DNA from: Candidatus Thermosaccharophagus tengchongensis
GTDB lineage: Bacteria; Armatimonadota; Fervidibacteria; Fervidibacterales; Thermosaccharophagaceae
Direction: 5' to 3' (one strand)
DNA: 64,000 nt
Assembly (NCBI GenBank): GCA_032161105.1
Contig: JAVHTD010000002.1
A model generated the notes under the pieces. That model worked only from the letters and a program-made list of their open reading frames with translations, did no database searches and was not told where the DNA came from. Below are positions 1 through 64,000 of this stretch, piece by piece. Each line of letters begins with the position of its first letter. The stretch's first letter is position 1. A program made the translations under genes and the position numbers.

Positions 1-577
1 TTGGGTTGCCATTTGATGCAGCCCTGTCAATTGCGGGACCACCGGGGAAGCCCAATCCGAGCACCCTCGCAACCTTGTCAAATGCCTCTCCAGCAGCGTC
101 ATCCCTTGTGCGCCCGAGGACTTCATATTGCCCGAGGTCGCGCGCATACACGAGTTCGGAGTGCCCGCCGGAAATGATCAGGCAAAGGAATGGGAAGTTA
201 AGCTCGTCATCGGAGAGGAAAGCCGAGAGCATGTGCCCTTCAAGATGGTTGACTGGTATCAACGGCTTATCAAGTGCAGCGCATATAGCCTTTGCGACTG
301 CCAATCCAACCGCAAGCGAGGTTATCAGCCCGGGTCCGCATGTGACAGCTATGCCGCTAACGCTATCAAGCCTCACAGAGGCTTCCTTCAGTGCCAAATC
401 AAGTGCCGGAAATATGAGCTCCACATGCTTCCGCGAAGCTATCTCCGGGACGATGCCACCAAAGTGCTTGTGCCATTTGGTTTGCGAGCACACGATGTTT
501 GAAAGTATTGTCCGCCCATCGCGCACAAGCGCAACGGATGTCTCATCGCAGGATGTTTCAATTCCGAGCACAATCAT
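1..577 (-). CDS. tsaD: tRNA N6-adenosine threonylcarbamoyltransferase TsaD (3' end outside window)
   Basis: Reverse strand reads [18 protein letters not shown]...[12 protein letters not shown]...AVTCGPGL...VNHLEGH...GGHSEL...[15 protein letters not shown]; absent from the ORF track because it runs off the edge. Confidence 0.95.
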
Positions 578-644
578 CTCGCCGCTCCCCTTCGCCTTGC
601 GCGCTCTGTGGCTCGTATGGCATGCGTGGCGGGAGCTCGTTGAG

Positions 645-1283
645 CTATCGCTTTGAGATCCTCCTGAGTATGGAGCGCAGGCGGTCATAGTCTTCCTTGA
701 TGATGCGAGATAATTCTTTCCCCATGGCGACAAGATATGCATGGTCATAATCGTGAGCCCTCCATGCATACCTGCAGACGGCTATGAGCAACTCATCCCT
801 TACTCCCTTTGCAGATGTTGAGATGAGACGGAGGTAATCAAACTCGTCGGTGAATTGCCTGACCTCTTCAACCTCGCATTCGTAGACGAAGCTGTGCAGC
901 TTTGGCGGCACCGGCGGAAGCTCCTGCCTTACAACATCGTCCATTTCATAGCCCACTATCAGTCCCTTAAAGTCCGTCTTGAGCAGCTCAAAAATTTGCG
1001 GCTGTTCCTCACGCAGCTCCTCCTCGGTCTTCCCGTATGCCATCGGGCGGCGCATTGGGTCAACGCTGTGCGTGATTATCTCGTAAACGAACGCGTAAAT
1101 TGGCGGCTGTGATTCAACGCGAACGAGTGAGCCAAATGGCGGTGAAGCATGCAGCTCTCGGCATTGCGCCACAAACTCAGTTGTGCAGCTCTCAATAACT
1201 TCACCGATGTGAAGCGAAGCTTTGCTCACCCTCATAGTGAGCTTGCACCTCATCAGCAGCCCACATGATGGCAATGCATCCAA
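645..1283 (-). CDS. HAS-barrel domain protein (start may be 1235)
   Basis: [16 protein letters not shown]...PPFGSLVRV...PQIFELLKT...[13 protein letters not shown] pattern typical of stand-alone HAS-barrel proteins. Confidence 0.7.
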
Positions 1284-1471
1284 TTACACTTTTGGAGTGG
1301 CGCTAATTGCAAACCCCCTCTCCGTGCATCTTTAAAACAGCTTTGATTGTGAGCTTCTTTAACCATTCGTCGGAGCGATTGTAAGCTGTCATCCGGTTAC
1401 GAGCATTATGTTCGGCAGGTTGCTCATCCATAACCGCAGTTATAGCCAGTGGTTCAGGGTTAGCTTGTGTT

Positions 1472-1906
1472 TTATTCGTCCGAAGATGTGCCGTCATTTC
1501 CTGCGCATTGATTTTGATGCTCCGAAGCCTTCTTAACTATTGATTGGAGCATGCTGCGTGCTAAGTCTTCGTAAATGCGCTCACGGAAGCGCATCCTGTT
1601 CTTATACAGCAGGTGAGCGTCAATGAGCAGGAGGAAGAAGAGCGCCACCGTCAGTAGGAGACAGCATATCCAAAACCACAGTTCGCTTTCGGTTGACTTG
1701 AATTTAAACGCGCCAATCACGCTTCCAAAGAGCATGTTGAGTAGCGTAAGGAAGATTGCACCCACCATCATGCGCAGCGCAAATTGCCCCGCCGTGATGA
1801 CCGTCCTCTTGTGCCTGAAGTGATACACCTCAAGCACGATCGCAACCACTATCCCAACCTCAAACGCTATGATTATTGACGCAACCATTGGTTGGTTAAG
1901 TGACAA
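1472..1906 (-). CDS. Hypothetical membrane protein, about 3 TM helices
   Basis: 144-aa ORF with three hydrophobic segments; same strand as neighbours. Confidence 0.6.
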   Translation of the reverse strand: MSLNQPMVASIIIAFEVGIVVAIVLEVYHFRHKRTVITAGQFALRMMVGAIFLTLLNMLFGSVIGAFKFKSTESELWFWICCLLLTVALFFLLLIDAHLLYKNRMRFRERIYEDLARSMLQSIVKKASEHQNQCAGNDGTSSDE

Positions 1907-2148
1907 CCTTCATCGCCTTGCCTTTTCTTGGCATCCTCAACGGCTATTATACCTTGTGGTGCTTTGCAGCGAAAGGGCTTTTGCTGGCGATTTTGTTGAC
2001 TTCGTTTTTGGACAACGGACCCATCAGCATGAATCATGAAGGCTGCGAGGGCTCAGCACGCCGTGTGGCAAATCCTGTAACCAACATGCTCAAGCTCGCA
2101 TGATAGCGGCGCGCTGTTATGCCACCTCGCTGAGCGGTGTTTCATTCT

Positions 2149-3138
2149 TCATGCAATTCTCCAGGGCTCTCTCTTCCTGAACGGCTCTTTAAACTTGTTT
2201 TTGAGCTTGCCCTCCCTTTCAAGGTGAATCATGCACGCCCTGATGCAACCCCTTGCGCCCCCAATTGCTCCCAAGTGGTGAAAGATGGCTACGGAGCTTA
2301 CATTGTAGCCCACCTTCCTATACACCGTCTCAAATTCCGGTCTCGCATAGCCGCCGCTATCTCTCTCAATCTCCTCAAGCCTTATAGGCTCAAGCTCCCT
2401 CGGATAGAACGGGTTGAATTCTCTCACCCCACCGGTGTAGGCGAGTGCGCATCTTTCCTCATTCAACTCGCCCCACTCAAATTCCTTCCCGGCAATCCTC
2501 ACTTTAACCGTCTTGTCCGCGCTTATGGCTTTACCGGGGCATTCCTTCACACAGAGCATGCATCTATCGCATATTGGCGGACCATCGTAAATTGGGTCCG
2601 GCTCAAGCGGCGCGTCAGTGAGGATGAATGCAAGGCGCACCCTCGGACCAAACTCTGGCGTGAGCAGCAATTTGCTGTAACCGATCTCGCCCATGCCGCA
2701 TATAACTGCTGCAATGCGAAAATGGAGAAGCACATCAGGTGCGGGTCTATCTTGGGAGACTGGCACGCTTATCCCTGTTGGCTTGCCCAGAAGAATGTCC
2801 ACTGAGGAACCGATCACCATGTTCTGTATTGGCACCGCCTCGTAGCCTTCGTCCTCAATCATGCATGCAACTTGCCTGAGCACGGTTGGCGCAAAAATAA
2901 GGTTAATATGCGAGTAGCCCATTGACGGGTATGCTGCAAAGTAAGTTCCCTCCTCAATCCCGCGGAAGCATCCCCTCAGTATGCGAAAGCCGAAGCCTAT
3001 TATCGCCTTCGCCTCGGGAAAGATATACCGAGGGTCCATTTCTTTTGGTGCGCCATCAAACCTATCCATAGAACCAATCCCAACTATGTCTGCGCCGCAC
3101 CTTCTCGCAAACTCCTTCACCTTCTTCGCTGTCAGCAT
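2149..3138 (-). CDS. QueG/reductive dehalogenase-like Fe-S (putatively cobalamin-binding) protein, paralog 3
   Basis: Start MLTAKKVKEFARRCGADIVGI; AAVICGMGEIGYSKLLLTPEFGPRVRL; CDRCMLCVKECP; GCIRAC. Confidence 0.8.
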   Translation of the reverse strand: MLTAKKVKEFARRCGADIVGIGSMDRFDGAPKEMDPRYIFPEAKAIIGFGFRILRGCFRGIEEGTYFAAYPSMGYSHINLIFAPTVLRQVACMIEDEGYEAVPIQNMVIGSSVDILLGKPTGISVPVSQDRPAPDVLLHFRIAAVICGMGEIGYSKLLLTPEFGPRVRLAFILTDAPLEPDPIYDGPPICDRCMLCVKECPGKAISADKTVKVRIAGKEFEWGELNEERCALAYTGGVREFNPFYPRELEPIRLEEIERDSGGYARPEFETVYRKVGYNVSSVAIFHHLGAIGGARGCIRACMIHLEREGKLKNKFKEPFRKREPWRIA

Positions 3139-3193
3139 TTTCCCCACCCCCTGTTGAATGTCTTCACCCACTTGGGCTGTGAGGTGGTGTGGC

Positions 3194-4252
3194 TCACCTG
3201 CAACTCCTTGGCATAACTTTGTGTGGCAATAGCCATCTTTCCCTCCTGATGAATGCCCCGCCGTGGAATGTTTGCTCAATTCTCCCGAGGCGTTCCAAAT
3301 GATCAAAGCAGCTTCTCATACAGCCCCTTGAGCCACAAATTCCATAACTCCCACCAACTCCCCATTGCTGAATTTGTGCATGCCCTTCAATGACGAACCC
3401 GGATGGGTCTTCCTTTGTTTTCCGCCACGGCTGCGTGGAGAGCGTCCAACAAATCTTGTATGCCGTTTCCTCATCCACTTGTTGCCTGCGCACATCAAAT
3501 TCAAATCCGGGAAGGCTCTTGTGAATGAACGGTGACACTCTCGGGTCCGCACCATGATAGCTGAGCACGCATTTCCCGACATCAAGGTCAGCCCACTCGT
3601 AGACATATCCATCAATCTCTATGCGCACGCTCTTACCCTCGCGTATATGCGGTATGGCGTTGGCTGGGCATCCACGGACGCATTCCATGCACCTATCGCA
3701 AATGCTCCCCGGCTTGATGAGTTCATCGGGCTCAATTTCAAGGTCGGTCAGGATTGCAGCGAGCCTCTGGCGCGGACCAAACTGGCGCGTTAGGAAAACT
3801 TTTGACCAACCGATTTCGCCGAGCCCAGCCGCAGTTGCTGCAATTCTAATTGCAAGGTGCACATCAGGAGGGGGTGCTCCTTCTCGCAGCGGTTCATCTG
3901 GAGGTTGCGCCTCAGGAACACCGGGGTAATATGGCACAGCCTCATAGCCGTGGTCTTCAATGAAGCACGAAAGTTCGTAGACACCGAACGGTATGAAGAG
4001 CGTGTTCAAGAGACCGTGATATCCGAAGTATGTGTAGCTGAGCCAATTTGTCCCCTCCTCAATTCCCCTCCATGTGCCTCTGATGATTCTCCTTGCGACA
4101 ACGATGATGGAACGCACCTCAGGGAAAATGCTCGCTGGGTGCATATGCTTTGGCGCATTCGCAAACCGCTCAACATTCGCAACGCCGAGTAGGTCAAGCC
4201 CGCACGAGCGAGCGAATTCCACAAGCTGCCTTTTCGTTAATGCCCTTCCCAT
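3194..4252 (-). CDS. QueG/reductive dehalogenase-like Fe-S protein, paralog 2
   Basis: FARSCGLDLLGVA; AAGLGEIGWSKVFLTRQFGPRQRL; CDRCMECVRGCP; CGSRGCMRSC. Confidence 0.8.
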   Translation of the reverse strand: MGRALTKRQLVEFARSCGLDLLGVANVERFANAPKHMHPASIFPEVRSIIVVARRIIRGTWRGIEEGTNWLSYTYFGYHGLLNTLFIPFGVYELSCFIEDHGYEAVPYYPGVPEAQPPDEPLREGAPPPDVHLAIRIAATAAGLGEIGWSKVFLTRQFGPRQRLAAILTDLEIEPDELIKPGSICDRCMECVRGCPANAIPHIREGKSVRIEIDGYVYEWADLDVGKCVLSYHGADPRVSPFIHKSLPGFEFDVRRQQVDEETAYKICWTLSTQPWRKTKEDPSGFVIEGHAQIQQWGVGGSYGICGSRGCMRSCFDHLERLGRIEQTFHGGAFIRRERWLLPHKVMPRSCR

Positions 4253-4254
4253 TG

Positions 4255-5118
4255 TCAATCCTTCCCCTGCATAAGTTTGGGGCGACCTGACCAATCAGCC
4301 ACCCATGATGGGCGTTTCCTAAACGGGCTGGCAAAGGTTGAGGCTATCCTACCAACCCGCTCAAGGTGGTCAATGCAACTCCTCACGCAGATTGCGGCGA
4401 GGCGGTCTGGCAATCCGGCAGGGTGATACGGATTGGGCAAAGCGCCATTCTTGCAATACCTGCATGCATTGTAGTCAACCTGCGCCACCAACATAGTCTT
4501 CCCATAGATGGTGATCTCACTCTCGCCTCGCATTGCACCAAGTGGGCATGTGTTAGCGCACTCCATACACATGTCGCACACTTGGACCTCACAAATTGGA
4601 GTTGGCTCGAGTTCAGCATCAGTTAGTATGAGTTGCAACCGCTGCCTCGGTCCAAACTGCGGTGTTAGAAGTTCACCGCAGTAGCCTATTTCACCCAATC
4701 CGGCACGCACGGCTGCATCCTTAGCATCAACGATGACATTGGGCGGTGGCATGCCCGGTTTAACCGGAATGCCAGATGGCGGAATTTGCGGTGGGAGGTC
4801 TTGCAACGGGACGGCTTCCCAACCGTTGTCTTCCAAGAATGTTGAGATTGCGATAGTCGCCATAGCGAGCATCCTGTCTGTCAGCCAAGCTCTTCCATAC
4901 AGATTGAAGGCGGTAAAGTGGGTTCCCTCCTCAACACCGCGAAGCGAGCCACGCAGGATGCGCTTCCCTACGACGAGCACAGAACGAACTTCGGGAAAGA
5001 TAGACGCTGGGTGATGCTCAGGTGGAACATCACCAAACCTTTCAATCGGAGCAATGCCGAGCAGGTCAACCCTGTGTCCCTGGGCAAAGGACTTTAGTAG
5101 CGAGGTGAGGTGATGCAT
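4255..5118 (-). CDS. QueG/reductive dehalogenase-like Fe-S protein, paralog 1
   Basis: RAGLGEIGYCGELLTPQFGPRQRL; CDMCMECANTCP; ICVRSC. Confidence 0.8.
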   Translation of the reverse strand: MHHLTSLLKSFAQGHRVDLLGIAPIERFGDVPPEHHPASIFPEVRSVLVVGKRILRGSLRGVEEGTHFTAFNLYGRAWLTDRMLAMATIAISTFLEDNGWEAVPLQDLPPQIPPSGIPVKPGMPPPNVIVDAKDAAVRAGLGEIGYCGELLTPQFGPRQRLQLILTDAELEPTPICEVQVCDMCMECANTCPLGAMRGESEITIYGKTMLVAQVDYNACRYCKNGALPNPYHPAGLPDRLAAICVRSCIDHLERVGRIASTFASPFRKRPSWVADWSGRPKLMQGKD

Positions 5119-5151
5119 ATTGATTCACCCCTGCCGCAGTGCAGTTGCCCA

Positions 5152-6156
5152 TCAGAGGGCGCTGTGGGGTGCAATAAGGCAATTGAACTTTGAGCATGAG
5201 TCCGAGGGATGGTGATTCAACCTGCTGAGGACTTTGCGGAAGGAAGCAGCCTTTGCGGCTATCACGGGGCACTCAACTTGCTCAATAGTTTGTTCGGCAA
5301 CGCTGCCCCAGAGGAAGCGAACAAGCCCGGTCCTCCCGTGGGTGCTCATCACTATCAGGTCAATGCCTTTGCGCTCGGCAAATGATGCTATCCCATCAGC
5401 GGCATGATGACATCGCACTACATGGATTGGTATTTCGTATCCATCGCCCATGCACTCTTTCACCCACTGCCTCAAGCCGTTGCTCACTATCCTCTCAAGT
5501 TCCTTTAGCGCTTCTCTTTCCCCAACTGACTCAATTAGTTCAACCACATGCAGCAGGTGTATCTGTGCGCCGAAGGCTTTTGCCAAGCACAAAGCGTAGT
5601 CAATTGCTGCCCTTGTTGCTGCCGAGAAGTCCGTTGGCACAAGTATTTGCTCGCACTTTGCTCCCGCACCAGATGGAGAGATTGCGGGCACAACCATGAC
5701 TGGGACTTGTGCGCCTTGCACTATTCGGGCGACAGTTGACCCAAGCAGATGTTCCTTAAGTGTGCGCATGCCCCTTGAGCCGAGAGCGATCAAGTCGGCG
5801 TGCACAAGCTCTGCATACTCAAGTATCTGAACGGCTGGCGAGCCAAGCAATAGAGCACCATCAGCCCTAAACCCAGATGAGCGCAATTGTTCCACTCGCT
5901 CATTCACTTGTTCGGTGAGTGTGCCTATGTGCGTGCTTTGTATCGCAGCGAGCGCTTGCGATAGCTCCCCCTCACTCCATCCCGAAAAGCCCCTCTCTTC
6001 GTAGTATTTGACCCAGTCGGGTGCGACATGTGTAACGGTTATGCTCGCATTAAATGTTTTTGCGAAGAGGAGTGCCCACTTAAGGGCTTTCTCAGCCGGT
6101 TGGGAAAAATCCGTTGCCCAAAGAATACGAGTTATCAAACATCCCACCTCCGGCAT
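5152..6156 (-). CDS. Tandem-domain universal stress protein
   Basis: Two USP domains: ILWATDFS...GSRG...LLGSTVA and ILVPTDFS...STHGRTG...WGSVAE. Confidence 0.92.
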   Translation of the reverse strand: MPEVGCLITRILWATDFSQPAEKALKWALLFAKTFNASITVTHVAPDWVKYYEERGFSGWSEGELSQALAAIQSTHIGTLTEQVNERVEQLRSSGFRADGALLLGSPAVQILEYAELVHADLIALGSRGMRTLKEHLLGSTVARIVQGAQVPVMVVPAISPSGAGAKCEQILVPTDFSAATRAAIDYALCLAKAFGAQIHLLHVVELIESVGEREALKELERIVSNGLRQWVKECMGDGYEIPIHVVRCHHAADGIASFAERKGIDLIVMSTHGRTGLVRFLWGSVAEQTIEQVECPVIAAKAASFRKVLSRLNHHPSDSCSKFNCLIAPHSAL

Positions 6157-6214
6157 TCGACGGTGCTAAACTCTCCTCAAACCATTTTGGCAAACGCATT
6201 CAATGCTTCAAAGC

Positions 6215-7189
6215 CTATGAAGTGCTTGTGCTCTCCTCAACTTCGCCCTCGGGTTTGCTTTCCGATTCGCCGCATAGCCATAGCAGTCTCTCCCAAGCTC
6301 TATCCACTTCACGCTGTATCTCATCAATGATGTGTTCGTTTTGCGGCTCAAATAGGTGCCTGAAGCGCGCTTGCTTTTCAAGCCACACCCTGACTGGCAA
6401 TTTTTCCTTTGGGCGATATGTTAAGCGATACTTGCCATCAACGACTTCATACAGCGGCCAGAAGCATGTCTCCGTAGCCAACCTTGAGATTTCAATTGCT
6501 TCAGATGGTTCGTGTCCGTGCCCAAGATTGCAATCGCTGTAAATGATGAGGAGCGCTGGACCCTCCGTAGTTATTGCCTTTTCGGCTTTCGCTGTGAGGT
6601 CACGCCAGTATGCCGGATTAGCCTGCGCAACATACGGGATGTTATGGGCAACACCTATCGCCGCCAAGTCCTTTCTCGGATGAACTTTGCCCGGCATGAC
6701 CTTTCCTGCTGGTGTCGTGGTAGTGTATGCGCCTCTCGGGGTTGCGCTTGAGCGCTGTATCCCTGTGTTCATGTAAGCACCATTGTCGTAGCACACGAAG
6801 ACAATGTTATGCCTCCTCTCAAGCGCTCCTGAGAGTGCCTGCAACCCAATGTCATAAGTTCCACCGTCACCGGCTATGGCGATGAACTTTATCTCCCTGT
6901 CAATTTTCCCCCTGCGCTTCAGCGCATTGTATGCGGCTTCAACACCAGCAATCGTTGCGGCTGCGTTCTCAAAAGCGCTGTGTATCCATGGGACATTCCA
7001 AGCCGTGTCGGGGAAGATGGAGGTTGCAACCTCAACGCATCCGGTTGCGCATGCTATGACTACTGGGTATGGTGAGGAGAGAAGAACTTGGCGAAGCGAC
7101 ATTGCAGCTCCGCATCCGGCGCACATCCTATGTCCGCTTACGAGCACTGGCTTCCTCCTCGCCAATTCCCTTGCCGTTGGCATTTTCAC
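6215..7189 (-). CDS. porB: Pyruvate/2-oxoacid:ferredoxin oxidoreductase beta subunit
   Basis: GHRMCAGCG, TPP-binding GDGGTYDIG, YDNGAYMNTGIQRS. Confidence 0.92.
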   Translation of the reverse strand: MKMPTARELARRKPVLVSGHRMCAGCGAAMSLRQVLLSSPYPVVIACATGCVEVATSIFPDTAWNVPWIHSAFENAAATIAGVEAAYNALKRRGKIDREIKFIAIAGDGGTYDIGLQALSGALERRHNIVFVCYDNGAYMNTGIQRSSATPRGAYTTTTPAGKVMPGKVHPRKDLAAIGVAHNIPYVAQANPAYWRDLTAKAEKAITTEGPALLIIYSDCNLGHGHEPSEAIEISRLATETCFWPLYEVVDGKYRLTYRPKEKLPVRVWLEKQARFRHLFEPQNEHIIDEIQREVDRAWERLLWLCGESESKPEGEVEESTSTS

Positions 7190-7237
7190 AGCGCCTCCCT
7201 TTTGCGCCCTACATGCGGCGCAAATTAGCCGCTAAGC

Positions 7238-8461
7238 TCACGAGAATGTTATGCCAACCTTTGTCCTCAACCCAACCCATTGGATTGGCTCAACAAATTC
7301 GCCCCTTGCTGCTGCTTCAAGTTGCTTCAACATGTTCAAAACTTGTGCTACCGTTATGTCCCTTCCGCCGAGCCCGTAAATGTAGTTGACGACCTTGGGA
7401 CGCTTCTCAGATTCATACAAAGCCGCCTTTATGTCCGTAAACAATGGACCACCTTCACCGTTGAAACTTAGCGCCCTGTCCATCACGCCGATCGCCTTTT
7501 TGTCCTCAAGCACTTTCCTGACTGTTGCCCATGGGAACGGTCTATACATGCGAATCTTAAGCACACCGGCTTTGATTCCCTCCTTCCGAGCCACATCAAT
7601 TGCGGCTTTAACTGTCCCAGCTGCAGAGCCCATCGCTACAAGCGCAATCTCCGCATCCTCAAGCTCATATAGCTCAACGAGCCCATACGCCCTCCCAAAG
7701 CGGGTGTAAAATTCCTTTCCGACATCAAGCACCACTTCCGGCGCCCTGTTTATCGCCTCCCATTGAGAACGCTTATGCTCCATGTAAAACGGTGGCAGGT
7801 CAACTGGTCCAACTGTTATCGGGTTGTCAACATCAAGCACCGAATACAGCGGCTTAAGTTCCCCAACGAATTCCTTAACAGCTTCATCCGGCAAAACCTC
7901 CACTGGCTCAAGCGAGTGGCTCACCACAAACCCATCGAGGCAAACCATGACCGGAAGGTAAACAGTTTCGGCGATGCGCACCGCCTGTATCGTGTTGTCG
8001 TAAGCCTCTTGGGCGTTCTCCGAGTAGAGTTGTATCCAGCCCGAATCCCTTGCGCCCATTGCATCTGCGTGGTCGCAGTGGATGTTCAGGTTGGAATTCA
8101 ACGCCCTATTCGTAACAGCCATGACAATGGGCAGGCGAAGCGATGAAGCGATATAAAGCATCTCCCACATGAGCGCCAGACCTTGTGAGGCAGTTGATGT
8201 CATCGCCCTTGCTCCGGCCGCTGCTGCGCCTATGCATACGCTCATTGCGCTGTGTTCGCTCTCAACATAAACCATCTCGGTATCAACCAATCCGTCGGCG
8301 ACAAACTCGGCATATTTCTCAACGATGAGCGTTTGTGGCGTTATCGGGTATGCCGCGACTACATCCGGGTTTATTTGGCGCATGGCTTCGGCGACTGCAT
8401 CATCGCCTATCAAACCCCTTACCTGCCCACGAATTGGGGTGCCGACTTTTGTGCTGCCCAT
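7238..8461 (-). CDS. porA: Pyruvate/2-oxoacid:ferredoxin oxidoreductase alpha subunit
   Basis: AYPITPQT, VESEHSAMS, TASQGL, YGLGGRD; GGAGG upstream of the ATG at 8461. Confidence 0.92.
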   Translation of the reverse strand: MGSTKVGTPIRGQVRGLIGDDAVAEAMRQINPDVVAAYPITPQTLIVEKYAEFVADGLVDTEMVYVESEHSAMSVCIGAAAAGARAMTSTASQGLALMWEMLYIASSLRLPIVMAVTNRALNSNLNIHCDHADAMGARDSGWIQLYSENAQEAYDNTIQAVRIAETVYLPVMVCLDGFVVSHSLEPVEVLPDEAVKEFVGELKPLYSVLDVDNPITVGPVDLPPFYMEHKRSQWEAINRAPEVVLDVGKEFYTRFGRAYGLVELYELEDAEIALVAMGSAAGTVKAAIDVARKEGIKAGVLKIRMYRPFPWATVRKVLEDKKAIGVMDRALSFNGEGGPLFTDIKAALYESEKRPKVVNYIYGLGGRDITVAQVLNMLKQLEAAARGEFVEPIQWVGLRTKVGITFS

Positions 8462-8506
8462 GGCAACCTCCTCCGTCAGCATTTTGCTTAACCACTATTT
8501 GCGCCA

Positions 8507-9541
8507 TCACCTGACTTGGGTTGCCTCCCGCTCAGAGCGCATCGTTATGGCTTTAACTCTCGGCGGACAGACGACGGCGCATATGCCACAGCCCTTGCAG
8601 TAGTCGTAGTTAATGCCTGCCACTTTCCCATCCCTGATGAGGATGGCATCATCTGGGCAGTGAATGAAGCACATGTAGCAGTTTGTGCACTTCTCCGAGT
8701 CCCAGATTGGGCGTTGCTCACTCCGCCAAGTGCCAGTCTTGTAAGAGAGCGATGTGGCAGGCTGTGGTATTATTCCACCGAGGCTGAGTTCTTCCCACGA
8801 TGGCAGCTGTGCTCCCTTCGTGTGTTCCTCTATGACTTCGGGCGGGTTTATTGGCTCCTCATCAACTTGCACTTCGTTGTATCCTCTCTCAACTGCCCTC
8901 AAATTCGCTTCAAGCAGCTCGGGGCGACGCCTGACCCTCTCTGGAAGGTGCTCTGTCAGCACCGATTTTATGGTCTCAAGTTTCGCAACACCCGTGACCT
9001 TTGCAAGCGCACCAAGCATTGGCACATTTGGCATGTTGCGCTTTATCGTCTCAAGCGAAATGGCACTCGCATCAACGGAAGCAACACGGGCTAAAGCACC
9101 AAACACCGGATGAACATTGCGCAATTCCTTCGGTGGATATGGGACATTGGCGATGAGGGTTGTCTCTCTCTTCAACCCGCTTAGCACGCTTGGGTTGGTG
9201 AGGAGCGAATCATCAATGACGACAACAGCATCAGGTGACACTATCCCGCCGTGTATCGTGAGTGGGGCGTCGGCGATTCTCGTAAACCCCTCAACTGGTG
9301 CGCCGCGCCTTTCTGGTCCGAATTGTGGGAACGCCTGCGCCCACTTGCCCTCTGCCAAAGCAACATGCCCAAGAAGGAGCGCAACAGTCCTTATTCCCTG
9401 CCCAGCACGGCCATGCCAGCGCACCTCTATCGGTTTAGCTTCAACTCGCTCCCTTCGTGAGACATAAACAATGCCGTCATCGCTAAACTTAACCGACACA
9501 TTGGCGCTATCCATCTGACCCACTCCAATCAGATGTGGCAT
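8507..9541 (-). CDS. porC: Fused 2-oxoacid:ferredoxin oxidoreductase gamma + delta subunit
   Basis: WHGRAGQG, FGPERRGAP (gamma), then TGTWRS and CTNCYMCFIHCP / CKGCGICAVVCP (delta ferredoxin). Confidence 0.88.
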   Translation of the reverse strand: MPHLIGVGQMDSANVSVKFSDDGIVYVSRRERVEAKPIEVRWHGRAGQGIRTVALLLGHVALAEGKWAQAFPQFGPERRGAPVEGFTRIADAPLTIHGGIVSPDAVVVIDDSLLTNPSVLSGLKRETTLIANVPYPPKELRNVHPVFGALARVASVDASAISLETIKRNMPNVPMLGALAKVTGVAKLETIKSVLTEHLPERVRRRPELLEANLRAVERGYNEVQVDEEPINPPEVIEEHTKGAQLPSWEELSLGGIIPQPATSLSYKTGTWRSEQRPIWDSEKCTNCYMCFIHCPDDAILIRDGKVAGINYDYCKGCGICAVVCPPRVKAITMRSEREATQVR

Positions 9542-9602
9542 GGATGGCTTTCAATCATCCATCACTTCATAGGTGCAACGCAGTTGCCATTCATCTTGCA
9601 GG

Positions 9603-10862
9603 TCATTTGCTCATAGCGAGCCATGCCGAAACGAATGCGTTTTCCTTCGGCAGGAAGCGCAGCCTGACCCTCGCAACAAGTTCCGCAATGTGGTGATGCC
9701 AAAGGCGGTTGGCGTCAACATCCATCTCCTCAAATTCATGCCAATTCCCGTCACCAGCAACATCAACTTCAATCGTCACAGAGCCGCGAGAGCTGCTCCA
9801 TAGCCAGACCGTCTTTTGCGGGAACAGCGCACAGCATATCTCCGATGTGACAGCGCCATTGGGGCTTACTTGGCGTCTTTGCCAAAGAGAGTATGTGAGC
9901 GCCTCCTCACGATGTGGTTCAATCTCGGCTATGTTGAGTCTCGCTGCACAAATCCTGTGGACGGCATCTGATGATGCACCGAGCACCTCAGAGTAATAGA
10001 GCAGCCCACCGCCATGCAGCACCCACGGGTGAACGACGCTCATATCCTGCTTTGCAGTTGCATCGGTCAAACCCGTGAGCGGGTTGCGCGGTGAGCGTGC
10101 CCATGCGATCCCATCGGGTGAATACGCCACTCCAATTCCGTAGCGCCCTTGCCTGCCTATCCCCTCGTATAGCATGATGATGTGATCTCCGTGAATGAAG
10201 GCATGGTGAACTTCAATCCCGGCATCCCAAAACGGGCACTCCGGTTCTTCATGCCAGCCACGCTGCTGGAAGATCGGGTTGTCTTCAAGTTTTATCCAGC
10301 TCTTGCCGTCACTTGATATGGCTCCGCCAATCTGCATTGAGCGCGGTCCATAGCCGCCGTAAATCATTAACCACTCATGGCGCATCTTTATGACGGACGG
10401 AAATGCAACCCCATCGCTGTCCCAAGCTTCATGAGCTCCAACTTCAACGATCGGGTTGGAATCAAACTTGCGCCAGTTCACAAGGTCGCTTGAGAATGCC
10501 AACCCTATGCGCAACTTCCCATCGGCTGCGAAGCCCGAGTAGTAAAGCCAATATTCATCGCCGACCTTGACCATGCAGCCGGCTTCAAAGCCGAGCTCGT
10601 CAAAGCTGCCCTCGGTCGGCACCAAGACCGGATTGTCTTTATGCTTCTCCCAATGGATTCCGTCTTCGCTCATCGCCAAACCGAGCTTCCTCGGCGAGCC
10701 ATGCCCTCGCCAACCGCTGCCCTCTTCCCAACCCTGATAGAGCATGAAGTAGCGGTCATCCTCGCGCCACACAATTGGCGCTGCAGTCCCCTTAGCGTCC
10801 CAGCTGCCACTTGTTGGTTGCAACACAACGCCAATTCGTTCACAAAGCACCCCAGATGGCAT
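9603..10862 (-). CDS. Five-bladed beta-propeller glycoside hydrolase (GH32/43/130-like) with extra C-terminal domain
   Basis: Repeated GLAxSxDGxxW..NP blade motifs (GLAMSEDGIHW, GLAFSSDLVNW, AISSDGKSW, AYSPDGIAW). Confidence 0.75.
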   Translation of the reverse strand: MPSGVLCERIGVVLQPTSGSWDAKGTAAPIVWREDDRYFMLYQGWEEGSGWRGHGSPRKLGLAMSEDGIHWEKHKDNPVLVPTEGSFDELGFEAGCMVKVGDEYWLYYSGFAADGKLRIGLAFSSDLVNWRKFDSNPIVEVGAHEAWDSDGVAFPSVIKMRHEWLMIYGGYGPRSMQIGGAISSDGKSWIKLEDNPIFQQRGWHEEPECPFWDAGIEVHHAFIHGDHIIMLYEGIGRQGRYGIGVAYSPDGIAWARSPRNPLTGLTDATAKQDMSVVHPWVLHGGGLLYYSEVLGASSDAVHRICAARLNIAEIEPHREEALTYSLWQRRQVSPNGAVTSEICCALFPQKTVWLWSSSRGSVTIEVDVAGDGNWHEFEEMDVDANRLWHHHIAELVARVRLRFLPKENAFVSAWLAMSK

Positions 10863-11055
10863 AATCTTTCCCTCCCGTCATGTGGTTTTTCACTGCCACA
10901 GGCTTGCCCTATGGTTCAGCCCATCAATTCACCCAAACCTTTATGTTACCGTGGTGGATTACTTGCCGTTACATCATGCTACACTTCTTAATTGGAATGC
11001 CTGACGAGGATGGCAATTGGCATCAAAGATTGATGCCTGCCGAGGTGTGAATGTC

Positions 11056-11694
11056 ATGGCAGATGCCCGGTCGCAAGTTCAGCAGTTCGTTTCGCAAGCC
11101 ACACAGTTGCTCAGGGCTGGCAGGGCAAATGAAGCTGCCGAGTTGCTGCAAAGGGCGCTTCACATCAATCCGAATAGCTTTGTCGTGCACCACGCGCTTG
11201 GAGTGGCATTGGCGCAGTGTGGCAAGTTTGAGGAGGCTCTTTTGCATCTTCGTCAAGCCGTCTCCATGAACCCGATGTCTCCGCAGGTTCACTTCAACCT
11301 GGGCAGGGTCTATCAAGAGCAGGGGAAGCTGAAGGAAGCTCTGGATGAATTCAGCGAAGCTGTGCGCCTCAATCCGCAATACGAAGCCGCTCTGAAAGCC
11401 ATCGAGGATGTTCAGCAGGAGATGAGTATGAAAGCTACCGAGGAAGCCCCGCTCATTGAAATGGAGCCGCTGGAGTTGATGGAGGAAACATTTGAGCAAG
11501 TCAGGTGCTATTGGCATCCGGATAGAACTCCCACATCAAAGTGCTCATCATGCAACCGTTGGGTATGCTCAGAGTGTGAGAGGTTCGTCTATGGCAGCCT
11601 GATGTGCTTTGAATGCGCCGAGAAGGAATGGTCAAAGACAGCCCCAAAGGAGGAGAAGAAGGGAGAGGGCTCGGTTGAGTTTGAGCTGTATTGA
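11056..11694 (+). CDS. TPR protein with C-terminal B-box-like zinc finger
   Basis: Three TPR repeats; CYWHP...CSSCNRWVCSEC...CFEC. Confidence 0.8.
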   Translation: MADARSQVQQFVSQATQLLRAGRANEAAELLQRALHINPNSFVVHHALGVALAQCGKFEEALLHLRQAVSMNPMSPQVHFNLGRVYQEQGKLKEALDEFSEAVRLNPQYEAALKAIEDVQQEMSMKATEEAPLIEMEPLELMEETFEQVRCYWHPDRTPTSKCSSCNRWVCSECERFVYGSLMCFECAEKEWSKTAPKEEKKGEGSVEFELY

Positions 11695-11719
11695 CAGCCC
11701 GATGGCTGCCGTGACGAGC

Positions 11720-13627
11720 TCACTCAACCTTTGCTGCGACTTCAACTTGTCCGTGTATGACAAAATCAGTCCGAACTCTCGCAGTCGCTATTGGGCGTAT
11801 GAGACCGCTGGCGATAACGGAGGTAGCTCCGGTTGGCTGTTGGAGCAATTCCTCTGGTTCAATCTCCTCCGGCTTAATGAAGCGCCCGATCATCTCTTGT
11901 CTCTCAAGCAGCTTAAGCGCTCGCCAACTCTCAGCATCCCAGATTTCAATTAACACCTCTGTGCCACATGGCTCTTCATTCATCACCCTGACAAGCTCGT
12001 CAAAGGAGCTTGGGAAGTCAGCCGCTGTGAGGTGCCTGTTTAACAGGCGCAGTGGAGCCTCATCAATTGGGCGCTTTCCGCGAGCCACAAGCACAATCTC
12101 ACCCGGGGCATCTTTTGGGATTGCCACCTTTAACCGCTCAACTATAGCGCTGTCATGGAATGGCTGTAGATGCACTGCCAGCTCAACTTCGCTGCCCCTG
12201 CGCAGCTTGCCATTCGGTATGCTGAGCTTGCAGATGCGCGCCGTCATGCGCCTCTGAGTCACGCTAATGTTCACATCAATTCGTTCAATCCGTGCCCCCT
12301 CAAATTCATTCCTCAGCAAAGCCATAAGCCATCTTGTGAATTTCAGGGCGCACTCAGACGCCACATCGGTTTCGCTGTAGATTTTCTCGGAGCGCACCAA
12401 AGGTGATCTGTTGTTGCAGCTCACCTCCCACTTCAGTTCAGCAGTCCCGCTGCCAACCCTGTCAAATGCCTTATCAACGGCGTCCAACATAACAACACCG
12501 CATATTATCGGAAGCAACTCCTCATCCGGCGTTACCGATACTATGACCTGCCTCTTCGTGTTACCCTCAACGGTGATGTGCAGTTGCACCCAATTGGGCG
12601 AACGCTCAAGGTAGCCAGCAACGCCTCGTTCTCTGTCCTGTGTCACCACTCCGATGGTTTTCCCAAGTGGTGAGCCAACCTTGAACGGCATGAGCAAGCT
12701 GCGGACAACGCTGTGTATGTATGCACAGGCTAAGCCGAACTGCGCATAGCCGCGCTGCAGCAGTGGGTGACCGAGGGCGACGAATTTCCCGCCGGCAGCG
12801 TAAGTCAATGTGCCGAGAGCCGAAAGCGAAATATCGCCATGCGCGAACTGAATCGCAATCGCAGAACCCATCTCAAGCTTTACATTGCTCACGGCATTGG
12901 CAGATGATGGTGATGCCGTAAGGAACATGCCACGATGCCCCATGAAACTCTTAAAGCGCTCAATCGCCCTCGCGGAGAGACCTTGCACCATGAGCGGCGT
13001 TATAAGCCTTGCCTTTGTGGTCACTCCATGCGGCGGGTATATGTTGCGGAGATGCCGGATGAGCATCGGCATGCGCATTTTGAGCATTACAAAATCCCAA
13101 TTGAGTGGTGATGCGGGCAAGACGCCGCACGCTTGATGGAGTAGCGTGAAGCCGTTACGGTGATTGCTTGGCTCAGGCATTATGCTTGCCTTGTGCTCCT
13201 CAACCTTGGGTTCGTCGTATTTTAGCAGGGAGAGCATGTCATGGGATGGTGTCATATACGCGAATGTCGTATCCGAGAGTGGTTCTGCATGTGCGATTGC
13301 CCCGGCGAGTTCGCCATTGATGAGCACCGGGCTGCCACTCATCCCGGCACATACCCCGCCAACACGCTCAATGTTTTTTCCACCAACTCGCACCAAGACA
13401 ACATCGGTGTTCGGCATTGAGCCCTTCAGAACATCAATTACCTCAACCGAGAACGATTCCACCTTAACACCCTCAAACACCGTTTTGCCGATGCCCTTCA
13501 TTCCCGGCTTTAAATCGTTGATGCTAATGATGGCATACGATGGGCTAAGGCATAAAGAGAGGGCGCACAAGAGCTTGCAGACGAGGTTAATGAGAATGGA
13601 TGGCGCTCTCGTTCGCATTGACAGCAT
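11720..13627 (-). CDS. SpoIVB-like peptidase S55 domain protein, likely secreted
   Basis: PGMKGIGKTVFEG, GMSGSPV catalytic Ser motif, ALGHP; hydrophobic N-terminus; GGAGG before the ATG at 13627. Confidence 0.85.
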   Translation of the reverse strand: MLSMRTRAPSILINLVCKLLCALSLCLSPSYAIISINDLKPGMKGIGKTVFEGVKVESFSVEVIDVLKGSMPNTDVVLVRVGGKNIERVGGVCAGMSGSPVLINGELAGAIAHAEPLSDTTFAYMTPSHDMLSLLKYDEPKVEEHKASIMPEPSNHRNGFTLLHQACGVLPASPLNWDFVMLKMRMPMLIRHLRNIYPPHGVTTKARLITPLMVQGLSARAIERFKSFMGHRGMFLTASPSSANAVSNVKLEMGSAIAIQFAHGDISLSALGTLTYAAGGKFVALGHPLLQRGYAQFGLACAYIHSVVRSLLMPFKVGSPLGKTIGVVTQDRERGVAGYLERSPNWVQLHITVEGNTKRQVIVSVTPDEELLPIICGVVMLDAVDKAFDRVGSGTAELKWEVSCNNRSPLVRSEKIYSETDVASECALKFTRWLMALLRNEFEGARIERIDVNISVTQRRMTARICKLSIPNGKLRRGSEVELAVHLQPFHDSAIVERLKVAIPKDAPGEIVLVARGKRPIDEAPLRLLNRHLTAADFPSSFDELVRVMNEEPCGTEVLIEIWDAESWRALKLLERQEMIGRFIKPEEIEPEELLQQPTGATSVIASGLIRPIATARVRTDFVIHGQVEVAAKVE

Positions 13628-13649
13628 CGTTGCCGTCCTCCCGAAAGCC

Positions 13650-14927
13650 TCACAGCCTGAAGACCTTCTGCTTGAAGGCTTCATCTCGTGGGATGGCATT
13701 GCGCATGTCAACGATCAAGTTTGCCCTCTCGGCAATTGCACGCCAATCATACGAATCGTGAGCTGTCAGCACGACGACACAGTCGACCGACGAGAGTAGC
13801 TCTTCCGTCAACTCCTGTGACTTGAGCGTTTGCCCATCAACTTCAATCTCGTGAACATGCGGGTCGTTGTAGATAACCCTTGCACCCATCCGCATAAGGA
13901 GCTTGATGACCTCAAGCGATGGCGATTCTCGGTAGTCTCTTACATTCGGCTTGTATGCGACACCGAGTATGAGCACCTTGCTGTCAATTAGTGGCTTATG
14001 CCTTGAGTTGAGCGCTTCCATTACGATGCTGACCGTCTCCTCCGGCATGCGCTTGTTTATTTCGTCAGCGAGCTCAATGAATCTGGAGCGGAAGTTGTGA
14101 AGCCTGACACGCCACGCAAGATACATCGGGTCAACTGGGATGCAGTGTCCCCCGACACCGGGACCGGGGTAGAATGGCATGAACCCAAATGGCTTTGTGG
14201 AGGCAGCCTCAATTACCTCCCAAACATCAATTCCGATGCGCCTGCACATTAACGCAAACTCGTTGACGAGTGCTATGTTGACCGAGCGGAAGGTGTTTTC
14301 AAGCAACTTTGCAGCCTCTGCGACGGCTGGTGATGAAACCTTGACCACTCTGTCCTCGCCAACCACGAGCGAAAAGAGAGCTGCTGCCCTCTTTGTGCAC
14401 TCATGCGTGACGCCGCCGACAATCCTTGGCGTGTTCCTCAGGGTCCATTTCCTGTTTCCGGGGTCAACACGCTCGGGCGAATATGCGAGGAAGATGTCCT
14501 TACCTATGGTGAAGCCTCGCTTCTCAAGTTCCGGTTTGAGCACCTCTTCAGTCGTGCCCGGGTATGTTGTGCTCTCAAGGACAACGAGCGTTCCTGAGGA
14601 AACATGTTCGGCTACCTTTTGTGAGGCATCAAACACATGCGATATGTCTGGCTCGCCAGTTTTGCGAAGCGGTGTCGGGACGCATATTACGACGGCATCG
14701 CATGTTGAGATTGGGCTATAGTCATCTGTTGGGCGGAATCTGCCGAGCGCAGCTTTGACTTCCTCGTCCGAGACATCGTCAATGTAGGAACTCCCATTGA
14801 GGAGCATTTGCACCCTGCTTCGGTTGACATCAATCCCATAGACGCGGTTCAGCTTTTCAGCAAAGGCAAGGGCAAGCGGCAACCCAGCATATCCGAGCCC
14901 GACTACCGCCACAGATTCAAACCTCAT
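13650..14927 (-). CDS. Nucleotide-sugar dehydrogenase (UDP-GlcNAc 6-dehydrogenase/WbpA type)
   Basis: GLGYAGLP, CVPTP, ESTTYPGTT, SPERVDPG, KLLENTFR, GVGGHCIP. Confidence 0.9.
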   Translation of the reverse strand: MRFESVAVVGLGYAGLPLALAFAEKLNRVYGIDVNRSRVQMLLNGSSYIDDVSDEEVKAALGRFRPTDDYSPISTCDAVVICVPTPLRKTGEPDISHVFDASQKVAEHVSSGTLVVLESTTYPGTTEEVLKPELEKRGFTIGKDIFLAYSPERVDPGNRKWTLRNTPRIVGGVTHECTKRAAALFSLVVGEDRVVKVSSPAVAEAAKLLENTFRSVNIALVNEFALMCRRIGIDVWEVIEAASTKPFGFMPFYPGPGVGGHCIPVDPMYLAWRVRLHNFRSRFIELADEINKRMPEETVSIVMEALNSRHKPLIDSKVLILGVAYKPNVRDYRESPSLEVIKLLMRMGARVIYNDPHVHEIEVDGQTLKSQELTEELLSSVDCVVVLTAHDSYDWRAIAERANLIVDMRNAIPRDEAFKQKVFRL

Positions 14928-15131
14928 TTCTAACCCCCTCCATTGCATGGGTGCAGCGCTGCCATCCGTTTCGCTACCGTTGGCGTTCTTTCATCTATCG
15001 CCGTCGGGTTTGCGATGAGTGTGTTGGGTAAGCTGCATTTTGGGATCTCACCTTAGCGCGATAAGAGGCACACCATAACGCGCCTGAACCCGTTCCACCC
15101 GGTTACTGCGATTCTCTTTCTCCCTCTGCAA

Positions 15132-16010
15132 TTAGTTGCGTTTTGACTCGGCAGCCTGCAACCACCTCTTAACCCAATTGAGCATGCGTTCACCAAGTTC
15201 TGGGTCTGTGAGGGCGAGCAAGAAGAAGGCTTCAAAGTATGTATCAAAGCCGCCGATGTCAAGCCTTCTCTCATTCTCGCGCAGTGTCACCCCAAGCACA
15301 GTTAACCCTTCCCTCACCAAGAGGCGTATAGCATCGGTCAACTGATACTCGCCGCCATAACCTTTTGTGATGCGCGAGAGCGCATCGTAAATGCACGGTG
15401 AAAAGATATATCTTGCAGCTACAGCGCAGTTTGATGGTGCCTCCCCAACTTGTGGCTTTTCAATGATGTCGGTTATTCGGCTGACTTCGGCTGACTCATC
15501 TTCAAGAGCGGCTATGCCATACTTGCTCACTTCGTCAGGGGCAACCCTCTCAAGCGCAATCGTCGCTGCTGCATTGGTGCTCAAGTGGCATTCCATCATC
15601 CTGGTGAGCAAGTCATGAGGCTTTGGTGCATATATGATTGAATCACCGAGTGCGACGATGAAGTCATCGCTGCCTGTGAAATCCCTGGCTAAGCTGACCG
15701 CGTGTCCGAGACCAAGCGGCGTGCTCTGTCGGGCGTAAAATAACTGCACATGCATGCTGCTCGCAGTTGGGTAAAGTTTTGGCGAGGCATTTTGCAAAGT
15801 TGGGTCTTCATCAAAGTGGTCTTCAATGCTGCGCTTCTTGTAGCCGGTGATTATGAGTATGTCCTTGATCCCAGCAGCCGCGAGCTCCTCAACAACATAC
15901 TGAATGACTGGCTTCCTGCCGACCGGCAGCATCTCCTTCGGTTGCGACTTCGTCGCCGGTAGAAGCCTTGTCCCCAAGCCGGCTGCTGGTATGACCGCCT
16001 TCCGTATCAT
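15132..16010 (-). CDS. galU: UTP--glucose-1-phosphate uridylyltransferase family
   Basis: KAVIPAAGLGTRLLPATKSQPKEMLP, LGLGHAV, EKP, EYQLTDA. Confidence 0.85.
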   Translation of the reverse strand: MIRKAVIPAAGLGTRLLPATKSQPKEMLPVGRKPVIQYVVEELAAAGIKDILIITGYKKRSIEDHFDEDPTLQNASPKLYPTASSMHVQLFYARQSTPLGLGHAVSLARDFTGSDDFIVALGDSIIYAPKPHDLLTRMMECHLSTNAAATIALERVAPDEVSKYGIAALEDESAEVSRITDIIEKPQVGEAPSNCAVAARYIFSPCIYDALSRITKGYGGEYQLTDAIRLLVREGLTVLGVTLRENERRLDIGGFDTYFEAFFLLALTDPELGERMLNWVKRWLQAAESKRN

Positions 16011-16135
16011 TCCGACTCAGCTCCCAAGGATACATATGCAACACGCGGCAGCGGAGCAAAGAGCCACCACCCTACTTGGTGTGGGGCAAAGGGTCATCTT
16101 CAGATTTTGAGAGGACACATCATAAAGTGCTCAAG

Positions 16136-16208
16136 TGGCCGGACCCAGAGTCGAACTGGGGACACCCGGATTTTCAGTCCGGTGCTCTACCACCTGAGCT
16201 ATCCGGCC
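16136..16208 (-). tRNA. tRNA-Phe(GAA)
   Basis: GGCCGGATAGCTCAGGTGGTAGAGCACCGGACTGAAAATCCGG...GTTCGACTC; cloverleaf folds. Confidence 0.95.
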
Positions 16209-16233
16209 ACGCATTTCAGCGCTCTGTAGTGAG

Positions 16234-16311
16234 TGGCGGGGCCGACGGGATTTGAACCCGCGACCTCCGGCTTGACAGGCCGACGTGCTAACCAGGCTGC
16301 ACCACGGCCCC
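16234..16311 (-). tRNA. tRNA-Asp(GTC)
   Basis: GGGGCCGTGGTGCAGCCTGGTTAGCACGTCGGCCTGTCAAGCCGG...GGTTCAAATCC...CCA. Confidence 0.95.
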
Positions 16312-16352
16312 TGCCATCGCATCACTCATCATTATAGCGCGTTTGCCATTAG

Positions 16353-16424
16353 TGGGCGGTAGAGGATTTGAACCTCTGTCCTCCTGCTTGTAAGGCAGGC
16401 GCTCTCCCACTGAGCTAACCGCCC
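16353..16424 (-). tRNA. tRNA-Val(TAC)
   Basis: GGGCGGTTAGCTCAGTGGGAGAGCGCCTGCCTTACAAGCAGG...GGTTCAAATCC. Confidence 0.95.
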
Positions 16425-16461
16425 ACTCGCATAAGCGAATGTAACCACAGGAATGACTTTG

Positions 16462-16536
16462 TGGCCCCGACGGGATTTGAACCCGTGTTCCCGGCTTGAA
16501 AGACCGGTGTCCTCGACCAGCCTAGACGACGGGGCC
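16462..16536 (-). tRNA. tRNA-Glu(TTC)
   Basis: GGCCCCGTCGTCTAGGCTGGTCGAGGACACCGGTCTTTCAAGCCGG...GGTTCAAATCC. Confidence 0.95.
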
Positions 16537-16560
16537 ACCATTAAACTGCACAACCAAAAG

Positions 16561-16637
16561 TGGTGCGCCGTGCAGGATTCGAACCTGCGACCCCCGGATT
16601 AAAAGTCCGGTGCTCTACCAGGCTGAGCTAACGGCGC
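16561..16637 (-). tRNA. tRNA-Lys(TTT)
   Basis: GCGCCGTTAGCTCAGCCTGGTAGAGCACCGGACTTTTAATCCGG...GGTTCGAATCC...ACCA. Confidence 0.95.
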
Positions 16638-16762
16638 TGCTTGAGCTATCCGCATTTCAAAAATTGTAGCGCCATTAAATCATGAGTAAAGTTGGGAGCG
16701 TCTGCTTTGAAGGTCCCGCACTAAAGCATCGTCATGCAAAACTTCGCTTCTCGCTCTGCCTC

Positions 16763-19195
16763 TCAATCGCTACTGCCATTTGGAGCGGTTGCTTCGGCTG
16801 GAGCAAACTCAGCTTCAACTCTTTCCATTACCCAACTTCGCTTGCTGTATGCGACTGCTCCGGCAAGGAGCGCAAAGGCTATAAGCACAACTATTGCCCT
16901 GACGATGGGTGATATCTCATGTGCGAATATAGGGGCTATCAAAATGCCCACAAGGTTCATCACTTTGATCAACGGGTTGAGTGCGGGTCCGGCTGTGTCT
17001 TTGAATGGATCTCCGACTGTGTCCCCAATCACCGCTGACTTGTGGAACTCAGTCCCCTTCCCACCGAACAAGCCGGCTTCAATCTTCTTCTTTGCGTTGT
17101 CCCACGCACCACCTGCATTGGCCATGAGCACAGCAAGCAGCTGACCTGTGACAATCGCCCCACCGAGGAAGCCACCGAGTGCTGCTGCGCCGACTTTCGT
17201 CCCCATGAAGCTCAATGCGAATGCCGTAAGTATCGGTGAGCACACCGCAAGTATTCCGGGACCAAGCAACTCTCTTTGTGCAGCTGCTGTGCTTATCGCA
17301 ACGCACCTTCCATAGTCTGGCTTTTCCTTCCATTCCATTATCCCGGGTCTCTCCCTGAATTGCCTCCTCACTTCCTCAATCAGCTGGAAGGCTGCTCTGC
17401 TCACAGCTCTTATCGCGAACGAAGAGAACAGGAATGGGACTGCAGCTCCAATGAGCAACCCGATGAATACCTCTGGCTGGTCAATTGATATTCCGAGCAC
17501 ACGCCCAATGAAGCCGTGGCTTTCGCTTGCGGCGCTAACAAGCCCTGCTGCCTCTGTGAATGACCTGAAGAGAGACACAGCAGCTATGACTGCGGTCGCA
17601 ATCGCAAAGCCCTTTGTGAGCGCCTTCGTTGTGTTTCCGACTGCATCAAGCTTTGCCACCATCCTTGCGGCTCTCTCATTCCTCGTTGCTTCGTCCCTGA
17701 GTGCTCCCGACATCTCATAGATGCCGTGAGCGTTATCCGAGATTGGACCGTAGGTGTCCATTGCGAGTATGAAGCCAGTTGTTGCAAGCAGTCCCAAGCC
17801 AGTCAGCGAAATGCCGTAAGCCGACATGAGCACATCCCCAGCGAAGATGATGAGTGATGCGAATATGGTCATTGCTATTGCAACTATTGCCCAGACGGTT
17901 GATTCAAGTCCCGTGGCAAACCCTTCAAGGATGAGTGTTGCTGTTCCGGTCTTCGTTGAGTATGCAATCTCAGTGACGGGGCGGCGCTCAGTTGATGTGA
18001 AATACTCCGTCAGCCATCCGGTTATGACGGCGAGGACGATGCCCATCGTATTCGCTGCGAAGAAACGCCACCAACCTATTGGTTCGCCCGTGTTCACATT
18101 CACGATGTTACGCAGGTAAAGAAAGCTGACAAGCGCAAAACCAAATATGCTCAATGCTGCCGAGCTCCAGAAGCCGACATTGATTGGTTGCATCGGGTCC
18201 ATTTCCTCCTCATCCCTTCCCCTAACAAGCCATGTGCCTATGACCGAAGCTATGACGCCAACGGCTCGCACGAAGAAGGCATACATGATCAGCTTGAGCG
18301 CTCCGGCTTCACCAACAACGCTCAATGCGCCGTAGCCAAGGAGAATCGCTGCCACCAGTGTCACTTCATATGACTCAAACACATCCGCAGCCATACCGGC
18401 GCAATCGCCAACATTGTCACCGACATTGTCAGCTATTACCGCTGCATTCCTCGGGTCATCTTCCGGTATGCCCTTTTCAACCTTCCCGACAAGGTCAGCG
18501 CCGACATCTGCAGCTTTGGTGTATATTCCGCCGCCGACTCGCATGAACAGCGCAGCGAGACATCCGCCAAATCCAAATCCAACAAGCACCTTCATTGCGT
18601 TCTCTCGGAAGACGAGAAAGATGATGCACGCTCCGAGCAATCCCAATCCGACTGTGAACATTCCGGAGACTGTCCCAGCTTGGAAGGCTATCTCCAAAGC
18701 CTTCTTAAACGAACCGAGTGCAGCCATCGCAACCCTGTTATTGCCATTCACCGCTGCATACATTCCGACATAGCCAGCCGAGTAGGAAGCGAACACGCCC
18801 ATCAAGAATGCCAAGCCAATCCCGATGGCGATATATGGTCCGTAGTCCGGCAAAGGCATGTAAACGAGGATTAGCACTATCGTGATTCCGATCACGAACC
18901 ATATCATCGTGCGGAACTGTCGTCTCAGGTATGCAAACGCCCCCTCCTTAATGGCTTGATTGACTTGGCGCATTGCCGGTGTGCCCGGGTCTTCTCTCAG
19001 CACTTTGCGTATCAAGTAGTAACCGTATGCGAGGGCACCGATAGCTGTTACGAGCACAAACAGCAGCACATGGATTTCGCTCTGTGAGAACGGTGGAAGC
19101 TTAATTTTTCCCTCTTGGGCGAGAGCGTTGGAAAGCGCCAACGGGAGTGCGCACATCACTGCATACATCCATCTGTGCCTGCGCATATCCTTCAC
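16763..19195 (-). CDS. hppA: Membrane-bound ion-translocating pyrophosphatase, K+-independent type
   Basis: DVGADLVGKVE, DNVGDNVGD, GPISDNA, GNTTKA, GGAWDNAKK, GDTVGDPFKD. Confidence 0.97.
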   Translation of the reverse strand: MKDMRRHRWMYAVMCALPLALSNALAQEGKIKLPPFSQSEIHVLLFVLVTAIGALAYGYYLIRKVLREDPGTPAMRQVNQAIKEGAFAYLRRQFRTMIWFVIGITIVLILVYMPLPDYGPYIAIGIGLAFLMGVFASYSAGYVGMYAAVNGNNRVAMAALGSFKKALEIAFQAGTVSGMFTVGLGLLGACIIFLVFRENAMKVLVGFGFGGCLAALFMRVGGGIYTKAADVGADLVGKVEKGIPEDDPRNAAVIADNVGDNVGDCAGMAADVFESYEVTLVAAILLGYGALSVVGEAGALKLIMYAFFVRAVGVIASVIGTWLVRGRDEEEMDPMQPINVGFWSSAALSIFGFALVSFLYLRNIVNVNTGEPIGWWRFFAANTMGIVLAVITGWLTEYFTSTERRPVTEIAYSTKTGTATLILEGFATGLESTVWAIVAIAMTIFASLIIFAGDVLMSAYGISLTGLGLLATTGFILAMDTYGPISDNAHGIYEMSGALRDEATRNERAARMVAKLDAVGNTTKALTKGFAIATAVIAAVSLFRSFTEAAGLVSAASESHGFIGRVLGISIDQPEVFIGLLIGAAVPFLFSSFAIRAVSRAAFQLIEEVRRQFRERPGIMEWKEKPDYGRCVAISTAAAQRELLGPGILAVCSPILTAFALSFMGTKVGAAALGGFLGGAIVTGQLLAVLMANAGGAWDNAKKKIEAGLFGGKGTEFHKSAVIGDTVGDPFKDTAGPALNPLIKVMNLVGILIAPIFAHEISPIVRAIVVLIAFALLAGAVAYSKRSWVMERVEAEFAPAEATAPNGSSD

Positions 19196-19484
19196 TCCTT
19201 TTGGCTCATGGTGGGCAATCTATGGCATGCTTTTGGACTCACAAAACAAGCCGCCCTTGATCGCGGCTTCAAACTGCGTCAAGTTATTCGGTAATTATAG
19301 CGCACCTAATTCACCCTCTTGTGAGAACCGAATGCGAATGGAAGCGCAGTTAAACAGCCAACATAACCATTGCAGGCAGCAGCATGATTACTCATGCTAT
19401 TTATCTCTTTGCGTTGAACGGTGCCCGTTAGGTTGATGTGAAAAGGGAGTGGGGCAAGCCATCGCTTTAAGGCAAAAAGAGTTG

Positions 19485-19557
19485 TGGCCCCACCGGGATT
19501 TGAACCCGGGTTTCGGGACTGAGAATCCCGCGTCCTCGGCCGCTAGACGATGGGGCC
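19485..19557 (-). tRNA. tRNA-Glu(CTC)
   Basis: GGCCCCATCGTCTAGCGGCCGAGGACGCGGGATTCTCAGTCCCG...GGTTCAAATCC. Confidence 0.95.
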
Positions 19558-19740
19558 ACAAGCACAATCATCGTTTTCATTTTGTATCAACCATGCGCGA
19601 TTGTAAAGTGTGCGGCGCGCGTCTCGCGGCGCTACACTGTGGGTGAACGGCGTGCTTTGTAGGATGCGCATGGGCTTTGGCGTTGTGCACCATGTCTGCA
19701 GCGCCGAAGCTAAAGGCTCACTTGTGGGGGTGTGACGGGG

Positions 19741-20820
19741 ATGCTGTATAAGGAGGATTGGGAAAAGGCACTGGAGCGTTGGGAGGCGTTCTGGCAAAGG
19801 GAAATCGTTGACCGACCTGTGATCTGTGTAACAGCTCCTCGCGAGAAGCCGCTGCCGCACAAACCCGTAAGAGCAGCGCATTCAATTGAACAGCGCTGGC
19901 TTGACATCTCGCTTCGTATTGAGATGGCTGAGGCGGAGTTTGCGTGCACATTCTATGGCGGTGAGGCATTTCCGAACTTCTGGTGCAACTTGGGTCCGGG
20001 ATACATGGCGACATTCATCGGGGCTGTGCCGAGGTTCACCGAAACAACGGTGTGGTTTGAAACGCCGATGGATTGGGACAGAGTTATGGAGTGCTTGCAC
20101 TATGATGAGCAAAACAAGTGGTGGCAGTTTGTGAGAAGCCTCACAGAGGAAGCAGCAAAGCACTTCCAAGGTAAAGCCTTCGTTGGCATGACCGACCTGG
20201 GTGGCGTCACCGACATACTTGCTTCGTTAAGGGGCACGCTCAACTTGCTTGAGGACTTTGTTATGGAACCGACGAAGGTGAGGAGGGCTTCAGAGCGCAT
20301 CACTCATCTTTGGTTTCGCTACTACGGTGAATTGGACGAACTGCTGCAAAGGTATATGTATGGGCGAAGTGCTTGGATGGGGCTTTGGTGCAGTGACACT
20401 TGGTATCCAATACAATGCGACTTCTCTTACATGATCTCGCCGAGGCAGTTTGAGGAACTTGTCTTGCCGTTTCTTGGAGAACAGTGCCGTTGGCTTGATC
20501 ACTCGGTTTACCACTGGGACGGTATTGGGCAGCTTGTGCACCTTGACCTGCTTCTGTCAATCCCTGAGCTGGATGCAATTCAATGGACTCCGGGAGCCGG
20601 AAAGCCGCCTGTGGATGACCCACAATGGTTTCCATACTACAAGCGCATACAGGACGCTGGGAAGGGAGTCGTGTTGCTCGGAGTTGCGCCGCAGAATGTT
20701 GAGAGAGTGTTAAGCGAGTTATCACCGAGGGGCTTGATGCTTAGCGTGCATTGCTCATCGGAGCAGGAAGCGAAAGATCTACTCAAGCTCGCCGAGAAGC
20801 TATGCGCAGCATCTCATTGA
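19741..20820 (+). CDS. Uroporphyrinogen decarboxylase/methyltransferase-like TIM-barrel protein
   Basis: LASLRG, QCDFSYMISP, YHWDG, IQWTPGAG motifs. Confidence 0.7.
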   Translation: MLYKEDWEKALERWEAFWQREIVDRPVICVTAPREKPLPHKPVRAAHSIEQRWLDISLRIEMAEAEFACTFYGGEAFPNFWCNLGPGYMATFIGAVPRFTETTVWFETPMDWDRVMECLHYDEQNKWWQFVRSLTEEAAKHFQGKAFVGMTDLGGVTDILASLRGTLNLLEDFVMEPTKVRRASERITHLWFRYYGELDELLQRYMYGRSAWMGLWCSDTWYPIQCDFSYMISPRQFEELVLPFLGEQCRWLDHSVYHWDGIGQLVHLDLLLSIPELDAIQWTPGAGKPPVDDPQWFPYYKRIQDAGKGVVLLGVAPQNVERVLSELSPRGLMLSVHCSSEQEAKDLLKLAEKLCAASH

Positions 20821-20943
20821 TGCTTTGGATAGTTCGTCAGGCGTGAGCGCGGTGATGGCAGGCGGTGCATTGCGCATGGTCATCTTGAGTTTGAGTTTCG
20901 CTCAATCGCTATGCGTATGGCTTCCCCTCACGGTGAAGTTGGG

Positions 20944-21393
20944 ATGCGCTGCATATACACAGTTGGGCACAGCACTCGCACACCTGAGGAGATGAAGCAT
21001 CTCCTTAAGACATACGGTATAGAGGTCGTTGTTGATGTGCGCCGTTTCCCAAAGAGCACCAAGTTCCCCCACTTCAATCGTGAGACAATTGAGGTGTGGC
21101 TGAGCGAGGCAGGCATCAAATATGTTTGGCTTGGGGGCAAGCTCGGCGGCTATAGGAAGGGCGGTTATGAAGCGTATATGAACACGCCGGACTTTGAGAG
21201 TGGCATACAGGAGTTGGAGCATATTGCCGAGGCGAATTCCAGCGCTGTAATGTGCGCTGAGCGTTTTCCTTGGAAGTGTCACCGAAGGTTTATAGGAGCG
21301 GCACTTCAAAATCGCGGTTGGAAAGTCATCCACATCATTGATGAAACTCGCGTCTGGGTCCCTCAAGGTGACAAAAGCCCTCATTCGCTTTGA
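20944..21393 (+). CDS. DUF488 domain protein
   Basis: IYTVGHSTR, VDVRRFP, LGGYR, MCAE..WKCHR. Confidence 0.88.
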   Translation: MRCIYTVGHSTRTPEEMKHLLKTYGIEVVVDVRRFPKSTKFPHFNRETIEVWLSEAGIKYVWLGGKLGGYRKGGYEAYMNTPDFESGIQELEHIAEANSSAVMCAERFPWKCHRRFIGAALQNRGWKVIHIIDETRVWVPQGDKSPHSL

Positions 21394-21578
21394 TCCGATT
21401 CGCGCCCCTCCTTCTCCGCTCTCTCTTGCTTTGGTGGCTCCTCATCTTCACGCACAGCGCGTTTGAACTCCCTTATGCCTTTGCCGAGAGCGCCCATAAG
21501 CTGGGGTAGGCGTGACGCGCCGAACAGCAGCACAATAGCGCCAGCAATGAGCAGCGCTTCCGTCACTCCGATTGACAT
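21381..21578 (-). CDS. tatA: Twin-arginine translocase TatA/E
   Basis: IVLLFGASRLPQLMGALGKGIREFK. Confidence 0.92.
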   Translation of the reverse strand: MSIGVTEALLIAGAIVLLFGASRLPQLMGALGKGIREFKRAVREDEEPPKQERAEKEGRESDQSE

Positions 21579-21705
21579 CGTCCCTCACCTCTGCATTACA
21601 TTGGATGTTTTTCGCCATCCGACCTCCCAAATCAACGGAGCATTAGCACCATATCCATTCAAGTCCCTCATGGGTTCAAGGCCAGTGCCGCAAACATGAC
21701 CCAAG

Positions 21706-22980
21706 TCAGTTATCCATCACCCTACCTTTGATATCCCTGTATGCGCAGACTTTGTTTCGCCCAGTTTGCTTAGCCACATACAGAGCCTTATCGGCGGCTT
21801 CAATCAACCCCACCGAATCTTGAGCATCCTCTGGGAAGGTTGCAACACCGGCACTTATTGTGATGTGCAACTTTTCTCCCTCACGCGATTCAAAGGCAGT
21901 CTGCTCAACTGCTCTGCGGATGCGCTCTGCAAGCGCGAGCGCTCCGTTTAAATCCGTGTATGCGCAAATGATCAAGAATTCCTCCCCACCATACCTTCCC
22001 ACCAAATCGGACGCACGAGCTATATTGGTCAATAGCCTTGCCAACCCTTGGAGAACCCTATCGCCCGTCAGATGACCGTGTATATCGTTGAATCTTTTGA
22101 AGTGGTCTATGTCTAACATGACGGCGGAGAGTGGGTAGTTGTAGCGCTTTGCCCTCGCAAATTCAATCTCAAGATGCCTCTCAATGTGCCGCCTGTTTGC
22201 GATCCCAGTTAGGGCGTCCGTTAAGGAAAGCCTTTCCATCTGCTCATAAAGCCTTGCTCGCTCAAGTGCAATGGCAGCTTGCTGTGCAATCAGTTCAAGC
22301 GATCGCAGGTCGGACATAGTGAACCTGCGTTTGCTATCCTCAACTAAAAGGACACCCTGAACACCTTTCGTGGAAGTCAGCGGGACGCACATGAGCGATA
22401 GCGAAGTGGAATTGAATCTCCCCCCATTGGGTGGGGGTAGTATGAACGGCTTTCCAGTTAACGCTGCACGCGCAACTACTCCATCTTGGTCACTCATAAG
22501 CGAGTATCGTCTCTGGGGGCGTTTCTCACTGTGCGGATGTGAGGCGACTTCCTCAAGATGCTGTCCGTCATCTGAGACCATGAATACACGCCCCGTCTCT
22601 GCGCCGAACATTTGAATAACCTCATCAAGCAGTGTCTTTGCGACTCCGTCGGCATCCGGCGCTGCTGCGATTGATTTAAGCACCTCGGTGAGCCTTTGGA
22701 GTTGCACCATCAGTTCGTTCAGTTCCTTTATTTCTTGGCGCATGTTCACAATGGTTGTTCGCGCCTCAGCGACCTCACCTTGAAGGCGCTCCATGCGCCT
22801 CTCAACAACCTCGGTGCAGACCCACAGGAACAGAGCCACAGTCAATGCTATGGCAGTTGAGAGAGCGCCCATTATTAGTGCAAAGGCACCCTCACCGAAT
22901 GTGCCAACTGCGGCGCATATTGCGCATCCAAACAACACTATGGAGAGCACTTTTAATCGCTCGGATGAGATGCGTTCCAT
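21706..22980 (-). CDS. Membrane-anchored GAF-GGDEF diguanylate cyclase
   Basis: Two TM helices, coiled coil, GAF, TDALTGIANRR, DIDHFK, RASD I-site, GGEEF. Confidence 0.92.
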   Translation of the reverse strand: MERISSERLKVLSIVLFGCAICAAVGTFGEGAFALIMGALSTAIALTVALFLWVCTEVVERRMERLQGEVAEARTTIVNMRQEIKELNELMVQLQRLTEVLKSIAAAPDADGVAKTLLDEVIQMFGAETGRVFMVSDDGQHLEEVASHPHSEKRPQRRYSLMSDQDGVVARAALTGKPFILPPPNGGRFNSTSLSLMCVPLTSTKGVQGVLLVEDSKRRFTMSDLRSLELIAQQAAIALERARLYEQMERLSLTDALTGIANRRHIERHLEIEFARAKRYNYPLSAVMLDIDHFKRFNDIHGHLTGDRVLQGLARLLTNIARASDLVGRYGGEEFLIICAYTDLNGALALAERIRRAVEQTAFESREGEKLHITISAGVATFPEDAQDSVGLIEAADKALYVAKQTGRNKVCAYRDIKGRVMDN

Positions 22981-23165
22981 TCACTTCACCGTGAAGGCTC
23001 CAATTGATGAGTGATGCTGTCATAAAGTATGCCGCCATGCAGTGGCTTTTGCTTTGGCAATTGCCTCTGGCAGCCTATCCCCTAAGTTTGCAATCGTGCG
23101 GCGTGTGCGCAATAATAAAGTGTGAAGCCAACTGCAGCCTGCCAAAATTCAATCCCACCGCTCAT

Positions 23166-23250
23166 GCCGACGTGGCGGAAATGGCAGACGCGCTGGCCTC
23201 AGGAGCCAGTGGGCAAAAAGCCCGTGCGGGTTCGACTCCCGCCGTCGGCA
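23166..23250 (+). tRNA. tRNA-Leu(CAG)
   Basis: GCCGACGTGGCGGAAATGGCAGACGCGCTGGCCTCAGGAGCCAGT, long variable arm, GGTTCGACTCC. Confidence 0.95.
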
Positions 23251-23273
23251 TATTTTGTTTGCCACCGAGTCGC

Positions 23274-24044
23274 TCATTTCCGTTGCCCCTTGTAGCTGCG
23301 CTTAACTATCACTTCCCATTGGCGTTCGCCATGCAAGCGGGAGCAAATCACATAATGCCCATCATCCTCAAGCGCCTCTGGAAGCTGCTTTAATGAGCGC
23401 TCGCAGTCAAATACGATGCTCACCACTTGCCCGGGCTGCATGCGTTCAAGCTCCTCTTTCGCCCGTATGATGCTGAATGGCAATACCTCGCCCCTCAAAT
23501 CAATCTGCGCATCTGGATTTGCATTGGCAGCGGGCGCGCCGGCGTGGATGAATGCATCATCAACCACAACGATATCAAGTTCCGTGAAGCCATTCACATG
23601 TCCGTCTGCTACTTCTCCGGTGTATCGCCACGCCCGAGCTGCTGTCACTTCACCATTAGACACGCTCACGATCAGGTAAACCAAACTTTCCCATGCCGAT
23701 TTGGAATCAGTCAAGGACGGGATGGGCGGCACATTCGGATGCGAATGATAAACCCCGATCCAATCAGCGCCCTGTGCCTTTGCCCCAGTTATGGCTGTGA
23801 GTATCACATGTGGTTCAATCTCGTATCTGTCACTCTTTTGCCCTTTGTGGGCATTTCTTGCCGAGAACGCCTTTATAACTCCCCATGTGGTCTCATCAAT
23901 CTTTCTTCCGATGAGCAGCCCACAGCACTCATTTGGGTAGGTGAGAAGGGAGTGCACTTTGATTCTGGTATATGCTGACAGCGGCAGCAGCACCTGTCCT
24001 TTGCGCATTGCGCCATTCACAAATGCGCTCTTGGTGTCGTCCAT
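23274..24044 (-). CDS. JAMM/MPN+ (M67) metallopeptidase fused to a TusA/SirA-like domain
   Basis: YPNECCGLL, YHSHP...PSLTD; C-terminal IDLRGEVLPF...AKEELERMQPGQ. Confidence 0.85.
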   Translation of the reverse strand: MDDTKSAFVNGAMRKGQVLLPLSAYTRIKVHSLLTYPNECCGLLIGRKIDETTWGVIKAFSARNAHKGQKSDRYEIEPHVILTAITGAKAQGADWIGVYHSHPNVPPIPSLTDSKSAWESLVYLIVSVSNGEVTAARAWRYTGEVADGHVNGFTELDIVVVDDAFIHAGAPAANANPDAQIDLRGEVLPFSIIRAKEELERMQPGQVVSIVFDCERSLKQLPEALEDDGHYVICSRLHGERQWEVIVKRSYKGQRK

Positions 24045-24283
24045 TCAAACACCCTCCTTAATGTGGTTTAACCCGCGCCGAGATGCTGCCCTGCTTATGC
24101 TCGCACTATCTGATGCGATGAGGATTAGCCAAAACTCATGCATGACACCCATCATCATGCTAAGCTTTGATTTGATGAATGTTCGCTACCTCAGTGTATC
24201 GCGCGGAGGGCAGCGAGGCGAAACCTTTTAAGCGTCTCGTCGTCTAATGACATTGGCACATTGTTGGTGGCTTTCAACCCGTG

Positions 24284-24313
24284 TTGACGGAGGGATAACT
24301 GTTCGGGTATAAT
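24284..24313 (+). promoter_or_regulatory. sigma70-type promoter upstream of the sigma factor gene
   Basis: TTGACG-18 nt-TATAAT. Confidence 0.6.
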
Positions 24314-24624
24314 TAGGAAGTGACCGTATGCCACTTCCGAGCGATGAACCATTCCAATTCAAAAGGCGAAGCTTGTCTCCCAAAGAGTGAAGTGTGGCGG
24401 TCGCTGCGTCTATAAGGCAGATGGCAGCGACGCTCGCAAATGCTGCGCTGTGTTACATGAGCCGCTCTTAAAGTGCCAATCTGAAGTTGAGGGGCAAAGA
24501 GGGGATTTGCCGTGTGAGACAAGGCGGTTTGTTGACTGCACAGAGCAAAATCACCTATCCAGTTGCAGTGAGCTGTGATGGCACTTAATGTTGCCTGTCT
24601 GATAGCCATTTGGAGGTGACGAAA

Positions 24625-26409
24625 GTGACGAAAAGTAAATCGGGGGGCACTGCCAAAGTAGCGGTGACAAGCACTTCTGGTGGTGCTCGCTCAAGTTCTA
24701 TTGGGGCGAAGAGGGCACAAGGTAGCTCAAAGGTAAGGGCTAATGGTAAGGTCAATCCAAAAGGGCACAACGCTGTCTCTGCTTCGGTTAGCTCCGCAAG
24801 GAAGCAGTTGCGCAGTGGCAATGGTGGAGTGGGTTTGACCAAAACGGCTGCTGAGAAGGGGCGAAAGGGTGTCTCATCCACCGATGTGAAACTCAAAATC
24901 ATGGGCGTTCAAGCAGCTGGAGGTAGCCAATCAGGAACTCGTGCCACGACAGCTAAGGAAAGGCGTAAGTTGGATACTGGCACGCGAAAGGCAAGCAGCT
25001 CAAATGGGGCTGGAGTTAGGCGCAAGGCGTTGGAAAGCATCATAAAGGGAAGGGAAAAGCTCATCAAGGCTAAGTCAGAGGCGCTTTTATCAAGGAAGCT
25101 TCGCAAGGGGTCTTCCAATGGGTCAACAGCTAAAGCTGCGCCAACTAAGGGCGTGCGAAAAGCAGCGCCAAAGAGGTCAGTTAAGGGAGGGCAATTATCG
25201 GTGGCAAAGATCAAAGTCGCAAGTGGCGAAAAGGAAGCCATCGCAAAGAGAACAGGATCAATTAAGGCTTCACAGGAAGCGCCACTGAGCACAGTCAAAG
25301 CGAAGGGGGAAAGAAGGTCATCACTGAAAGGCTCGTCAAGGCGAGTTAGGGCGCCTTTGTCAGCTCCAACGATGGAGCTGGTAGAGTCGGGTGAGAGATG
25401 GGAGATAGAACCCGAGACCGAGGGCACATTTAAAATCGGCGAACCTGTGGGTGGCATTAAGGTTGACGGTGGGGATGGCACTTTCTTCTCTGAGGATGAA
25501 ATTGAGGCGCTGTTGAATTCAAATGAGGCGCTGTTTGCCTACAAGCCCTCAAGGAGACAGCGTTCTGGCATACCTGATGCCATGACCCTGTGGGGGCGAG
25601 AGTTGCACAAGCGTCCGCTGTTAACGCATGAGCAGGAAGTGGAACTTGCAAAGCGCATGGAGAAGGGTGATGAGGAGGCAAGGCGCATCTTCATTGAGTC
25701 AAACTATCGTCTCGTTGTGAGCATAGCTCAAAAGTATCGTGGCTGTGGCGTCCCGCTTGAGGATTTGATACAAGCTGGCAACATCGGCTTGATACAAGCC
25801 GTTGACCATTACGATTGGCGGCAGGGGACGAGGTTTTCCACATGCGCCGTCATGTGGATTAGGCAGGCAATACTTCGTGCGATTGACTCGCATGCCAGAA
25901 TAGTCCGCCTGTCAATGCGCGTCTCTGAGCAAGTTCACAGGGTGGCAGCGGCAAGGCAAGCTCTCATTCGTGAGCTTGGGAGAGATCCGACAATTGACGA
26001 GATCGCAAGGCGAACACGCCTCTCAAGGGAGCGCGTGAAGGAGCTCATGGGCTACATGGCTCAAAGGGTTATCTCAATTGATGACCCATTAGACATGGCA
26101 GACGGGCTTGATGTTGATGAGGTGCCATCCTTCTCCGAGTATCTTGCTGATGACCAGTCCAACAACCCAGAAGAGGTCATAGCTAACCGCGAGATGAAGA
26201 AGGTCATTGAGGAAGCGATAAAGGAGTTGCCCGATAGAACACAGCACGCCCTCAAACTGCGCTTTGGCTTTGAAGACGGCGTAATGCATACCTACGATGA
26301 GATTGGTTACCAACTCGGCTTGAGTAGGCAAAGGGCAATGCAGCTTGTCCAGTTGGGGTTGCAGCAGCTTCGCGAGCACCCCAAGGTTAAGATGCTGTTC
26401 TTGAATTAG
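24625..26409 (+). CDS. Sigma-70 family RNA polymerase sigma factor with long basic N-terminal extension
   Basis: LLTHEQEVELAKR, NYRLVVSIAQKY, DLIQAGNIGL, WIRQAI, region 4 LRFG; GGAGG before the GTG at 24625. Confidence 0.88.
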   Translation: MTKSKSGGTAKVAVTSTSGGARSSSIGAKRAQGSSKVRANGKVNPKGHNAVSASVSSARKQLRSGNGGVGLTKTAAEKGRKGVSSTDVKLKIMGVQAAGGSQSGTRATTAKERRKLDTGTRKASSSNGAGVRRKALESIIKGREKLIKAKSEALLSRKLRKGSSNGSTAKAAPTKGVRKAAPKRSVKGGQLSVAKIKVASGEKEAIAKRTGSIKASQEAPLSTVKAKGERRSSLKGSSRRVRAPLSAPTMELVESGERWEIEPETEGTFKIGEPVGGIKVDGGDGTFFSEDEIEALLNSNEALFAYKPSRRQRSGIPDAMTLWGRELHKRPLLTHEQEVELAKRMEKGDEEARRIFIESNYRLVVSIAQKYRGCGVPLEDLIQAGNIGLIQAVDHYDWRQGTRFSTCAVMWIRQAILRAIDSHARIVRLSMRVSEQVHRVAAARQALIRELGRDPTIDEIARRTRLSRERVKELMGYMAQRVISIDDPLDMADGLDVDEVPSFSEYLADDQSNNPEEVIANREMKKVIEEAIKELPDRTQHALKLRFGFEDGVMHTYDEIGYQLGLSRQRAMQLVQLGLQQLREHPKVKMLFLN

Positions 26410-26447
26410 GTAGCTATCAACATCGCCCGCAAGGCGAATAACTGGAG

Positions 26448-27395
26448 CTAATGCGTCCGCCTGTGGTTTAACTTGGCGAGAGCCTGTTTGCGTATTCCTT
26501 CCGCCCTCTCAAAGTAATTTCGCAATGGCTCAAGTTCAAACTCGGCGACGATCTCGCTTGCGCTCTTGTCAGGCATGTGTGAGACGAGAATGCACTTTCC
26601 CTCAGGAGAGGCGACATCTATTTCAACGCCCGCTTTGTAGCGCTCCTTTATAGCTGCAAACTTTGCATGGTTGTAATCAAGGTGCAACACGACGGCATCA
26701 AGGTTGAGCGTCTTTGTGATGATGGGTTGATAAGGCTGCGATGTGACAATGACTCTCCCAAGCGGATCTACTATCATGCTCCCGTAAGAAGTGCATGCCG
26801 ATGCCATGAAGACGCTATAGTCGTGAGCCCATATGCGCATTTGAAGCCCGCCGAGATACATTGAGCAGAAGAAGACCAGCTCAACCCCTTTCTTCGCCAT
26901 CCCTTCAATCACATCTCTGAAGTTCAGGTCAAAGCATATGGCGCAGCCCATTTTCCCGAAGTCCGCCTCAACGACCATGGCTTCAATTCCCGGTATGACG
27001 CCCGAGTTTATTTCCTCAATCGTTGGGTGCATCTTGTGATATTTCGCTACGACATTCCCATTTCGGTCTATGAAGGCTGCCGAATTTCGTATCCCGACAT
27101 CATCTCGCTCAACGAATGGGCATATAACCCAACACCTGTGCTTCACTGCAAGCTCGCTAAATGTCCTCACTACTTGTCCGTTGACTGTCTCTGCAACTTG
27201 CTCCCATTGATTGATGGGCACGCCGAGGAAAGCGAAAGCTTCTGGGAGGGCAACTATGTCTGGCGCATCCAAAATAGCCCTGTTGAACAATTCCACTGCT
27301 GCCTCCAAGTTGCTTTTGACCTTTGCTTTTGGGTCTGTCGCTGCTTGATGGGCACCGCCAAAGGTTATCGTGGAGACACGAACATACCTTGCCAT
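26448..27395 (-). CDS. Carbon-nitrogen hydrolase (nitrilase superfamily)
   Basis: Catalytic triad motifs LPE, YHKMH, ICFD. Confidence 0.88.
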   Translation of the reverse strand: MARYVRVSTITFGGAHQAATDPKAKVKSNLEAAVELFNRAILDAPDIVALPEAFAFLGVPINQWEQVAETVNGQVVRTFSELAVKHRCWVICPFVERDDVGIRNSAAFIDRNGNVVAKYHKMHPTIEEINSGVIPGIEAMVVEADFGKMGCAICFDLNFRDVIEGMAKKGVELVFFCSMYLGGLQMRIWAHDYSVFMASACTSYGSMIVDPLGRVIVTSQPYQPIITKTLNLDAVVLHLDYNHAKFAAIKERYKAGVEIDVASPEGKCILVSHMPDKSASEIVAEFELEPLRNYFERAEGIRKQALAKLNHRRTH

Positions 27396-27518
27396 TCTCT
27401 CCACCCCCGTCTCGTTCACAATCGCCCTCAGCCACAATTTAGCACGACCCGAATGTTAGCGCACACATAAGTAGCGGTCAAATGCTTTCGGAGATTGGAA
27501 CACCGGCGCACATGCTCC

Positions 27519-27547
27519 TTTACAGTCACAGTTAGTGGCGTCATAAT
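27519..27547 (+). promoter_or_regulatory. sigma70-type promoter
   Basis: TTTACA-17 nt-CATAAT. Confidence 0.45.
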
Positions 27548-27748
27548 GAAAAATGAAGCGCCTGCTTGTAAGGACCACACCGAACTCCGTGTGGGAGGAT
27601 TTCCCTAAATGAGACGGCGGTTTCACTTTTTCGGTAAAGGGTCAGGCAGGATACCCATTGTGGGCGCTGCAGTGGTATGCCCCATGCCATCCGGCGATTG
27701 TGCTCCCTATCTCGGCACAAAATCCAGCCTTGAAGGGGGAGTTGCGTC

Positions 27749-27964
27749 ATGTTCACCAACTTGTTTGTATTCGGTCCAAATGGTCAGCTCATTCGTAAGG
27801 AAGAACGCCCTCTTCAGCGCCCGAGATGTGGTATGTGTGGGCGCCCGATAAAGACGATGCTTCCCGGGACACCGGTTCCAAGCTCGGTGTTGCTGTGTCG
27901 TGAATGCAGCAACAAAGGTGTGCATACCAAAGCGTTTTACAACGATCAGAAGAGCAGGCGCTAA
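27749..27964 (+). CDS. Small zinc-ribbon protein
   Basis: 71 aa with CGMC...CREC; purine-rich RBS GAAGGGGGAG upstream. Confidence 0.6.
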   Translation: MFTNLFVFGPNGQLIRKEERPLQRPRCGMCGRPIKTMLPGTPVPSSVLLCRECSNKGVHTKAFYNDQKSRR

Positions 27965-28105
27965 TTAAATTGGACGATAAGAACAGTTAATGCCAGCCGG
28001 GGTAAAACGAGTTAGCCAAATCACAGGGGGGCTGGCACTTTCCTTCAGCAGTCACAGGCGAGAAGTGTGAGCACTCCTTCACTTAGTGAGGAAGTGCTCC
28101 ATTGA

Positions 28106-28978
28106 CTATGGCACAACCTTGTTGAGTTGGTATTCAACGATGTCGCATGCACCTGCCGCCTTCAACTTTGGAATTAACTCCCTAACAATGCGCTCATCCA
28201 CTACCGCTTCCACAGCATACCAGCCTTCCTCTGCAAGTGGTGATATGGTTGGTTGGCGCATAGCTGGGAGAAGTGCAACGACGCTCTTTAAGTTCTCGTG
28301 AGAAACATTGAGTTTGATCCCGACCTTCTGTTGAGCCAACAGAGCTCCCTTCAGCATAAGGGCTATTTGCTCAAGCTTAGAGCGCTTCCATTCGTCGGAC
28401 CACGCATGCTTGCTCGCTATCAGCTTTGCGTTTGACTCAAGTATCGTTTCAATGATGCGCAGGTTGTTTGCGAGCAGTGTCGTCCCAGTCTCCGTCAAGT
28501 CAGCGATAGCATCCACAAGCTCTGGCACTTTCGCCTCAGTTGAACCCCAAGAGTATTCAACATGGGCATTTATACCCCTCGCTTGCAAAAACTTTCGGAC
28601 TGTGTTTGGGAGCTCAGTGGCAATTCGCTTCCCCTCTAAATCCTCAACTCGTTGATATGGTGAATCGTTATGCACGGCTATGACAAGGCGCACTTTTCCC
28701 AAGCCCTGTTTTGAGTAAACCAGATCGGCAACTTCAATCACATCCGCCTCGTTTTCAACGATCTGGTCATATCCGGTTATGCCGCCATCCAAGATCCCGT
28801 CATGGACATAGCGCGGTATCTCCTGCGCCCTCAATAGGATGGCTCTTATCTCAGGGTCATCAATTGTTGGGAAGTGAGAGCGTGGCTGAATGTGCACATT
28901 CCATCCGGCCATCTTGAAAAGCTGCAGTGTGGCGTCTTGTAAACTGCCCTTTGGCAGAGCAAATTTTAACTGTGGCAC
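28106..28978 (-). CDS. hisG: ATP phosphoribosyltransferase, long form
   Basis: ALPKGSL, RAQEIP, GSTEAK, DLTETGTTL, PTISPL regulatory domain. Confidence 0.95.
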   Translation of the reverse strand: MPQLKFALPKGSLQDATLQLFKMAGWNVHIQPRSHFPTIDDPEIRAILLRAQEIPRYVHDGILDGGITGYDQIVENEADVIEVADLVYSKQGLGKVRLVIAVHNDSPYQRVEDLEGKRIATELPNTVRKFLQARGINAHVEYSWGSTEAKVPELVDAIADLTETGTTLLANNLRIIETILESNAKLIASKHAWSDEWKRSKLEQIALMLKGALLAQQKVGIKLNVSHENLKSVVALLPAMRQPTISPLAEEGWYAVEAVVDERIVRELIPKLKAAGACDIVEYQLNKVVP

Positions 28979-29261
28979 ATTGCTTCACCCCTTCTCTTGC
29001 TTTGTCCCTCGGGAGATAAAATTTCCCTCTTGTGCTCATGCGGCATGTGTCACTGGCTGATGCGGCGAAACTCACATGCAAAGTATGTCGCACGGGCTTA
29101 ACTCGCCCTGTGAGCAATTAGGGTGAGTGATTTTCAAGTTCAGCTGCCCGAAGCGTTGACGGCGCGGGTAATCGTGTGGTATCATTTCAGTTGAGGGTGT
29201 GCTCACCTGATGGCGCTGTTTACATACGGTCAAAGAGGCAGCGAATGTCGCCGCACGATGG

Positions 29262-29873
29262 GTGATAGCAATGAAGGGCGTGAGGAAGAAAAAGGGGAAT
29301 GACATACTCCGATTCAACGGCAGTAATGCGATTGTGGCTGTTAGTGAATGCATTAGTGCCAGTTGTGCTAACGGGGTTATTGTGCGCCCGGATGATAAAC
29401 ATCCGCAGAGGGAAAAGGCATGGTTTCTTCACCTGATCGCGAAGGCGTTGTATGCGTGCGGCGATTACAAGTCAGCCATCAAGCACCTTGAGCGTGCCTG
29501 TGAGCTTGCTCCTGACGATGCCTTTTACCACTTTGAGCTGGGGGAGCTTTACCTAAAGGCGCAATGCCTTGAGGAAGCTGCCAAAGAATTTGAAGCAGCA
29601 CTGCTATGCGCGCCGCTTGATGATTATTACCATGTGCGATTTGCGGCGGTGTGTGTTCGGCTCGGCGAACTCAGGAAGGCTGCAGAGGTGATGGAAAGGG
29701 CTGTAAAGCTGCGCCCAAGGAATGCCTTCTACCGTTACCTGCTGGTGAAGCTTTATGAGAACTTGAACGAACCGAAGCTGGCAGAGCCGCACAGGAATTT
29801 CGTTTCCGAGCTTGACAACTATGATTTGAGCTACATAAGGCTCTTCCAGACGGATTGGATGGGCTTCAAATAG
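29262..29873 (+). CDS. TPR protein (true start probably downstream)
   Basis: Three TPR-like repeats (APDDAFYHFELG, APLDDYYH, RPRNAFY). Confidence 0.75.
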   Translation: MIAMKGVRKKKGNDILRFNGSNAIVAVSECISASCANGVIVRPDDKHPQREKAWFLHLIAKALYACGDYKSAIKHLERACELAPDDAFYHFELGELYLKAQCLEEAAKEFEAALLCAPLDDYYHVRFAAVCVRLGELRKAAEVMERAVKLRPRNAFYRYLLVKLYENLNEPKLAEPHRNFVSELDNYDLSYIRLFQTDWMGFK

Positions 29874-29997
29874 ACCTCGCTGATGCATCGCCGCATGGAG
29901 CTGATGTAGGCTATTGCACTTGCATGGCGATCAGAGGCATAATGTGAAGTGGATGCCAAATTAAAAGCACGGTGTGCCTCAAATTGAGGTGATTGAG

Positions 29998-31761
29998 ATG
30001 GCGCTTGCCCGCCGAAGCATCGTTGAGATACTCCGTTCAAGGGGTAAGCTGACGGACGAGCAATTGAAAGAGGCAATGAAGGCTCGCCGGGATACAACAC
30101 AGCCAATTGAGGAGATACTTATCCAACTCGGCATAGTTAGCAAGCAGGACATACTCTCAGCCAAGGCGGAACAGTTGGGAGTGGAGTTCGTTGACCTCAG
30201 TCAGATACAAATTGACGAGAGCGCTATGGGCTTGGTGCCGCGTGAGCTCATGGAGAAGTATAGGGCTGTGCCGATAAGGATTGAGGGCAACAGGTTGACT
30301 GTGGCGATGGCGAATCCGAGGGACTTGATGGCTATTGATGACCTCAGGATGCGCACAAGGTTGAACATAAGACCAGTCCTTGCAGACCCGGAGGCGATTG
30401 ATACGATACTTTCTGGTGAGCTGACTGGTGCAGCAGTTGCTGGCGGGAGTGTTGCAAGGGATATTGAAGCTGCGCTTAGAGCTATGGAGAAGGAAAGCGC
30501 TGGGAAGGAAAGCAGGCTCGGTGAAGAACTCGCTGCTGCTGGTCACCTTGCAGACCTGAGCAAGCTTGAAAGGGTAAGCGATGAAGCCCTCGCTGATGAG
30601 GCGCCAGTCATACGGATAGTTAACTTGCTGTTTAAGGAAGCAATCAGGAACAACGCAAGCGATATCCATGTTGAGCCGCAGAGGAAAGATGTGCGTATAA
30701 GGATGCGCATTGATGGTGTGCTGCATGAATTCTTCAGGTTGCCAAAGTGGATACACGCGCCACTAATTGCCCGCATAAAAATCCTCGCTGACATGGATAT
30801 CGCTGAGAAGCGTATCCCTCAAGACGGACGAATACAGCTTCGCATGGCGAAGAAACTCTTTGATGTGCGTGTCTCAACCATACCGACAACAAATGGCGAG
30901 AAGGCGGTCTTGCGCCTGCTTGACCAAACGAGCGTCCTAATCGGATTGGACAAGCTCGGTTTGTTCCCGGACGATGTGGCGAAGATTGAGTATCTCATAT
31001 CGCAGCCAAACGGGATGATACTGAGCACAGGTCCCACTGGTTCCGGTAAGACCACAACGCAATATTCAATCATGCACCGGCTTAACACCACCGAGGTGAA
31101 CATCATCACGATAGAAGACCCGGTTGAATATCAGCTCCCGGGGCTCAACCAAGTCCATGTGAACAGGAAGGCAGGGCTCACATTCGCAACTGCACTTAGG
31201 TCATTCCTTCGTCAAGACCCGGACATCATCATGGTTGGAGAGATACGAGACCTTGAGACAGCCGACATCGCCATTCAGGCTGCTCTCACTGGTCACCTCG
31301 TTCTATCAACACTGCACACAAATGATGCTCCAACTGCCATAACTCGTTTGATTGAGATGGGGGTTGAGCCATTCCTTATTGCTGCGTCTGTGATCGGCGT
31401 TATTGCGCAGCGCCTTGCGAGGCGCATTTGCCCGAACTGTAAGGAAGAGTATGAGCCACCGCCAGAGTTGCTTGCGCGCTTTGGCTATCAGGGTGATGGC
31501 GACCAGAAGTTTTATCGTGGCAGAGGATGTGAGATATGCAGGCAGACCGGTTATAAAGGGCGCATAGGCATCTTTGAGATCTTCGTGATGAACCAAGAGA
31601 TCGCTGATTTGGTTTTGAGGAGGGCACCATTGACTGAAATTCGTGACGCAGCGGTCGCAAGCGGGATGAAGACTTTGCTTGAAGACGGCTTCAGGAAAGT
31701 GCTCGCCGGCATAACAACACCTGAAGAAGTTCTGCGCGTCGTTGCAACTGCTGGCTACTAA
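29998..31761 (+). CDS. pilB: Type IV pilus assembly ATPase PilB (GspE family)
   Basis: ASDIHVEP, GPTGSGKTTT, TIEDPVE, LRQDPD, CPNC/CEIC zinc motif. Confidence 0.93.
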   Translation: MALARRSIVEILRSRGKLTDEQLKEAMKARRDTTQPIEEILIQLGIVSKQDILSAKAEQLGVEFVDLSQIQIDESAMGLVPRELMEKYRAVPIRIEGNRLTVAMANPRDLMAIDDLRMRTRLNIRPVLADPEAIDTILSGELTGAAVAGGSVARDIEAALRAMEKESAGKESRLGEELAAAGHLADLSKLERVSDEALADEAPVIRIVNLLFKEAIRNNASDIHVEPQRKDVRIRMRIDGVLHEFFRLPKWIHAPLIARIKILADMDIAEKRIPQDGRIQLRMAKKLFDVRVSTIPTTNGEKAVLRLLDQTSVLIGLDKLGLFPDDVAKIEYLISQPNGMILSTGPTGSGKTTTQYSIMHRLNTTEVNIITIEDPVEYQLPGLNQVHVNRKAGLTFATALRSFLRQDPDIIMVGEIRDLETADIAIQAALTGHLVLSTLHTNDAPTAITRLIEMGVEPFLIAASVIGVIAQRLARRICPNCKEEYEPPPELLARFGYQGDGDQKFYRGRGCEICRQTGYKGRIGIFEIFVMNQEIADLVLRRAPLTEIRDAAVASGMKTLLEDGFRKVLAGITTPEEVLRVVATAGY

Positions 31762-31844
31762 TAAACCGAACAGGGCGGTTGCGAAGTTTTGAGTCAGCTC
31801 ATTAAACTCCCCTCTAAATCATCACTGGTGGGGGTGAAGGTTAA

Positions 31845-32969
31845 ATGGCAGCAACAAGCGAGAGGCGTGTTAAGGAGCTTATGTCCCTTGATGATGTGCA
31901 CATTGATGACTTGCTTCGCGTCGTCGTTGAAAAGAATGCCTCAGACTTGCATCTGTGTGTCGGGGTGCCGCCGGTGTTGCGCATTGATGGCAGGCTTTAC
32001 CGAACACCATTTATGCCTGCAGAGCCGGCTCAGACGCAACGCCTCATTTACGAGATCCTCACCGATGACCAGATACAGCGCTTTGAGAACGACCTTGAAC
32101 TTGACTTCTCATATTCGCTTCAGAACATTGCCCGCTTCAGGGTGAATGTGTTCAAGGACAGGGGCAATGTTGCTGCCGCATTTCGCCTCATACCGAGGCG
32201 CATACCATCAATTAGGGAGCTTGGTCTCCCAATAATACTTGAGGAGCTGATTTTGAAGCCGCGAGGGTTGATCCTTGTCACAGGTCCGACCGGTTCTGGA
32301 AAATCAACGACGCTCGCTGCGATGATTGATCACTTGAACAATACCGATAGTAGGCATGTGATCACGATTGAGGACCCAATTGAGTATATGCACACGCACA
32401 AGAAGTGCATCATCAATCAGCGCGAGATAGGACAAGATACCCTTTCCTTTGCGAAGGCTTTGAGGAGCGCGTTGAGAGAAGATCCGGATGTGATACTCGT
32501 TGGCGAGATGAGAGACCTTGAAACAATCGCAACAGCTATAACCGCTGCAGAGACAGGTCACTTAGTGCTTGCAACATTGCACACAAACAATGCTGCAGAG
32601 ACAATTGACCGAATCATTGATGTGTTCCCGGCTGAGCAACAGGCTCAAATTAGGGTTCAGCTCTCCAACAACCTTGTGGCGGTGCTCTCTCAGCAGCTCC
32701 TTCCGAGGGCTTCAGGGAGAGGTAGGGTAGCCGCAATGGAGATAATGATTGCAACACCAGCCATACGAAACTTGATACGAGAGGGCAAAACACATCAGAT
32801 TCCGTCAATCATCCAGACGAGCGGTGAGCACGGCATGCAAACAATGGATCAGGCACTGCGCGACCTTTACTTGCAAGGTATAATCACTTATGAAGACGCA
32901 ATGGCAAGGGCGCAACGCCCAGAGGAGTTGAAGAAGATGCTCGCAGATGCAGGAGTTCAGGTGAGGTGA
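31845..32969 (+). CDS. pilT: Type IV pilus retraction ATPase PilT
   Basis: GPTGSGKSTT, LREDPD, AIRNLIRE signature. Confidence 0.95.
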   Translation: MAATSERRVKELMSLDDVHIDDLLRVVVEKNASDLHLCVGVPPVLRIDGRLYRTPFMPAEPAQTQRLIYEILTDDQIQRFENDLELDFSYSLQNIARFRVNVFKDRGNVAAAFRLIPRRIPSIRELGLPIILEELILKPRGLILVTGPTGSGKSTTLAAMIDHLNNTDSRHVITIEDPIEYMHTHKKCIINQREIGQDTLSFAKALRSALREDPDVILVGEMRDLETIATAITAAETGHLVLATLHTNNAAETIDRIIDVFPAEQQAQIRVQLSNNLVAVLSQQLLPRASGRGRVAAMEIMIATPAIRNLIREGKTHQIPSIIQTSGEHGMQTMDQALRDLYLQGIITYEDAMARAQRPEELKKMLADAGVQVR

Positions 32970-32974
32970 TTAAA

Positions 32975-34240
32975 ATGCCTGTGTTCAGTTATGTGGCTCG
33001 CAATGCTCAAGGTCAAGTCATACGGGGAAGTGAAGAAGCAGAGAATGCTGAAATACTTCGCAGGATGCTTAAGGAGCGCGGCTATTGGGTCACGCAGATA
33101 AAGCAGGAGAGAGAAGCAGCGGCAGCAGCACCTAAGAAGGCAGGGCCGAAGTTCGTGTTTGGCAGAGTTAAGTTGGCGCACCTTGCTATATTCTGCAGGC
33201 AGCTTGCCACCCTCATAAACGCAGGTGTATCACTTGTGCGGGCGCTCTCTGTCCTTGAGAAGCAGACGCCAAGCCCGCGCCTGGCACAGATAATTCGTGA
33301 GGTCGCTCAAAAGGTGCAAGAGGGTATGTCCTTCTCAAGGGCGCTGGCGGATTATCCCAAAATCTTCTCCAACCTGTTTGTTGGTCTTGTAAGAGCTGGC
33401 GAGGTTGGCGGTGTCCTCGATGAGACACTTGATAGGATGGCTACATTCTTGGAAAAGGACTTGGAGCTGCGCCGCAAGGTCAAGTCGGCAATGACATACC
33501 CAACCATCGTCACCATATTTGCGGTTGGCGTCGTCGTATTCTTGTGCACATTCGTTGTGCCGAAGTTCATGAAGTTGTTCGAAGAGCTTGAGCTCAAGCC
33601 CGAGGAATTCCCGATTGTCACTCGGATGTTGAAAGCTTTCAGTGATTTCTTGCTGACGAAGTGGTGGATGGTTCTAATAGGCGTTGTGCTGTTTGCCATA
33701 GCCTTCATCAACTACGTCCGCACTCGCACCGGTAAAAAGCAATATGACTGGCTCAAGTTGCATGTGCCTATACTTGGACCAATCAACCACATGGTTGCAT
33801 TGGCGCGCTTTGCAAGGACTTTTGGAACGCTCATAAACAGCGGTGTTCCGATACTTCAGGCTATGGATACATGTGCTGAGGCAATAGGCAATGACATTGT
33901 TGCCAAGGCGATAATGGACGCAAGGATGGCTGTGAGGGAAGGTTCACGCATTGCCGACCCGCTTGAGAATAGCAAGCTCTTTCCTCCAATGGTTGTTCAC
34001 ATGATCGCAGTTGGAGAGGAAACAGGTTCGCTTGATCAGATGCTCCAGAAGATAGCTGACTTCTATGAGAGCGAAGTTGATGCAAGGCTTGAGAGCTTAG
34101 CTGCAACGATTGAGCCAGTGCTCATAGTCATGCTGGGCGGAGTTGTGCTGTTCATCATCCTCTCCGTCTTCATGCCACTGATAACGATCATAAACAAGCT
34201 CTCCGGAGGCGGTGGAGAGGGGGAGGGTGGAAGCGAGTAA
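32975..34240 (+). CDS. pilC: Type IV pilus platform protein PilC (GspF family)
   Basis: RQLATLINAG, AGEVGG, SAMTYP, GEETGSLD, IEP. Confidence 0.93.
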   Translation: MPVFSYVARNAQGQVIRGSEEAENAEILRRMLKERGYWVTQIKQEREAAAAAPKKAGPKFVFGRVKLAHLAIFCRQLATLINAGVSLVRALSVLEKQTPSPRLAQIIREVAQKVQEGMSFSRALADYPKIFSNLFVGLVRAGEVGGVLDETLDRMATFLEKDLELRRKVKSAMTYPTIVTIFAVGVVVFLCTFVVPKFMKLFEELELKPEEFPIVTRMLKAFSDFLLTKWWMVLIGVVLFAIAFINYVRTRTGKKQYDWLKLHVPILGPINHMVALARFARTFGTLINSGVPILQAMDTCAEAIGNDIVAKAIMDARMAVREGSRIADPLENSKLFPPMVVHMIAVGEETGSLDQMLQKIADFYESEVDARLESLAATIEPVLIVMLGGVVLFIILSVFMPLITIINKLSGGGGEGEGGSE

Positions 34241-34245
34241 TTGAA

Positions 34246-35313
34246 ATGCGACTTGTTGGGAAGCATGATGGTAAACTCTTCGGCAAGCCCCCCTTAGATA
34301 TTCGGTCTATAAGTGGTGTCCTGATTGTGCGATTGAGCTCCCTTGGGGATGTTCTTATGGCAACCCCGATAGCACAGGCGCTAAGGGAGGCTCTCCCGAA
34401 TGCTCAAATTGGATGGGTAGTTGAATCCACATGTGCGCCCCTCGTTGACGGCAACCCATATCTCAGCAGGGTGCACTCTTGGGATAAAAGTTTTCTCGGC
34501 TTCATCAAGCTGGTGCGTGAACTCAGGCGCGAACGATATGAGCTTGCAATTGATCCTCAAGGCTTGCTTAAGAGCGCAATAATATCGCTTCTATCTGGCG
34601 CGCGGTATCGTGTTGGGTTTGCAGATGGCAGAGAGGGTTCAACATTCGCCATGACTCACATGGTGGAAAAGAAGCCGTCACTACACCCGTGTGACATGTC
34701 ATTGCAGCTCCTCAGGGTGCTCGGGATTGACGCGAGTGTTGAGCGCCATAAAATGCTAATACCTATCACTGACGAGGAGAGAAGAAAGGTGAACGAGCTG
34801 TTGAATTCGCTTCGGCTTTCACCGAAGCACTTCGTTGTGTTTGCTCCAGCTACAAGGTGGGTTCACAAGCATTGGCTGAGCAACCGCTGGATTGAGTTAG
34901 CCGAGAGAATTTACAAGAGCTATGGGATGCCCAGTGTGCTCGTTGGCGGCAGCGGTGACTTGTCGTTGCTTAACGCCATTTCAAGCCGCAGCCGTTCACC
35001 AATGCATAACTTTGGCGGTTTGTTATCATTGCGTGAGTCGGCACATCTCATCGGGTTAGCTGGCGCGATGGTCGGAGTTGATTCATTCCCGGTGCACGTC
35101 GGTTATGCTATGGGGGTTCCAACGGTCATCCTCTACGGACCGACGAGCTCGCTGAAATGGCGCTCAGTAGCTGGAGTGCGAGTCATTGAGCATGAGTTGC
35201 CATGCCGACCTTGTCACAGGCGCCCGACATGTGGCGGAGATTGGACATGCATGAAAACAATAACCGCAAGTGAAGTTATGGATGCTCTCAGCGGTGTGCT
35301 TTGCTCACCATGA
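34246..35313 (+). CDS. Glycosyltransferase family 9 (heptosyltransferase-like)
   Basis: RLSSLGDV, DPQGLLKS, KHW, VDSFPVH, YGPT, C-terminal CRPC..C..C. Confidence 0.88.
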   Translation: MRLVGKHDGKLFGKPPLDIRSISGVLIVRLSSLGDVLMATPIAQALREALPNAQIGWVVESTCAPLVDGNPYLSRVHSWDKSFLGFIKLVRELRRERYELAIDPQGLLKSAIISLLSGARYRVGFADGREGSTFAMTHMVEKKPSLHPCDMSLQLLRVLGIDASVERHKMLIPITDEERRKVNELLNSLRLSPKHFVVFAPATRWVHKHWLSNRWIELAERIYKSYGMPSVLVGGSGDLSLLNAISSRSRSPMHNFGGLLSLRESAHLIGLAGAMVGVDSFPVHVGYAMGVPTVILYGPTSSLKWRSVAGVRVIEHELPCRPCHRRPTCGGDWTCMKTITASEVMDALSGVLCSP

Positions 35314-35472
35314 TATTCCATTCATTGCGGGGCTTTTCGGCGGTGAGCTACTTGAGTCATCACTCCATGCGACAGCTGTTAGTTGTTAGCGAGTGCAAAG
35401 TTCATCCGGATTAAAGCGCCCATGTTCTCTGATGACCCATTTGCAATTCATTATGCTGAGGGCGATTTCGGG

Positions 35473-36015
35473 ATGGTGTCCACTATGAGCAGCACAAGCG
35501 AAGGCGAAGCCGGTGATAAAACAAAAGCGCATGCCGAAGGGGACATAGGTGATTCGGTCATCATAAGGCGCGTCAAGCCGGAGGAGCTGAATAAGCTTAT
35601 CAGCGTTTACCGCTCCGCATATGAGGGGCTTGAAGAGTATGCGTATACATCTACAGGCGAGATTCGCAGCTACATGCGCTGGCTTTATCGTGGCGACCCG
35701 AACGGCTTCTTCGTGGCTGAGCTGAATGGAGAGATCGTCGGGTTTGTGGCTGTGCATGCTGATTGGTGGGACAAGCGCATAGGTCGCACCGCCGAAATAC
35801 ATGAGGTGGTGGTGCACAAGCGTTATCAACGGATGGGCATCGGAAAGAAGCTGATGCAGCGCGCCATTGAATATGCTATTGAGAGGGGATGCAGCTGGAC
35901 AAGCCTGTGGGTTGGGTCTGGAAACACCATTGCGAGGGAATGGTATCTCAAGCTCGGATTTGAAGAGGTTAGCAATGGCTACTATTGGGTGCGCATGTTA
36001 AAGCGCCTCACATGA
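35473..36015 (+). CDS. GNAT family acetyltransferase
   Basis: VHKRYQRMGIGKKLM, WYLKLGF. Confidence 0.88.
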   Translation: MVSTMSSTSEGEAGDKTKAHAEGDIGDSVIIRRVKPEELNKLISVYRSAYEGLEEYAYTSTGEIRSYMRWLYRGDPNGFFVAELNGEIVGFVAVHADWWDKRIGRTAEIHEVVVHKRYQRMGIGKKLMQRAIEYAIERGCSWTSLWVGSGNTIAREWYLKLGFEEVSNGYYWVRMLKRLT

Positions 36016-36125
36016 GCGGGTTTGCACAGTTGGAGGGGGAATGGCGATAACCTTTACCTACCAACCTTGCCATTAAGGAGTTGCGACTAAAGACCGCGCG
36101 GAAGTTCGTAGGTGAGGCAGCTTGC

Positions 36126-38084
36126 CTATTCTTGCTTTCCCTCCGCCTTCCCTTCGCCCTGTTGCTCTAATCCTTTCTCCTTCAGCTCCTGCTCTTTAAC
36201 TTCAGCCTTTATTGGTTGCTTCTTGGCTGGCTCCTCTTTGACCTTTGGCTTTATCACCTCAGGTGGTTTTAGCCTGAGCCTGACGATGTCGTGTGGCTTG
36301 ATTTGCATTCCCTCCTCAAGCTCAACAATCACAGCCTTTGACATATCCTGCATGACTTCAATGACGCGTATCACTCCAACAGGCTCCTCAATGATGCGTT
36401 CACCGCGAGCTGTCTGAAAATGCACTCGCCTAATAACCGTGAACTCATCCCCGACTTTAATTCCGGCATCCTCACCGATATCAATGTAGGCGAACTTGTC
36501 CTCAACTGCCCCGACTTGCCCCTCCCTTGCTACAGGCAATGTAGGTTGAGCTGTGATGACAGCCGGAGTAATTCTTGGGAGAGCAGCCCATGTCATTTCG
36601 CCGCGCAGTGCCTTGACGAGCTGTGCGATGGCATCAGATGCGGCAGCGCGATATAGCGATATGTCAAGCACACCTCTTTCAATTTGCTCCGGTTGCACTT
36701 GCGGTGGCTCGCGTGACTCAATTGGCATTGATGTATGGATGGGTTGCTTGCTGATGCCCTTGCCTTCAAATCGGCTGCTCCATACCAGCCTTCCAGTCCG
36801 CCCATCAAATAAGCGTGCCTCAACGAATATGCTCACACGCTGTTGCCTCTCCGTCCTTATCTGCCAGATCCTTCTATCAGCCGCTGGGCTTGGACGGCTT
36901 GTCAAGCCTTGACTGATGATGGAGAAGGCGTCAACCCCAGCTATGTGCCCTGCAAGTATAGCATCGCATTTGTGCTTCTCGCAAAGCTGCTTTACAACCT
37001 CAGACGGTATGTTTCCGGAGCGGTAGGTATCCCAAGCAACAGCGTCCTCAAACATCTGTTGGTTAGCGACGAGCAGCTCCTCAACCAAGTTCGCGTTCTT
37101 TACAGCATCAACAACCTGCTCCCCGAACTGCATCACATATGGTCTAATTGCTGGCATCTCCGAGAATGGAAACACAAGCAGCCTTCTCACATGACTCAAG
37201 TCAAGGTGAAGTATTAAGCGCGGCTCACTCGGTATGTCCTCAATGCGCTCATATAAGGAGACAAGGTGATTCAAAAAGCGGATGTTCGGTGAGTAGAACA
37301 GGATGCGATAATAATTGCCACCTTTGCTGGCGCGCACGAGCACACTTTGGTTTTGGCGGAGCACATCAATCGGGTAGGGCAGCCTTTCCTTGATTGCTCT
37401 CGGTATGGGCTGCTCCCCTGTGAGGATGTAGACCTCCGTCTCTGTTGCGAGCAATCGCTCAACCTTGGGGAGCTTATCCAAAGTCACCCAGACGAAGTCG
37501 GCTCGCACCGTCTCACCGAATATGGCTATTGTCTCCTCACCGGCGTTTGTGACCACGACGAGCAGTGGCACTTGCCATATGCGTTGCATTTTCAGGTCGG
37601 TTATTTCACGCACCTCAAGTTCGCTCAATTTCTCAATGGCTTCGCAAGCCGAGTTGTGGCTCGGTGCTGAAATGAGCATGCGCACATAGGGCTTGCGCTC
37701 AATTAACTTCACATCACCGGCGAGAACAACATCCATGTCTCGAATCAGGCGAATGTCATACGGGAGAAGCTCGCGGTGCTCCATCGGAAATGGCTCTTTT
37801 GTCCAGTCAAGGATGAAGATGACATGCTTTTCAGCTTTCTCAATTTCAGCGGCACGCTTTGGCAGCTCAGAGAGGCTGATAAATGTGGTTTGAGTGCCCT
37901 CGGGCAGCTTAGTGCGGAATTCATTGTATAGCGTGATTGAGTTTGAAACGACAACGACCTCCCCCTTCAAGAACTCAACGGCTGGACGCTTCGTAAGGAA
38001 GGCACGGCGAAGTTGTGCTGTGCTCAGGTTGCTCAGAAGAAACAGGCATCCCAAGGTGACAACGAGCATCATTTGACGACCCAT
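36126..38084 (-). CDS. Secreted hypothetical protein; possible CsgG/LpoB-like domain and FlgT-C-like C-terminal domain
   Basis: Signal peptide; CDAILAG...RLFDGRTGRLVWS; AYIDIGEDAGIKVGDEF. Confidence 0.6.
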   Translation of the reverse strand: MGRQMMLVVTLGCLFLLSNLSTAQLRRAFLTKRPAVEFLKGEVVVVSNSITLYNEFRTKLPEGTQTTFISLSELPKRAAEIEKAEKHVIFILDWTKEPFPMEHRELLPYDIRLIRDMDVVLAGDVKLIERKPYVRMLISAPSHNSACEAIEKLSELEVREITDLKMQRIWQVPLLVVVTNAGEETIAIFGETVRADFVWVTLDKLPKVERLLATETEVYILTGEQPIPRAIKERLPYPIDVLRQNQSVLVRASKGGNYYRILFYSPNIRFLNHLVSLYERIEDIPSEPRLILHLDLSHVRRLLVFPFSEMPAIRPYVMQFGEQVVDAVKNANLVEELLVANQQMFEDAVAWDTYRSGNIPSEVVKQLCEKHKCDAILAGHIAGVDAFSIISQGLTSRPSPAADRRIWQIRTERQQRVSIFVEARLFDGRTGRLVWSSRFEGKGISKQPIHTSMPIESREPPQVQPEQIERGVLDISLYRAAASDAIAQLVKALRGEMTWAALPRITPAVITAQPTLPVAREGQVGAVEDKFAYIDIGEDAGIKVGDEFTVIRRVHFQTARGERIIEEPVGVIRVIEVMQDMSKAVIVELEEGMQIKPHDIVRLRLKPPEVIKPKVKEEPAKKQPIKAEVKEQELKEKGLEQQGEGKAEGKQE

Positions 38085-38281
38085 AAGTCCTCTCACCTCC
38101 GAGCCCAAAACCAACCACTCGGTCTTCCCAAAGCCAATAACAACTTAGCGCCGTAGCCGCTATGTGTCAAATGGGGTTAGCATGGGTTACTGTGTCCATT
38201 GAGTGGTATTGCATCTGCATTGGGGTTGCCTTCTAAGTCAACGCGGATGGTGCAGAGGTGATCGGGGTGGGATGGATTAAG

Positions 38282-40015
38282 ATGACGCACATTGCAGGAG
38301 CTCTCATGAGCCTATTCAGCGTTGCGCTTGTGTTTGTTCTGTTTTGGCACTTGCGCAGCGCGGTCAGGTTGCTCCCCGAAGAGGAGCAAAGCAAATTGCA
38401 GGCGGCAAGGGGAATGGTTAGGAGAATCAGTTTGGCATCGCTCTTGCTGAGCGCTTTGGCGATTGGCGTGATAAGCCTTTTGAGCGCTCTTCGAATGCCG
38501 CCATTCTCGCCGGGGCAGGCTCTCGCAGTATCGCTCCCATTGATGTGGGTCATGTTCGGAGTCCCCTTCGCATTGCTTGATGAAGTGATGGTGCTCAGCG
38601 CAGCCACGAGTGGCAGCGTGCTTAGCCTTACTCCGGCAAGTTGGCTTCTTTGCGTCTCCATCGCCGTTGTCCCGATGGCTCTATCAATACTGTCAGTGCA
38701 GTTGTTGATGTCTCAAAAGTTGGTCGGGCTGAGCGAGTCGCTCAGCGGTTGCGCATTTGCTGTTGCCAGCATGTCGCTCGCCTTCTTTGTGGCAGTGGCT
38801 GTTAGCTCAAGTTTGCGTCAAGGGGGCGAAAGCAGCTTTGAACCATTCTTTCGCTCCCCAATGCTCGTGCGAGCTATAGCATTAACTGCTGCGGGAACGC
38901 TTATGATGACGCTCGCCATTGCCATTCATCATCCCTCACCAAAAGGGGAAAGCATTTTCATCATTGCCTATCCGGTGGCGCTATCGGCAGCATTGCTCAT
39001 TGGATGGCACATAGCCAGCGGTGTGATTCTCATCGGTGGCGAGAGATTGATTAAATTCGGACACATTGTGCACCCTGTTATAGCCGGGCTTGTATTCGCT
39101 TTGATTGGGAGTGCATTCGCACACGCGAGCATCAAACCTTACTCCCATCTCTTCAGGCTCGGTGTGGTCGCATTCATTTTCGTTGCGGTGATGTATCAGT
39201 TGCTCATTCATCGGGGCACGATGGCTGAGCGTGATATCTCTGCAACACAGCAATTTGGGATAGCGGCGTCCCTGCTTGTTCTCGGAATGATAGCTGTAGC
39301 ATTTGCGGCTCATCGTGCGTATGGTGTTGGTGTTGCCGGTATTGGCTTTCTCCCAGCCGCACATTTCTTCGGCGTGCTCGCAAGCTGGCTCGTGCAGATG
39401 GATTCCGAGTTTCGTAAGGAGCAGTTTTGGCGCATGGCGCTCGTATCAAACTTACCCATCATAGTTTTGGCGATGCGCCTGATGTATGAAAGGCAGGTTC
39501 AAGCAGCCATCCTTCCATCGCATTCACCCATCGTGCTCGTGAGCGCTTGTGCAGGCGCCTTAACTTTCACTGCCCTCACCGGGTTGGTCACCAGCTCGTC
39601 AGGCAATGCCATTGCGAGTGCGCTCAACGGTTTTTGGGGGTTGTTTGCGAAGTCGCTGTTAGCCCTCGCTCGCATTGGTTTGATTGCGGTCGGCTTTGCT
39701 GTCCTGCTGCCCATGCTTTGGGGGGCGAGCGCATCATTCGGGTTCATCATCGGCGTTGCAATTTCAACCTTAATGCTATGCACCATGCCGGGTTTGAACT
39801 CGCCCTCGTTGGCTTGGCGGTTTGCCATCCTCTGGTATGTGGCATTGACGCTCATGCTGTGCATCGGCATCGTGCATACAACCCAGCTTTTGATCCCATT
39901 GTCGCTTCGCCCACGCCTGTTCAGGGTGTGGATGTTCATTGGCTTGCTCTTACTCACCGGTATTGCATGGGGATTGCTCGGTATTGCCCGAAGGCGCATT
40001 TGGCGATCCTCATAG
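38282..40015 (+). CDS. Polytopic membrane protein (about 16-17 TM); apparent catalytically degenerate mPPase-fold homolog
   Basis: Almost entirely hydrophobic; TM segments match hppA in order by eye (see findings). Confidence 0.7.
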   Translation: MTHIAGALMSLFSVALVFVLFWHLRSAVRLLPEEEQSKLQAARGMVRRISLASLLLSALAIGVISLLSALRMPPFSPGQALAVSLPLMWVMFGVPFALLDEVMVLSAATSGSVLSLTPASWLLCVSIAVVPMALSILSVQLLMSQKLVGLSESLSGCAFAVASMSLAFFVAVAVSSSLRQGGESSFEPFFRSPMLVRAIALTAAGTLMMTLAIAIHHPSPKGESIFIIAYPVALSAALLIGWHIASGVILIGGERLIKFGHIVHPVIAGLVFALIGSAFAHASIKPYSHLFRLGVVAFIFVAVMYQLLIHRGTMAERDISATQQFGIAASLLVLGMIAVAFAAHRAYGVGVAGIGFLPAAHFFGVLASWLVQMDSEFRKEQFWRMALVSNLPIIVLAMRLMYERQVQAAILPSHSPIVLVSACAGALTFTALTGLVTSSSGNAIASALNGFWGLFAKSLLALARIGLIAVGFAVLLPMLWGASASFGFIIGVAISTLMLCTMPGLNSPSLAWRFAILWYVALTLMLCIGIVHTTQLLIPLSLRPRLFRVWMFIGLLLLTGIAWGLLGIARRRIWRSS

Positions 40016-40017
40016 GG

Positions 40018-42153
40018 TCACCAGCGATGGCACATACTCCCTATGTGGATTTGCGTGCCAGTCGGCATGCTGAACCTCCTTATGAGGCAGCGATTTGAGC
40101 ACCCATTACATTCAAACGAATCAGCCACTGCATCCAGCGGTGGCAGTTCAAATCCCCTGAATGAGCTCTCCTGCGGGCGAAGGTTTGCTGCGAGCAGCGC
40201 TGCACCTATTGCGCCCATCACATTGAAATGCTCTGGCACATAAACTTCACAGTGCAACATTTCTTCAAGCGCATCCCTTATAGCGCCGTTGGCAGCCACA
40301 CCCCCGCAGAATACATACGGCGGCTGTATAGCTCTCCCCGAAACAACATTGCTGAAGTAGTTTCGGACGAGTGCAGTGCACAATCCTGCAACCAACTCCT
40401 CAATTGGCTGTCCGGCTTGTTGGCGCAACACTAAATCGCTCTCGGCAAATACGGTGCATCGTCCGCCTATCCTCGCTCGTCTCTTAGCCCTCCTTGCGAT
40501 CTCACCGAATGCCTCAATTGGTATTCCGAGGCGTGCGGCTTGGTGATCAAGGAATGCTCCGGTGCCGGCTGCACACACCGTGTTCATCGCAAATTCCGTT
40601 GGGACGCCGTCTTGAAGGAGTATCAGCTTTGCGTCTTGCCCGCCAATCTCAAACACAGTCCTTGCATCTGGCACCTCACGGCTAATAGATGCAGCATGCG
40701 CTGTAATCTCATTTCGTATGATGTCAGCTCCAACGAATGCCCCGATGAGCTCGCGCCCGCTGCCGGTGACACCGACGGAGATGACCCTTCCATTGCAATG
40801 TCTTCCAGCCTCTGCAAGCATTCGGCGCAGCGTCTCAACTGGGTTGCCGTATGTCCTCTCATACGACTTGTAAATCAGCTGCAAGTCGGAGGCATTAAGC
40901 AGGACGACCTTAGCCGTTATTGAGCCGACATCAATTCCTACGACCACACCATCCTCGTTTAAACTTGAAGCATTGTTTACGGCTTCCTTTGACGGCTTGG
41001 CTGCGATGCTGATGAGCACGGATGAACCTTTGCGCTTGTTGAAGAGGAGGGTATCTATGAACGCCTCAATCCTGACTTTGATGGCGTCGGGTTGCGTGTG
41101 CTCATCAAATGTGATGGCGCATATTGGCGGCAAGTTGTATTTGCCCCTGAAGAAGTTAAGCGCCCCAACTGCCGTTGTTTCTGGTGTGCATCCAAATGTG
41201 CTCAAGTGAATGATGCCATCAACGCCTTTGTTGCGGGCTTTCAGCGCCGCGCAAATTGTGATGATGTCCGAACCTGTGATGCGCTGTCCGAGCATGCGCA
41301 GCCCTTTGCGATAGTTTCCGTTTCCCCACAGGTCACTGAATGGGTTGATAAACGACCACCAGTCCATAACCCAAATGAGCTGCGCTTGCAATTGCGATGA
41401 GATGAAGCGCACAAGGTCAAATGCCGGGAAGCTGCCAAGCATAGTTGTATAGAAGTCACCGATGATCGCTACCCTTGCGCTTGGCTCACGATGGCGCAGC
41501 AGACTTTCCATGCGCCTAATAGCCCCGTGATATGCCTCATCGGAAGCCTTTCGTGATGTGGCTTTGAGCATCTCGCGGTATGCATCCGTTAGAATGGACA
41601 TCGCTGCCTCATACTCATCCACGGCATGCAGACGCTCTATCACGAATTCGTTTAAGTGGGCGTATAGTTTGACTTTCCTCAGACCGTCAAGTATTAGCCC
41701 GAGCATCTTTAGGTCACTGATGCTTGTGCATCCCGAGAACTTGCACAGTTGCTTGGCTTCTTTCAGCAGCGATAGGAATGCTGTGCGGAACATGACAGCC
41801 GGGTTGATGTTAACGATAACCCACTTGATCTCTCTACCGAAGTTGCTTTCAATCATCGGTTTTAAGAGCGCAGCGGTTGTATGCCCGAGCATGCAAGTTC
41901 CCGGTCCGCCGGGGACGATGAAAGTTTCGGCGCCCTCACTTGCCCCCGTTAGGATGTCCGCAAATATCAGGCGCAAGTCATAGCACCAATAGTCAGGTCC
42001 GCACCCTTTAGCCATGTCCACGGTCTGCCTGCTTGGCGGTCTCGGTGGAATGACATCCAACCCGATGCCGCTGGCGATGTGATGCCACAGCAGGCTATAT
42101 TCGCGCATGTATGTGATGAATGTTTTCGTCGTCTTCCTATTAGCGCTCGCCAT
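40018..42153 (-). CDS. CoA-enzyme activase (BadF/BadG/BcrA/BcrD) fused to a 2-hydroxyacyl-CoA dehydratase/DUF2229-like N-terminal half
   Basis: GIDVGSITAK, TGSGR, EIGGQDAK, CAAGTG, CTVFAESD, GGVAAN; N-half STFGCTPE, DEHT..RIEAF. Confidence 0.85.
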   Translation of the reverse strand: MASANRKTTKTFITYMREYSLLWHHIASGIGLDVIPPRPPSRQTVDMAKGCGPDYWCYDLRLIFADILTGASEGAETFIVPGGPGTCMLGHTTAALLKPMIESNFGREIKWVIVNINPAVMFRTAFLSLLKEAKQLCKFSGCTSISDLKMLGLILDGLRKVKLYAHLNEFVIERLHAVDEYEAAMSILTDAYREMLKATSRKASDEAYHGAIRRMESLLRHREPSARVAIIGDFYTTMLGSFPAFDLVRFISSQLQAQLIWVMDWWSFINPFSDLWGNGNYRKGLRMLGQRITGSDIITICAALKARNKGVDGIIHLSTFGCTPETTAVGALNFFRGKYNLPPICAITFDEHTQPDAIKVRIEAFIDTLLFNKRKGSSVLISIAAKPSKEAVNNASSLNEDGVVVGIDVGSITAKVVLLNASDLQLIYKSYERTYGNPVETLRRMLAEAGRHCNGRVISVGVTGSGRELIGAFVGADIIRNEITAHAASISREVPDARTVFEIGGQDAKLILLQDGVPTEFAMNTVCAAGTGAFLDHQAARLGIPIEAFGEIARRAKRRARIGGRCTVFAESDLVLRQQAGQPIEELVAGLCTALVRNYFSNVVSGRAIQPPYVFCGGVAANGAIRDALEEMLHCEVYVPEHFNVMGAIGAALLAANLRPQESSFRGFELPPLDAVADSFECNGCSNRCLIRRFSMPTGTQIHIGSMCHRW

Positions 42154-42330
42154 GGCTAACCACCATTAAGCATTGTAAACAGCGCTTTTGAGCAATAGGC
42201 AAGCGGCGTTTGCGGCGCCGCGCATTGGTTAGCTATACTTTGGATTTGACATTGTGCTGCCGAGGATCAAAAGCATCAGAGCCCATGGGTGAAGGCATCA
42301 TGCTGAAAGCCCGTGCAGTTTGGGGGGTAA

Positions 42331-43242
42331 ATGATGGGTGAGGTAAGGGTTGGTATAGTGGATGTGGATACGACACATGCTGTTGAGTTTACGAAGCGCC
42401 TCAATCACATCGGCATAGGTGAAGATCAATGGGTTGAAGGTGCAAGGGTCGTTTGCTTCTGGGCTGGTCCTTCAGCGATACGCTCGGATGAGGAGGTGAA
42501 GGAATTAGCTCGTGTGCTGAGGGAGGAACTCGGCGTCAAGCAAGTTGAGAGCTTGAAAGAGATGATCGGCATGATTGATGCCGTAATGATTGAGTCGGTT
42601 GATGGAAGCGTTCACTATGAGCGTGCTCTCCCATTCATTGACGCTGGGATACCAACATTCATTGACAAGCCATTCACATGCTCGCTTGAGCAGGCGAGGA
42701 GGTTGGCGGAGATTGCCGAGAAGAAAGGCGTGCCATTGTTCACATCCTCATCATTGCGCTATTCCTTGGAGGTTCAGGAGTTGAAGGCTCGTGCCGATGA
42801 ATATGGCATGGTGCTCGGTGCTGATGCATATAGCCCTGCGCCATACCATGAGCGCAACCCGGGGTTGTTCCATTACGGCATTCACGCTGTTGAAACTTTG
42901 TATGCGCTGATGGGGAAAGGGTGCAAGCAAGTTTGGTGCATATGGCGTGATGATGCCGAAGTAGTTGTGGGCACATGGGCTGATGGGCGCATTGGAACCG
43001 TCAGAGGGACAAGGGTCGGCGTGCACGGGTATGGCTTCACAGCATTTTGTGAGCGTAAAATAATTGCCAGCAGCATTGATGCGAGGTTCATCTATCGTGA
43101 GCTGCTAAAGCGCGTCGTTGAGATGTTCCAGACTGGAAAGCCACCGCTTGACATGCAAGAGAGCGTGGAGATCGTCGCATTCATTGAGGCAGCTATGCGC
43201 TCAAGGCATTGTGGTGGTTCCCCTCAGGCAGTGGCGGTCTGA
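42331..43242 (+). CDS. Gfo/Idh/MocA family oxidoreductase
   Basis: FIDKPF, SSSLRY, HYGIHAVE. Confidence 0.85.
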   Translation: MMGEVRVGIVDVDTTHAVEFTKRLNHIGIGEDQWVEGARVVCFWAGPSAIRSDEEVKELARVLREELGVKQVESLKEMIGMIDAVMIESVDGSVHYERALPFIDAGIPTFIDKPFTCSLEQARRLAEIAEKKGVPLFTSSSLRYSLEVQELKARADEYGMVLGADAYSPAPYHERNPGLFHYGIHAVETLYALMGKGCKQVWCIWRDDAEVVVGTWADGRIGTVRGTRVGVHGYGFTAFCERKIIASSIDARFIYRELLKRVVEMFQTGKPPLDMQESVEIVAFIEAAMRSRHCGGSPQAVAV

Positions 43243-43303
43243 GATGGACAGATAAATGTTGGACTTGCTCTCGGCTTAAAGTTCGCTTTAGGGGTGAAAG
43301 CGG

Positions 43304-44494
43304 ATGCGCATTGTCCTTTACACTGGGAAGGGCGGCGTGGGTAAGACGAGCATAAGTGCAGCAACAGGGATACTGTGCGCCGAGCTTGGTTACAAGACTT
43401 TGGTCATGAGCACAGATCCTGCGCACTCGCTCTCTGACTCGCTTTGCATGAAGCTTGGAAGCGAGCCAACAGAAATCTGTGATGGGCTTTTTGGGATGGA
43501 GATAGACCCGTTCGCTGAGATTGAGGAGAACTGGGCAGCTGCAAAGGATTACCTTACGATGCTATTTGCCTCGCAAGGGCTTGACGAAGTCGCAGCTGAA
43601 GAACTCGCAGTGCTTCCGGGAATGGATGAGTTGTTTAGCCTGCTCAAGGTCAAGCGATTTTACGAAAGCGGTGAGTTTGATGTGCTCGTCGTTGATTGCG
43701 CTCCAACTGGCGCAACGATACGATTGCTTAACTTCCCGGAAGTGCTGCAGTGGTATATGAAGCGCCTGTTCCCAGTGGAGAGGTATGTCGTTGGCACAAT
43801 TCGCAAGTTCAAGCGCGAGATATTTTCCGTTCCACTCCCGAGTGATGCCGTCTTTGATACGATACAGCGCATGTATGCGAATGTGGATGAGATGCGCGAC
43901 ATATTGCTTGACCCGCGGGTGACAACGATACGCCTCGTTCTCAATCCGGAGAAGATGGTCATACAGGAAACGAGGCGCGCTTACACGTATCTTAACCTCT
44001 TCGGCTTTCACACCGATGCCATTATCGCAAACAAGGTCTTCCCCGAGGAGATCACCGACCTATATTTCTCCGAGTGGAAGAAGGTGCAAAAGGCTTACTT
44101 GGAGGAGGTTGAGGCGTCGTTTCCGAACCTACCGATATTTAAGGTGAGGTTTTATCGGCACGAAGTCGTCGGTTTAGAGAGCCTCCGCAGAATGGCACAT
44201 GATACATTCGGCGACAGCGACCCAACCCAAATATTCGCTCAGGATGAACCAATGCAGATAATCAAGGAGGGCAGCAATTATACGCTTGTCCTGAAGCTGC
44301 CGTTCGTCTCTCATAGGGAAGTTGACCTCTATCAGAAGGGCGATGAGCTCATAGTCAGGATTGGGAACTTCAAGCGCAACATCATCTTGCCTATGGTGCT
44401 CGCTCGCCTTGAAGTGGTTAATGCCAAGTTCGTTGAAGACAAACTCCACATACGCTTTACTGACAAGCGAAGACCAAAATCACACCATCAGTAG
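43304..44494 (+). CDS. ArsA/Get3-family ATPase with C-terminal HSP20-like domain
   Basis: GKGGVGKT, STDPAHSL, PGMDE, DCAPTG; C-terminal LKLPFV...GDELIVRIG. Confidence 0.9.
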   Translation: MRIVLYTGKGGVGKTSISAATGILCAELGYKTLVMSTDPAHSLSDSLCMKLGSEPTEICDGLFGMEIDPFAEIEENWAAAKDYLTMLFASQGLDEVAAEELAVLPGMDELFSLLKVKRFYESGEFDVLVVDCAPTGATIRLLNFPEVLQWYMKRLFPVERYVVGTIRKFKREIFSVPLPSDAVFDTIQRMYANVDEMRDILLDPRVTTIRLVLNPEKMVIQETRRAYTYLNLFGFHTDAIIANKVFPEEITDLYFSEWKKVQKAYLEEVEASFPNLPIFKVRFYRHEVVGLESLRRMAHDTFGDSDPTQIFAQDEPMQIIKEGSNYTLVLKLPFVSHREVDLYQKGDELIVRIGNFKRNIILPMVLARLEVVNAKFVEDKLHIRFTDKRRPKSHHQ

Positions 44495-44622
44495 TGCGGC
44501 TTCGGCTGTGAATTCAATGCATCAATGCAAGTGGGTTTAGCTGCGAGCTTAGCACATGGGTGCGAATGGCTTCAGCCACAAGCTTAAGCGTTCCTGAGCG
44601 TTACTTACATCGTTTGAAAAAG

Positions 44623-45849
44623 TTAAGCGCCGAGCCCTGCCGCACCCCTTCTTATGCCCCTTTCACTTTCAATCTTTTGTTGGTAGCCGCTTTGTCTGTA
44701 TGCCATAAGCGGGTCAAGTGGGACCCCCATTTCCTCCCGCACAACCATAAGCAGCGGTGTCACATCGGTATTAAACGCATCCTGAAGGATTTGCTCAGCC
44801 ATGACAACATCGCATTTTTCCTGTGCGCTGTAAAGTTCGCCTCTCGGGATAAGCAACGCCTTCGCGTATGCGGTTTGGATGTTGATTATGGTCTGGATCA
44901 TCTCCTCTATCTTTGGCTTAATGTTTGCTGCCTGATCAACCATGAATGCCACCTTCAAGTTGAGCTCATCTTCAGCGGTGACTATCTCTTTGAGGATGAG
45001 GAACAACTCATACGGGTTGATGGAGCCTGTTGTCAGGTCATCATCCGCATACTTTCGGTTGTTGAAGTGAAAGCCGCCAAGCTTACCCTCGTCAATTAAG
45101 AAAGCGACGATGTGTTCAATGTTTGTGCCATGCGGGTGGTGACCCAAGTCAACGAGCACCTTTGCCCTCTCGCCGCACTTTTGCGCGAACACATAAGCCA
45201 TACCCCAATCGGCGATGTCGGTGTGGTAAAACGCTGGCTCAAAGAACTTGTATTCAATGAGCATCGTCATGTCCTGAGGCATTGCCTCATATACCTCCTG
45301 CAGGCATTCAATCATGCGGTGCTTGCGTCTCCGAAAGTCATCTTGCCCTGGGTGGTTAGTTCCGTCGGCAAACCAAAGGCTCAAGATGTTTGAGCCAACT
45401 TGCTTGGCTATCTCAATTGAATCAATGATGTGTCTCACGGCACGCTTTCTAACTTCTGCATCTGGGCTTGCTATGCTCCCATACTTGTAGCACTGGTCCT
45501 GAAACACATTTGGGTTCACCGAACCAATCCTTAAGCCGAGTTGCTCTGCGTATTCCTTTACGCCGTCCACTTTGCCATCCGGGAAGTCCCAGAGAACATG
45601 CACTGCCACCGATGGCGCTACACCGGTGAACTTGTTAACCTGCGCTGCATCCTCAAGCTTCTCATAGATGGTCACTGCTGCGCCGGGTTGATAAAATATG
45701 CCAAAGCGGGTTCCCGAATCTGCATATGCCCATGAGGGAGTTTCAATTTCAAGCGCCTTAAGCCTCGCCTTCACCGCCTCAATGTCAATTCCCTTCTCGG
45801 CAAGCGTGTCGGCAAGCATTTTGTATTCCTCCTTGTATCGCTTTCTCAT
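44623..45849 (-). CDS. rhaI: L-rhamnose isomerase (RhaI type)
   Basis: [43 protein letters not shown]. Confidence 0.88.
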
Positions 45850-46079
45850 GCTCTTCACCCCCGAGCTCTTCAATTGCATCAGCATTCATCTGAATACCCC
45901 TCACTTCGCGGGTATGCTTGTTTTTCGTGGTGAGTGCAATTCAAGGCGGGTTTAAACGGGTGATCCACGATGTGAGTTTCGCCTACAAACTCGCTTTGCG
46001 GCAATGCCGCTCTTTTTAGTGACTTCGGTCTGGTGTGACGAATTGCAAAAAGATGTTCACATAGCCCCTGCCATTCTGC

Positions 46080-46124
46080 TGGGGAGCCAGCATCCTTAGA
46101 TTCACTTGTGATGCTGGCTCCCCA
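46080..46124. terminator. 15-bp perfect inverted repeat just downstream of the isomerase gene
   Basis: TGGGGAGCCAGCATC-15 nt-GATGCTGGCTCCCCA; no clear U-tract, so it may be a stabilising hairpin. Confidence 0.45.
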
Positions 46125-46142
46125 AAGGTGTTGGAGCAGTCT

Positions 46143-47135
46143 CTACCTTTCAAATGCGGCTTCAAACCTTATCTCCGATGGCTTGAACTGCAACTTGCGG
46201 ACAAACTCGCAGGCTTCCTTTGCGCCGTGTTCTCTATCCATGCCGCTGTCTTCCCACTCAACCGAAAGCGGGCCGTTATAGCCTATGTTGTTCAGAGCGC
46301 GAATTATCTCCTCAAAGTTTATCCCGCCCCTCCCCGGTGAGCGGAAGTCCCAACCTCTCCTCGGATCCCCAAACGGCAGGTGAGACGAGAGGATGCCGCT
46401 TCTCCCATCAAGCGTGGTGATGGCATCCTTCACATGCATGTGGAATATGCGATCGGGAAATTCGTAAATGAACTTGACTGGGTCAACGCCCTGCCAGTGT
46501 AGGTGGCTCGGATCAAAATTGAATCCGAACGCCGGATGGTAATCCACAGCCTCAAGGGCTTTCCTCGCCGTGTATAGGTCAAACGCGATTTCTGTCGGAT
46601 GAACTTCAAGAGCAAACTTCACACCACATGCCTCAAATTCATCCAGTATAGGCTTCCACACCTGCGCGAACTTCTTGAACCCATCCTCAATCATTTGCGG
46701 CGGCACTGGTGGGAACGGATAGACAAGATGCCATATTGGTGAACCAGTAAATCCGTTTACGACCTGCACGCCGAGGTTTTTTGCAGCCCTTGCTGTGAGC
46801 TTCATTTCCTCAATTGCTCTCTCGCGAACTCCATCCGGATTGCCATCTCCCCAAACATGCTCAGGGAGGATGGCTTTGTGCCGTTCATCAATTGGATCAA
46901 GCACAGCTTGTCCAGCAAGGTGATTGCTAATAGCCCACACATTGAGACCATATCTTGCAAGGAGCTGCTTTCGCTCCTCGCAATACTTTGGATCTTCAAC
47001 GGCTTTGCGCACATCAAAGTGGTCACCCCAACAGGCGAGTTCGAGCCCGTCATAACCCCACTCGCTCGCCTTTTGTGCGAGGGTCTCAAGAGGCATATCA
47101 GCCCACTGACCTGTGAACAATGTCACCGGACGCAT
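46143..47135 (-). CDS. Sugar phosphate isomerase/epimerase (xylose isomerase-like TIM barrel)
   Basis: [34 protein letters not shown]. Confidence 0.9.
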
Positions 47136-47374
47136 CCTTATCCACCTCCCAGTCCCCGTGGTGAGCGGATGTGGTTTACAGTCATGCAGTCAATAAATAT
47201 GATGCATTGTGGAGCAGGTTGTGTCAAACGCAGTCCTTTAGTGCATTGTTGCAGCGGATGCTCCAAACCGACGACCGAGCCTTAGTTGCTCTCGCTAAGT
47301 TAAAAAAACCAAGCGGTGCGAAGTGGTTGAATCAGATTTGTTGAGCATATGTTGGTTCATCAACGGTGCGTCCC

Positions 47375-47403
47375 TTTACAAGGGGATTTGATGACGCTAA
47401 AAT
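47375..47403 (+). promoter_or_regulatory. sigma70-type promoter for the str operon
   Basis: TTTACA-17 nt-TAAAAT. Confidence 0.5.
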
Positions 47404-47654
47404 AAAAGCATGACTATGGTGGTTGAGCGTTGGCGTTGTATTGCGCGTTGGTGCTATCTTGAACCACTGCAGGTTTCAATCATGAAAGTTCCAACCGCGC
47501 AGACAGTGCTCATAGGCAAAGAGTGGCGAAAGGCTTTTAGTGTGTTATCATGCTATGTCGTCAGAGGGCGTGGGAGGCAGCGAATGCAATGCATTCGCTG
47601 CAGGGCGCCTTAAGACGCCGAGATGGAATGTTAATGTGGGCTGCCTCTCTGCTG

Positions 47655-47686
47655 CCCCTCTGGCGTAGCCAGAGGGGTAATTTTTT
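47655..47686 (+). terminator. Intrinsic terminator-like hairpin in the rpsL leader
   Basis: CCCCTCTGGC-GTA-GCCAGAGGGG followed by TAATTTTTT. Confidence 0.65.
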
Positions 47687-47727
47687 GCGATGCAGAGTAT
47701 GCTTAAGCACGAGAGGGTGATTGAAGG

Positions 47728-48147
47728 ATGCCAACAATCAACCAGATAGTAAAGGGTGCCCGTAAGCCGAAGAAACATCGCACAAAGACACCGGCTCTAA
47801 AATACCGTTATAACGCTCTTAAGGGGAAGCTTATATACGACCCGCAAGGTGCGCCGATGTTGCGCGGTGTGTGCATATCGGTGCGAACCATGACGCCGAA
47901 GAAACCGAACTCGGCATTGCGCAAGATAGCAAAGGTTCGCTTAAGCAACAGGCGAGTCATCACTGCTTACATCCCGGGTGTCGGACACAATCTACAGGAG
48001 CACAGCGTTGTGCTTGTGAGGGGCGGACGAGTTAAGGACCTCCCAGGCATAAGATACAAAGTCGTTAGAGGCGCGCTTGACTGTGCCGGAGTTGAGGGGA
48101 GGAGGAAAGCCCGCTCGGTCTATGGTGCCAAGAGACCGAAATCTTAA
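47728..48147 (+). CDS. rpsL: 30S ribosomal protein S12
   Basis: [26 protein letters not shown]. Confidence 0.98.
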
Positions 48148-48183
48148 TTTGTGTTACGAATTGATGAAATGAGGTGAAATGGG

Positions 48184-48657
48184 ATGCCAAGGAGAGGACC
48201 AGTTCCGCCGAGGGAAATCCCGCCAGACCCGGTTTACGGAAGTGTGCTCATACACAAGCTCATTAACCAAATCATGCGGAAGGGCAAGAAGAGCATCGCA
48301 GAGAAAATCATGTATGGCTCGCTGTTGCTGATACATCAACGAACAAAGCGCAATCCGCTTGATGTGCTTGCTAACGCTATACGCAATGTCATGCCTGTGG
48401 TTGAAGTTCGTCCAAGGCGTGTTGGCGGTGCGACATATCAAGTGCCAATGGAAGTTCGCCCAACGAGGCGAGTCAGTTTGGCACTCCGTTGGCTTGTTCA
48501 GGCGGCGAGACAGCGCAAGGGCAGGACGATGGCTCACAGGCTTGCGGATGAAATCATTGATGCTTCTAACAATCAAGGGGGCGCAGTTAGGATAAAGGAG
48601 GAAGTGCACAGAATAGCGGAGGCAAACAGAGCATTTGCTCACTATCGTTGGTTCTAA
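48184..48657 (+). CDS. rpsG: 30S ribosomal protein S7
   Basis: [23 protein letters not shown]. Confidence 0.98.
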
Positions 48658-48670
48658 CGGTGTGATGCGT

Positions 48671-50842
48671 ATGGTAGAAGTTGATTTTGATGGCAAGTTG
48701 CCGCTTGAAATGACGAGAAATATAGGCATAGTTGCCCACATAGATGCGGGTAAGACGACCACGACCGAGAGGATACTGTTTTACACTGGTCGTGTGCACC
48801 GAATTGGGGAGGTTGACGAAGGGACTGCCACGATGGACTGGATGCAGCAGGAGAAGGAACGAGGAATCACAATAACTTCCGCAGCTACGACTTGTTATTG
48901 GAGGAGAAAAATTGGCGCCGACGAGAAAATCTACCGAATTAACATAATTGACACGCCGGGGCATGTTGACTTCACGGCGGAGGTTGAAAGGTCACTAAGA
49001 GTTCTTGATGGAGCGATTGTGATTTTATGTGGGGTTGGGGGTGTGCAACCGCAAACTGAGACAGTCTGGAGGCAGGCAAACAAGTATAATGTTCCGAGAA
49101 TCGCCTATATAAACAAACTTGACAGAAATGGTGCCGACTTTCACTCAGTTGTGCATCAAATGCGGGAGCGATTGAAATGCAAGGCGATCCTCATTCAAAT
49201 CCCGATTGGGCAAGGGGAGGACTTTGAGGGTGTCATTGATCTCATTGAATATCGGGCAATTTACTGGGATGACGAACTTGGGACAGTTATGCGTTATGAG
49301 CCTATACCCGACAGCATAGAGCCGATTGCCGAGATCTTCAGGAAAGCTTTGGTGGAATGGGTTGTGGAAACCGACGATAAATTGCTCGAAAAATACCTCG
49401 AGGAGGGGACTATTTCCTCGGAGGACTTGCGTGCAGCTATAAGAAAACAAACGCTGCGTGGCGAGATTGTTCCCGTCCTCTGCGGGGCAAGTTTGAAAAA
49501 CAGAGGTGTGCAGCCGCTGCTTGACGCCATTGTTGATTTTCTCCCATCACCGCTTGACATAGGTTTTGTTGAGGGTATGAATCCGGAAAATGGGGAGAAA
49601 GTGAGGAGAAAACTGGCAGAAGATGAACCTCTATGCGCCTTGGCTTTTAAGATCCAAACTGACCCGTATGTTGGTCGGCTAACTTACACAAGGATTTATA
49701 GCGGTGTTCTAAGAAAAGGTGACACAATTAGCAACTTTTCACGGGGATGCAGGGAGCGAGTTGCACGGATATTGCGCATGCATGCCAATTATAGGGAGGA
49801 AATTGAGGAGTGCAGGGCTGGCGATATCGTTGCCCTTGTTGGATTGCGAAATACATACACGGGAGATACGCTTGGGGCACCGGAATGCCCAATTTTGCTT
49901 GAGCGCATTGAGTTTCCAGAGCCAGTCATATTTAGGGCTGTTGAACCGAAAACGAAAGCCGAGGAAGAAAAACTTATGCAGGCACTCTTAAAATTGGTCA
50001 ATGAAGATCCGACATTGAGGCTGAGATTTGACAAAGAAACTGGTCAAACCATATTGGCTGGCATGGGAGAGCTACACCTTGAAATAGCTGAGGACAGGCT
50101 TCGCAGGGAATTTGGTGTCGTTGCTCGCTTTGGTCAACCGCAGGTTGCATATCAGGAAACCGTGTTGAATTCCGCTATTGGCGAGGGCAAGTATATTCGC
50201 CAGACTGGAGGGCGTGGGCAATATGGACATGCAATCTTGCATGTCCAGCCTTTGGAGAGGGGTAAAGGGTTAGAGTTTGAAGTTGACATTAAAGGCGGGA
50301 TAATACCGGAAGTTTTCATACCGGCGATTGAGGCTGGAGTGCGGGAGGCTGCTGATAGAGGGGTGCTTGCTGGATATCCAGTTGTGGATGTTAAGATTAC
50401 TTTAATTGGCGGTTCATATCACGAGGTTGATTCTTCGGAATATGCCTTTAAGCTTGCGGCAATGGAAGCCTTCAAAAATGCGTGTAAAAGGGCCACTTTA
50501 ACCCTTTTGGAACCCATCATGAAGCTTGAAATTGTGACGCCGAAGGAATATGTGGGAGAAGTTCTTGCAGACTTAAATGCGAGGAGGGCATCTATCAGAG
50601 GGATGAGGGAAGGCGCGGGGGAGATTATCATCGTTGATGCCGAAGTTCCATTAGCAGAGGTTTTTGGATATGCAACTCAATTGCGCTCGCTAACTCAAGG
50701 TAGGGCATCTTACACAATGGAGCCAGAGCGCTATGCACCGGTGCCTCCAGAGGTGGTTAAGCAAATTGTTCTAAAGCGCGGCTATAGCACATTTGACATT
50801 CTTCCTCATATTGAGGGAAAAACCATTGGCACGCGGGTTTAA
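48671..50842 (+). CDS. fusA: Elongation factor G
   Basis: [33 protein letters not shown]. Confidence 0.97.
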
Positions 50843-50859
50843 GGGGGTAAGCGTTTCAT

Positions 50860-51168
50860 ATGGCTGAGGAACGCATCCGAATTAAGTTGAAGGCATTTGA
50901 TCATAAGTTGGTGGATAAATCTGCACAGGATATTGCCAGAGTTGCCCGTGAAACTGGGGCTAAAGTGCGTGGTCCTATACCGCTCCCTACTGATAGAAAG
51001 GTTTGGTGTGTGATTAGGTCACCTTTCATTGACAAGGAATCAATGGAACATTTTGAAATGAGGATTCACAAGCGCTTGATTGACATCATTAACGCTACAG
51101 CCGAGACCATTGAGAGGTTGAGCAAACTTGATTTGCCAAGCGGAGTTGATATAGAAATCAAGCTGTAA
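50860..51168 (+). CDS. rpsJ: 30S ribosomal protein S10
   Basis: [24 protein letters not shown]. Confidence 0.98.
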
Positions 51169-51187
51169 ATTTTGGGGGTGTAAGGCG

Positions 51188-51811
51188 GTGATAAAGTCAA
51201 TAATCGGGAGAAAAGTTGGTATGACATCCATATTTACCGAAGATGGACAGCATATCCCGGTTACAGTTATTCAAGCCGGACCTTGTTATGTGGTTCAGCG
51301 AAAAGTTGTCCAAAAGGACGGGTATTCTGCGATTCAGCTCGGTTATTTGGCGATGCGCGAAAGAAAGGTGAATAAACCGTTACAAGGTCACTTCAAAAAA
51401 GCTGGATTGCCTCCAATGAAATTTTTGTGCGAGTTCCGTATACCAAATGAGGTAAATGTGGAAGTCGGGTCGGAAATAACGGTTAACTCGTTCAAGCCCG
51501 GCGATGTAGTGAAAGTTACGGGAACCTCAAAGGGTCGGGGATTTGCAGGTGTGATGAAGCGGTGGGGTATGAGTGGTCAAAGGGACTCACATGGTTCAAG
51601 GTATCATCGTCAACCAGCATCACTTGGACCGCAAGGTCCACAGCGAGTGTTCAAAGGGCATAAAATGCCGGGAAGATTTGGGGGAAAAACGGTGACTATC
51701 CGCGGGTTAACTGTTGTTGGTGTGGATCCTGAAAATCATCTTCTTCTCATAAAGGGTAGCGTTCCCGGATGGAAAGGGAGTTTGGTAAAAATTCAGGAAG
51801 ACAAGCCATAA
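51188..51811 (+). CDS. rplC: 50S ribosomal protein L3
   Basis: GRKVGMT, DGYSAIQLG, SKGRGFAG. Confidence 0.98.
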   Translation: MIKSIIGRKVGMTSIFTEDGQHIPVTVIQAGPCYVVQRKVVQKDGYSAIQLGYLAMRERKVNKPLQGHFKKAGLPPMKFLCEFRIPNEVNVEVGSEITVNSFKPGDVVKVTGTSKGRGFAGVMKRWGMSGQRDSHGSRYHRQPASLGPQGPQRVFKGHKMPGRFGGKTVTIRGLTVVGVDPENHLLLIKGSVPGWKGSLVKIQEDKP

Positions 51812-51827
51812 AAGACAGGTGATTGGC

Positions 51828-52457
51828 ATGGACATTCCGGTATACAATCTTGAAGGAGAGCAAGTTGGGATTTATACTATTCCTGACGAGCTGCTATCCG
51901 TCAAGATTAACAAATCTCTTGTGCACCAAGTTGTTATCTCATATCTTGCTAACATGAGGCAAGGGACACATTCAACAAAAACTCGCAAAGAAGTTAGAGG
52001 TGGGGGCAGAAAACCATGGCCGCAAAAGGGAACGGGTAGAGCAAGGCAAGGGTCTATAAGAGCCCCTCAATGGCGTGGTGGTGGCAAAGTGCATACTCCT
52101 AAGCCGCTTGATTGGGATGTAAAGATAAACAAAAACATGCGAAAGCAGGCAATAAAAATGGCGTGGATTGACAAAATAAGAAGTAACGATATAGTTTTGT
52201 TGAGCGAACTTGATTTTGAAAAGCCGAAAACAAAGCAGATGTATCGGTTGCTAAAGGCGCTTGGTTTGAGCGACAACAAAGTCCTACTTTTGATGAGGGA
52301 ATTTAACCAAAATGTTTTCCTATCGGCAAGAAACCTGCCCAATGTATTTATGCTTCCATATTATCAACCATCAGCATACGATTTGATAAATGCGCAGAAA
52401 ATTTTAACAACTTGCGATGTAATGGATAGGATAGTAAAGGAGAGGATTGCATCATGA
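51828..52457 (+). CDS. rplD: 50S ribosomal protein L4
   Basis: RQGTHSTKTR, KPWPQKGTGRARQGS. Confidence 0.98.
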   Translation: MDIPVYNLEGEQVGIYTIPDELLSVKINKSLVHQVVISYLANMRQGTHSTKTRKEVRGGGRKPWPQKGTGRARQGSIRAPQWRGGGKVHTPKPLDWDVKINKNMRKQAIKMAWIDKIRSNDIVLLSELDFEKPKTKQMYRLLKALGLSDNKVLLLMREFNQNVFLSARNLPNVFMLPYYQPSAYDLINAQKILTTCDVMDRIVKERIAS

Positions 52458-52756
52458 CAAGCATCCGGCGAGATCCATCAAATGTAGTGATACAGCCAAT
52501 ATTGACGGAAAAAAGTGCAAAGCTGGCAGCTGAGTTAAATCAGTATACATTTAAAGTGCGCTTAGATGCTACAAAGCCAGAAATTAGGCAAGCTATTGAA
52601 AAGTTATTTAATGTTGATGTTGAGTGGGTCAACACCATGATTGTAAAGGGGAAACCGCGCGGGATGAGATGGCTCAACCGAGGCAGAACATCAAGATGGA
52701 AGAAAGCGATCGTTAAGGTTAAAGAAGGGCAGAAAATAGGCATATTTGAGGTATGA
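52454..52756 (+). CDS. rplW: 50S ribosomal protein L23
   Basis: [20 protein letters not shown]. Confidence 0.97.
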
Positions 52757-52766
52757 GGTGAGGATC

Positions 52767-53630
52767 ATGCCGATAAGGCTGAAAAAACCGATCACGCCTG
52801 GACAAAGATTTATGACTGTTTCAACATTTGAAGAGATAACAAAGGATGAGCCAGAAAAATCATTGACTGAAATACTCAAGAAGCACAGTGGGCGAAATAA
52901 TCAGGGTAAAGTTACTGTCCGATTCAGAGGCGGTGGGAATAAGAGATTTTACCGCATAGTTGACTTTAAACGAGATAAGGACGGAATCCCGGCAAAAGTT
53001 ATAGCGATTGAGTATGACCCGAACAGATCGGCGAGGCTTGCATTGCTCAGATATGCTGATGGAGAAAAACGGTATATACTGTGGCCAGAAGGGGTGAAAG
53101 TGGGGGATATTTTAATGTCCGGGGAAGATGCGGAAATAAAGCCGGGGAATGCCCTACCGCTTGAGAAAATTCCGGATGGAACCTTTATTCACAACATAGA
53201 ACTTGAGCCGGGTAAAGGCGGACAGCTTGTCAGGGCTGCTGGAACCGCTGCTCAGCTTATGGCGAAGGAAGGGAAATATGCTCATATCAAACTGCCCTCT
53301 GGAGAAGTTCGGTTGATTAATGTGAAGTGCAAAGCAACAATAGGTAGAGTTGGCAATGTTGATCATGAATTGATAGTGATTGGAAAGGCTGGGCGGGCGA
53401 GACATATGGGATGGAGACCACATGTTCGAGGAAAAGCAATGAATGTTGATGATCATCCGCATGGAGGTGGCGAGGGAAAGGCACCAATAGGCATGGATGC
53501 ACCGAAATCGCCTTGGGGTTGGAAAACCCTTGGGGTCAAAACGAGAAAGGAGCGAAAACCGTCCAGTAAGTTCATAGTAAAGCGCAGAAGGGTTGGGTAT
53601 GGAGATAGAAGATTGAAAGAGCAAAGGTAA
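52767..53630 (+). CDS. rplB: 50S ribosomal protein L2
   Basis: [23 protein letters not shown]. Confidence 0.98.
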
Positions 53631-53647
53631 CTGCTGGGGGGATCATC

Positions 53648-53932
53648 ATGGGGCGTTCATTGAAAAAGGGTCCATATTGTGACCCTAAATTGCTCAAAAA
53701 AATAAGGGAAATGAACCAAACTGGCGAAAAGCGCGTCATAAAGACTTGGTCGCGGCGTTCCACGATCTTTCCCGAAATGGTTGGACACACGATTGCTGTT
53801 TATGATGGTAGGAGACACATTCCCGTATACATTACTGAAGCCATGGTTGGGCATAAACTTGGAGAATTTGCCCCAACAAGAGGGCATAGAAAGCATGGTG
53901 AGCCAACCGAACGCTCAACAGCGTTGAAATAG
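53648..53932 (+). CDS. rpsS: 30S ribosomal protein S19
   Basis: [25 protein letters not shown]. Confidence 0.98.
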
Positions 53933-53962
53933 CCCATAAGGTGTGGAAAGAGGGATTGAACT

Positions 53963-54304
53963 ATGGAAGTTAGAAGCGTTGGACGATATATAAGAGTTTC
54001 GCCAAGGAAAGCCAGAAGAGTAGCGTGCTTAGTCAAGGGAAAGCGGGTTGATGAGGCGTTAAACATTCTCTTAACAATTCCATCAAAGCCTGCAAGGTAT
54101 ATTCATAAGCTCCTCAAGTGTGCCGTAGGAAATGCTGAAAATGACTACGAACTGGATAGGGAAAGCCTGTATGTGAAGAATGTAATTGTTGACCAAGGTC
54201 CAATGCTGAAAAGGTGGATACCGAGGGCTCGCGGCAGGGCGGACATGATTCGCAAGCGCACAAGTCATATAACTGTCATAATTCAATCCATTGGTGAAGA
54301 TTAG
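53963..54304 (+). CDS. rplV: 50S ribosomal protein L22
   Basis: SPRKAR, PRARGRA, RTSHIT. Confidence 0.98.
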
Positions 54305-54318
54305 CGGGGGGTAATGTG

Positions 54319-55062
54319 ATGGGGCAAAAAGTCAACCCAATAGGGCTAAGAATAGGCGTAAATAAGGAATGGCTAAGTAAGTGGTTTGCTGATAAACAAT
54401 ATCAAGAATATTTGCAAGAAGATTTAAAAATCCGAAATCACATTAAGAAAAAGTTAAAGGATGCTGGCATCCCAAGGATTGAAATTGAGCGAAAATCAAG
54501 GCTTGTCATCGTAACAATTTATGCTGCCCGACCGGGGATGGTTATTGGACATAGGGGGAGAGGAGTTGAGGAGTTGAAAAAAGAGCTTGAGGAGATGACG
54601 GGGCGTGAGATGCATATAACCGTCAAAGAGGTGGAGAACCCGGAGCTTGAAGCTCAACTTGTTGCGGAAAATATAGCTCAACAGATTGAGAGGCGCGTCT
54701 CGTGGCGTAGAGCAATGCGCCAGGCGATATTGAGGTCCATGAGCGCTGGTGCACAAGGCATAAAGGTGATTGTCAGTGGGAGACTTGGTGGAGCCGAACT
54801 TGCACGGGACGAAAGCTTGATGGATGGAAAAGTTCCGCTGCACACATTGAGAGCGGATATTGACTATGGCTTTAGTGAGGCGAAAACAAAATATGGCATG
54901 ATAGGGGTGCATGTGTGGATTTATCGCGGTGATATCATAGAAAAAGCTGAGGAACGCTTGGTGCTTGCGGCGAGGGCTGGGAAGCCAATAGCGCCCAGAC
55001 TCCTCGTCGCAGCCACTGAACTTGAGGAGGAGGCAGAAGATGTTACAGCCGAGGAGGCGTAA
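54319..55062 (+). CDS. rpsC: 30S ribosomal protein S3
   Basis: [28 protein letters not shown]. Confidence 0.98.
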
Positions 55063-55462
55063 ATATCGCAAGGAACAACGCGGGGCATGTAGAGGGAAAG
55101 CCACAAGGACAAACACGATCGTAAATGGTGAATTTGCCATTCAAGCGCTCGAGCCGGGCTGGGTTACGGCTCGGCAGATAGAGGCTGCGAGGGTGGCAAT
55201 TGCTAACTATGTTCGCAGGGAGGCAAAAGTGTGGATTCGTATTTTCCCATATAAACCTGTGACAAAAAAGCCATTAGAAAGCCGAATGGGTGGCGGCAAG
55301 GGCGACCCGGAGGAGTATGTGGCTGTTGTTAAGCGCGGCACTGTGTTGTTTGAGATTGGGGGAATTAGTGCCGATGTAGCCGTGGAAGCTCTGAGGAGAG
55401 CCTCGCATAAGTTGCCGATAAAAACCCGTATTATTTCGAGAGAGGTGCTTCCGCATGCCTGA
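55040..55462 (+). CDS. rplP: 50S ribosomal protein L16
   Basis: [24 protein letters not shown]. Confidence 0.98.
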
Positions 55463-55676
55463 AGAGAAGCGCCGAGAACAGTTGCAGAATCTTAGACAGC
55501 TTTCCCTTAACGAGCTTTTGAAAGAGCTTGAGGAAACCAGAAAAGAGTTGTTTATGACAAGAGCTCAAGTTGCAACTTTCAGCCAAACTAATGTCGCTCG
55601 AATCAGAATGCTAAAGCGAAAGGTGGCACGCATTCTTACAATTTTGAGGGAAAGGGAATTGCTCGGAATTGAGTAG
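55455..55676 (+). CDS. rpmC: 50S ribosomal protein L29
   Basis: RKELF...ARILTILRE; position in operon. Confidence 0.95.
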
Positions 55677-55728
55677 GACTCCCCAAAAGTTAAGGATAAC
55701 TTATCCAAGTTGGGAGGAGGAGAAACTG

Positions 55729-56091
55729 ATGGAAATTGAGCGAGGAAAGAGGAAGAAGCGAATTGGTGTGGTTGTAAGCGATAAAATGGACAAAACGGTC
55801 GTTATAATGGTAGAAAGGCTCGTGAGGCATCCTTTGTATAAAAAAGTTTTGCGCAGGCGGAAAAAATATTATGCTCACGATGAAAACAATGAGTGCCGCA
55901 TCGGGGATGTCGTGGAAATTATGGAAACAAGACCTTTAAGCAAGCTGAAAAGGTGGCGTGTAGTTCGCATAATTGAGAGGGCAAAGGTGGCTGCACCGAT
56001 GCCTGCATATGAAGCTAAAGAGGTTGAGGAAGTGGCAGTAACACCACCGGAGCTTTTGGAAGAGCAAAAACTTGAAACTCAGGAGGGGTGA
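55729..56091 (+). CDS. rpsQ: 30S ribosomal protein S17 with acidic C-terminal tail
   Basis: [35 protein letters not shown]. Confidence 0.97.
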
Positions 56092-56098
56092 GAGTTTT

Positions 56099-58183
56099 AT
56101 GGATCTGATAGAGCCTGAAGCGATTAGGAATGTGGCTTTAATTGGTCAAGGTGGGTCTGGAAAAACTTCTTTGGCGGATGCCATTTTATGGGTTACTAAC
56201 ATGGTTGACAGGCAGGGAAAAGTGGAGAGGGGGACGAGCGTTTTTGATTATGAAGAGGATGAAAAGCAAAGGCAGCACAGTATAAATCTCGCCATTGGAC
56301 ATTGCAATTGGCGTGGGCATTTGATTAACATAATTGACACTCCAGGTGGAATTGATTTTGTCGGAGATGCATATGCAGCCTTGCGCGCTGTAGATGGGGT
56401 AGTTCTCGTCTTGGATGCCGGAGAGGGGCTTGAATTTCAAGCGGAGAAATTGTGGGCGAAGGCGGGTGAATATGGACTTACAAGGTTAATCTTTATGACA
56501 AAGCTGGACAGCGATAAAGCCGATTTTGAGAATCTTTTGTCCCAAGCCGGCGAAAAGCTTGCAACCAAGATTGTCCCTCTAACTTTGCCGCTCGGTGAGC
56601 GATCCGAGCACAGGGGTGTTATTGATGTTATATCTCAAAAAGCGTTTACATTTACGGAGAGGGGCGAACCGTTAGAATGCGAAATTCCGGGAGATATGTC
56701 GGAAAAGCTGGCGAAGTATTGGGAGGAAGTTGTTGAAGTTGCTGCGGAAAGTAATGACGAGTTACTTGAGAAATATGTTGAAGGGCATGAATTGACGAAG
56801 GCGGAAATTATGCAAGGTTTCACAAGAGCTGTGATGTCTGGGGCAGCATCACCAGTTTTATGCGGCTCGGGTGCCAAATGCACTGGGATTCCGTTCCTTC
56901 TCGATTCCATCATCAACTTTATCCCTTCCCCTGTTCAGCGTCCATCAATTGAGGCTAAGACGCCCGGGGATGGGAAGGTGGTTAACATAATTCCCGACCC
57001 AAATAAGCCTCTTGCAGCTTTGGTTTTCAAAACGGTGACTGACCCTTATGTTGGGCGCATCAATTACTTTCGCGTATTTTCCGGGACAATATCGTCAGAT
57101 TCTGTCGTGTTTAATGCTAACGAAGGAAGGCGTGAGCGTGTGGGGCAACTCTTTGTTCCTCAGGGTAAAAGCATTGAGTCAATAGGGGTGGCTTGCACAG
57201 GGCAAATAGCAGCAGTTACTAAGTTGGAAGTTACACGAACAGGTCACACGCTTTGTGACGAATCTCATGCGGTGTTGCTACCACCGATAGAGTTCCCAAC
57301 TCCTGTAATGGAACTGGCAGTTCATCCCAAAACAAGGGGTGATGAAGACAAGCTCCTCAGCGGTTTGCAAAGGTTGCAAGAGGAAGACGGGGCATTTAAG
57401 TGGTTCAGGAATAACGAAACTGGCGAGACGATAATTGCCGGTTTGGGAGACTTACATCTTGAAGTTGCAGTTGAGCGCTTAAGGCGGAAGTTTGGCGCTA
57501 ATGTTGAGGTCGTTTTGCCAAAGATACCGTATAAAGAGACCATCCGGAAGAAGGGGAGAGGTGAAGGAAGATATATCCGTCAGACTGGTGGCAGAGGGCA
57601 ATACGGCGTAGTGTGGCTTGAGGTTGAGCCACTTGAGCGCGGAGAAGGGTTTGAGTTCGTTGATGCCATAGTTGGCGGTGTGATACCGAGTAAGTTCATC
57701 CCATCGGTTGAAAAGGGCGTCGTTGAGGCTATGCAGCATGGAGTTCTCGCCGGTTATCCAGTTGTGGATGTGAAAGTTACATTGTTTGATGGCAAGCATC
57801 ATGAAGTTGATTCGTCCGACATAGCTTTCAAAAATGCCGGAGCTATCGCATTTCGCAATGTGATATCACAATGTGATCCTTACCTGCTTGAACCAATCAT
57901 GGAAGTTGAGATAATAGTGCCAGAGGAGAATATGGGCGATATAATTGGAGATTTAAACGGGAAAAGGGGGAGAATACTTGGGATAGAATCCATAGACGGA
58001 ATGCAGAAAATACACGCTTTGGTTCCACTCGCCGAAATGCAGAGGTATGCAACCACTCTGAGATCGCTGACCAGAGGGCGCGGGCAATATTCAATGAAGT
58101 TCTCACACTATGAAGAAGTTCCTCCACACATTGCTGAGAGGATAATTGAAGAGGCGAGGAGAAAAGCAAGTGAGCAGAAGTAG
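56099..58183 (+). CDS. Elongation factor G-like paralog (EF-G2/FusA2)
   Basis: EF-G domain layout with altered G motifs: [26 protein letters not shown]. Confidence 0.92.
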
Positions 58184-58206
58184 CAAAAGTAAAGGGGTTG
58201 AGTGGT

Positions 58207-58575
58207 ATGATAATGCCGCAGACAAGGCTAAAAGTTGCCGATAACTCTGGAGCAAGAGAGATTATGTGCATTAGAGTTTTGAGGGGCAGAAGTGCAAGAT
58301 ACGGTAACATAGGTGATGTCATTGTTGCCTCAGTTAAAGATGCCGTCCCCGGTGCAGCGGTTTCTCAAGGGGATGTTGTGAAAGCCGTGATTGTGAGAAC
58401 CAAGTATGGAATTAGGCGCCCAGATGGCTCATACTTGCGATTTGACGAAAATGCAGCTGTTATAATAGACCACCAGAATAACCCGATTGGAACAAGGGTG
58501 TTTGGGCCTGTTGCAAGGGAGTTGAGGGATAAACAGTTTCTCAAAATAGTCTCGCTTGCGCCAGAAGTCGTATGA
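58207..58575 (+). CDS. rplN: 50S ribosomal protein L14
   Basis: [25 protein letters not shown]. Confidence 0.98.
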
Positions 58576-58585
58576 GGTGAGTGGA

Positions 58586-58918
58586 ATGCCAAGTATGGGG
58601 ATAAAAACCGGTGATACAGTAATTGTAATTTCAGGTGTTGACAAAGGCAAGAGAGGAAGAGTAATAAAGGCGATGCCAAGAGAGGGTAAAGTGGTTGTTG
58701 AGGGTGTCAATTTGAGGTGGAAACATCAGCGCTTTCAGAGGACAAGGACTTTGCAAGTTCAAAGTGGGAGAATACAGATCCCTATGCCAATACCGAGAAG
58801 CAAAGTCATGCTCGTCTGTCCGCATTGTGACCGTCCAACTCGCATCAGAAAAGTTTTCACTGCTGATGGGAGAAAGGTTAGGGCGTGCAAAAAATGCAGC
58901 GAATTGATTGATGAATGA
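58586..58918 (+). CDS. rplX: 50S ribosomal protein L24 (zinc-ribbon type)
   Basis: GDTVIVISGVDKGK, VEGVN, CPHC...CKKC. Confidence 0.97.
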   Translation: MPSMGIKTGDTVIVISGVDKGKRGRVIKAMPREGKVVVEGVNLRWKHQRFQRTRTLQVQSGRIQIPMPIPRSKVMLVCPHCDRPTRIRKVFTADGRKVRACKKCSELIDE

Positions 58919-58932
58919 CAGGGTGAGCGGAG

Positions 58933-59496
58933 ATGGCGGAAGAGTATAAGCCAAGATTGAAGGAAAAATGGGAAAAAGAGGTTGTGCCCCTCTTGATGAA
59001 GCAATTTGGCTATAAAAATATCATGCAGGTTCCAAAGCCGATCAAGGTGACAATCAATGTTGGCGTTGGTGATGCTAAAGATGATGCAAAGTATTTGGAT
59101 TCCACGATGAAGGAATTGGCGATGATAACTGGGCAAAAGCCAGCATTAAGAAGGGCTAAACGGTCAATTGCCGGATTTAAGTTAAGAAAGGGTCAACCAG
59201 TCGGCTGTGTTGTGACACTGAGACGAGCCAGAATGTGGGAGTTCCTTGACAGACTAATCAATGCAGCTTTGCCAAGAATTCGGGATTTTAAGGGTTTGCC
59301 TCAGGATGCCTTTGATGGGCATGGCAACTATAACTTGGGAGTTGAAGAGCAATTGATTTTCCCCGAACTTAGTTATGACGATATTGCGAAAGTGAGAGGC
59401 ATGAATATCACTATAGTCACAAGCGCAAAGACAGATGAGGAAGCGTTAGCGCTATTGAAAGCCCTTGGTATGCCATTCCGAAATGGAGGAAGGTGA
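58933..59496 (+). CDS. rplE: 50S ribosomal protein L5
   Basis: ITGQKP, FKLRKG, LPRIRDF, IFPE. Confidence 0.98.
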
Positions 59497-59500
59497 TAAG

Positions 59501-59686
59501 ATGCCCAGGAAAGCACTGATTGTCAAGGCGCAAAAAGAGCCAAAATTTAAGGTGAGAAAGGTCAACCGTTGCCAAAGATGTGGGCGTGCGAGGGCTTATT
59601 TTCGCAAGTTTGGGCTCTGTAGAATATGCCTTCGGCAGCTGGCAAGTCAAGGTTTGATACCGGGAGTTAAGAAGGCAAGTTGGTAG
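59501..59686 (+). CDS. rpsN: 30S ribosomal protein S14, zinc-binding (type Z)
   Basis: RCQRCGR...LCRICLR...KASW. Confidence 0.97.
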
Positions 59687-59712
59687 GAACGAAAGTGGGG
59701 TGAATCTATGAA

Positions 59713-60111
59713 ATGCCAGTTACTGATCCAATTGCTGACATGTTAATTCAAATTAAAAATGCAGCACAAGCAAAACTTAATAGGGTGCGGATACCTGCAT
59801 CAAATGTTAAACGAGAAATTGCCAGAGTTTTGAAGGAGAACGGATATATTTCGGATTACAAACTTGTCCGAGGCAGGAAACAGGGGATCTTGATCATATA
59901 CCTCCGTTACATTAACGGGAAAAAACCCGTTATAACTGGGGTTAAAAGGGTGAGCAAACCTGGCAGGCGAATTTATGTTAAGGCAAGCGAGATACCGAGG
60001 GTGCAGGATGGCTTTGGCATTGCTATACTTTCGACTTCACAGGGGATAATGTCTGACATTGAGGCGAGAAAGAAGAAAATTGGTGGGGAAGTTTTGGCGT
60101 ATGTATGGTGA
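59713..60111 (+). CDS. rpsH: 30S ribosomal protein S8
   Basis: TDPIADML, SKPGRRIY, GGEVL. Confidence 0.98.
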   Translation: MPVTDPIADMLIQIKNAAQAKLNRVRIPASNVKREIARVLKENGYISDYKLVRGRKQGILIIYLRYINGKKPVITGVKRVSKPGRRIYVKASEIPRVQDGFGIAILSTSQGIMSDIEARKKKIGGEVLAYVW

Positions 60112-60126
60112 CCGGGAGGGGTAAAA

Positions 60127-60702
60127 ATGTCAAGAATTGGGAGAAAACCGATAATAATACCGGATGGGGTAAAAGTGCAGGTGAATGGAAGCACAGTAAT
60201 TGTTGAAGGTCCGAAGGGAAAGCTTGAGCAAAGTTTTCATCCAGACATGATAATTCGCAAGGATAATGGTCAAATAATTGTAGAGCGACCTTCTGACAAC
60301 CGTTTTCATAGATCGCTACACGGCTTGACAAGAACTTTGATAGCTAACATGGTTGAGGGGGTAACACAGGGTTTCCAAAAGGTGCTTGAGGTCAGAGGTA
60401 TGGGCTATAGGGCTGAATTAATTGGACCAAATAAATTGAGATTGCACCTCGGTTTTTCGCATCCCGTTCATTTTGAGGCTCCGGATGGAATAACTTTTGA
60501 AGTGGAATCCTTCACCCCAACACAACAAAATCAATACCTTGCAGCCAAAATAACTGTGAAAGGTATTGATAAACAGCTTGTAGGTGATGTTGCGGCAAGA
60601 ATAAGAATGCTGAGGAAGGTTGAGCCATATAAAGGTAAAGGTATAAGATATGCTGATGAATTTGTTCGCTTAAAGCCAGGTAAGCAGGTAAAAAGTAAGT
60701 AA
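60127..60702 (+). CDS. rplF: 50S ribosomal protein L6
   Basis: [26 protein letters not shown]. Confidence 0.98.
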
Positions 60703-60718
60703 TGAGGTGCTAAGAATT

Positions 60719-61090
60719 ATGGCAGTCAAGTATGAAACGAGAAGTGAACGGAGGAAAAGGAGGCATTGGCGTATACGAAAAAAGATTTTTGGGACACCTG
60801 AGAGACCAAGATTGGCGGTTTTTGGCAGCTTAAACCATATTTATGCTCAAGTGATCGACGATACAAAGGGGCACACCATTGTATCAGCATCAACCCTTGA
60901 CAAAGAAATATCAGGCAAGGTTAAACATACTGGGAATGTGGAAGCTGCAAAGCTTGTCGGACAGCTCATAGCAAAAAGAGCCCTTGAAAAGGGCATAAAG
61001 ACGGTTGTGTTTGATAGGGGAGGACATGCATATCACGGTCGCGTTAAAGCGCTTGCTGAGGCTGCAAGGGAAGCGGGATTGGAATTTTAG
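60719..61090 (+). CDS. rplR: 50S ribosomal protein L18
   Basis: [25 protein letters not shown]. Confidence 0.98.
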
Positions 61091-61107
61091 AAAGGGGAGG
61101 AAAAAAC

Positions 61108-61761
61108 ATGGATTTGCAAATGGAAGAAAGAGAGGTGCAATACGAGGAAAGGGTTGTTGAAATAAGGCGCGTTTCAAAAACTCACAAAGGTGGGAAAAGA
61201 CTCTCATTTCGGGCACTTGTAGTGGTCGGCGATGGGAAAGGCAGAGTTGGGGCGGCGATTGGAAAGGCATTAACAGTCCCTGAAGCAGTTCGAAAGGCTT
61301 ATGAAAAGGCATGCAAGGAGATGATAAGCATTCCATTAGTCGGAGATACAATTCCGCATGAAGTTATTGGTAAAGCTTGCACGACTAAGGTGCTTTTAAA
61401 ACCGGCAGGGGCTGGAACAGGAGTTATTGCAAGCAGTCCGGTGAGAGCAGTGATGGATGTCTTAGGAGTTAAAAATGTGCTGACAAAAACATTTGGCTCA
61501 AGAAATAAAGTGAATACTGTATGGGCTACTATTGAAGCATTGAAGCAGCTGCGCTCACCAACAGAAGTAGCGGAGGCACGCGGTGTTAGGTTACAGGATC
61601 TTCCAATTCCCGCAAAGATAAGGAGGAGGCTCATTGAGGATGAATTGGCAATGCGACAAGCCGCACGCGAAGTATTTGAAGCTTCGCTTGAAGAAAAGCC
61701 TGATAGGCTATCCGAAGGATCAGAAAGCAACAGCGAAGGCGCTTGGGTTGACAAGGATTAA
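61108..61761 (+). CDS. rpsE: 30S ribosomal protein S5 with C-terminal extension overlapping rpmD
   Basis: [22 protein letters not shown]. Confidence 0.96.
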
Positions 61762-61861
61762 TCGCACGGTTATAAAGCCGAATAACCCCAGTGTTCGTGG
61801 TATGGTTAGAAAGATTCAACATTTGCTCGATGTTGAGGAGATTAATGTTGCACAGGAGTGA
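61640..61861 (+). CDS. rpmD: 50S ribosomal protein L30
   Basis: [24 protein letters not shown]. Confidence 0.93.
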
Positions 61862-61867
61862 TGTGGT

Positions 61868-62329
61868 GTGTTAAAGTTAAGTTCTCTTAAGCCAGCATTT
61901 GGCGCAAAGAAAAAACGAAAGCGAGTTGGCAGGGGAATAGCTGCAGGGCAGGGCAAAACTTGCGGTCGTGGGACAAAGGGACAGAAGGCGAGGGAAAATG
62001 TCCCACCATGGTTTGAGGGTGGTCAGACTCCGTTATACAAGCGTGTGCCAAAGTTGCGCGGTGAATCAAAGAAAGCTATGCCGAAGGAGCCGTTCCGAAA
62101 AAACTATGTTTTTGTCAATTTGAAGCAACTTGAGCGCTTTCCGCCAAACACTGAGGTAACGCCTCAGCTCCTGTTAAGTGAGGGTATAATTGACGAGATT
62201 GGCGATGGAGTGCGCATTCTTGGTGAAGGGGAGATAACTAAGCCATTAATAGTCAAAGCTCATCACTTCAGTGAATCTGCCAGGAGAAAAATAGAGATGG
62301 CTGGCGGGAAAGTTGAGGTGATTAAGTAG
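61868..62329 (+). CDS. rplO: 50S ribosomal protein L15
   Basis: [23 protein letters not shown]. Confidence 0.98.
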
Positions 62330-63669
62330 TGCGCCTGCTTGAAAATGTTAAATCGGCGTTAAAACTCCCAGATTTGCGCGCAAGAGTGTTATTTGTATTT
62401 GCAATGTTCGCCATCTACGCGTTTGGAGCACATGTGCCGGTTCCGGGTGTTGATACAAAGGCTTTAAATGAAGCTTTCGCCCAAGGATTTGGCGGTGGAT
62501 TGTTGAGATTGATTAACCTCTTTTCCGGGGGCGCTCTCAAAAGGTTTTCCATATTTGCGCTTGGCATAATGCCATATATAAATGCATCAATAATAATGCA
62601 GTTGCTCGCAGTTGCCATACCATCAATTGAGCAATGGCAAAAGGAAGGGGAATGGGGCAGAAGAAGAATAGCCAAGTTGACAAGGATACTTACGCTTGTT
62701 TCATCCGTTCTGCAGGCGTGGGGGTTCTTGTTCATTTTCCAGCAAACTGGGGCAATAAGGGATGTCCACTTGCTCAATTTAAACAACTGGCGCATTGTGC
62801 TAACCCTTGCGGCTGGGACAGCCGCATTAATGTGGATGGGTGAATTGATAACAGAGAAGGGTGTCGGAAATGGTGTCTCTTTGATAATATTTGCCGGAAT
62901 TATGATGCGACTGCCAACGGATGTCGCCCAAGTCTATGGATTGCTTGCATCTCGTTCTGTTGAGTGGATGAATGTGATCGTTTTATTCGGCTTTTTCCTG
63001 TTAACAGTGATGTTTATTGTCTTTGTGCAGCAGGGGGAGAGGCGCATCCCTGTGCAGTATACACGCAGAGTGATTGGGACAAGAATGATGGGCAGGACAA
63101 GCCATTTACCGCTGCGTGTGAATACAGCCGGAGTTATACCTATAATCTTCGCAATATCGGTGGCTATGTTTCCCGGCACTTTGACATCCATGATCCCGAT
63201 TTTTAAGCCTGGAACGGAGATAACATTGCCACTTTTGGGCAAAATTGATATGGGCTCAATTGGCGCTCGCATACGGGAAATTTTCTACCCGGGCAGCAGC
63301 AATATCGGTTTGTTTCTTTACTTCTTGCTCGTCATTGCCTTCACATATTTTTACACGGCTGTTGTCTTTAATCCGTCGGATTTAGCCGATAATCTGCGTA
63401 AATGGGGTGGTGTCATTCCGGGTGTCAGACCGGGTGCACCCACAGTGCATTATATTGACAGGGTGCTGTCAAGAATAACCTTTGGAGGGGCAATGTTCCT
63501 CGGCATAATTGCAATCCTTGAGTTTCTTGTCCCTCACTGGACAGGGTTGCCTTTGTATGACATTGCCGGTGGGACTTCCATTTTGATTGTGGTTGGGGTC
63601 GCTCTTGAGACAATGCTTCAGCTTGAAGCGCAATTGTTGTCTCGGCAGTATGAACGATTGATAAGGTGA
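62329..63669 (+). CDS. secY: Preprotein translocase subunit SecY
   Basis: SIFALGIMPYINASII, GVGNGVSLII, IPGVRPG, GGTSILIVVGV. Confidence 0.98.
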   Translation: MRLLENVKSALKLPDLRARVLFVFAMFAIYAFGAHVPVPGVDTKALNEAFAQGFGGGLLRLINLFSGGALKRFSIFALGIMPYINASIIMQLLAVAIPSIEQWQKEGEWGRRRIAKLTRILTLVSSVLQAWGFLFIFQQTGAIRDVHLLNLNNWRIVLTLAAGTAALMWMGELITEKGVGNGVSLIIFAGIMMRLPTDVAQVYGLLASRSVEWMNVIVLFGFFLLTVMFIVFVQQGERRIPVQYTRRVIGTRMMGRTSHLPLRVNTAGVIPIIFAISVAMFPGTLTSMIPIFKPGTEITLPLLGKIDMGSIGARIREIFYPGSSNIGLFLYFLLVIAFTYFYTAVVFNPSDLADNLRKWGGVIPGVRPGAPTVHYIDRVLSRITFGGAMFLGIIAILEFLVPHWTGLPLYDIAGGTSILIVVGVALETMLQLEAQLLSRQYERLIR

Positions 63670-63676
63670 TTTTGCA

Positions 63677-64000
63677 GTGATTAATCTCATTTTTCTTGGA
63701 CCGCCGGGGTCGGGAAAAGGAACACAGGCATCTATTATCGCTCGCAAATATAATCTGCTCCATCTCGCTACCGGAGACATATTTCGTGACGAAATTCAAC
63801 GGGGAACCAAACTGGGCAGGGAAGTTGAGGGATACCTGAAAAGGGGGGAACTCGTTCCAGATCATCTGACTGTAGAGGCGCTCAAATCAAGGCTGGAAAT
63901 TGGGTTAAGTTCGGGAAAAGATGGGTTTGTTCTGGATGGCTTTCCCAGGACAGATAATCAGGCGAAAGAACTTGACAATTTGCTGAATCGAATGAATCTC
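63677..64000 (+). CDS. adk: Adenylate kinase (3' end outside window)
   Basis: GTG start, LIFLGPPGSGKGTQA, HLATGDIFR, GELVPD, LDGFPRT. Confidence 0.95.
   Translation, partial: MINLIFLGPPGSGKGTQASIIARKYNLLHLATGDIFRDEIQRGTKLGREVEGYLKRGELVPDHLTVEALKSRLEIGLSSGKDGFVLDGFPRTDNQAKELDNLLNRMNL

What the first reader, a model, noticed from the sequence alone, without database searches (positions are those of the whole stretch)
38282..40015. Apparent pseudo-pyrophosphatase: the mPPase membrane scaffold without any catalytic loops
Seen: a ~580-aa, nearly all-hydrophobic ORF whose helices line up in order with the hppA at 16763-19195. Pairs (this ORF vs HppA): ESLSGCAFAVASMSL vs KVLVGFGFGGCLAAL; IIAYPVALSAALLIG vs IMYAFFVRAVGVIAS; RAYGVGVAGIGFL vs SAYGISLTGLGLL; SPIVLVSACAGAL vs QPEVFIGLLIGAA; GASASFGFIIGVAIS vs GAAALGGFLGGAIVT. 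Every acidic PPi/Mg motif is absent (DVGADLVGKVE, DNVGDNVGD, GPISDNA, GNTTKA, WDNAKK, GDTVGDPFKD) and is replaced by a short linker, which explains the ~230-aa shorter length. The frame is intact, so it does not look like a decaying pseudogene. Established: mPPases are homodimers. Inference: a catalytically dead mPPase-fold protein that could be a regulatory partner of HppA, a channel or transporter, or a scaffold. I do not know of such a family being described.
Basis: partly seen in the sequence, partly recalled or inferred. Interest (0 to 1): 0.8.

Follow-up and report, generated by a model that had tools for sequence, protein, structure and literature searches.

The report
Catalytically dead membrane pyrophosphatase relative
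This gene encodes a membrane protein that keeps the 16-helix shape of an ion-pumping pyrophosphatase but has lost every catalytic part, and because its relatives across one bacterial phylum sit directly in front of a protease-trapping macroglobulin gene it is probably a pump scaffold re-used as a membrane partner of a cell-envelope defence system.

Summary
The ORF (ATG 38282 or, more likely, GTG 38258, to 40015, + strand) is intact and hits no Pfam or NCBIfam family. Compared directly with the local HppA it shows nothing significant (BLASTP E 1.1). A 104-sequence alignment of its Armatimonadota relatives, however, matches membrane pyrophosphatases (mPPases): hhalign 99.2-99.35%, against 0.3% for the reversed control. 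Searched against 5.8 billion proteins, the family profile drew 18 hits outside the family, all mPPases. In its own genome it hits only the target and HppA.

An AlphaFold2 model built from family sequences alone (pLDDT 87.8) aligns to Thermotoga mPPase over all 16 helices (Z 33.7; next fold 6.9), with one extra C-terminal helix. Every PPi/Mg motif is absent in 104 of 104 members.

New here: in 75 of 80 fetched family loci an alpha-2-macroglobulin gene follows directly, then a VanW-type L,D-transpeptidase (6 of 6 sampled). Conservation sits on the periplasmic face. In this genome the three genes lie on separate contigs. The family occurs in at least five near-complete genomes with no hppA, so an HppA partner role is unlikely. 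Function is inferred, not shown.

The parts
38258..40015 (+). Gene for the dead mPPase-fold protein: 585 aa from GTG 38258, or 577 aa from ATG 38282 (= P0001, whose residue numbers are used below). Stop codon included.
   Evidence: ORF list and translation. Family HMM built without the target's own clade hits it at E 1.8e-28. AF2 pLDDT 87.8, pTM 0.91. VIA-align Z 33.7 to TmPPase 4av6_A, 519 residues aligned, rmsd 3.1. In 4 other hot-spring runs: 11 synonymous and 7 non-synonymous differences, no indels, pN/pS about 0.21.
38501..38518 (+). PFSPGQ (residues 74-79), a family-specific motif in the TM2-TM3 loop on the inferred periplasmic side.
   Evidence: P74 85%, F75 76% and G78 90% conserved in the 104-row alignment.
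38729..38812 (+). TM5 equivalent (residues 150-177). It stops where mPPases continue into GGG..TKAADVGADLVGKVE.
   Evidence: hhalign register against HppA KVLVGFGFGG..; model helix H150-177; motif absent in 104 of 104.
38831..38923 (+). TM6 equivalent (residues 184-214), without DNVGDNVGD. Ala198 stands where HppA has Asp271.
   Evidence: hhalign register. Column 198 is E or D in 35 of 104 members and Ala in the target.
39326..39391 (+). TM11 equivalent (residues 349-370), preceded by the near-invariant G346-x-G348 turn (AYG in the target). No GPISDNA follows.
   Evidence: G348 99% and G346 94% conserved; aligned to HppA SAYGISLTGLGLL.
39407..39493 (+). TM12 equivalent (residues 376-404), ending in RLMYER (399-404) at the inferred periplasmic end. 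No GNTT motif.
   Evidence: R399 is R in 98 of 104, E403 is E in 49 and R404 is R in 62. Aligned to HppA ..SLFRSF...
39527..39601 (+). TM13 equivalent (residues 416-440), preceded by His414. The cytoplasmic EVRRQF helix that follows in mPPases is absent.
   Evidence: hhalign register against QPEVFIGLLIGAAVPFLF; H/Q414 in 88 of 104; EVRRQF in 0 of 104.
39731..39784 (+). TM15 equivalent (residues 484-501), after the LWG turn. It ends before the place of GGAWDNAKK.
   Evidence: W480 78% and G491 99% conserved; aligned to HppA GAAALGGFLGGAIVT; WDNAKK in 0 of 104.
39809..39904 (+). TM16 equivalent (residues 510-541), without GDTVGDPFKD and without a conserved Lys.
   Evidence: Structural alignment covers model residues 1-543/550 against TmPPase 2-726 and VrPPase 10-766. 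No conserved D, E or K in these columns.
39914..40009 (+). Extra 17th transmembrane helix (residues 545-576) that mPPases of the solved type lack. It would place the basic C-terminus in the cytoplasm.
   Evidence: Model helix H545-576 lies outside the range aligned to solved mPPases. R545 in 93 of 104, K/R548 in 102 of 104 and R576-equivalent in 78 of 104.
16763..19195 (-). The genome's one true mPPase (HppA, 810 aa). It is the homologous reference, not a demonstrated partner.
   Evidence: PF03030 E 2.4e-245; the only PF03030 match in the genome; hit by the family HMM at E 2.2e-12.

Best explanation
The gene encodes a 17-helix inner-membrane protein descended from an ion-pumping membrane pyrophosphatase. 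It keeps the whole 16-helix mPPase bundle. It has lost the cytoplasmic extensions of helices 5, 6, 11, 12, 15 and 16, which bind Mg-PPi, and in this copy also the acidic TM6 residue. It therefore cannot hydrolyse PPi or be driven by it (shown at the level of sequence and model). It belongs to an Armatimonadota-wide family whose conserved residues have moved to the periplasmic face (orientation inferred from mPPases). That family's gene normally forms an operon with a thioester-type alpha-2-macroglobulin and a VanW-type L,D-transpeptidase. Most likely (inferred) the protein is the membrane platform of this periplasmic module, which traps proteases and repairs the wall. Through its outer face it would hold, position or regulate the macroglobulin and the transpeptidase, much as MagB does for MagD in Pseudomonas. 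In this genome the operon has been broken up: the orthologous A2M (contig C28/C33) and VanW gene (C20) lie elsewhere, but all three are kept. Confidence by tier: dead mPPase fold about 0.95; A2M-module partner for the family about 0.6; the same role still held by this unlinked copy about 0.45.
For: Homology:
- hhalign of the family against a 31-sequence mPPase alignment gives 99.35%, E 6.1e-21, 464 columns (26 rows) and 99.21%, E 1.1e-19 (104 rows). The reversed control gives 0.31%.
- A profile search of 5.77e9 proteins returns 22 hits: 4 family members and 18 PF03030 proteins, the best at E 5.9e-16.
- The family HMM against all 6469 ORFs of at least 100 aa in the own genome, at E<=10, finds only the target (1.3e-68) and HppA (2.2e-12).

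Fold:
- AF2 from family rows only, without templates: pLDDT 87.8, pTM 0.91.
- Foldseek counts 36 matches at E<=0.001. Every listed row to rank 35 is an mPPase; the next listed row, rank 37, has E 0.023 and TM 0.12.
- VIA-align: 21 mPPase entries at Z 28.7-33.7, the next at 6.9.

Loss of catalysis: six motifs are present in 0 of 104 members against 28-31 of 31 mPPases.

A real, constrained gene:
- 80 of 80 fetched loci hold an intact 466-622 aa ORF.
- Strain variants give pN/pS about 0.21 with no indels.

Context:
- An A2M gene follows on the same strand in 75 of 80 loci. Two of the other five are cut by contig ends.
- 22 of 77 junctions show a 4-nt start/stop overlap.
- 15 of 22 earlier loci also have A2M downstream.
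- A VanW gene follows the A2M in 6 of 6 sampled loci.
- VanW domains are L,D-transpeptidases (PMC11348318, abstract and passages).

Polarity of conservation:
- Periplasmic thirds of helices average 1.90 bits against 0.93 for cytoplasmic thirds. Periplasmic loops average 1.79 against 0.64 for cytoplasmic loops. mPPases show the opposite.
- The conserved R/H217, R/K282, R399, H414, K483, R545 and K/R548 all lie at the outer face.

Placement: the target clade is nested within the A2M-linked family. Its sister clade includes A2M-linked L005 (FastTree support 82).

Own genome: it keeps an A2M orthologue (33% identity over 1100 aa) and a VanW orthologue (48%).

Precedent: MagB anchors and stabilises the A2M MagD (PMC5764988, passages).
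Against: - The target itself is not next to an A2M. Its neighbours are a 662-aa FlgT_C-domain protein and a 711-aa BcrAD/BadFG ATPase, and neither recurs near the other 80 loci.
- The target's clade is the most divergent branch. It lacks K483 and the TM6 acidic residue.
- Two same-genus genomes (98% and 96% complete) have hppA but no family member, so the gene is dispensable there.
- 55 of 66 operon A2Ms carry their own N-terminal hydrophobic anchor, so a plain anchoring role is not obviously needed.
- The functional link rests on gene order only. No binding, localisation or expression data exist.
- The membrane orientation is assumed from mPPases, not tested.
- The tree is a quick FastTree with long branches.
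Confidence: 0.55

Rival explanations
1. It is an ion channel or ion-coupled engine. The retained inner ring of helices 5, 6, 11, 12, 15 and 16 still conducts H+ or Na+, either passively or using the membrane potential to drive conformational work at the periplasmic face, possibly on the A2M/VanW partners.
For: The whole transmembrane bundle, including the exit-channel half, is kept and is the best conserved part. 35 of 104 members keep Glu or Asp at the position of the HppA TM6 Asp271. R399 is near-invariant in TM12.
Against: The target has Ala at that TM6 position, and no conserved Asp, Glu or Lys lies in mid-membrane in TM6 or TM16. Two thirds of members also lack the acidic residue. Nothing here measures conduction.
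Confidence: 0.15
2. In this lineage the protein has left the A2M module and taken on a different, unknown role, possibly with its conserved local neighbours (the divergently transcribed 662-aa secreted FlgT_C-domain protein or the convergent ATPase).
For: No A2M adjacency in the target, L001 or L004, while the local gene order is kept in the 56%-identical relative L001. The branch is long and some family residues are lost. The related same-order clade L021/L026/L029/L136 is also unlinked.
Against: Synteny among such close relatives proves little. Most family-specific periplasmic motifs are kept (PFSPGQ, the GxG turn, RLMYER, H414, LWG, R545, R548). The A2M and VanW orthologues are still in the genome. 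The local neighbours are not linked to the family anywhere else.
Confidence: 0.15
3. The conserved basic cluster on the outer face binds a lipid-linked pyrophosphate (undecaprenyl-PP or lipid II), tying the macroglobulin and the transpeptidase to sites of wall synthesis or repair.
For: Conserved Arg, Lys and His residues (217, 282, 399, 404, 414, 483, 545, 548) together with Asp/Glu 152, 403, 410 and 413 lie at the periplasmic membrane boundary. The operon partner is a peptidoglycan cross-linking enzyme. The ancestor bound pyrophosphate, but on the other side of the membrane.
Against: Pure inference from residue types. The ancestral PPi site is entirely deleted, so there is no continuity of the binding site. 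No ligand modelling was done.
Confidence: 0.08
4. It is a regulatory or structural heterodimer partner of the active HppA.
For: mPPases are homodimers (established knowledge), the scaffold is homologous, and both genes are in the window 19 kb apart.
Against: Family members occur in genomes with no PF03030 match: G003, G040, G086, G096 and G107 (90-97% complete), plus G224 (61% complete). hppA is present in 343 of 401 genomes, so co-occurrence says nothing. No mPPase lies among 1715 neighbour ORFs of 80 loci. The conserved linkage is to A2M instead.
Confidence: 0.04
5. It is a decaying pseudogene or a spurious ORF.
For: No Pfam or NCBIfam hit and no RNA run available.
Against: The frame is intact in the target and in 80 of 80 fetched relatives. 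Strain variation is mostly synonymous and without indels. The structure prediction is confident.
Confidence: 0.01

Closest known systems
Membrane-bound H+/Na+ pyrophosphatases (HppA; Pfam PF03030; solved: Thermotoga maritima 4AV3/4AV6, Vigna radiata 4A01, Pyrobaculum aerophilum 8B37)
   Same: Homologous at profile level. Same 16-helix bundle in the same order, with 519-546 residues superposed at 3.1-3.7 A. Shared helix signatures in TM5, 7, 11, 13, 14 and 15.
   Different: No PF03030 hit even at E<=10. All PPi/Mg motifs and the cytoplasmic helix extensions are deleted. The acidic TM6 residue is absent in the target. There is an extra 17th helix. Conservation lies on the opposite face. The gene context is different.
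MagB of the Pseudomonas aeruginosa Mag complex, membrane partner of the type II alpha-2-macroglobulin MagD
   Same: A membrane protein encoded in the same operon as a bacterial A2M. MagB determines MagD's inner-membrane localisation and stability (PMC5764988, passages). This is the role proposed here by analogy.
   Different: MagB has a single predicted transmembrane helix and a large soluble part. MagD lacks the CxEQ thioester motif, whereas 64 of 66 A2Ms here have C.EQ. Homology between MagB and this family was neither tested nor expected.
E. coli/Salmonella yfhM (A2M)-pbpC (PBP1c) pair
   Same: A thioester-type bacterial A2M is genetically paired with a peptidoglycan cross-linking enzyme. 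This has been read as protease trapping plus wall repair in the periplasm (PMC5764988 introduction). Here A2M is paired with a VanW-type L,D-transpeptidase.
   Different: ECAM is a lipoprotein with no polytopic membrane partner (recalled). The cross-linking enzyme here is VanW-type, not a PBP. The mPPase-fold gene is an added first gene.

Membership tests
Membrane pyrophosphatase (PF03030 H_PPase) | Matches the curated Pfam model above its gathering score (29.7 bits) | tested here: not met
   P0001 has 0 Pfam families at E<=10. 0 of 78 relatives hit PF03030 at E<=0.01. 2 of 22 earlier relatives gave sub-threshold hits of 17.5 and 12.7 bits.
Membrane pyrophosphatase (PF03030 H_PPase) | Common descent or superfamily relationship detectable by profile methods | tested here: met
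   hhalign 99.2-99.35% with a reversed control of 0.31%. All 18 non-family hits in the 5.77e9-protein search are PF03030. The own-genome scan hits only HppA.
Membrane pyrophosphatase (PF03030 H_PPase) | 16-helix fold with helices in the mPPase order | tested here: met
   Predicted model only: Z 33.7, rmsd 3.1, 519 residues aligned, model 4-543 against TmPPase 5-726. 21 mPPase entries score Z 28.7-33.7 and the next fold 6.9. Foldseek TM 0.61-0.69.
Membrane pyrophosphatase (PF03030 H_PPase) | Acidic and Lys motifs that bind Mg2-PPi (DVGADLVGK, DNVGDNVGD, GPISDNA, GNTT, WDNAKK, GDTVGDP) | tested here: not met
   0 of 104 family members for each motif, against 28-31 of 31 mPPases. The motifs fall in template-only inserts of the alignment.
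Membrane pyrophosphatase (PF03030 H_PPase) | Ion-gate residues in TM6 (Asp/Glu) and TM16 (Lys) | tested here: not met
   The HppA Asp271 position is Ala198 in the target (E/D in 35 of 104 members). No conserved Asp, Glu or Lys occurs in the TM16 columns. The identity of the gate residues is recalled from the mPPase literature.
Membrane pyrophosphatase (PF03030 H_PPase) | Homodimer | not testable with these tools
   Two copies (1154 residues) exceed the 1000-residue limit of complex prediction.
Unnamed Armatimonadota family of A2M-linked dead mPPase-fold proteins | Full-length match to the family profile built without the target's own clade | tested here: met
   E 1.8e-28. Nested inside the family in the tree, which is monophyletic against mPPases with support 100.
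Unnamed Armatimonadota family of A2M-linked dead mPPase-fold proteins | Family motifs on the outer face (PFSxGQ, GxG turn, RLFxER, His before TM13, LWG, R545/K548) and a 17th helix | tested here: met
   The target has PFSPGQ, AYG, RLMYER, H414, LWG, R545 and R548 and helix 545-576. K483 of LWGxK is Ser in the target.
Unnamed Armatimonadota family of A2M-linked dead mPPase-fold proteins | Directly followed by an alpha-2-macroglobulin gene on the same strand | tested here: not met
   Downstream of the target lies a convergent BcrAD/BadFG ATPase. The A2M orthologue is on contig C28/C33 and the VanW orthologue on C20. Adjacency holds in 75 of 80 and 15 of 22 other loci.
MagB-type A2M membrane anchors | Physical binding to the cognate A2M and control of its membrane localisation | not testable with these tools
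   This needs pull-down or fractionation experiments. Only gene order is available.

The most novel reading that the evidence does not exclude
An ancient ion pump has been stripped of its engine and turned round. The mPPase bundle now works from its outer face as the transmembrane receptor or transducer of a bacterial 'innate immunity and repair' module made of a thioester macroglobulin and an L,D-transpeptidase. It may sense envelope damage or lipid-linked pyrophosphates, or use ion flow through the surviving channel half to power the periplasmic partners. This would be the first non-enzymatic member of the mPPase superfamily and a new kind of A2M membrane partner.
Probability: 0.15. Interest if true: 0.9.

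Novelty: new variant of a known kind. Interest (0 to 1): 0.76.

Why it matters
As far as I recall, mPPases are treated as a self-contained enzyme family with a single function; I did not check that against any paper. A widespread family that keeps the complete 16-helix bundle but deletes the whole hydrolytic centre shows that the scaffold can be re-used. About 147 of 401 sampled Armatimonadota genomes match at E<=1e-20 (my count).

The family is also a natural 'minimal membrane domain' for studying what the bundle does without catalysis. Its tight operon with a thioester alpha-2-macroglobulin and a VanW L,D-transpeptidase adds a third, membrane-embedded component to the bacterial A2M defence-and-repair idea. 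That makes the module testable in cultivable Armatimonadota.

For annotation, the family is currently invisible: no Pfam or NCBIfam hit, and named 'hypothetical protein' in the one named record. A new profile would label hundreds of genes.

Tried and rejected
- Direct pairwise and shallow-profile comparisons found nothing: BLASTP against HppA best E 1.1; 4-row profile against HppA 0.38%; PDB sequence search with the 4-row profile 0 hits.
- AF2 with only 4 rows gave pLDDT 39 and was not used.
- The 1.84e9-representative search with the 4-row profile added only three weak relatives. A word-index search with 7 rows added none.
- The ESM Atlas gave only sub-0.9 unnamed clusters for the target and for a typical member. 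These were not used.
- One early 'relative' (L011) proved to be a CdsA-type cytidylyltransferase. It was dropped, together with the fragments L006, L012, L013, L020 and L030.
- Complex prediction with the target plus residues 1-420 of its genome's A2M orthologue, both as alignments, gave no verdict (scores 0.25 and 0.12, mark 0.32). This is evidence neither for nor against binding.
- A homodimer, and a pair with HppA, could not be sent because of the 1000-residue limit.
- No RNA holder is listed among the sequencing runs, so nothing can be said about expression.
- The promoter scan found 0 sigma-70-like sites. Terminator-like sites (5) were not above the shuffles (3.5 +/- 2.0).
- Literature searches for a dead or pseudo mPPase, and for macroglobulin in Armatimonadetes, returned nothing relevant (one search gave only the Mag and ECAM papers). 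Subscription-only papers are not covered.
Full report
THE OBSERVATION

The + strand carries an open frame from 38258 (GTG) to 40015. Relatives conserve a Trp that is encoded just upstream of that ATG, so the GTG at 38258 or 38267 is the likelier start.

The protein is almost entirely hydrophobic, with 3 Asp and 13 Glu in 577 residues. The gene at 16763-19195 (- strand) is a genuine membrane pyrophosphatase (PF03030, E 2.4e-245) and is the only PF03030 match in the genome.

WHY IT LOOKS LIKE AN ORPHAN AT FIRST

P0001 hits no Pfam or NCBIfam model even at E<=10. BLASTP against HppA gives nothing better than E 1.1. A 5.77e9-protein search found only three relatives, at 64%, 56% and 37% identity; one is labelled as from an Armatimonadota MAG. 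A profile of these four rows found nothing in the PDB and scored 0.38% against HppA. It folded badly (pLDDT 39). An exhaustive HMMER search of 1.84e9 representatives added three weak hits of similar length.

WIDENING THE FAMILY

Searching 401 genomes of the phylum with a 7-row profile gave weak matches in 28 of 401. These matches lay in 480-620 aa frames and were collinear with the profile over nearly its whole length. I dropped a CdsA false positive and several fragments. The resulting 26-row alignment showed shared motifs: PFSxGQxLG, a GxG turn, LFRLFxER, DLxxHYxFxGxLLGxxxP and LWGxKxxxGFxxGLA.

With that profile, 195 of 401 genomes match at E<=1e-5, and by my count of the table about 147 match at E<=1e-20. 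The weakest matches may be hppA itself. I fetched 80 of the strong places, and 80 of 80 hold an intact 466-622 aa ORF. None of the 78 I scanned hits PF03030 at E<=0.01. A family HMM built without the target's own clade still finds the target at E 1.8e-28.

HOMOLOGY TO mPPases

- hhalign of the 26-row family alignment against 31 Armatimonadota mPPases (taken) gives 99.35%, E 6.1e-21, over 464 columns.
- The 104-row alignment gives 99.21%, E 1.1e-19. The same alignment reversed gives 0.31%, so composition does not explain the match.
- The target's four-row clade alone reaches only 5.5%. The link is therefore transitive, through the wider family.
- Independently, an hmmsearch with the 26-row profile over the 5.77e9-protein collection returned 22 hits: four family members and 18 proteins that all carry PF03030, the best at E 5.9e-16.
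- The family HMM, run against all 6469 ORFs of at least 100 aa in the window's own genome at E<=10, finds exactly two: the target and HppA at 2.2e-12.
- In the other direction, an HMM of the 31 mPPases detects only 2 of the 80 fetched family members.

FOLD

AlphaFold2 on the 104 family rows, with no mPPase in the alignment and no templates, gives pLDDT 87.8 and pTM 0.91.

Foldseek against the PDB counts 36 matches at E<=0.001. Every listed row to rank 35 is an mPPase from Thermotoga, Vigna or Pyrobaculum, with TM 0.61-0.69. The next listed row, rank 37, has E 0.023 and TM 0.12.

VIA-align gives Z 33.7 (rmsd 3.1 A, 519 residues) for 4av6_A, with model residues 4-543 against TmPPase 5-726. In all, 21 mPPase entries score Z 28.7-33.7 and the best other fold scores 6.9.

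The model therefore contains all 16 mPPase helices in order, plus a 17th helix (545-576) that the solved enzymes lack.

WHAT IS MISSING

The motifs DVGADLVGK, DNVGDNVGD, GPISDNA, GNTT, WDNAKK and GDTVGDP, together with EVRRQF, occur in 0 of 104 family members and in 28-31 of 31 mPPases. In the alignment they fall in mPPase-only inserts. Within the aligned range there are 167 such residues on the cytoplasmic side, 77 of them nearly invariant among mPPases.

HppA Asp271 in TM6 aligns to a column that is Glu or Asp in 35 of 104 members but Ala in the target. The TM16 columns hold no conserved acidic or Lys residue. The protein cannot be a pyrophosphatase.

IT IS A LIVE GENE

Contigs from four other hot-spring studies carry the gene with 18 differences and no indels. 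Of these, 11 are synonymous and 7 non-synonymous, giving pN/pS of about 0.21 on a small sample.

CONTEXT

Around the target lie type IV pilus genes, a GT9 glycosyltransferase, a GNAT, a divergently transcribed 662-aa secreted protein with a FlgT_C domain, and a convergent 711-aa BcrAD/BadFG-type ATPase. This order is kept in a 56%-identical relative, but neither flanking protein recurs near the other 80 family loci.

Those other loci share something else:
- In 75 of 80, a gene of about 1600 aa follows on the same strand. Two of the five exceptions are cut by contig ends.
- 22 of 77 junctions show a 4-nt start/stop overlap, and 56 of 77 lie within -100 to +20 nt by a naive start rule.
- The downstream gene is a bacterial alpha-2-macroglobulin, with MG2, bMG3, bait region, A2M, TED and bMG10 domains.
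- 64 of 66 of these A2Ms have a C.EQ motif, and 55 of 66 have an N-terminal hydrophobic segment.
- 15 of 22 earlier loci show the same adjacency.
- The next gene is a VanW-domain protein in 6 of 6 loci where I fetched more sequence.
- VanW domains were shown in 2024 to be L,D-transpeptidases (PMC11348318, abstract and passages).

No mPPase lies among the 1715 neighbour ORFs.

A quick tree places the target clade inside this A2M-linked family. Its sister is the P0007/P0008/L005 clade, of which L005 is A2M-linked (support 82). The family as a whole separates from mPPases with support 100. The adjacency was therefore most likely lost in the target's lineage.

The window's genome still has the pieces. 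The A2M orthologue is on contig C28, running on into C33, with 33% identity over 1100 aa. A second, more distant A2M lies 36 kb downstream of the target, outside the window. The VanW orthologue is on contig C20 at 48% identity.

WHERE THE CONSTRAINT LIES

This section assumes the mPPase orientation, with the N-terminus outside; that was not tested.

In the family, the periplasmic thirds of the helices average 1.90 bits (53 of 142 columns at 2 bits or more). The cytoplasmic thirds average 0.93 bits (1 of 100 such columns). Periplasmic loops average 1.79 bits and cytoplasmic loops 0.64. mPPases show the opposite polarity.

The strongly conserved charged residues are R/H217, R/K282, R399, E403, R404, H414, K483, R545, K/R548 and D/E152. 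All of them sit at the outer boundary.

INTERPRETATION

Shown: the gene is real and constrained, it is homologous to mPPases, its predicted fold is the complete mPPase bundle, and every catalytic element is gone.

Inferred: the family is the membrane component of an A2M plus L,D-transpeptidase envelope module and acts through its outer face. The precedent is MagB, which anchors and stabilises the A2M MagD (PMC5764988, passages). That paper's introduction also describes the pairing of a type I A2M with PBP1c.

For this particular copy the link is by descent only, because the genes are dispersed.

The family is present in genomes with no PF03030 match: G003, G040, G086, G096 and G107 (90-97% complete), plus G224 (61% complete). 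hppA is in 343 of 401 genomes, so co-occurrence is uninformative. Two same-genus genomes have hppA but no family member. A channel or ion-coupled role is not excluded.

EARLIER WORK AND LITERATURE

I had reached the A2M adjacency before reading it and confirmed the third gene afterwards.

I found no paper describing such a family. The library lacks most subscription journals.

Noticed in passing
window 16763-19195 (-): The genome's single true mPPase has GNTTKA. By a recalled rule, Lys at that place marks K+-independent enzymes. It also has an extra hydrophobic N-terminal segment and an extra C-terminal helix (810 aa against about 725 for the phylum median).
   Followed up: partly
window 36126-38114 (-): A 662-aa protein with an N-terminal signal-like segment and only a C-terminal FlgT_C domain (E 2.8e-07), transcribed divergently from the target. 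The pairing is kept in L001 but is absent near the other 80 family loci.
   Followed up: partly
window 40018-42153 (-): A 711-aa protein whose C-terminal 250 aa are a BcrAD/BadFG-type ATPase. The first 400 aa or so hit no Pfam family. It is convergent with the target, with its end 3 nt from the target's stop.
   Followed up: no
window 29974-34240 (+): A type IV pilus set (PilB-like with an MshEN domain, PilT-like, PilC-like), followed by a GT9 heptosyltransferase-family gene and a GNAT.
   Followed up: no
window 43304-44494 (+): An ArsA/GET3-type ATPase fused to an HSP20-like domain.
   Followed up: no
G000 contig C2:172107-176732, 36 kb beyond the target and outside the window: A second, divergent alpha-2-macroglobulin (1541 aa, CFEQ motif, own N-terminal hydrophobic segment). 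It is only 25% identical, over its C-terminal half, to the operon-type A2Ms.
   Followed up: partly
family alignment A4, column of P0001 residue 198 (TM6): About a third of family members (35 of 104) keep Glu or Asp where HppA has its TM6 Asp271, and the rest have Ala, Val or Leu. A subset may retain an ion site.
   Followed up: partly
L117 and L010 (both genome G287); L021, L026, L029, L136: One genome carries two family paralogues, one followed by A2M and one not. A clade in the target's order (465-483 aa) also lacks the A2M adjacency.
   Followed up: partly
rows G313:C24:9664-11301 (open frame 1436 aa) and G248:C250:25319-26869 (854 aa): Family matches lie inside much longer open frames. 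These may be fusions or may come from over-extended frames.
   Followed up: no
L150:2641-4902 (-) and L152:1159-2994 (+): In two loci, the next gene after the VanW gene of the A2M operon encodes a protease: a pro-kumamolisin/S8 type in one and an FHA-trypsin-like type in the other.
   Followed up: no
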